A stretch of DNA of 31,002 bases from Planctomycetota bacterium (GCA_027001995.1 JALTLO010000188.1:1-31002); one strand, 5' to 3'. Counted from the first letter of the stretch, positions 1 to 31,002 are shown. Notes: generated by a model from the letters alone, not told the origin. A program made the numbers and translations.

Positions 1-240
1 ATCGCGATTGATGGGATGCACTGCGAGGCTTGCAAAGTTTCCGTCAAACGTGAGCTATTGAAAGTAGAAGGCATCGCAAGCGTCGTTGTCGACTATGATT
101 CAGGAGTTGCGACAGTTGGTGTGACTTCTGGAGACATGCCAAGTGACGAAGACCTTGTCGCCGCGATCGAACGGGCGGGGTACGAGACCAAGAAAATTCT
201 GCATCCTGATCCACAGGATAGCAATTTGTCTGAGAAGTGA
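1..240 (+). CDS. HMA-domain (MerP/CopZ-like) protein, 5'-truncated by window edge
   Basis: Frame open from base 1: IAIDGMHCEACKVSVKRELLKVEGIASVVVD...LVAAIERAGY, giving the GMxCxxC metal-binding motif and C-terminal GY of HMA domains; stop TGA 238-240. Upstream domains not visible. Confidence 0.88.
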   Translation: MAIDGMHCEACKVSVKRELLKVEGIASVVVDYDSGVATVGVTSGDMPSDEDLVAAIERAGYETKKILHPDPQDSNLSEK

Positions 241-265
241 GACATTGGATCTCAAGGAGTCAAAC

Positions 266-1063
266 ATGAAATTAGATGTAGCCCTGCTGCCAATGCTGTT
301 GGCAGTCGCGTTTTCGTTCTCGCTGATTAGTTGCGGGGAGAGTGGTCCGAGTGCACAAGACAATACGCCCGATTCAACAGAGAGCAGGACCGATGAACTG
401 CAAAGATCGAATGATCCTTCCTCTGCGAAGGCCGAAATAACTTTTCATGTCGACGGTTTGATGAAAACAGAATCTGGCGCGACATGACAGGCCTGACCGA
501 ATAAGGTCGACGAGTCCCTGGAAGGGATTCACAAATCAATTGAAATTTCTTGGAACTACGATACGGACCAGATCACGATTCTATTTGATTTTGATGCTGT
601 CCAATCGTCTGCCCTCAAGAAGCGAATCGAAGATCTCGGCTACAAGGTTGCATTAGCCGAGAAAACTGAAGTTGTCGCATCTTCAACAACGAATGTCTCA
701 CTCGCTGAGTCCATTCCAGAGGAGTTGAAAGCCGCTCTACAACGTTCCCAAGATGGTAGTCTCATTGTCGTCGATTTCTGGGCGACCTGGTGCGTTCCTT
801 GTGTCAAACTCAAGAAAACGACGCTTGTTGATCCGACCGTGAAGCAACTATTGCAAGAGGTCGAGTTGGTGTTTGTCGATCTTGATAAGCATCCAGAGCT
901 CGGCAAACTGTGGGGCGTCCATACAGTGCCAGACGTGCTATTCATCAATGCCGATGGCCGCGTCTTTGATCGTCTCAAGAAGTATGAGGATGCGGCACCT
1001 TTCACCAACCGTTTGAAGGCCGCAATCAATGCCGCCAAATCCGAAGACGCGAAAAGAAGATGA
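266..1063 (+). CDS. Putative selenoprotein: lipoprotein signal + HMA domain with UxxU (2 Sec) + thioredoxin domain (WCVPC), 265 aa
   Basis: RBS AAGGAG 254-259, ATG 266, signal peptide ending in lipobox LISC. In-frame TGA at 485-487 and 494-496 (T-U-Q-A-U-P), then the frame continues without stops as NKVDESLEGIHKSIEISWNYDTDQITILFDFDAVQSSALKKRIEDLGYKV (HMA fold pattern) into the Trx ORF 725..1063 (VVDFWATWCVPC, TVP). Confidence 0.85.
497..530 (+). promoter_or_regulatory. Candidate bacterial SECIS element
   Basis: GAGTCCCT (512-519) / GGA loop / AGGGATTC (523-530): 8-bp stem with one G-U and a G-starting apical loop, 23 nt after the second UGA and 32 nt after the first. Confidence 0.65.
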
Positions 1064-1158
1064 TTTTCAGATGGAAGGAAAGCGAAAATGGTCTTCGGTG
1101 GACAGGCCAAATCTGCACAAGGACGAAGGATACAGGAGATTTCTGCCGGTGCTCTGCC

Positions 1159-1324
1159 GCCATCATTTTGCCGAGCAGTACAGATGATGTCATAGGTGGC
1201 AAGCAGCTTCTTGGTCACTGCTTTCGTTTTCCAAGCAAGAGTGACCGGCTGCTGGGCAGCGCCAATAGCTGCGGCCCTTCTTAATCACTGAGTAGACGGA
1301 CTTCGTGCTTCGGTGTCGTGGCAT
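1159..1324 (-). pseudogene. Frameshifted N-terminal remnant of a tyrosine integrase paralogous to 9907..11127
   Basis: ATG 1324 gives MPRHRSTKSVYSVIKKGRSYW (integrase: MSKTRRTGVYAVTKKGRRYW). After a frameshift QPVTLAWKTKAVTKKLLATYDI aligns with integrase DPYTNRWFTQSVSKKMLKTLEL. Confidence 0.75.
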
Positions 1325-1506
1325 AGCTAATGGCCTTCATCGTCAGTGTGATTAGAAGTCGATGCAATGCCGGATTGCGATTCTTGCAAAGTCCATGGCA
1401 TGAGCCGGGGCTGTGAGGTGGTCCCGACGGTGAGTACGAGAAGCCGGGGAGGGGAGGAGGTCAATCAATCAACCTGTCGGCACGGGACGGTTACCTTTCA
1501 TCAAGC

Positions 1507-1534
1507 AAAAAGGCCCGCTATTGGCAGGCCTTTT
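1507..1534. terminator. Intrinsic terminator (possibly bidirectional), ends the minus-strand cargo operon
   Basis: AAAAAGGCC-CGCTATTGGCA-GGCCTTTT inverted repeat with T-runs on both strands, 30 bp past the stop of the 1564..2967 gene. Confidence 0.65.
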
Positions 1535-1563
1535 CCCTTGCCACCTTCATTTGAAGATTCTGG

Positions 1564-2967
1564 CTATGGTTTCGCGTAGCGAATGTAGATCACATAGCTA
1601 TCTGAAGGGTAGGTTTCGCCTGGCAGATAGGTGTAGAGACTGGCGTATTTTCCATCTTGATATGGCTTGGGAGCAGTTTGGTCTCCGATTTGAGGCAGTT
1701 TCACTTCGATCAAGTTGTTCGTCGTCAGCGTCACGTTGCAAACATGCATTACATCATCAACAAGGACTTTTGCCGTCGTGTTGTCCAGAAATCCACATCC
1801 CAAGAACTGAACTTTAGTGTTCTGATTGTATGCGAACTTACCTTGCCGATCTTCGAAGACCGATGCTCTTCCGCCTTGCTTGACGATGAGCGGGCTGCTG
1901 CTTCTTTCTGAGGTGGTATGATTGTGGAGCAGAAGCCTCTCACCATTGACGAAAGTGACGCCTTGGTTTGCGCCGACAACTATCTTCCCGGCAATCGGAA
2001 TTGTGTAGGCCGTAGAAATCGGCACCCAAACTCCGGGGCTTTCTTCACGTCGCAACGAAAACTCATCTCCAACATGGCCATAAACCATTAATTCGCGGAG
2101 GCCGGCAATCGGAGCACGAGTAGAAGACAGCGCGGTGTAATGCGGATCCGCATCTCCACCAGCATCTTTGATGACAACTGTGCCATTGTCATTGTCCAGT
2201 CCGACATTAATCAAGAGACCGTACTTGCCTCGCTCAACTAGCGCTGCATATGCAAATTCGCTGGAACTCCTGAACTCACCGAAGAGCGGAATCTTTGGCG
2301 CAATTGGGTCATTGGGTGAAATCGTCATGGACCATGACGTGTCCTGGGTCTCAAAGACGCCGTCACTGTTTGTGTCTTGGTAGCGCAAGAAAGTCATCGT
2401 TTGCAACTCAAACACATAGAGATAACCAGCAACGATGCCTGCTCGGCAAAATGTCTTTCCGGAGATTGGTCCGAGAATAATCGTTGGTGCGACATTGGGA
2501 AGCTGGGCTTTCCCGTCGAAGGCGACGCTCTTGATCACCGAAGAGTTTGCGGTGTCGTACCCACAAACAAGGAGTTTGTTTGTGGCACCTTGTCCGTCGT
2601 TTGACGTCCCAACCCAAATCACTCGGGCAAGACCTGTGTCATATCCGGTCGTTGACGTTGCCTTGGTAGACGTTTCATTGCGATGAGAATGTAGGATTCC
2701 AGATGTTGCTTTGCTGAAGACAAGAACGCGCCCATCATCACCGTTCCCGGTTTCTGAAGGTGGCGGCATGATTGGAACGAATGCGCGTTCGTCTTCGCCA
2801 AAAGTCCCAGGAAAGCCCTGCAACACGAATGCTCGTTTTTGCGCAAAACTCGGCCAGTTCGACAGGTTGTACCAGCCTGGTTCAGATACGTGCTGCGCAA
2901 CCGCTGTTGAATTGATGCAGAAAACAGCGATTAGAAAACCAACGATTTTGTAGGTGGTGTTTTTCAT
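1564..2967 (-). CDS. Secreted beta-rich hypothetical protein with possible C-terminal IPT/TIG-like domain (467 aa)
   Basis: Start reassigned to ATG 2967 (MKNTTYKIVGFLIAVFCINSTAVA-Q signal peptide). Contains DTNSDG (Ca-binding-like); C-terminal VQFLGCGF...KVLVDD...LTTNNLIEVKLP resembles IPT/TIG. Confidence 0.7.
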   Translation of the reverse strand: MKNTTYKIVGFLIAVFCINSTAVAQHVSEPGWYNLSNWPSFAQKRAFVLQGFPGTFGEDERAFVPIMPPPSETGNGDDGRVLVFSKATSGILHSHRNETSTKATSTTGYDTGLARVIWVGTSNDGQGATNKLLVCGYDTANSSVIKSVAFDGKAQLPNVAPTIILGPISGKTFCRAGIVAGYLYVFELQTMTFLRYQDTNSDGVFETQDTSWSMTISPNDPIAPKIPLFGEFRSSSEFAYAALVERGKYGLLINVGLDNDNGTVVIKDAGGDADPHYTALSSTRAPIAGLRELMVYGHVGDEFSLRREESPGVWVPISTAYTIPIAGKIVVGANQGVTFVNGERLLLHNHTTSERSSSPLIVKQGGRASVFEDRQGKFAYNQNTKVQFLGCGFLDNTTAKVLVDDVMHVCNVTLTTNNLIEVKLPQIGDQTAPKPYQDGKYASLYTYLPGETYPSDSYVIYIRYAKP

Positions 2968-2996
2968 GTGATTGACTCTTTGATTTGCTGTTCCCA

Positions 2997-3908
2997 TCAA
3001 TTGCACCCGAAGAGGATGCCGCATGCCACGAAGTCGTTTCTCGTCCGCTCGAACCCTTCCCAAGCCAGATTTGTAAGGCCGGACTGCATTCCATTCTTCA
3101 TCGTCCCACTAAATCCAGGATAGTTTGTGGTGCCTGAGGGATTTCCGTTCAGAGCAGCTCTTGCATCTGAAAGTGAACGACTTGATCCGTCGATCATGCC
3201 CGCATATCCATCGATTGCTAAGATTCTCTGCTTGTAGAACGCACAGGCATCCTTACGGAGAGATGAAGTTGGACTCAGTCCGCCAAAAATGTGAATCCAT
3301 GTCTTCTTCTCGGCTTCAAATGCATTCACTTCATCCAAAAGGCCCAGAAAACCCTTTTCGGCTTTCATATATCGCCATTGAGCACGGTACTTATCTTCCC
3401 AGCTATCAATGGTCGCTTGGTCAGGGCATATGTGAATGGGGCACTTTCCAAGAATCCTCTTCCAGTGAGCTCCTTCGTGCGCAAGTATTGCGGCATATTC
3501 CCAATAGGCATTGAACTCGCAGAAGTAGCGCTTGTTATAGCTGATGTCGCCAGTTGTGGAACTGTGAGCCGTACCGTGCGGATCAACCCAAATGTTGTCC
3601 GGGTCACAAGGATCGGCCACCGCTGGAAACAGCACAACTTGGGCCTCTACCCAGTAAACTGGGAGGGGCGGCTCAGGGATCGGTCCATAGACTTGCGGCG
3701 CATCGAACGGAATCACCCAGACTTTTGAAAGCGAGAAACGAGACAGGAAGTGCTGAAGTTTTTGTGCTCTCTCTGCGGGTGTCAAATTAGGAAATGCCTC
3801 AGCTAATGACAGTGCCTTAGGCGGCTTTGGACCGGTTTGTGCAGTTGAATGATGTGCGGTGAACACTGAAATGAGACACATCACAAGCACATTTAGAGTG
3901 ATCTTCAC
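2997..3908 (-). CDS. Secreted zincin-like protein (HEXXH)
   Basis: GTG start with GGAGA RBS; signal peptide; AILAHEGAHW motif with downstream DEVNAF glutamate; several Cys. Confidence 0.72.
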   Translation of the reverse strand: MKITLNVLVMCLISVFTAHHSTAQTGPKPPKALSLAEAFPNLTPAERAQKLQHFLSRFSLSKVWVIPFDAPQVYGPIPEPPLPVYWVEAQVVLFPAVADPCDPDNIWVDPHGTAHSSTTGDISYNKRYFCEFNAYWEYAAILAHEGAHWKRILGKCPIHICPDQATIDSWEDKYRAQWRYMKAEKGFLGLLDEVNAFEAEKKTWIHIFGGLSPTSSLRKDACAFYKQRILAIDGYAGMIDGSSRSLSDARAALNGNPSGTTNYPGFSGTMKNGMQSGLTNLAWEGFERTRNDFVACGILFGCN

Positions 3909-4388
3909 GTCGAATTCTCCCTTTCCAAATTCAACTAGTCCTGATCGATGCTCACCGGGACTAACGGTGGTAAACTGATTTTGATTAGCGCTGAATGTCC
4001 AAAATCATTCACTTGTGCGAAACAAGCTTGATTCAGGGATCTTAGGACTTGGCGAGTCGACTGCAATTGAATTCCATTTTTCTATTGCAAAGCGATGAAG
4101 GCCCGAGAGCGGGCCCAGCGAGGTGATCTGCTCACATGCACTCCGCATTCCTGTTTGATTCCGCACGGATACCAGTGATCTTCGTCGAAGTTTTTCATCC
4201 GCCGCTATTGACGTTGCACTTCCAGATCGTTGGCTTGAGGCATTCTTTCGTGGTTCCTTTCGTTGGCGGTTGATGTGCCTCATGCCAAAAGGTGTGGTCC
4301 CAAGTGATCAGCGTCAAGGGCATGGTGCAGGCAGGACTATTGCGCCAACACGGGCCCTTTCGCTGCAAGCGACCATGGCAGGATTAGG

Positions 4389-4613
4389 TCACGATCTCAA
4401 CCCGCCACTGATGACAGGAGGAATCGGCGTAGACCATCGCACCTTGACCGAGACCGCAAAATTGTGCGTCGATAAGGAATGACTGATGAGCCAGATAGCA
4501 TCGTCCAGAGTCTTCTTCGCTAGAGGCGAAGTGAGAATGGCGAATTCCAGCAAGAATCCCGATTTGCGCTTCAGCCGACAAACGAGCGTTTGTCTTCCTT
4601 GGATCATCTCCAA
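4389..4613 (-). CDS. Small hypothetical protein
   Basis: Abuts the stop of the upstream small gene, same strand as neighbours; start uncertain. Confidence 0.4.
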   Translation of the reverse strand: MEMIQGRQTLVCRLKRKSGFLLEFAILTSPLAKKTLDDAIWLISHSLSTHNFAVSVKVRWSTPIPPVISGGLRS

Positions 4614-4814
4614 TCACGGGATTTGGTCATGAGTGTTCATCGCCTCAACGACGATGTCTTTGAGGGAGACGTTTCTTGACCTCAATCGCCGATGAAACTT
4701 CTTGAAAGCTGGCAAGATCTCTTTCATGTAGTGGATTGAGGCAGTAATGCGGTCCCATAGCACTGCATGCTCAACTTCGGTCAACGAGCGCCGAATTCTG
4801 GGTAATGTCTTCAT
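4614..4814 (-). CDS. Small hypothetical protein (66 aa)
   Basis: Strong AGGAGG RBS upstream of ATG; helical-looking sequence. Confidence 0.6.
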   Translation of the reverse strand: MKTLPRIRRSLTEVEHAVLWDRITASIHYMKEILPAFKKFHRRLRSRNVSLKDIVVEAMNTHDQIP

Positions 4815-4990
4815 GTGTGCATGCCTCCTTTTGCTTGTGTGGCAAGTGACGCCGGGCGGGTCATCTGTCTACGAGTAGCTCCGGTGTCGATTGACTTGTT
4901 CTTTTTTCGATCGTTCGCCTTGACGCATTGCGCCCTTGTATTGCTCGGGTGGACAGAATGACCACGCCGATGTTGGGGGCATGGTCGACC

Positions 4991-5473
4991 TTATTCAAAA
5001 AGAAGCGGATCTGCCCCGTAACCCATCGGGCGGCCCTTGGTCCCGTCCAAGGCGTATCCGGCACGATAAGCCATCTCTTTCCTGAAGTCCTCAGTTCCGG
5101 CAACTGGCAGCTTTTCATGTAGGGCGGCGGCGATCGTCTGTGCTGTCGTCGCATAGATGGACCAGTTGGCCGCTTCACGCCAGGCTTCAGGTGAGTTGGC
5201 GCAAATAATCAACGCAACCAGAAACGCTGGTTCTAAGGCCTCTGGATGATCATGGATGGGAACTTCGAGGTGCTTGCACCGTTGCTCAGAGATGGCGACA
5301 CGAAGCCTGCCAACCTTGAGGCCCTTCAGGAGGTCTCTGAGGCGGTCAGACCAGTCATCTTGGTCGAAGGCATCCTGCTCGGCCCATTGCCACAGAAGCG
5401 TGCGGCTCCGATCGTAGAGGAGATCGAAGTTGTGGATCTGGATTGTATGTATTGGCGTCTTCGTGTCAGACAT
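4991..5473 (-). CDS. Hypothetical protein
   Basis: GGAGG RBS before ATG 5473 (MSDTKTP...); co-oriented with the element's genes. Confidence 0.65.
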   Translation of the reverse strand: MSDTKTPIHTIQIHNFDLLYDRSRTLLWQWAEQDAFDQDDWSDRLRDLLKGLKVGRLRVAISEQRCKHLEVPIHDHPEALEPAFLVALIICANSPEAWREAANWSIYATTAQTIAAALHEKLPVAGTEDFRKEMAYRAGYALDGTKGRPMGYGADPLLFE

Positions 5474-5500
5474 TCTTGCCTCCATAATTGGCGACTGTAC

Positions 5501-6127
5501 TCATGCGACTGCCTCCCTGTGTTGACGAAACTCGGCTAAGGGTTCGGGGATCGCTTTGATCGCAACGATCCGCGCCGCGATCTTCTCTTCGAGCTTCTTA
5601 GCCCGTTCAGAGTCTTCATGACGCCATGCCTCGACCTGCTCCTGCGCCGAAGCCATGTAGAAGTCTGTCAGGTTGTTCGGGCGGCTGCCATCATCCAACG
5701 ACCAGTAGGTGCGCCACATGTTGGGATCGTCGATGAGCTGGGAGAGGGCGGCGATGAAAAGAGGAGAGGCCGAATGCCAATCGACAGGGGGGGCTATTGG
5801 CAGACGATCCTCTCCTCTTCGGGACAAAATACAAAGTGCGTTCGCCCTTATGTGGAAGATCAGTCGTTGAAGAGGGTCATTCGTTTGCGCACGCAAGTCA
5901 CCAACTAAGATGCCATCGGCACAAATTCCGCAGTACTCGCTCGGCCGTAGGAAACCACGGGCCGCAGCCACAGGGTCACGGCCTTCCATCCGAGTCAGGA
6001 TATCTGCCTCGGACAATCCTTCAGCGCGACCCTTAATGACCATGCGGCCCACCTCTTCATGGTCCAGCGGCGAAATTCGCTCGAAGAGTTTGCTCTCCAG
6101 CTTGTCTATTCGGTCACAGAGGTTCAT
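5501..6127 (-). CDS. Hypothetical protein (208 aa)
   Basis: Overlaps upstream gene end; N-terminal RIDKLE coiled-coil-like motif; one CxxC (CGIC). Confidence 0.65.
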   Translation of the reverse strand: MNLCDRIDKLESKLFERISPLDHEEVGRMVIKGRAEGLSEADILTRMEGRDPVAAARGFLRPSEYCGICADGILVGDLRAQTNDPLQRLIFHIRANALCILSRRGEDRLPIAPPVDWHSASPLFIAALSQLIDDPNMWRTYWSLDDGSRPNNLTDFYMASAQEQVEAWRHEDSERAKKLEEKIAARIVAIKAIPEPLAEFRQHREAVA

Positions 6128-6503
6128 TTGTCTTCTCCAGCGCCGTTTCTAATCGCGCCACGCGCTCTTCGAGTTCGCAATCGAGGATCAGGTCTCGGAG
6201 ATGCTTTGCGAGCGTTCCGAGGGCAAGCGCCTTCCTAGGTTCTATCTTGTCCTTCCAGAGACCGTGGACAGCAGCTTCGACGAGACGGGAGAGCGCTCTA
6301 ATGCTCGTCAGCTCATCGGGAATGTCTTTGAGCAAGATGGCCCCCTGAGTAACTTGTCGCATTCTTCCACCACGCCGAGAGGCAGCCTTGCGCTCTGCTT
6401 CAAGTTCAGGATCATGCCAGCGACAAAATCCGCTGCCACTTATTGCTGGAGTCTTACAGGGCCCATTCTTTGTTCGGCCTCGACATTTTCTTCCTACCAC
6501 CAC
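6114..6503 (-). CDS. CCCH zinc-finger protein (DUF5763/HGGxSTG-like) of phage/satellite type
   Basis: CRGRTKNGPCKTPAISGSGFCRWH motif, then basic SRRGG and C-terminal LEERVARLE; GGAG RBS. Confidence 0.65.
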   Translation of the reverse strand: MVVGRKCRGRTKNGPCKTPAISGSGFCRWHDPELEAERKAASRRGGRMRQVTQGAILLKDIPDELTSIRALSRLVEAAVHGLWKDKIEPRKALALGTLAKHLRDLILDCELEERVARLETALEKTNEPL

Positions 6504-6604
6504 GACTACAAACTCCGGTCAAGACGACGATTAGGATCTGGAAGTAGGATCCAGCTTTCTACTTCAAGTGTAGGGCCGAATGCGGGAGATGCGAGCGCTC
6601 TAAC

Positions 6605-8575
6605 TCATTTGCGACCTAATCTCTTTTTGCCAGCTTTGAGGAATACCTTTTTGTCGAACTCCATCTCTGCACATGCTGCCTGAAATTCAAATGCTTCCGT
6701 ACTGGCGTCCTTTCGGAACACCCACTTGAGATCGCTCAAGTCTTTGGGGTCGGAACGCTTTCGGAGAATACGTAGGAATGCGAGCCATCGCCGAGTCAAG
6801 CCATCGACCGTACGTAACTCCGGGCATTCCCATGATTCCATTACGTAGTCGAAGTCGTCGATCTGGGAACGATTCTTCTTTCGCAGTTCTTTCAGCGTCT
6901 TCCAAACCCAAACTCGTGGATTGAAATCGCCAGCAAAAACGCTCTTGGACACCTCAAGAACTCTCTCTTTTCCAAGAGCAAGGTCTGGTGGAATCTCGCT
7001 CAACAAAGTCTCAGCTTTTTCCAAGGAGACTTTCGCCACGCTACTCGGTTCGCCGGATTGGTAGTGGTTGTACAGGTCTTCGAAGAGCCTGAAGTCCTCT
7101 TTGAATTTGAAGTGACTCTTGGATGCGCCGGAAGATGCTGCAACTGAGCATGTGAAAACCAACTCTCTGCCAGGTTTCCTGGCAAGGAACCATCGCTCGA
7201 TGAAAGAGGCATTCACAGCTTCTTTGCTTGCGGCGATGAAGTCCAGGAAGCTCAACAATGTCAAAGGAAAGGACTTCGCCGAGGACTCTTCGACCAAGTC
7301 ATGAATGGCCAGTATTAACTCTGCGAGCTTCTGACCACTTTTCACTCCATGAACTACGGCCCTGTGAACCGCGCCGCTCTCTCCCGACTCGGCAGCAACT
7401 GAGATGTTCGTCAATCCACCAAGTTCGACAATGACGCCGGAACACCACAAGTAGAACCAACTCCCGGCCACATCGTCAGTCATCGCGAACCGCAGGAACT
7501 TGGTTGTTACAAACGCCGGGACTTGAGCCAGGAGAGAAGACCAAGAATCAGAAGATTGTTCAAAAGAATGGCTCACCGGCGTGTCGGTGAGTCCTCCCTT
7601 GGTTTCTCTTTCTTTGTTTCCAAGAGGGGGCCGAAGGCCCTGGGGGGCATAACCCCATGGGAGAGAACATCCTATGGCATGAATTGGCGTTGACTCTGTC
7701 GGTACAGGAATGGCGGATTCACGACGGCGCTTCCGGTACGAAAATGACGACCACGCGGCAGGTGACCAAAATGCAACTCCTCGGTTGTCGACTTGCCATG
7801 ACACTTCTGCGTCCCGCGCAAAGGTTGCGAACCAAGTCTTGGCGGCGCGATCAAACGAGTGCCACCGGAGTCCGAGCTCATCGAGAAGCCTAAGGTCTTT
7901 AGGCGCACACCAAAGATGACCCTTCATCATGTTCGCATTCGCCGCATGAATCCCCAACACCCGGAATCGACCCTTGCCCTCGTCGGCGATCACCTGAAGA
8001 TCTCTTAGTTCGTTAATGGCTTTGGTGGCATAGGTCTTGCTCATGCCAAGAGTGCTACAAATCTCATTGGAAGAACTTCGAGCGGGGCCACCTTTGGACC
8101 AGTGAGTCAACGCCTTGTGCATTAGATGCAAGTACGTCAACAACGCATGTTCAGACAGCGACGAGATGAGAAGTCTCGGCACGCGATGAAACCACCCCAA
8201 TGATCCTTTCTCAATTGACGAATAGGTCTCGTTAAGGGAGAGCTTTGACCAGCCTTTTGCGTTGGGCCAGACCGGGACGCCGTTCTTGAATAAACCGAGT
8301 TTCTTGAGTGTTCTGAGGTTCTTCTCTGCACTCGACCGGGACAATCCGAAGCGATGCGCGGTTCGCTCAATTGTTAGCCGCCCAGAGTTCCCTATGCGTC
8401 GAAGAGAATGCATTTCCATGCGAACCCGGAGGGCTTTGCGTTTGACCTTAAGCCCCAGAATGTAGATCAGTGGTACGGGTATTCGGATCCAAGATAGTTG
8501 GTCCAAATGTGCTTGTGCGGTTGAATCAATCGTCGCTGAGTCGGGGCAAAGTGCGCCAATATCGTCATACTGCAT
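6605..8575 (-). CDS. Putative replication initiator with tandem winged-HTH domains (656 aa)
   Basis: AGGAG RBS then ATG 8575. Two HTH-like segments: TIERTAHRFGLSRSSAEKNLRTLKKLGL and SSNEICSTLGMSKTYATKAINELRDLQVI. C-terminal half unrecognised. Confidence 0.6.
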   Translation of the reverse strand: MQYDDIGALCPDSATIDSTAQAHLDQLSWIRIPVPLIYILGLKVKRKALRVRMEMHSLRRIGNSGRLTIERTAHRFGLSRSSAEKNLRTLKKLGLFKNGVPVWPNAKGWSKLSLNETYSSIEKGSLGWFHRVPRLLISSLSEHALLTYLHLMHKALTHWSKGGPARSSSNEICSTLGMSKTYATKAINELRDLQVIADEGKGRFRVLGIHAANANMMKGHLWCAPKDLRLLDELGLRWHSFDRAAKTWFATFARDAEVSWQVDNRGVAFWSPAAWSSFSYRKRRRESAIPVPTESTPIHAIGCSLPWGYAPQGLRPPLGNKERETKGGLTDTPVSHSFEQSSDSWSSLLAQVPAFVTTKFLRFAMTDDVAGSWFYLWCSGVIVELGGLTNISVAAESGESGAVHRAVVHGVKSGQKLAELILAIHDLVEESSAKSFPLTLLSFLDFIAASKEAVNASFIERWFLARKPGRELVFTCSVAASSGASKSHFKFKEDFRLFEDLYNHYQSGEPSSVAKVSLEKAETLLSEIPPDLALGKERVLEVSKSVFAGDFNPRVWVWKTLKELRKKNRSQIDDFDYVMESWECPELRTVDGLTRRWLAFLRILRKRSDPKDLSDLKWVFRKDASTEAFEFQAACAEMEFDKKVFLKAGKKRLGRK

Positions 8576-8740
8576 TTGAATTCTCCTTTGCCCGGCCAAA
8601 TGGGTTGCCGCCCTGGCCGGGCCTTTGCTTGGTGTCTTCAATCAGTATGCGGAAATCGGATCGTTCGCTTCTGTGATTCTTTGGTTGAAGAAGCGACCCT
8701 GTGTCTGCAATTCAGACACAGGATGTTCGTCTCGAATGGG

Positions 8741-9448
8741 CTACACCGGCGAGGCGTTCTGAGGAAGTACCAGAAAGCCCGCAGGGGTCGACTTGAAATA
8801 TACAAAGACCGCCGCTCGTTCTTGACCACCGGCGTCTATGATTCGAAGGCGGCGGCCAGCCTTCCATTCCAATTCTGGATCTATCCACTTTGCAAGCATG
8901 TAAGTACCCGATGGCTTCAATAAGTAACCGTTAGGCTTTGAGTAGTGGTGAAAAACAAGACCGAATCCTTGACCAAGAAACTGGTGTTCATCCTCATCAT
9001 TAGAAAACGACTTGAACTTGGGCGGATCGTTCTTCTTCGAGACTTTTAGGAAGGAATCTGGCTCAGGGTAGTACGCTGCCTCGACATCAAAGACACTATT
9101 TTCTGGGAATGGCTCCACGAGCGCGCCGTCGGGGGATAGACCAAGTCGACCTTCTGACGGCAAGACAAGCACGCCGCTGTTCTTGTTCAGCGCCCAGAAT
9201 GACAGGTCGATCGGATTCCCACTTTCATCAGATGCCGAGACTGAGCGGCCAGTGATGTCGTACCGAAGACCTTCAGGCGAAACTGCACGATAGACAATGC
9301 TGGGGTCCAGCTGAAAAGACACAGTTACGAGGTGACCGTCGAGGTCAAATCCTCGCTGCGATTCGATCTGGGCGATCTTGTCGGCGACGAGATCCGCCGC
9401 CAATTCCAAATCCGTTATGTTTTCCCAGTTAATCTCGCCTTGACTCAT
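8741..9448 (-). CDS. Hypothetical protein (235 aa)
   Basis: GGAGGT RBS before ATG 9448 (MSQGEINW...); divergent from the excisionase. Confidence 0.65.
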   Translation of the reverse strand: MSQGEINWENITDLELAADLVADKIAQIESQRGFDLDGHLVTVSFQLDPSIVYRAVSPEGLRYDITGRSVSASDESGNPIDLSFWALNKNSGVLVLPSEGRLGLSPDGALVEPFPENSVFDVEAAYYPEPDSFLKVSKKNDPPKFKSFSNDEDEHQFLGQGFGLVFHHYSKPNGYLLKPSGTYMLAKWIDPELEWKAGRRLRIIDAGGQERAAVFVYFKSTPAGFLVLPQNASPV

Positions 9449-9620
9449 TGATGTCACCTCCAGAGGTGGAGCATCACTCGCGAGGCAAGTTTCGTCAACT
9501 GCCAGCTCGGTCAAGCGGCCCAACGGGCTAAGCGATAAAGCCTTGCTTGCCCAGATCCACGCAAATTTGGTTTTTTAACATTGATCCGCCACGAGATCGA
9601 CATCTGGCCATACTGGTTTT

Positions 9621-9959
9621 GTGGACAACTTACGATCAAAATGGACCGAAGCAGACTTTCCTGACAATGACGGTGTTCTTGTCACTGGGGATGATGTGTA
9701 CTTCACTCCCAAGGCGCTGGCGAAAAGGCTCGGGTTGGGCGAAGACTTGGTTGTCGAGCGAGTCAAGAGGAAGCGGATCCCGTCGATCAGGGGATTTGTT
9801 GATGGAGAGCGGATGGTGCCGCTCTCGATGCTCAGTGAGGAGCTTGAGCGCCGGAAGGGCGCTGAGAGCGGCAGTGTTGAACTTAGTCTGTCAGATACTG
9901 ACAAGATCACGCCGGGCGCGAGAGCCGCAGCTGAGGCCCTGGCAAGTCGTCGGAAGTGA
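9621..9959 (+). CDS. Excisionase / recombination directionality factor (HTH_17-like)
   Basis: YFTPKALAKRLGLGEDLVVERVKRKRIPS...RMVP pattern; adjacent and convergent to the integrase. Confidence 0.7.
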   Translation: MDNLRSKWTEADFPDNDGVLVTGDDVYFTPKALAKRLGLGEDLVVERVKRKRIPSIRGFVDGERMVPLSMLSEELERRKGAESGSVELSLSDTDKITPGARAAAEALASRRK

Positions 9960-11127
9960 CAAGGGCTGCCAGTTCCAAAAGGCCCTCGAACGCTCTATCC
10001 GTTAGTTTTCGAACCGCCTCAAAGTCCCTTCGCCTGGAATAGTGATTCTTGGCTACCCGATAACCACCCTCGACTCCATCTTGGTGACGGAGCAGCCTTG
10101 CAAGCTCCATGTCGTAGAGGCCTTGGTCTTGGAGGTAGACTGAATAAGACTTCCTCAGCGACAAGAAGTTGAATCCCTTCCACTTTCGACGCAGACGACC
10201 TCTCATCGAATCAGCCGTTATCTTGGTGAAAAAGGTGCCGTTCGCGGTGGGCCAAATGGGGCCGCTTGCTTTTTGTCGCTGCTTGAAGGCCAAGCTCAGA
10301 ACCTCTGGAATTGGTACTTCTGTTCGGCGTATTGATGACGACTTCTTCTTGACCACCTCGATTAAGATAGAACGTCTCTCTGGATCGTAGTTCTTCCAGT
10401 CCGCTTTCTGCCACTCAAGGGGGCTGAGGCCCATGGAGAAGGCTCCGACTACGATCCAGTGGAAGTAGTCCCAACGGGGATCAGAGAAGTCGTGTGTGAG
10501 ATGGGTACCTAGCTCCTTGGGCGTCCAGATCTTGGTGCCGGGCTCCTGTTGCTCGGGGAGAGCCACATAGGCAGCTGGGTTGCTTTGCAGGATATTGAGG
10601 TGGCAGGCAAGGTGGAATGCGGCCTTGATGTAGCCAAAATAGTCCCTTGCAGTGGCGGGGGAGAGCGCCTTGCCGCCTTTTGAGGTGCCCTCATTGAGCA
10701 AGCGATGCAAGAAGGACGAAGCATGTTGGTCGGTGAGCTCGTGGGCTGGCAAGTCGCCATGTTGGTCAATGAACTCGGCAAATACAGCTTTCTTCCTCTC
10801 TATAACGAGGTCGGTGTTTCGGATGCAGCGGGAGTCCAAGTAACGCTCGAAGATGGCGCTGACGGGAGTGGCTTCTTTCTTGAGGCGAGGTTGGACTGCT
10901 GGGAGCTCCTTGAGCCCTTGTTCAAAGAGGGTGCGTGCCGTTTGTGCATCCTTTTCGGTGATGGTGCCATTTCGGCCGCTGGGTGTGAGTTCCAAGGTTT
11001 TCAGCATCTTCTTAGATACTGACTGTGTAAACCATCGGTTGGTATAGGGGTCTTTGGCCTTGAACTCCCAGTACCTTCGGCCTTTCTTGGTCACGGCGTA
11101 GACGCCGGTTCTTCTTGTCTTAGACAT
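9907..11127 (-). CDS. Tyrosine recombinase/integrase
   Basis: Core-binding segment (LSPATARDYFGYIKAAF...NPA), box I GLSPLE, box II LSLRKSY, LLRH and C-terminal HY nucleophile; GGGAG RBS; next to tRNA. Confidence 0.9.
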   Translation of the reverse strand: MSKTRRTGVYAVTKKGRRYWEFKAKDPYTNRWFTQSVSKKMLKTLELTPSGRNGTITEKDAQTARTLFEQGLKELPAVQPRLKKEATPVSAIFERYLDSRCIRNTDLVIERKKAVFAEFIDQHGDLPAHELTDQHASSFLHRLLNEGTSKGGKALSPATARDYFGYIKAAFHLACHLNILQSNPAAYVALPEQQEPGTKIWTPKELGTHLTHDFSDPRWDYFHWIVVGAFSMGLSPLEWQKADWKNYDPERRSILIEVVKKKSSSIRRTEVPIPEVLSLAFKQRQKASGPIWPTANGTFFTKITADSMRGRLRRKWKGFNFLSLRKSYSVYLQDQGLYDMELARLLRHQDGVEGGYRVAKNHYSRRRDFEAVRKLTDRAFEGLLELAALVTSDDLPGPQLRLSRPA

Positions 11128-11189
11128 GGTGACTTCTCCCTTAACAGTGTGAGAGAAACCGAGGCCTGTGCAGGAGAAATCTTGTTGGT

Positions 11190-11212
11190 TTGGCGGAACT
11201 CTTGGCGGAACT
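11190..11212. repeat. Tandem 11-bp direct repeat TTGGCGGAACT (candidate integrase arm-type sites)
   Basis: Exact copies at 11190-11200 and 11202-11212, between the integrase start and the tRNA 3' end. Confidence 0.6.
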
Positions 11213-11232
11213 GGGGTTTTGGGGTGGACACG

Positions 11233-11273
11233 AAAAAACCCTCGGGTCGCAAGTTGTTGCGGGCCAAGGGTTT
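11233..11273 (-). terminator. Intrinsic terminator after tRNA-Val
   Basis: Minus strand AAACCCTTGGCCCGCAA-CAAC-TTGCGACCCGAGGGTTTTTT: imperfect long stem followed by U6. Confidence 0.65.
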
Positions 11274-11279
11274 ATTGAG

Positions 11280-11353
11280 TGGGCGTACCTGGATTCGAAC
11301 CGGGGACCTCTACGATGTCAACGTAGCGCTCTAACCAACTGAGCTATACGCCC
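11280..11353 (-). tRNA. tRNA-Val(GAC)
   Basis: GGGCGTATAGCTCAGTTGGTTAGAGCGCTACGTTGACATCGTAGAGGTCCCCGGTTCGAATCCAGGTACGCCCA: full cloverleaf, anticodon GAC, CCA not encoded. Confidence 0.97.
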
Positions 11354-11693
11354 TTTCGGGTGGGCGCATTCTGTCTGGAGTTTGGGTCTTCATCAAGGTT
11401 TGGGGCGACTTTGTTGTAAATTGTTTGTTTGTAGTTGCTTGAAGGGGCGGAAGGCGATATTTTTCTGGGGACAGGCCAAGGCGATTTAAGGAAATCTGAG
11501 AAAATCTGTATTTGGATGGTATGAGACCACAACTGATTCTATGAGTTGGAAGTGAGTTTTTGCTCATTCGGTGTTGTGGCAAAAGAAAACGGGCCGTGCT
11601 GGACAATCTGGATAAATCTTATTAATTGTGCGGGAGTCCCGACGGTAATTTTGTGCCTTGTCGGTAAACACTGTGCTCCAAAAGGATGTACCC

Positions 11694-12302
11694 GTGGTGG
11701 AAAAAACACGTAAGACCAATGGTGTGACTGGTAAAGACGTCTTTACAACCGGGCAAGTTGCCAAGATTTGTAAGGTGACGATTCGCACCGTGATCAAGTG
11801 GTATGAAGCGGGGAAGTTGGAGGGATACAAGATTCCCGCTTCCAAAGACCGCCGTATCCCCAAGAGTAGCCTCCTCAAGTTTCTGCAAGATCATGACTAT
11901 CCCTATGATCCTGCAATTTTTTCCGACAAAATCCGTGTCTTGGTGGCTGATGACGATCCTGGGATTCTTCAACTGTTTAAGGACGAGTTGGCCTTCATGC
12001 CCGAAGTTGAATTGGCTTTTGCATCCAGTGGTTACAAAGCAGGGTTTGAGACTGCGCGGACAAGACCGCAGCTTTTGATCTTGGACTACAACTTGGGCGA
12101 CATCGACGCCGAGCAAGTTTTGGAAACACTCACGGGCGATGACGTCTTGTCGGATACGCGGGTGGTGGTGATGACCGGGTTCTTGAATGATGCGGAGGTC
12201 GAGAAATTGAAGGATAAAGGGATGCGTGTGTGGCGCAAACCCCTGAACTTCGACCGAGTGCGGGCAGAAATCAAAGAATCTTCGCCGGTCTTACGCTTCT
12301 GA
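11694..12302 (+). CDS. Response regulator with N-terminal HTH_17 DNA-binding domain and C-terminal receiver
   Basis: FTTGQVAKICKVTIRTVIKWYEAGKL...RRIP, then VLVADDD, LILD, MTG, KP receiver motifs. Start uncertain (GTG 11694 after AAGGA; ORF extends to 11658). Confidence 0.88.
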   Translation: MVEKTRKTNGVTGKDVFTTGQVAKICKVTIRTVIKWYEAGKLEGYKIPASKDRRIPKSSLLKFLQDHDYPYDPAIFSDKIRVLVADDDPGILQLFKDELAFMPEVELAFASSGYKAGFETARTRPQLLILDYNLGDIDAEQVLETLTGDDVLSDTRVVVMTGFLNDAEVEKLKDKGMRVWRKPLNFDRVRAEIKESSPVLRF

Positions 12303-12337
12303 TTTTGTCTCTTCGCTTTCCGATGTAAGCTTCATCC

Positions 12338-13741
12338 ATGATGGAAGAAGCTTTGCTCACACGTGGTCACCTTGTCATGCGCCTGCTGCGTTTTGGTGCG
12401 CCTTTGGCTTTTGCCATGGCATTTCACGGGTTGTTCAACTGTATTGATCTTTTGATCGTCGGCCGTTTGGGCCCTGGAGCCGTGGCTTCTGTCACCATTG
12501 GTGGCATTGTCAACATGGCGGCTATGCTGGCATTCAATGGGGTGGCTAACGTCATTGGGGGCAAAGCATCTTGGGCCGCAGGTACTCAGGATTTTGATGA
12601 GTTTGGCCGAATCTACAGCTCAGGTTTTTTTCTCACTGGGTGCATGAGCATTGGGTTAGGTGGCGCCTTTGCCCTGTTGACCCCTTATTTGATCGGCTCT
12701 TTTGCCGCTGATCCACAAACAGCTCAGTCGAGCTCCACTTACCTCCTCATTTTATCTCTTGGGTCTGGCACCATGTTCTTCATGTTGTTTCAGTGCGCTA
12801 TCCTGAGGGGGTTGGGCAAGTCTTTGGCCCCGATGATTGCCCTGATAGGTGCCAATGTCATCAACCTGCTCTTAGATGTGATCCTGGTGTTCGGTTTGTG
12901 GGGATTTCCTAAGCTGGGGGTGGAGGGAGCCGCCTGGGCTACAGTTTTCTCCCGGCTGTTGGGCGTGATTTATCTTCAGGTCGTTATGGGGCGCTTGAAG
13001 AAGCAATGGCCCCTCCTTCCGAAGAAAAGAAGTTTGGTCCTTAGGTTTCTCAATCAAGGTTGCGTCCACTCCCTACAAATGGTGATCCGAGTGGTTTCGA
13101 TCTACTACATCTTGGTGATTGCCTCGGGTTCGCTGGCTAACACCCATAGCCAACACAGGGGCCAAAGTGTGCGAGACTTCTTGGACGGCGTTGGCATCGG
13201 AATTCGTTTGGAAATGGTGATTCTATTTTGTTGTTTGGGATGGGGCACAGGAGCAGCGTCGTTTCTTGGGCAGAATATGGCGGCTGGATTGAGGAAGCGA
13301 GCGTTTCGAGGGGTCTTAGTGGCTACAACTTTGGCCTTAGGATCTTCGTTGAGCTTGGGTCTTCTCCTTTATTTCTTGGCGCCGGAAATTTTGGGGTTTG
13401 TGGCCCCGAAAGCCACGGGTGATTCTTTAGGTTATGGTGTTTCTTATCTGCAGACGGTGATCCTTGGGCATCCCGGTCTCATCTGCGCCATTGTTATTTC
13501 TCAAGCTTTGGTGGGAATTTCTTCGGTCTGGACGGCGGTAATTTTGGACACCGTCCTTTATTTGGGTTTGCTCCTGCCTTTGGCTTCTTGGCTCGTGTCG
13601 AAGAATCACGAGGTCGGAGATATTTGGGCTCTAATCGTGGGTATACACCTGATTTCGGCACCTCTCTATTTGTTCTTTTTTGGCAAGCGAATTTTGGAAG
13701 AAAAACAAAAAGATGCGCCAAACCATGCGCCAGCCACATGA
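12338..13741 (+). CDS. MATE family efflux transporter
   Basis: Many hydrophobic helices; IDLLIVGRLG, LRGLG, NLLLD...FPKLGVEGAAWAT, GQNMAAG motifs. Confidence 0.92.
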   Translation: MMEEALLTRGHLVMRLLRFGAPLAFAMAFHGLFNCIDLLIVGRLGPGAVASVTIGGIVNMAAMLAFNGVANVIGGKASWAAGTQDFDEFGRIYSSGFFLTGCMSIGLGGAFALLTPYLIGSFAADPQTAQSSSTYLLILSLGSGTMFFMLFQCAILRGLGKSLAPMIALIGANVINLLLDVILVFGLWGFPKLGVEGAAWATVFSRLLGVIYLQVVMGRLKKQWPLLPKKRSLVLRFLNQGCVHSLQMVIRVVSIYYILVIASGSLANTHSQHRGQSVRDFLDGVGIGIRLEMVILFCCLGWGTGAASFLGQNMAAGLRKRAFRGVLVATTLALGSSLSLGLLLYFLAPEILGFVAPKATGDSLGYGVSYLQTVILGHPGLICAIVISQALVGISSVWTAVILDTVLYLGLLLPLASWLVSKNHEVGDIWALIVGIHLISAPLYLFFFGKRILEEKQKDAPNHAPAT

Positions 13742-13816
13742 TCTGTCGCTGCGGCGTTTTGCTTCCCCTAACATGGCTTGAGGTTCTGGCTCATCAGGCG
13801 TAAAACTGGGGTCCCC

Positions 13817-14887
13817 ATGGAACGAGTAAAAATCTCCAAAACCGAACGGTTGCTGAACTTGATTTCTTTCATGCTTCGAACGCCGCGCCCGGTCCCGTTT
13901 TCTCAGATCGCTGGCCACGTTGTTGGCTATGACGATGAGGCTCGCATTGACTCGATCGAAAAGCGTTTCGATCGTGATAAAGCGGAGTTGCGCAACATGG
14001 GAATCCCGGTGGAATATGTGGATAGCGGCGATCAAGAGACGTCTGGTTACATTATCCCCAAGAACAAATTTTTCTTGCGAGATATTGAGTTGGATACAGG
14101 GGACGCCATTTTGCTGGCCATGGCCGGGCGGTGGGGAGCCTTTGCCCTGCGCAGTCCTGTCATGGGAGATGCATTCAATTCTGCCCTGCGCAAGTTGGCT
14201 ATCGACACTCCGACTATTGGGAATCTGCCCGCTGAATCTGCTTCTTTTCTTCAAGTAGGCCGCGGACACGAGAAAGCCACGGAGAATTTTCAGATTATTT
14301 GTGCCTCCATCTACGGACGGCGAACGATTCGCTTTGACTACGTCGGCAGGCGTGATGAAAAGCCAGCCCGGCGTCGGGTGAACCCCTATGGGCTGGGGCT
14401 TTCCGAAGGCGAGTGGTATTTGGTTGGCTATTGTCAAACGCGAAAAGACATCCGGATGTTTAAGATGGCGCGCATCTCCGGAGGGACTGCTCTTACTGGC
14501 GCTTCAGATGCGGGGCCTGAGTTCGAGATTCCAGAGGGATTCAAGGTGGACGATCACCTGAACCGTCGCCCCTGGGATTATGGTGTAGAAGAACCCGTGG
14601 AAGTCAAACTGGAAGTGCCTAGAGACTTAGCCTCTCAATTGCGCCACGAAGCCACTTTGAGTTTTGACATTGTTAACCGCAAGGGCAAGATCCTTGACTT
14701 CAACGATTTGAGCAAGGCGAAGAAAGTGATCCTCAGGTTCTCGGTTAAAAGCCCCGACAGAATGCTTGACTGGATCTTATCGTTGGGCAAAGACGTTCGA
14801 GTCCTTGAACCCCCCTCTCTTCGTGCCAGCGCCTTAGAGCGAATTGATCGATTCCTGGCTCAATACGGCGAGGGGAGCAAGAGATGA
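13817..14887 (+). CDS. PafB-like wHTH-WYL-WCX transcriptional regulator
   Basis: SKTERLLNL...KRFDRDKAELRNMGIP...GY N-terminus as in actinobacterial PafB; RRVNPYGL...WYLVG...RMFKMARI; WCX tail VLEPPSLR. Confidence 0.9.
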   Translation: MERVKISKTERLLNLISFMLRTPRPVPFSQIAGHVVGYDDEARIDSIEKRFDRDKAELRNMGIPVEYVDSGDQETSGYIIPKNKFFLRDIELDTGDAILLAMAGRWGAFALRSPVMGDAFNSALRKLAIDTPTIGNLPAESASFLQVGRGHEKATENFQIICASIYGRRTIRFDYVGRRDEKPARRRVNPYGLGLSEGEWYLVGYCQTRKDIRMFKMARISGGTALTGASDAGPEFEIPEGFKVDDHLNRRPWDYGVEEPVEVKLEVPRDLASQLRHEATLSFDIVNRKGKILDFNDLSKAKKVILRFSVKSPDRMLDWILSLGKDVRVLEPPSLRASALERIDRFLAQYGEGSKR

Positions 14888-15870
14888 ACCTCTCGTTAGA
14901 GACCGTTTTACAATGCTTGGATGTCTTGCCGATTGTACGAGAGAACCAAGGAATCACCTTAGCTGAGTTAGCCAAGCGAACGGGGTTGCCGGCGAAGAAA
15001 ATCTCGGACCAGCTCATTCCGACTCTCATGCTCTGCGGTTCACCTCCCTATATGCCCCATGACTACGTCAACATGTGGTTGGATGGCGACGCCGTCTACG
15101 TGGAGTTCGCTGACCATTTCAAAAGACCGGTGACTCTCTTGCCCATCGAGGTGACGGCTCTACACCTTTCATTGACTGCAGCCGCCCGTCCTGGGGAGCA
15201 TGACGAGACCGTTCGAGAGCGTCTCAGCCTTTTGCGGCACAAAATCGAAAAGGCGTTGCCAGAATCCCAGCGGATCTTCTTGGAAGAATCCTCCCGGGTG
15301 AGTTTGAGCGATCATCCTGACTTGGGCTCACCGATCATTCCACAGATCCGCAATGCCATCGACCGTAAGCGCAAGATTGAGATCGAGTATCTCTCTTTCG
15401 GCGACAAGACCATGAAGCGTCGGGTGGTCCATCCCCATGGAATCTTGGTGAAGGATGGCGTGACTTACATTCCTTGTTTCGATGAGAACCGGGGGCACAT
15501 CTGCTCTTTTCGTCTGGACCGCATCAACGAAGTGCAGTTGCTGAGCGATTATTTCTCGCTTCAACCAGGGTTTAGCGTGGAAGAACATGCCCGAGATGGT
15601 TTGACCCGACCCAGCGATGACGACGAATACGAGATCTTGCTTGAGGCCAAAGGGGCCACCGCACGTTATTTGTCCGAATCCCTCGATCAACGGCAATGGC
15701 ACTGGCAGAAGAACGACGTCTTAGCCATCAAATTGCCAACTAGCAGGCCTCATGCCGTGGTGCAATGGGCCATCAAGAATGGGCCGGATTTAGTTGTGGT
15801 GAGCCCTGCAAGTGCGCGCAACATGGCTATTGAACTCTTGAAGGAACTTCGCCGGGAATACGCCGAATAG
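14884..15870 (+). CDS. PafC-like wHTH-WYL-WCX transcriptional regulator
   Basis: ATGA overlap with previous gene; LMLCGSPPYMPHDYV and FKRPVTL as in PafC; RVVHP...FRLDRI; VVSP. Confidence 0.88.
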   Translation: MNLSLETVLQCLDVLPIVRENQGITLAELAKRTGLPAKKISDQLIPTLMLCGSPPYMPHDYVNMWLDGDAVYVEFADHFKRPVTLLPIEVTALHLSLTAAARPGEHDETVRERLSLLRHKIEKALPESQRIFLEESSRVSLSDHPDLGSPIIPQIRNAIDRKRKIEIEYLSFGDKTMKRRVVHPHGILVKDGVTYIPCFDENRGHICSFRLDRINEVQLLSDYFSLQPGFSVEEHARDGLTRPSDDDEYEILLEAKGATARYLSESLDQRQWHWQKNDVLAIKLPTSRPHAVVQWAIKNGPDLVVVSPASARNMAIELLKELRREYAE

Positions 15871-16044
15871 ACGATTTGTCTTGGCTTTTTTTTCAGCGGT
15901 TTGGTGGGCCAATATTTTTTCCAGACTTGGGAAGAATTCCCTTCGAGTTTTGCATTTCATCTGGCTCAATTTAGACTTGAGCTTTCTTGACCTTTCTTCG
16001 GCTTCCCCTGTACCATGAGACTTCCACTATGAAGGAGATTCTCT

Positions 16045-18891
16045 TTGCTTCGCCGTTTCACCAAGTCCGCTTTGTTTCTTTTCCCGATTTTCGTCTTTCA
16101 ACTTCTGGGGCCCTTGAACGCCCAGACAGAAGAGGAAATCGATAAATGGTACGCGCGGGCAGAGACCTTTGCCAGTCGTGGGCAATGGCGTAGGGCAGCG
16201 AATTTCTACACCAAGATCATCGCGGTCGAAGGCGATGATGAAGAAGCGTTGGAATCCTATGCTATAGCGCTTCTGGGTTGTGGCAGATATGACCAGCTTG
16301 ATGAACTCACAAAGGCGATGATCACAAAGCATGGCGGATCAAGGTTATGGTTGATGAAGCGGCTGGAGTTCTTAGAAGAAGTGGGGCGTAACGACGAGGC
16401 CCTCGCTACCCTCCAGGCTTATCGTTCAACGACTGCGAAATCAGACTACGAAATAGAAGCTCTGGTGGGGCGTATTCATTGGCGTCACGGTCGGGACAAG
16501 AAGGCCCAAGAGATCTTCGATGATTTGATTGATCGGGCCCGGAAAGAAGTCGTCCAAGGGGCACCTGACCTCTTTGGCCTGAGCATTGCTTATTCCTTTT
16601 ATCGTCATGGTGGCAATGCAGCGGAAGAGGCTTTGGTGAGCGCTCAGAAGGCTGACAAGAAGTTCCTCCAAGCCTACGATCTCTTGGGCGAAATCTATGG
16701 CACCTTGAAGGTGCGCCCCTCTGACATGAATCGCGAATACAAAGACGCCTTGGGGTTGCGCCCGCGCTGGCCCAAATTCTTGGCAGGTCAGATTCGTTCT
16801 TGCGACTTGCGCCTAGGGCAGGCTGAGGGCGAGAAACGCACCTTGATCAAGAGAATCCTCAGCATCAACCCGCGCTACCCAGAGGCTCTTTACTACAAAG
16901 CTATGCGTCAACTGTCAGATGCTAAGTGGAAGGATTCCGAATCAACATTCTTGGCCGCTCTTAAGACGAATCCCAATCACAAATTGGCATTGAGCGGTTA
17001 TGCCGCACTTAAATTTGTCACCCATGATTTAGAGGCTTGGAAGAAACTCGAAGCCCAAGTTCTGCAACTCGACCCCACCTATGGCATTCTCTATCGCATC
17101 GTTGCACAAGGACTTTCCGAGCGCCGGCGATGGGATGAATCTCAATCCATGATGAAGAAAGCCGTGGCGTTAGAGAAAGAAGACCCGAATCTTTGGGACG
17201 ATTTGGCCCGCTATTCTCTCTACATTGGTGACGAAGGTGTCGGCGTTGAGGCCCTCAAGAAAGCCTACGACTTGGCTCCTTACAACCGGGTGTGGCGCTC
17301 GAACATGTTGGACGTCATGAAACTCTTGGCCGAGAAGTACAGCACTCAGAAAACAAAGCACTTCATCATCAAGCTCCACCAAGACGACACGGCTTTGCTC
17401 AAGAATATTGTTCCTCAGTTTTTTGAACGATCATGGGATGAGTTCGTTGAACGCTATGGCTTCGAACCGCAAGTCCCTGTGTTGGTGGATGCGTTCAGAA
17501 GGCATGTTGATTTCTCCGTGCGCACCATGGGCACCTCTGGCCTTGGAGCCTTGGGAGTGAGCTTTGGTCCAACCATCATGATGTTCATTCCTCGCAAGAC
17601 CCAGCGCCCGGTGAACTGGGCTTCTACCGCCCACCATGAACTTGCCCACGTGTTCACCCTCCAAGCATCCAGAGGCCGGGTTCCCCGTTGGTTAACCGAA
17701 GGTCTCTCTACTTGGGAAGAGGTGAGAAGAAACCCCTCCTGGGGTCGCAACATGGAAATCCAGCTTCATGATGCTCTTCACAATCACAAAATCCTTCCCG
17801 TGCTCAGCTTCGACGCAGCTTTTTATGGGCCAAGAATTATTTTTGCCTACTACCAGGGAGGCTTGGCATCTCAGTTTATCGAAGAAACTTGGGGCATGGA
17901 TTCCATTCGAAAAATGCTCGCACTCTACGGCGATGACAAGCTCACCGACGAAGTTATTCCAGAAGCCTTAGGCATCTCTCCACAAGAATTCGACAAGCGC
18001 TTCATTCAATTTGTGGAAAACATGTTGGCACCTCTGCGGAGAATGCCTCGGTATGATGCTGATACCATGGCAGCCTGCCGTCGCGCGATCGCCGCAGACG
18101 AGGACGTAGACGAGAATAGAATCAAGTTGGCCTGGGGGCACTTCTCCGCCGGACAATTCATTGATGCTGATTCTGCTCTGAAGCCACTGCTCGACTCCAA
18201 TGTGGAAGACGATAGGATAACTCTCCTTTTGGCCCATCGCGCATGGCGGGGAAAACGCCGTGACGTGGCCAAGGGACTCTACGAAAAATTGATGAAAAAA
18301 GGTTTTGAGAACTATCTCATGACCGTGCGCATGGCCCGCATTCTTGAGGACGAGAAAAAAGACGGCGAAGCATTCAGGTTGTGGAAGAAAGCAAAAATTC
18401 AGAACCCCTGGAGTATTGATCCTAAGCAAAGTCCGTATATGGTGTTGGCCCAACGCTTTCGAGCGGAAGGCAAGCTCAAAGCTTGGGCAGAGAACCTCGA
18501 AGGGTTCTGCCGTTTGGCAGATAAAGCCATCCAACCACGGTTAGAACTCGTGACTTATTATTTGGCCGAAAATCGTAATCACGATGCCATCAATATGTTG
18601 AGGCAATGCCTTGACGTACAGACGTTCGATGTCAAGTTGCGCTTGAAGTTGTCCACAGTTCTTTTGAAAGAGGACAACACAGAAGAAGGAATGATGGAAC
18701 TCGAGAATGTTCTGTCACTCAAGCCAGACGCCAAGACCGAGTTTGAAACTCGAATGACGATGGCCCGATTACTTTTGAAGCTCGACAGGTTGGATGATGC
18801 ATCGTATCATCTGACTCGTGCCCTTGAGATCAAACCCGAGGACGCCGAGGCGAAGCGCCTGTTAGAGGAAGCCGAACGAGACGAGGATTAG
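16045..18891 (+). CDS. Secreted TPR-repeat protein with central peptidase MA-like (gluzincin) domain
   Basis: AAGGAG RBS, TTG start, signal peptide; multiple TPR-like repeats; HHELAH...PRWLTEGLS and a downstream AYY motif. Confidence 0.85.
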   Translation: MLRRFTKSALFLFPIFVFQLLGPLNAQTEEEIDKWYARAETFASRGQWRRAANFYTKIIAVEGDDEEALESYAIALLGCGRYDQLDELTKAMITKHGGSRLWLMKRLEFLEEVGRNDEALATLQAYRSTTAKSDYEIEALVGRIHWRHGRDKKAQEIFDDLIDRARKEVVQGAPDLFGLSIAYSFYRHGGNAAEEALVSAQKADKKFLQAYDLLGEIYGTLKVRPSDMNREYKDALGLRPRWPKFLAGQIRSCDLRLGQAEGEKRTLIKRILSINPRYPEALYYKAMRQLSDAKWKDSESTFLAALKTNPNHKLALSGYAALKFVTHDLEAWKKLEAQVLQLDPTYGILYRIVAQGLSERRRWDESQSMMKKAVALEKEDPNLWDDLARYSLYIGDEGVGVEALKKAYDLAPYNRVWRSNMLDVMKLLAEKYSTQKTKHFIIKLHQDDTALLKNIVPQFFERSWDEFVERYGFEPQVPVLVDAFRRHVDFSVRTMGTSGLGALGVSFGPTIMMFIPRKTQRPVNWASTAHHELAHVFTLQASRGRVPRWLTEGLSTWEEVRRNPSWGRNMEIQLHDALHNHKILPVLSFDAAFYGPRIIFAYYQGGLASQFIEETWGMDSIRKMLALYGDDKLTDEVIPEALGISPQEFDKRFIQFVENMLAPLRRMPRYDADTMAACRRAIAADEDVDENRIKLAWGHFSAGQFIDADSALKPLLDSNVEDDRITLLLAHRAWRGKRRDVAKGLYEKLMKKGFENYLMTVRMARILEDEKKDGEAFRLWKKAKIQNPWSIDPKQSPYMVLAQRFRAEGKLKAWAENLEGFCRLADKAIQPRLELVTYYLAENRNHDAINMLRQCLDVQTFDVKLRLKLSTVLLKEDNTEEGMMELENVLSLKPDAKTEFETRMTMARLLLKLDRLDDASYHLTRALEIKPEDAEAKRLLEEAERDED

Positions 18892-20271
18892 ATGGTTGAT
18901 TTGCTTGCCGAAAAGAGTTTCTCCCTCGTCTTAGACGACGTGCGTGAACAGATCGGCGAACAGCGTTTCTCTTTGTGGTTTGCAAACTGCAAGTTGGAGT
19001 CGATGTTTCGAGGCACCATGACAATCGGTGTCCCGAATGTTTTCTTTCAAGACTGGATCGCGAATCATTATGCAGCAAATATTCGTTTTGCTGTTGAGCG
19101 CGTCCTCGGCATTTCGATGCGCGTCGAGATTTCTGTCGACAGTGATCTGCATCAAGACTTAAAGCAGCGCATTCAAGACGACTCGCTTTCTGAGCTTTTG
19201 GCAGAAAGCGTTGAGCAGCGCATGAGTGATTCTCTGGATCACTTCGTGCGAGTGGGTGAAAACGAAACGGCCTACCGTGCTGTCCGTCACCTGGTCGACA
19301 ATGAAGCCTTTGGGTTTAACCCCCTCTACATTGTTGGCCCATCAGGTGTGGGCAAGAGTCACTTGGCTGCTGGCTTTCGTAAATTCAAGGGTGGACTAGA
19401 TCCAGACAATCCCCGTGTCTTGCAGATTGATGCTCTTAAATTCACTAAGAGTTTCACCTTGTCTCTCAAGACCAAACGCATGGCTGACTTTCGTGCCACC
19501 TTCGAAAATCTTGATGTGGTTGTGTTTGATGAAGTTCATCGTCTCAAAGGTAAGAAGGCCACTCAGCAAGAGTTCCTCCATTTGTTGCGTAAGCTCGTTC
19601 AGCAACGCGTGCAAGTGGTGATGGTGGCCCGTCACCATCCCCGAGAAATACATGACATCACAGCGGCGTTTAAGTCTAACTTGATGTCGGGCATGATGGT
19701 TTGCATTGAGTCTTACTCAACGGCGTCCTTATGCAAAATTGTGACGGCGAATTTGTCTCGAGCCAAATCGAACGGCGGAGTGAATGCTCTCCGCGACGTG
19801 GCCGGAAGCGATGTTGTGCGCAAGCTGTCAAAACACAGCCGAGGATCAGTGTATGAGTTGACCTCCCAATTGCAACGTGCCCATGTCTTGGCTTTCATGA
19901 AAGGCGAACGACTTTCTGGGGCTTTCGTCGACGCGAACCTGGAAGAATTTGGTGCTGATCCTAGCGTCAAGCGAGAGGTGCAGAACGTCTTCGATGCTGT
20001 TTGTGCTGATTTTGGCGTAAAGGCCCAAGAGTTGACGTCAAAGAAGAAGACCAAGTGTCTCGCACTTCCACGGGCTGTGGTTGCCTTGGCGCTTCGCAAG
20101 AACTTCGACATGACTTATAAGGAAGTGGGGCAGCACCTAGGTGGTCGGAGTCACACTTCGGTTTACATGATGATTAAAAAGCACAACGACATCTTAGAGA
20201 ATGATGCCGAAGTGGTCCGCACATTGAACCGCATCGCCAAGGCTGGGCCGGCGATTCATGATGATTTCTGA
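18892..20271 (+). CDS. dnaA: DnaA-family protein (divergent paralog)
   Basis: Domain I (FSLWF...VPNVFFQDWI), FNPLYIVGPSGVGKSHL Walker A, FDE Walker B, domain IV GGRSHTSV; several AAA+ residues substituted. Confidence 0.85.
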   Translation: MVDLLAEKSFSLVLDDVREQIGEQRFSLWFANCKLESMFRGTMTIGVPNVFFQDWIANHYAANIRFAVERVLGISMRVEISVDSDLHQDLKQRIQDDSLSELLAESVEQRMSDSLDHFVRVGENETAYRAVRHLVDNEAFGFNPLYIVGPSGVGKSHLAAGFRKFKGGLDPDNPRVLQIDALKFTKSFTLSLKTKRMADFRATFENLDVVVFDEVHRLKGKKATQQEFLHLLRKLVQQRVQVVMVARHHPREIHDITAAFKSNLMSGMMVCIESYSTASLCKIVTANLSRAKSNGGVNALRDVAGSDVVRKLSKHSRGSVYELTSQLQRAHVLAFMKGERLSGAFVDANLEEFGADPSVKREVQNVFDAVCADFGVKAQELTSKKKTKCLALPRAVVALALRKNFDMTYKEVGQHLGGRSHTSVYMMIKKHNDILENDAEVVRTLNRIAKAGPAIHDDF

Positions 20272-21281
20272 TGGCGGTCTTCGACGACATCATCGGCCAT
20301 GAGAATCCTAAGGCTTTCTTTTCGGGCATCCAGGCCACTCAACGCATAGCTAGTGGTTTTCAATTGCACGGTGATTCTGGCCGCGGCAAGCTCTTGTTTG
20401 CGCAAGCATTCGTACAAAGGCTTTTCTGCGCCGATGGCACGGGCTGTGGTCAATGTCCAGCTTGTATTCGTTATCGAGCGGGGAGTCATGGTGACATCGA
20501 AATTGTGCACCTGGTTGATGGAAAGACGCGAATCTCCATCGAACAGTTGCGTAACTTACGTGAGTGGTTTCATCGAGCTCCCTACGAAGCCGATCGTCGT
20601 TGCGCCATCATCAATGATGCGCATTTGATGACAGAAGAGGCCCAAAATTCACTCCTCAAGTTGTTGGAAGAACCTCCAGCTCATGGAATTCTGATTTTAG
20701 TTACTGAGAATCCTCAAGGGCTCTTGGATACCATACATTCGAGGCTTCAAGCGGTTTACTTTGGCCCCTTGACCGAAGCAGACGTAGCCAAGATTGTTCG
20801 TGGCCAAGTTGAGGCGAGTGAGGAAGAGATTCGAAGAGCAGCTTCTTTGGCCAATGGCAGTCCAGGGCAGGCATTGAACCTTGTGGGCGATGAAACCAGT
20901 GCCATGATCCAAGAGGCCGCCGAGCGCCTCTTTGACCTGAAGACCCTTCCATTTGGTTATTCAGAAATGGTGAGTGGGGGCAGAACGACGGGGGCCGATG
21001 CCCGGGCGAAGGTGAACCGAATACTTGAGGTCGCTATGAATTTGGTGTCTCAGCAAATTGAAGTCACCGTGAATGATGACGGTAGAAAGCCTCCTATTCC
21101 TGCTTTGGCACCATGGCCAGTAGAAGTCTTAGGAGAGGCTCAAGAGCTCCTGATGGACGCTGTGGGTGCAATTAGAAGTAATACTTCTCCAAGAAGCGTT
21201 GTTGAATCGTTAAAGATTCGGATGCATCGCATTATCGGTCGCGCCCGCCGAGCCCAAAAGAGTGTCGGTGGTGGGCGTTAG
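20271..21281 (+). CDS. holB: DNA polymerase III subunit delta'
   Basis: IIGHE, degenerate P-loop GDSGRGK, Zn module C..CGQCPAC, AQNSLLKLLEEPP, TIHSR. Confidence 0.9.
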   Translation: MAVFDDIIGHENPKAFFSGIQATQRIASGFQLHGDSGRGKLLFAQAFVQRLFCADGTGCGQCPACIRYRAGSHGDIEIVHLVDGKTRISIEQLRNLREWFHRAPYEADRRCAIINDAHLMTEEAQNSLLKLLEEPPAHGILILVTENPQGLLDTIHSRLQAVYFGPLTEADVAKIVRGQVEASEEEIRRAASLANGSPGQALNLVGDETSAMIQEAAERLFDLKTLPFGYSEMVSGGRTTGADARAKVNRILEVAMNLVSQQIEVTVNDDGRKPPIPALAPWPVEVLGEAQELLMDAVGAIRSNTSPRSVVESLKIRMHRIIGRARRAQKSVGGGR

Positions 21282-21303
21282 GCTGAAGGCTGGAGATTAG
21301 ATC

Positions 21304-21678
21304 ATGGGGCCAGACAACAACGAACTTTTCTTGCAAATGGCAAGTGAAGACAAGCGCTATCGACGTGAGGCCTTCGCTTTCACCTTAGAGGCGTTTAATT
21401 TCACTATGGAGCAACGCCGGCAGCAAGGATTTCAAGGCCACATTGATGGTGGCGAGCTTTGCCATGGCATTCGGGAATACGCCGAAAAGTGCTTTGGCTT
21501 CTTGACCAAGACGGTTTTTTCTCAATGGGGTGTTACTCGCACCGAGGATTTTGGGGAAATCGTTTTTATCATGATCCGCAATGGCCTGATGAAGAAGCAA
21601 GAATCAGACCTCATTGAAGATTTTCGCGACGCCTACAAATTTGATGATGTCTTTGAACAGTCTTATCTCTCCGATTGA
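21304..21678 (+). CDS. Verrucomicrobia/Planctomycetes-restricted conserved protein (Minf_1886/TIGR04138-like)
   Basis: DKRYRREAFAF...HIDGGELC.GIREYA..FG...V..WGV..TEDFGEIVF...D..EDF pattern. Confidence 0.85.
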   Translation: MGPDNNELFLQMASEDKRYRREAFAFTLEAFNFTMEQRRQQGFQGHIDGGELCHGIREYAEKCFGFLTKTVFSQWGVTRTEDFGEIVFIMIRNGLMKKQESDLIEDFRDAYKFDDVFEQSYLSD

Positions 21679-21701
21679 CTGAAATCTTGGGTTAGATGAC
21701 A

Positions 21702-21736
21702 AGAAAAGGGGGGAAGACAGTCATGTCTTCCCCCTT
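21702..21736 (-). terminator. Intrinsic terminator between convergent genes
   Basis: GGGGGAAGACA-GTCA-TGTCTTCCCCC 11-bp stem (21709-21734); T-rich tail on the minus strand. Confidence 0.8.
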
Positions 21737-21762
21737 CAGCAATGGCTGAGATATTTCTGCTG

Positions 21763-24243
21763 TTACTTCTTGGAGATCTCGTCTTCGTCCTCTTCCTTGA
21801 CCGGTTGAGGGATCTTGTCCGCGAAACTCCCGTACTCTTTGAACTCAGATACCTTTTGTTTCCTTTGAGCCAGTGACTCGTAGATCGCTCGCTGAAGTTG
21901 AAGGTCTTCTTGGTAGTCATTGATCATGGGGCGACCATCGTAGTTAGCCCAAGCACGGCGTAGGCGCAAACGAAGATAGATGCGAACATCGTCTTTCGTC
22001 AGTGGCGTGTTTAACGACTTGTGAAGTTCTTCGAAGCCAGGATATTGTTTCCAGTCCCGGTTGTCGGTCACAACCAAACGGTCGAATAGTTTCTGATTCG
22101 GAACAATGTGTTCGTCAATGTACTGTTCCAACTTTTTGGTCTCGAGGATCTTTGAGATCTCTTCGATCTTCCAACCGGAGAGACGGTCATTTTTGATGAC
22201 GACATCGGGGAGGACGCCGCCCTTTTTCTTGACCGAACCATCCTTTTTGCGTTCCGTGTTGATGGACTCCCCGGATGGCAAGTAGTAGCGAGCGATGGTG
22301 AGCTTCATCTTAGGGGCGAAGTCGTATCGTCCGTTTTCGTTACGGTCGAAGTAACGCTCTTCGTCGTCCCACTGGCCGTTCTTGTTGGTGTCGACATAGT
22401 CTTCACCTGGAGTGAACTTGCCGTCTTTATTGCTGTCGGTGTACTTTTCAGCTTCGTCCCATTTTTCGTTCTTGCGAGGGGTGTCGTAGAAGACCTCGCC
22501 CGGATCATAACGGTTGTTCTTGTTGGCATCTTCAAAGCGTTCGCCTCGATCGTAGATGCCGTTCTTACGACGCTCATCATTGAAGCGCTCGTCGGAAACG
22601 GAATCCAAGGGGAGAACCCTTTGAACGGTTCCTTTGCCGAAGGTGCGCTCACCAACCAGTCTTGCCCGGCCATGGTCGCGCATGGCACCGCTCACGATTT
22701 CGCTGGCACTGGCTGAGAGGCCGTTGACCAAGACCACCAATGGCAGGTCTCTCTGATTGTCATCGGGAACACTACGCTCGTAGCGTCGGTCGATAACGCC
22801 TTTACGGCCTTCCCAATAGCAGACGACTTTCTTGCCTTTGAGGAATTTGCCAGCCAAGGCCCGGGCGGTGTGGAGATAACCACCACCGTTGTTGCGCAGA
22901 TCGAGAAGTAAAGACTTCATGCCCTTTCCTTCTAAGTCGACCAAGGCGTCTTCCATTTCGGTTGCGGTTCTGGATCCGAAAGTCAGGACACGGACGAAAC
23001 CGATGTCTCCAGGCAGCATGCCATAGACAACAGTGGGAATACGAATGGTTGCTCGGACGATCTCGAAGGTCCGTGTTTTTTCCCAACCCTTACGATAGAT
23101 CTCAATCTTGACCACTGTTCCCGCCGGTCCTTTGAGTCGACTGGTGATTTGTTCGACTTCCTTGCCCCGGGCTTCCCAGCCGTCGATCTTGATAACTTTG
23201 TCGCCGGGTTCGATTTGAGCCTTGTAAGCCGGGCCACCAAACATGGGTTGGGTGAGGATGAGGCGTTTGTCCTTGTCATCCAGTTGGACGTAGGAACCAA
23301 TCCCAGAATAGGTGGGATTCAAATCGTAATTCCACGCTTTGAGTTGATCACCGGTCAATAGAGTCGAGTGGGGGTCCATGGAGCGCAGCATGCCCCGAGC
23401 TGCAGCTTCGTTTAGGTGGCTTTCTAACTCTTTCGCTTTCCAGTGCTGCAAGTCAACTTCAGCGTGGATGGCCTTGATTTTCATTTTGACTTCGTCAATT
23501 AAGCTGTCGTTTCTCGCATTGTCGATGCTCCCAGCTCGACTGTTTGATTTGATGGCTTGAAACTCCAAGAAACGCATTTGCTTGTAGATGCGGGCCAAGC
23601 GTCCTTGTTCCGTGGGTTCGTCTTCAATCTTGTTGAGGAAGGGAAGGGCTGTTTCGTAGTCGCCAATGTCGGCTAAAGCCAAAGCCGCGGTGTTCACAAT
23701 CTTGGGAGAACTGGAATTCAGCGCTTTCTTGAGTTCTGCCTGGGCCCGGGTCTTGTAGGTGGCGGAAAGGTTCCAAACACCTCTCAACAAGTGGATGCGT
23801 GTTTCAGGGTCGAAAATGGTGGCCCTGAGGTCCCATAATTCGCTGGCTGCTTCGGAGATTCCTGCCTGATCGAAGAGATCAATGACGCTTCTCTTGACTT
23901 GCTCGCTGCTCGACTTCTTCACCAAGTCGAGAAGAATCCTTTGGGCATCTTCTTCTTCTCCTTGGAGCAAAAGGGCCCGAGCGCAGCCCAAGCGCACATT
24001 TTCGTTGGGAGAATTAAGTCCTGCTTCGAGGAGTTCCAGAGCATCTTCGCCCAGGTCAATCAGCTTGGTCGATTTTGACCAGATTGCCGGAATGTCGGCC
24101 TTGGCCAGTTCGGTGACCAAAGCTTCAGCCTTCTCTTCTTGAGCCACACTGGGCAGAGCCAGGCAGGCAAACATGAGGGAGAAGGTTGAAAGAGTGAGGA
24201 AGAAACTTGGGATTCGGTCGAAGGTTAATACGAGATTCCGCAT
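21763..24243 (-). CDS. S41 C-terminal processing protease (CtpA/Prc-like) with N-terminal HEAT repeats, PDZ and repeat insert (826 aa)
   Basis: AAGGAG RBS + ATG 24243; DPHS, GIG PDZ, LDLRNNGGG, SASASE (Ser), TFGKG (Lys), LTIARYYLPSG. Confidence 0.9.
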   Translation of the reverse strand: MRNLVLTFDRIPSFFLTLSTFSLMFACLALPSVAQEEKAEALVTELAKADIPAIWSKSTKLIDLGEDALELLEAGLNSPNENVRLGCARALLLQGEEEDAQRILLDLVKKSSSEQVKRSVIDLFDQAGISEAASELWDLRATIFDPETRIHLLRGVWNLSATYKTRAQAELKKALNSSSPKIVNTAALALADIGDYETALPFLNKIEDEPTEQGRLARIYKQMRFLEFQAIKSNSRAGSIDNARNDSLIDEVKMKIKAIHAEVDLQHWKAKELESHLNEAAARGMLRSMDPHSTLLTGDQLKAWNYDLNPTYSGIGSYVQLDDKDKRLILTQPMFGGPAYKAQIEPGDKVIKIDGWEARGKEVEQITSRLKGPAGTVVKIEIYRKGWEKTRTFEIVRATIRIPTVVYGMLPGDIGFVRVLTFGSRTATEMEDALVDLEGKGMKSLLLDLRNNGGGYLHTARALAGKFLKGKKVVCYWEGRKGVIDRRYERSVPDDNQRDLPLVVLVNGLSASASEIVSGAMRDHGRARLVGERTFGKGTVQRVLPLDSVSDERFNDERRKNGIYDRGERFEDANKNNRYDPGEVFYDTPRKNEKWDEAEKYTDSNKDGKFTPGEDYVDTNKNGQWDDEERYFDRNENGRYDFAPKMKLTIARYYLPSGESINTERKKDGSVKKKGGVLPDVVIKNDRLSGWKIEEISKILETKKLEQYIDEHIVPNQKLFDRLVVTDNRDWKQYPGFEELHKSLNTPLTKDDVRIYLRLRLRRAWANYDGRPMINDYQEDLQLQRAIYESLAQRKQKVSEFKEYGSFADKIPQPVKEEDEDEISKK
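22321..22593 (-). repeat. Six tandem 15-16 aa E-x-[FY]-x-D-x-N-x-NG-x-[YWF]-D repeats within the S41 protease
   Basis: ERFNDERRKNGIYDRG / ERFEDANKNNRYDPG / EVFYDTPRKNEKWDEA / EKYTDSNKDGKFTPG / EDYVDTNKNGQWDDE / ERYFDRNENGRYD. Confidence 0.85.
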
Positions 24244-24591
24244 CGGAACTCCTTGAGACGATTGATGTTGCGTTCCTCCAAACTTAATTGGAGCAGCCCT
24301 TTTCGGCAAGTGATTGCCACTTAGAAAGGACAATCTCCCACATTCTATTACGGTTGTTGGAACACTGCAGGTGAACTGATTTATCCAAAGAATTTGTTTC
24401 AATGAATTTCCATGGGCTTCTTGACCAAGAGATCGATCAAATTTCCCACAATCTATACGCCTGAGAAGGAGAAATCCTCCATCATTCGATTCCGCCAATC
24501 CGCGGGGAAGAACCACATAGCCATCTATCCCGGGTTCGGGGAATGGGGCGGGTCTGAGGCTTGGGCGGCTGCTTTGGGAGTCGTCAGATTG

Positions 24592-25167
24592 TTAGGATCC
24601 TGCTGTTAGTTCCTCATTGCGCTGCAAAAGAGCGGCAACGGCGAAGTGATTTTCTGCCGAAGGTTCTTCTCGTTGCAGAATCTCGAAACCGGGAAATAGC
24701 GTGTCGATTTCACCCGGTGCCAGACGAAAATGGGGGCGGGGTTTATCTTCTTCTGGTTCCTGATGGACACGGAATTCCACCGCCAGAAGACCTCCTGGCC
24801 CCACGGATTCCGCCAAGGAAGCTAACTTTTCTCGATTGAGATAGTGCACCATGATGACCAAATCGAAGGCTGCGGGAAGAGGTGTCCAAGTGTCTACGTC
24901 GGTGATTAAGAACTGAAGAGACTCTGGCCATGGGCTGGCTTTGTTGAATGCTTCTTGGGCAATATCGACGGCCAAGACTTCGTGACCCGATTCCGCCAAT
25001 TCCCGGCTATTTCGCAAGACTCCCGCACCCAGGTCCAAAACTCGAGCACAATCATTCAATTTCTTAGCGGCCCAATCGACGCTGTGAGACCGTTGTCCTT
25101 CAAAATGGGAGTGAGAACGTCCTTCGGTGTAGGCTTGGTTCCAGTGTTCTTTTTCTGCATGGCTCAT
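24592..25167 (-). CDS. Class I SAM-dependent methyltransferase (TehB-like)
   Basis: VLDLGAG..RNS, VLAVDI, FDLV, PGG motifs. Confidence 0.85.
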   Translation of the reverse strand: MSHAEKEHWNQAYTEGRSHSHFEGQRSHSVDWAAKKLNDCARVLDLGAGVLRNSRELAESGHEVLAVDIAQEAFNKASPWPESLQFLITDVDTWTPLPAAFDLVIMVHYLNREKLASLAESVGPGGLLAVEFRVHQEPEEDKPRPHFRLAPGEIDTLFPGFEILQREEPSAENHFAVAALLQRNEELTAGS

Positions 25168-25313
25168 AGTGAAAATCGATCTGGTAGCACGGAATTTGAA
25201 ACCGCTGGCTAAGATTGTGCGAAAACCACAAAGTTGTGGGGCACACCTACTTGGGGAGGCCGCTTCAAACGAAGTTCACTTGAAGGCTGGGACACAGTAC
25301 CGTAAAGAAGACC

Positions 25314-26570
25314 ATGCTCAATCCCGCAGAACTGCAAATTCAATTATTTTGCCAAGGTCTGAGAATCGCCGACAGCTGTGATTTGATGTCCGATGCTCGC
25401 CATGTTGCGCGAACGCGGGCAGGTTTAGGTTCTGGCCTTGAGCTGGTAATCCCCGGAGATCTCAAAGACCTGTGGCTTAATGTCCCAGTGGAAGAAGATT
25501 TTGTTGATCAAACTCCCTATGAGCTCCGCAAGGTTGAGGGCTCCTATGTGGTGTACGACCACAATGAGAGTCAAGACTACGCAGTTCGGGTTCCGGCGGA
25601 GCCCAAGTGGTATGACCAGGAGACTGCCAGCGGCATCCCCATGGCTCAGGTTGGTGTCTTGCAGGGCACGTACCTGGGAATCTATGTCTCTAACTCCTGT
25701 ATGTATTGGTATGGCAATGAGCCCAATAACTGCAAGTTTTGCACCACGGGCTCGAATGTTGGCGTGAATGAGGTTGCAGAGAAAGCCATTGACGATGTGG
25801 TCGAAGTGGCTTTGGCAGCCAAAGAAGAGTCTGGTGTCACGTTTTGTCATTTCAACACGGGTTACCAGAACGGCAGGGGGCTTGAGCAATTGGCCCCTTA
25901 TGTCAAAGCCATCAAAGAACGCGTGGGGCTGCTCACAGGTATTCAATGTGTCCCCGTGCTTGAAGACCAGCATTGGCAATATGACGCCATGTTGGACATG
26001 GGCGCCGATCATTTTTCGTTTTGCTATGAGTTTCACAACCCAGAGTACTTCGCCAAGTACTTACCAGGCAAAGAAGCAACCGTCGGCCAAGATGCATTCT
26101 TTAAGTCTTTGGAATACTGCCAAGGAAAAATGCCTAAGGGCGCGTGCTCTGGCGAGATAATCGCTGGTGTTGAGCCGATTCAAGACACTTTGGACGCCAT
26201 CGACTACATCACCCAAGTGGGAGCATTCCCCACAGTCTGTATTTTTAGGCCCGTGATTGGATCGGATATGGAAGACTTCCCATCTCCAGAATACGAGGAG
26301 ATGAATCGGGTGATGGAATATATGTACAGGGCTTGTCGAAAAGCAGGTATTCCCATGGGACTTGCCCCTAATATCGAAGTCTCTTTGATTGTAAACCCTG
26401 ACGACGCTAAGTATTTGGTGCCAAGAGATCTCGGTTTCAAACTCCACCAACTAAAAATGAAATTGCTGAAGAAGTTGGCTTGGTTGAAGTTTAGGAAAGA
26501 GCTGCAACCTCATTCCGTCCCTGGTGACGTCCAAATTTGGCAGAATAAGCGGGCTGCATCCCATGTCTGA
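25314..26570 (+). CDS. Radical SAM protein (MSMEG_0568-like, extended Cys motif)
   Basis: SCMYWYGNEPNNCKFC (CX10CX2C); IIAGVE, GAFP...FRP..GS TIM-barrel motifs. Confidence 0.85.
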   Translation: MLNPAELQIQLFCQGLRIADSCDLMSDARHVARTRAGLGSGLELVIPGDLKDLWLNVPVEEDFVDQTPYELRKVEGSYVVYDHNESQDYAVRVPAEPKWYDQETASGIPMAQVGVLQGTYLGIYVSNSCMYWYGNEPNNCKFCTTGSNVGVNEVAEKAIDDVVEVALAAKEESGVTFCHFNTGYQNGRGLEQLAPYVKAIKERVGLLTGIQCVPVLEDQHWQYDAMLDMGADHFSFCYEFHNPEYFAKYLPGKEATVGQDAFFKSLEYCQGKMPKGACSGEIIAGVEPIQDTLDAIDYITQVGAFPTVCIFRPVIGSDMEDFPSPEYEEMNRVMEYMYRACRKAGIPMGLAPNIEVSLIVNPDDAKYLVPRDLGFKLHQLKMKLLKKLAWLKFRKELQPHSVPGDVQIWQNKRAASHV

Positions 26571-26973
26571 TCCCCAGGCATTTCTCAATGTCTTGGCTCC
26601 TGAGCTTAAAGAACTGGTGAGAAAGTTTCTTCATTCCCTTGGGGAGTGTTCAGAAACCGTCGACGTGGAGACGAAGAAGTCGGGGGTTGAGCTGCGCGTG
26701 GGGGCCACGGCAAACAAACCTGCAGGCCGTCCCCGAATCTTGCTTTTCTCTGATGGCCCCAAGAAGGTCTTCGCATTTTTCTACAAACCGTCTCGCTTGG
26801 CGTTTTCCAAGGATCGATTTAGCTATGGCCTCATGTCTCTCCATCGGGGAAACTCCGAGGAGGTTCTGGAGCAGCTGAGGCAGGGGCTTCAATTCCTTCT
26901 GAACGACTTCAAACCTAGCGAACGTCCTAAGAAGCTCGGCCGCCTCATCAACGTCGACATCCCCCGGGATTGA
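26563..26973 (+). CDS. Hypothetical protein (136 aa)
   Basis: ATG 26563 overlaps the radical SAM gene end; fills the gap to the convergent gene. Confidence 0.7.
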   Translation: MSDPQAFLNVLAPELKELVRKFLHSLGECSETVDVETKKSGVELRVGATANKPAGRPRILLFSDGPKKVFAFFYKPSRLAFSKDRFSYGLMSLHRGNSEEVLEQLRQGLQFLLNDFKPSERPKKLGRLINVDIPRD

Positions 26974-27021
26974 GCATTCTTGCAAGTCACTGAGGGGCGC
27001 TCCCCCAATACCCTTGATGAC

Positions 27022-28572
27022 TCATACAAGACTGCGGTCCAAGCCGCGAAACTGCATGGACTCCAAAATGTGTGCCTCGCTGACTTGGTCAGAGGATTCC
27101 ATGTCGGCAATGCTTCTGGCCACCCGAAGAATGCGCACAAAGGCTCGACCGGAGAATTGAAGTTGTTCCATTTTCTTGGCCAACATCGCGCGACGTTTGG
27201 ATGTCAAAGAGCAGACATCTTCCAATTCTCTGCCAGACAAGCGTGAGTTGGCGACGGTCATGGGCCAGTTTTTTTGGCGCTCCTCAATTCGACGTCTTCC
27301 TCGCTCAACGGTTTGTCGCAACTCTTCTGTGCTGGCCCCGGACTTGCTGCTCAAAAGCTCTGTGGGGTTGATCCGCCGCACCGGCAGGTGCATGTCGAAT
27401 CGATCCAAGAGAGGACCTGAAATCCTTTGGCGATAGCGCTTCACGGCCACGATGGTGCAGGTGCAGCGGTTTAAGGTGTCGCCATAATAACCACAAGGGC
27501 AAGGGTTCATGGCGGCGAGCAACATGAAGTCGGCGGGAAAGGTGCGGAAGTGTTGGCTCCTTGAAATCGTCACCTCATGATCTTCCAAGGGTTGCCGAAG
27601 TACTTCCAAGGAATCTCTGCCAAACTCTGGCAATTCGTCTAGGAATAAAACACCACGATGTGCCAAGCTCACTTCTCCAGGGCGGGGGCTGGCACCGCCT
27701 CCTACTAACGCTTGGCGGCTTGCTGTGTGGTGAGGTGCTCGAAATGCAGGTGCGTATAGATCTTTTCGTGGTTTCAGCCCCACAGCCGCATGTACGGCAG
27801 CGGATTCCAAGGCCAACTCCAAAGAGAGAGGAGGCAGAATCCCGGGGAGGGACCGAGCCAACATGGTTTTTCCTGAACCAGGGGGACCCACCATGAGGAC
27901 GTTGTGCCCGCCAATGGCGGCAATTGTGAGGGCCCGCTTTGCCAGTTCTTGACCTTTGACGGCTTTCAGGTCGCTGGCGTCTTTTGTCATAGTCGACCTC
28001 GGTGGTGTCTTGCCAATCACTGTGGGTTTTCTTTGCCTGCCCGAAAGAATGGCCATGGCCTCACCTATGTCTTCGACTCCGAAAACGGCGAGTCCCTCGA
28101 CAATAGCGGCTTCTCTTACGGCTACATTGGGAATGATCAGACCTTTGGCTCCAACTTTCCTTGCCAAGATCGCCGTTGGCAAGGTGGCCGAAAGACCTGT
28201 TGCCAACCCCGCCAAGCTGATTTCTCCAGCGATGATGAAGTCTTGGGCCAAAGGCAATCGCCGATGGGTGTTAACCGCCACATAAGCTACGGCCATTGCC
28301 AAGTCTAAAGCCGTTCCTTCTTTTTTTAGCGTGGCGGGGGCTAAATTGATGAGGGTACGTTTCGTGCTCACCACACCGAAGCTGCGAGCTGCTCGCTGAA
28401 TTCGCATGCGTGATTCTCGAATCGCAACGTCAGGAAGGCCAATGACGTCTATGCCGATGTTGGCCCCGAAAACCGTTGCTTCGACGTCGACGACCTGGGC
28501 GGAAATACCGTCCAGCGCTGCGGAACGAACGCGCACCACAGCCTCAGATTTTTCTTTCTCTAATTCGATCAT
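27022..28572 (-). CDS. comM: YifB/ComM Mg-chelatase-like AAA+ ATPase
   Basis: GLPD..IRES, INLAPA..KKEG, GPPGSGKT, FRAPHH, HRGVLFLDELPEF, AAMNPCPCG, SGPLLDRFD. Start may be slightly downstream. Confidence 0.93.
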   Translation of the reverse strand: MIELEKEKSEAVVRVRSAALDGISAQVVDVEATVFGANIGIDVIGLPDVAIRESRMRIQRAARSFGVVSTKRTLINLAPATLKKEGTALDLAMAVAYVAVNTHRRLPLAQDFIIAGEISLAGLATGLSATLPTAILARKVGAKGLIIPNVAVREAAIVEGLAVFGVEDIGEAMAILSGRQRKPTVIGKTPPRSTMTKDASDLKAVKGQELAKRALTIAAIGGHNVLMVGPPGSGKTMLARSLPGILPPLSLELALESAAVHAAVGLKPRKDLYAPAFRAPHHTASRQALVGGGASPRPGEVSLAHRGVLFLDELPEFGRDSLEVLRQPLEDHEVTISRSQHFRTFPADFMLLAAMNPCPCGYYGDTLNRCTCTIVAVKRYRQRISGPLLDRFDMHLPVRRINPTELLSSKSGASTEELRQTVERGRRRIEERQKNWPMTVANSRLSGRELEDVCSLTSKRRAMLAKKMEQLQFSGRAFVRILRVARSIADMESSDQVSEAHILESMQFRGLDRSLV

Positions 28573-28747
28573 GCACTGTCACTGACGCCGAGTTGCCTAG
28601 GGTGGACCGGCAAAAAAAACAGTTTCTTACCTTGTTCTCGGCGATCTCAGGATTTTCGAGTGTCTTTCCTTTCAAGTCTTTGATCCTGACTGCCTTTGAG
28701 GGAGAATCATAGGAGTTGATCGTTCTCCATGTGGAAAGGGCTAAACT

Positions 28748-29248
28748 ATGAGCAAGAGTGAACTCTCCAATGACTTCAGCCATTTTGATGCGGAAGGAAA
28801 AGTTCGCATGGTTGATGTGGGCGACAAGGATGTCACAAGCCGTGTGGCTAAGGCGCGGGGCCTTGTGCGCATGGAAGCTTCGACTTTGGCTGCCATTCGT
28901 GATGGACAGATTTCCAAGGGTGCTGTTTTGTCCACCGCTCGTTTGGCCGGCATTATGGCAGCTAAGAAGACCTCTGACTTGATTCCTCTTTGTCATCCAT
29001 TGGCCATCACCAAGGCCGAAGTCGACTTCAAATTCCTCGACGAGCGAACGCTTGAAGTGCGGACGTTGGTGAAGGTAAGCGGCAAGACCGGTGTGGAAAT
29101 GGAAGCGCTGACAGCTTGTTCCCTGGCAGCATTGACCATTTATGACATGTGCAAAGCGGTTGATAGAGGCATGGAAATCTCTCAGATCGCCTTGGTTCAT
29201 AAAAGCGGTGGCAAAAGCGGCGACTACAATCGTGAGGAAGTGGAGTGA
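28748..29248 (+). CDS. moaC: Cyclic pyranopterin monophosphate synthase
   Basis: [46 protein letters not shown]. Confidence 0.97.
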
Positions 29249-30267
29249 GCGAGAAGCAGTTCCATGTAGCCATCGCCGGAGCCACTGGTGCTGTGGGGCA
29301 GGAGATTCTGGCCTGCTTAGAGCAATCTAGATTCCCCGTTGGGCAGTTGGATCTTTATGCCAAAGCTAATGGCACGGGGCATGTCTTGACCTTTGCGGGA
29401 CGTGACATCGTGGTGGGTGTTTTGGGGGAGGAAGGATTCGGGAAAGCGGACATTGTCTTTCTGGCAGTGGGGGCTGAGGTGAGCCCGCAGTTGGCTTCCT
29501 TGGCAGTGGCCGGTGGGGCCGTGGTCATCGATAACTCCAGTGCCCATCGGGGGGATCCAGCCATCCCCTTGGTGATCCCAGAGGTCAACGGAGATTGTGT
29601 CGATTTGGGGGCGAAGATCTTCGCCAATCCGAATTGTTCGACTATTATTGCCTTGATGGCTTTGGGTCCTTTGTCTCGCATAAGTCCTGTAAGCCGTTTG
29701 ATTGCATCTACTTATCAAGCTGTCAGTGGAGCTGGGAATGCTGGGCTGGACGAGCTTGACCAAGCCCAGGGGGCACTCCAGGCAGGCGCAACCTTCTCCG
29801 CTCAGGTTTTCTCAACGGGTATTGCTGAGAATCTCATCCCCTGGATCGGGGAGGCCAGCGCCAACGGCAGCACCGACGAAGAAGAAAAAATGGGTGTGGA
29901 GTCTCGTAAGATACTTGAATGTAATAACTTACGTGTATCCTGTACTTGTGTGCGGGTGGGCGTTCGACGGGCTCATGCTATTTCGATGCACGTCGAATTT
30001 GAGAACCCTGTTGGGCGAGCCGAGATTCTGGATGCCTGGAAATCCGCTGCTGGGCTTCGTGTCGTGAGTGACCAAGACGCGCCCATGATCTTGAATCCGA
30101 AGTCCGTTGAAAGGCAAGGCGATGTCTTTTGCGGCCGTTTGCGACAGGTGGACGACGAAGGAAGAGCATGGGCGATGTTCGCTGTAGGAGACCAAGTGCT
30201 CAAAGGGGCGGCCCAAAATGCTGTGCAAATTGCAGGACTGTGGGCGAAAGGGAGGCCAGGGGCTTGA
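29245..30267 (+). CDS. asd: Aspartate-semialdehyde dehydrogenase
   Basis: [45 protein letters not shown]. Confidence 0.95.
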
Positions 30268-30491
30268 GTAAGCCTCATTTTTTCTCCAATCCCCATTCCG
30301 CAGCGGTGTTGGAAAGGGCCCAGAATCGCTTCTAGGGCCCAGTTCAGACCCAAACGATGGAACGGCCCCTAAACCTTGCCCGAAAATGGGCTTATCGGGC
30401 TTGAATGTTCTGCTCCAGCGTGTTTCGATGGGCCCGCAAGGAACGTTCCAGTTCCCATGTTTCAATCGCTGGATAGAGGTCGGGAGTGACC

Positions 30492-30959
30492 ATGGATCTT
30501 GAGAAATTGCAAAAGCTCATTGAGCTCATGAACACAAACGACCTGGTCGAGGTCGAGTTGGAAGATGATGGCGAGAAGATCCGCCTGACTAAGGCTGGGG
30601 CCAACCAGCCCGTGATGGCGATGCCACCCCAACCCATGATGGGGGCCCCTATGGTAGCCCCAAGTCCTGGAGTTGTGGCTGGAGCCCCTCCTGTGGCAGC
30701 CGATGCCATTGAAGGGCATTCTGTGACTTTCAATTCGCCTATGGTTGGCACCTTTTATTCTGCTCCTTCTCCTACATCTGATCCATTTGTCAAAGTAGGT
30801 GACAAGGTCGGGGCCAGCTCCGTCCTCTGCATTGTCGAGGCGATGAAGGTCTTGAATGAGATTACAGCTGACATGGACGGCGAAATCCTAGAAGTCCTTG
30901 TGGGCAACGGCGAAGCCGTCGAATACGGGCAACCGCTCTTCACCATCAAACCTCGCTGA
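30492..30959 (+). CDS. accB: Acetyl-CoA carboxylase biotin carboxyl carrier protein
   Basis: GGGAG RBS + ATG 30492; Pro/Ala linker, [12 protein letters not shown] biotinylation motif. Confidence 0.96.
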
Positions 30960-30975
30960 CAGGAACTCTGGAACG

Positions 30976-31002
30976 ATGTTTAATCGAGTACTGGTAGCGA
31001 AT
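30976..31002 (+). CDS. accC: Biotin carboxylase, 5' end only
   Basis: MFNRVLVAN directly after accB, the typical AccC N-terminus. Confidence 0.8.

Follow-up and report, generated by a model that had tools for sequence, protein, structure and literature searches.

The window, which is the whole 31,002-nt stretch of DNA analyzed here, is contig C188 of a Planctomycetota genome assembly (5.22 Mb in 204 contigs, 92% complete). Near its start lie the 3' end of one gene and, at positions 266-1063, a second gene. This second gene is one real gene that has been mis-called and that almost certainly encodes two selenocysteines (Sec, U). The features of the locus, all on the plus strand, are as follows.

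1..240, plus strand: 3' end of the upstream gene, an HMA domain with a GMHCEAC (CxxC) motif (Pfam HMA, 56.1 bits)
253..258, plus strand: AAGGAG, a Shine-Dalgarno-like element 7 nt 5' of the ATG at 266, read from the sequence and conserved in the ortholog with 78% identity (genome G007)
266..1063, plus strand: whole selenoprotein gene, 265 codons plus the stop codon TGA at 1061-1063
266..334, plus strand: putative lipoprotein signal peptide, judged by motif, with lipobox L-I-S-C and Cys23 at codon 332-334
428..658, plus strand: HMA domain, residues 55-131, from Pfam, AlphaFold2, and sequence matches to solved structures
485..487, plus strand: UGA 1, read as Sec74; TGA in 28 of 28 homologs
494..496, plus strand: UGA 2, read as Sec77; TGA in all but one of 28 homologs, the exception having TGC
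495..508, plus strand: small conserved hairpin GACCG-AAUA-AGGUC, the 5' arm of which includes UGA 2
512..530, plus strand: SECIS-like hairpin GAGUCCC-UGGAA-GGGAUUC, from its fold (-9.6 kcal/mol) and alignment covariation
719..1057, plus strand: thioredoxin-fold domain, residues 152-264, from Pfam (PF00085, PF13098, PF13899) and Foldseek
788..802, plus strand: thioredoxin active site W-C176-V-P-C179 (residues 175-179), from the sequence

ORF calling with translation table 11 splits the gene into two ORFs, 143..487 and 725..1063, that share one frame. Codons 74 and 77, both TGA, are the sole in-frame interruptions and lie in the context ACA-TGA-CAG-GCC-TGA-CCG (T-U-Q-A-U-P). The 76 codons that follow (codons 78-153) contain no stop and end in IEDLGYKV, and the earliest start codon 3' of the second TGA is codon 154 (TTG at 725). 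A preliminary description of this DNA had pointed to two ORF-track entries in one frame, parted by these six codons, and had read the 76 open codons as the rest of an HMA domain; the sequence agrees with the former, and the sequence and Pfam agree with the latter. It had also taken TGA to be an ordinary stop in the surrounding genes. Indeed, we found that TGA terminates 9 of the 14 ORFs of at least 300 amino acids in the window as well as the selenoprotein gene itself. TGA is the commonest stop otherwise and the code is therefore not globally recoded, and global TGA recoding was rejected on these grounds. The stretch from 200 to 1100 shows no differences in a second assembly of the likely source run, which does not represent independent data. 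The contig of a paralog, in the second assembly, differs at 489, 490, 492, and 499 while the TGAs are unchanged.

Conservation and decoding of the two TGA codons

Six-frame searches of nine genomes of the same taxonomic family yielded five further copies with 42-78% identity and two TGAs each, among them a paralog in the same genome (C74:11902-12669, 58% identity). An order-level search of 23 genomes added one copy in another family. Across 401 genomes of the phylum, 36 of the 70 listed matches, found in 34 genomes, cover both domains. All 36 retain the HMA-thioredoxin fusion and contain two to four in-frame TGAs, and none of them has a Cys-only metal site. The remaining 34 listed matches lack TGA and all begin at query residue 135 or later; that is, they are plain thioredoxins. 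We read 28 of the 36 two-domain loci, the other eight having been given no locus. The site motif is U-x-x-U-P in 27 of these 28 loci and U-S-A-C-P (U-x-x-C-P) in one (G341). Since the TGAs occupy the same columns across 27 of 28 homologous loci, their presence is not due to chance.

In an alignment of 26 sequences reaching down to 23% identity, the invariant columns are the lipobox Cys, both Sec, the Pro that follows, and both thioredoxin Cys. The preliminary description had proposed that homologs keeping TGA-xx-TGA with conservation on both sides would speak for Sec, and this is the pattern that we observed down to 23% identity. It had likewise proposed selection on positions 497-724 as a test. 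Comparison with the 78% ortholog gave a dN/dS of 0.17 for codons 1-73, 0.27 for codons 78-153 (i.e., purifying selection on the stretch in question), and 0.07 for codons 154-258. Its argument that two independent nonsense mutations are unlikely is upheld by the column-conserved TGAs together with dN/dS values below 0.3 on both sides.

Sec is also found within the thioredoxin motif (G-x-x-U-x-x-C) in 12 of the 28 read loci, and these 12 loci have a separate hairpin approximately 17 nt after the thioredoxin-motif UGA. Some lineages contain a third Sec in the thioredoxin motif, and others a possible fourth in-frame UGA after a conserved I-P-D or a second Sec-HMA domain.

Protein databases contain the family mostly in pieces. 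A word-indexed search of 5.8 billion proteins returned nine relatives, all of them C-terminal fragments of 150-176 residues, one of which bears the name 'thiol:disulfide interchange protein'. When 1.84 billion representatives were searched with a profile, 265 matches had E <=1e-30. Among the best 150 of these 265, approximately 57 are fragments beginning just past the second TGA, one entry begins M-A-C-P (the UxxC form), and no entry is a CxxC two-domain form. A search of genome contigs with a 6-sequence alignment returned 80 loci that matched by the generic thioredoxin motif only (from query residue 100 on), and no family members.

The SECIS-like hairpin at 512-530 begins 15 nt 3' of the second TGA and has a stem of 7-8 bp and the loop UGGAA, which follows UGA 2 by 22 nt and UGA 1 by 31 nt. 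The bSECIS model, as given in the legend to Fig. 2 of PMC13188914, has a loop of 3-9 nt in which position 1 or 2 is G, a stem of 4-16 bp, a UGA-to-loop distance of 16-37 nt, and an MFE of <=-7.5, and the hairpin falls within every constraint quoted in that legend. In a DNA alignment of 28 sequences, 87% of the cells of this helix are paired, and the hairpin folds at or below -7.5 kcal/mol in 26 of 28 homologs. Compensatory changes occur in three of its seven pairs, with 35:51 and 37:49 changed in seven sequences each, and the seven U:A pairs at 37:49 all come from one clade and may represent a single event. The same helix was found by RNAalifold, and sliding its 3' arm by one column reduced pairing from 87% to 55% or 45%. 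The smaller hairpin at 495-508 has 86% of cells paired, with pair 21:26 being GC in 12 sequences, CG in six, and UA in one, and it also appears in single-sequence fold predictions. For the two-helix structure, none of 500 shuffles reached the observed pairing or covariation. No Rfam SECIS family matched at gathering score over the window or at E <=10 on positions 440-620. The 81-nt stretch as a whole does not fold unusually (z -0.98), so the hairpin signal lies in the alignment rather than in the single sequence.

The genome encodes the machinery for Sec insertion. We found selA at C148:21981-23075, with selD directly behind it (one in-frame TGA lies within selD), tRNA-Sec at C148:24316-24413, and selB on C17 (334 bits against a cut-off of 242); all four of the genes for which the preliminary description had suggested looking are therefore present. 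Of the 34 carrier genomes, 32 have SelA, and the two genomes without it are 84% and 80% complete. Since SelA is present in 290 of the 401 phylum genomes, and related genomes are not independent, this co-occurrence agrees with Sec decoding and is only mildly discriminating. Taken from sequence comparison, the reading of both TGAs as selenocysteine is strongly supported.

We also weighed the possibility that a suppressor tRNA or near-cognate reading places another residue (e.g., Trp, Cys, or Gly) at the TGAs. One entry among the best 150 profile matches, P0046, has W at both sites, its source having translated TGA as Trp, and this would fit such decoding. We nevertheless consider it very improbable: the only UCA anticodon among the 43 tRNAs of the genome belongs to tRNA-Sec, the long ORFs of the window and the gene itself use TGA as a stop, the site has a covarying SECIS-type hairpin behind it and aligns to Cys, which is the usual counterpart of Sec, and nearly all carrier genomes (32 of 34) encode SelA. 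That the TGAs are real stops in a broken gene or between two genes, leaving a 73-residue peptide and/or a thioredoxin fragment, would agree with the split made by gene callers and with public entries that are only C-terminal fragments of 150-176 residues, but is hardly credible given that both TGAs are column-conserved down to 23% identity, that purifying selection acts on either side of them, that no start follows the second TGA before codon 154, that the SECIS helix covaries, and that the bases are identical in a second assembly of the likely source reads. A pseudogene was rejected on the basis of the conserved TGA columns, purifying selection, and SECIS covariation.

Protein architecture and related families

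The preliminary description had proposed an exported, lipid-anchored protein in which an HMA domain with Sec at both conserved Cys positions is joined to its own CxxC thioredoxin. Each part of this architecture agrees with our data. By the lipobox pattern [LVI][ASTVI][GAS]C, LIS-C23 behind a hydrophobic stretch is a putative lipidation site; this assignment is motif-based, and all 26 aligned homologs have the lipobox Cys. Pfam searches in which Cys stood in for U placed HMA (PF00403) at residues 70-127 (32.7 bits, cut-off 24.8) and Thioredoxin (PF00085), the domain containing the WCVPC motif, at residues 157-243 (44.6 bits, E 1.5e-11, cut-off 23.5). An AlphaFold2 model based on the 26-sequence alignment has a mean pLDDT of 86.5 and a pTM of 0.75, with pLDDT above 95 for the HMA part. 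The HMA part is modeled as beta-alpha-beta-beta-alpha-beta, with strands at 55-63, 93-97, 102-108, and 127-130 and helices at 76-86 and 114-123, and residues 24-54 are predicted to be disordered. Pfam, the predicted fold, and sequence matches to solved HMA domains thus all support the HMA assignment.

In alignments with the solved HMA domains of CopA, ATP7B, CopZ, and MerP, S-G-A-T-U of the window protein aligns with x-G-M-T-C, and both Sec sites align to the two Cys of GMTCxxC. A family-specific insert of seven residues, LMKTESG, precedes G-A-T-U-Q-A-U-P. Among solved structures, the HMA part matched Cu-ATPase HMA domains at E 3e-13 to 3e-16 and MerP at E 1e-3 and 0.016, and CopZ was also matched. 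For the thioredoxin domain, the best Foldseek matches in the PDB were the C-terminal (gamma) domain of DsbD (1vrs_D at E 7.7e-9, and 2fwe), with thioredoxins next; the best structural matches have a TM of 0.71-0.76 on the target.

We compared the protein with its closest known counterparts. It resembles MerP (TIGR02052) in being a predicted exported HMA protein with an x-x-P-type motif whose gene probably lies near those of a MerT-family protein and MerR (across a putative contig join). The motif of MerP is C-x-x-C-P, compared with U-x-x-U-P in the window protein. Unlike MerP, the window protein has Sec for Cys, a putative lipid anchor, and a fused thioredoxin, scores 18.6 bits against the TIGR02052 cut-off of 92.55, and comes from a genome in which no MerA was found. 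With DsbD gamma (1vrs, 2fwe) and TlpA/ResA-type thioredoxins it shares the fold of periplasmic reducing thioredoxins and a WCxPC-type motif. It differs from DsbD in lacking the DsbD membrane and alpha domains (NF001419, 47.6 bits against a cut-off of 330) and in having its thioredoxin fused to a Sec-HMA domain.

Precedents for HMA proteins with Sec exist, as the preliminary description had remarked. NCBIfam NF041115 describes a UxxU metal-binding selenoprotein, which two reviews (PMC9312934 and PMC13188914) include in their tables. NF041115 ('UxxU_metal_bind') is likewise an HMA-type domain in which both metal-binding Cys are Sec, encoded by two UGAs 9 nt apart. The window protein is not a member of this family (23.8 bits against a cut-off of 95): NF041115 is a single domain of 74 positions, whereas the window protein has 265 residues, a lipoprotein signal, the seven-residue insert, and a fused thioredoxin. 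Searching the whole genome with NF041115 gave no match at the two-TGA stretch and two matches to Cys-type HMA stretches (38.6 and 23 bits). The window protein falls below the cut-offs of the NCBIfam models for MerP, MerTP, CopZ, and DsbD and of all selenoprotein-specific ones, and the fusion is not represented by any model. Literature searches for an HMA-thioredoxin selenoprotein fusion, including 'selenoprotein' combined with 'HMA domain', returned nothing. In 12 of the 14 supplement files of PMC4807772, on planctomycete selenoproteins, the only candidates are thiol-disulfide isomerase-like proteins with Cys homologs and not the HMA-thioredoxin family, and passages of PMC1976440 and bioRxiv 10.1101/2022.07.06.499078 contain no description of the fusion. 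The protein described here is a new architecture and a new family within a known kind, the UxxU HMA selenoproteins.

Gene neighborhood

The truncated gene with which the window opens probably encodes the C-terminal domain of a membrane protein with the layout zf_CopZ-MerT-HMA, and the 5' part of this gene would be on contig C156. The NF045683 profile matches in two pieces, with model positions 13-115 at C156:15-323 (minus strand) and positions 167-227 at window positions 4-189. On C156, zf_CopZ and MerT domains are encoded by an ORF of 291 residues at 875..3 (minus strand) that is cut off by the end of the contig, and ahead of this ORF lies a MerR gene (919-1350, minus strand). Since one profile is matched in two pieces, on C156 and at the window start, a likely arrangement is an operon split by an assembly gap, in the order merR, zf_CopZ-MerT-HMA(CxxC), Sec-HMA-thioredoxin, with C156 and C188 joined across that gap. 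NF045683 is named 'MerT/CopZ fusion-like heavy metal transport selenoprotein', and the upstream gene shares with it the MerT membrane domain and the C-terminal HMA. The upstream protein differs from it in being a Cys form with an added zf_CopZ and no in-frame TGA, and its two scores, 52.5 and 36.6 bits, are below the cut-off of 375. Compared with the MerT of mer operons, the upstream MerT has an N-terminal zf_CopZ and a C-terminal HMA.

We found that a zf_CopZ/MerT/HMA gene lies within 1.5 kb of 8 of the 28 read loci and a MerR gene at 4 of 28, for a union of 11 of 28; neither MerT nor MerR is present within 1.5 kb at the other 17. In G046, a single open frame of 610 residues encodes zf_CopZ-MerT-HMA(CxxC)-HMA(UxxU)-thioredoxin. 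This fusion, a Rosetta-stone case read from sequence, argues that the MerT-HMA and Sec-HMA-thioredoxin proteins may work together. Upstream of the 78% ortholog in G007 there is only a weak MerR-like ORF (24.3 bits, below cut-off). In four genomes of the same taxonomic family, NF045683 found no MerT, the single match (G001) covering the HMA part only, in an open frame of 763 amino acids. The C74 paralog adjoins SBF and AcrB genes and not MerT. No MerA was found in the 92% complete genome, the best match scoring 312 bits against a cut-off of 454 in an ORF without the C-terminal Cys pair; a classical import-and-reduce mercury pathway is therefore not supported.

Proposed function and significance

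We propose that the gene encodes an exported, lipid-anchored selenoprotein with two Sec, decoded under the direction of a SECIS element, that acts as a soft-metal carrier together with MerT and uses its thioredoxin as reductant. We give this reading as a whole a probability of approximately 0.55. SelA, SelB, SelD, and tRNA-Sec would decode the UGAs at codons 74 and 77, with the 512-530 hairpin directing the decoding of both and the 495-508 hairpin possibly helping. The mature protein would consist of a flexible tether (residues 24-54), an HMA domain with Sec-x-x-Sec, and a DsbD-gamma-like thioredoxin (WCVPC). In the periplasm, a soft metal ion (Hg(II)/Cu(I)/Ag(I) class) would be bound by its two selenolates, which would replace the two thiolates of a MerP/CopZ-type site. 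Selenolates are ionized at neutral pH, and their hold on Hg(II)-class ions is tighter than that of thiolates. The partner would be the MerR-controlled zf_CopZ-MerT-HMA(CxxC) membrane protein encoded just upstream, in the manner of MerP with MerT. In the oxidizing periplasm the Sec pair may be oxidized to a diselenide or selenylsulfide; the fused thioredoxin would then re-reduce it, supplied with electrons by a DsbD/CcdA-type carrier, and DsbD-type membrane electron carriers are encoded elsewhere in the genome. A role of the thioredoxin in keeping the Sec pair reduced is supported by its strict retention and by the replacement of its first Cys with Sec in 12 of 28 loci. We infer that the protein handles metal, which metal it is, that MerT is its partner and receives the metal, in which direction transfer runs, and what the thioredoxin does.

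Besides the loci without MerT and the lack of a detected MerA, further points count against a carrier of this kind. Because Hg binds selenolates much more strongly than thiolates, handing the metal on to Cys sites would be energetically unfavorable. On thermodynamic grounds, diselenides are also poorly reduced by a CxxC thioredoxin, which speaks against the proposed role of the thioredoxin. Lastly, by sequence the HMA part is closest to Cu-ATPase domains rather than to MerP, which would also weigh against such a carrier.

The same architecture could instead form a redox relay, in which the Sec-x-x-Sec diselenide would accept electrons from the DsbD-gamma-like thioredoxin fused to it, on the model of gamma-to-alpha transfer in DsbD, and pass them to a periplasmic substrate such as oxidized proteins, metal-thiol complexes, or selenium or tellurium oxyanions. 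The thioredoxin domain is nearest to DsbD-gamma in fold and to DsbD in sequence (47.6 bits), and the 12 relatives with Sec in the thioredoxin motif have what is typical of redox selenoproteins. PDZ or Trx7/PDZ proteins neighbor or are fused to 4 of the 28 loci, and the lack of a detected MerA also fits a relay. So does P0045, a full-length entry among the best 150 profile matches that has neither Cys nor Sec at the site. However, HMA is a metal-binding fold and U-x-x-U-P falls exactly on the GMTCxxC metal site, while MerT, MerR, or CxxC-HMA neighbors occur at 11 of 28 loci and MerT-HMA is fused in frame in G046. The preliminary description had raised both a soft-metal trap and a diselenide relay as possible functions. 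Gene context favors the metal reading, both functions being inferred, and we regard the relay as unlikely.

Alternatively, the Sec pair might trap a toxic soft metal for good at the surface of the membrane, serving to buffer or detoxify it, with no hand-over to MerT. A very high affinity of selenolates for Hg(II) would be expected from their chemistry, no MerA was found, 17 of the 28 loci have neither MerT nor MerR nearby, and a second copy in the same genome lies away from MerT. Such a terminal sink would be stoichiometric and use a costly residue, giving it a small capacity, and it would leave unexplained both the strictly conserved thioredoxin domain and the transporter fusion in G046. We judge it to be improbable, somewhat more so than the relay.

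Returning to the soft-metal carrier, we tentatively suggest, at less than even odds, a broader interpretation. The HMA-thioredoxin module would be obligately selenium-dependent, its site always Sec, with one SECIS hairpin serving a pair of UGAs spaced by 9 nt. In combination with a MerT-type transporter, the module would provide a selenolate route for mercury-like metals across the envelope, distinct from the thiol-based MerP/MerT/MerA system.

Our data correct an annotation with some reach, since the family is present in 34 of the 401 sampled phylum genomes and in dozens of 50%-identity clusters in metagenomes. Current gene calling cuts the gene in two, and the public proteins of the family are truncated 'thiol:disulfide interchange' fragments. 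The locus represents a rare case of two Sec forming a predicted metal site in an exported protein, and it offers a compact natural test bed for SelB/SECIS decoding of two close UGAs by one hairpin. Selenoproteins usually have Cys homologs. The apparent lack of a Cys version here runs counter to that rule and would tie soft-metal handling to selenium supply. If the metal role is true, these proteins would represent a selenium-based alternative to MerP in environmental bacteria without MerA.

Possible RNA-level constraint on the coding sequence, and selenoprotein-related genes of the host genome

We found that codons 78-153 of the window gene (window 497-724) have a synonymous divergence of only 0.34 from the ortholog in genome G007, while the flanks reach approximately 1.0-1.1 on both sides. 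This low divergence suggests that window 497-724 is constrained at the RNA level and that the constraint extends beyond the SECIS-like hairpin.

The host genome carries a paralog of the window gene that shares its hairpin, has 58% identity to the window protein and reads T-U-L-G-U-P at the metal site. The genes beside the paralog encode an AcrB-type pump and a transporter of the SBF family rather than MerT. Since selD of the host genome contains one in-frame TGA, its selenophosphate synthetase (SelD) is probably a selenoprotein as well. The RNA and selenoprotein-related genes are:

Window 11280-11353, minus strand: ordinary tRNA gene (Rfam RF00005, 67.4 bits)
Contig C148:21981-24413 (loci L001, L010): selA, selD and tRNA-Sec cluster
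Contig C74:11902-12669 (L019:1498-2292): paralog of the window selenoprotein gene

Variation at the Sec sites of relatives

In twelve of the 28 relatives (L040, L041, L043-L047, L049-L051, L054, and L042), the thioredoxin motif contains a Sec as well (G-x-x-U-x-x-C), and in every case a conserved hairpin lies approximately 17 nt 3' of that UGA. Three Sec are predicted per protein in 11 of these 12; L042, with U-x-x-C at its HMA site, has two in total. A fourth in-frame TGA is present in L046 (G325) and L054 (G376), at I-P-D-T-U-I-L-G; it lies directly behind the I-P-D that is conserved in the thioredoxin fold, and L043 and L049 carry Arg at this position. The fourth TGA is possibly a fourth Sec or else a truncation. 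Neither Cys nor Sec occurs at the metal site of P0045, a full-length two-domain relative from the protein representative library, in which G-I-I-L-G-E-G-P replaces the family G-x-T-U-x-x-U-P and another HMA-like segment precedes the two-domain part.

Domain fusions and neighbouring genes

Several relatives contain further domains or have PDZ or Trx7/PDZ neighbours:

L038:1429-2568 (G131): extended beyond thioredoxin by a second HMA domain (two HMA stretches by Pfam)
L055:1489-3318 (G046): 610-residue single open frame with zf_CopZ, MerT, HMA (CxxC), HMA (UxxU) and thioredoxin
L033:751-2232 (G251): PDZ or Trx7/PDZ fused in frame behind thioredoxin
L013:2347-2910: PDZ or Trx7/PDZ neighbour protein
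L030:2404-3186: PDZ or Trx7/PDZ neighbour protein
L041:671-1192 and 2238-2741: PDZ or Trx7/PDZ neighbour proteins

The second HMA domain in G131 reads G-M-T-U-P-D-G-U, a U-x-x-x-U spacing, and the G046 frame also includes a weak BFD-like [2Fe-2S] match. The G251 fusion contains two consecutive TGAs (E-T-U-U-P-S). Together with this in-frame fusion, the PDZ or Trx7/PDZ proteins adjoining the family gene in three loci hint that the family is linked to the Trx7/PDZ selenoprotein family.
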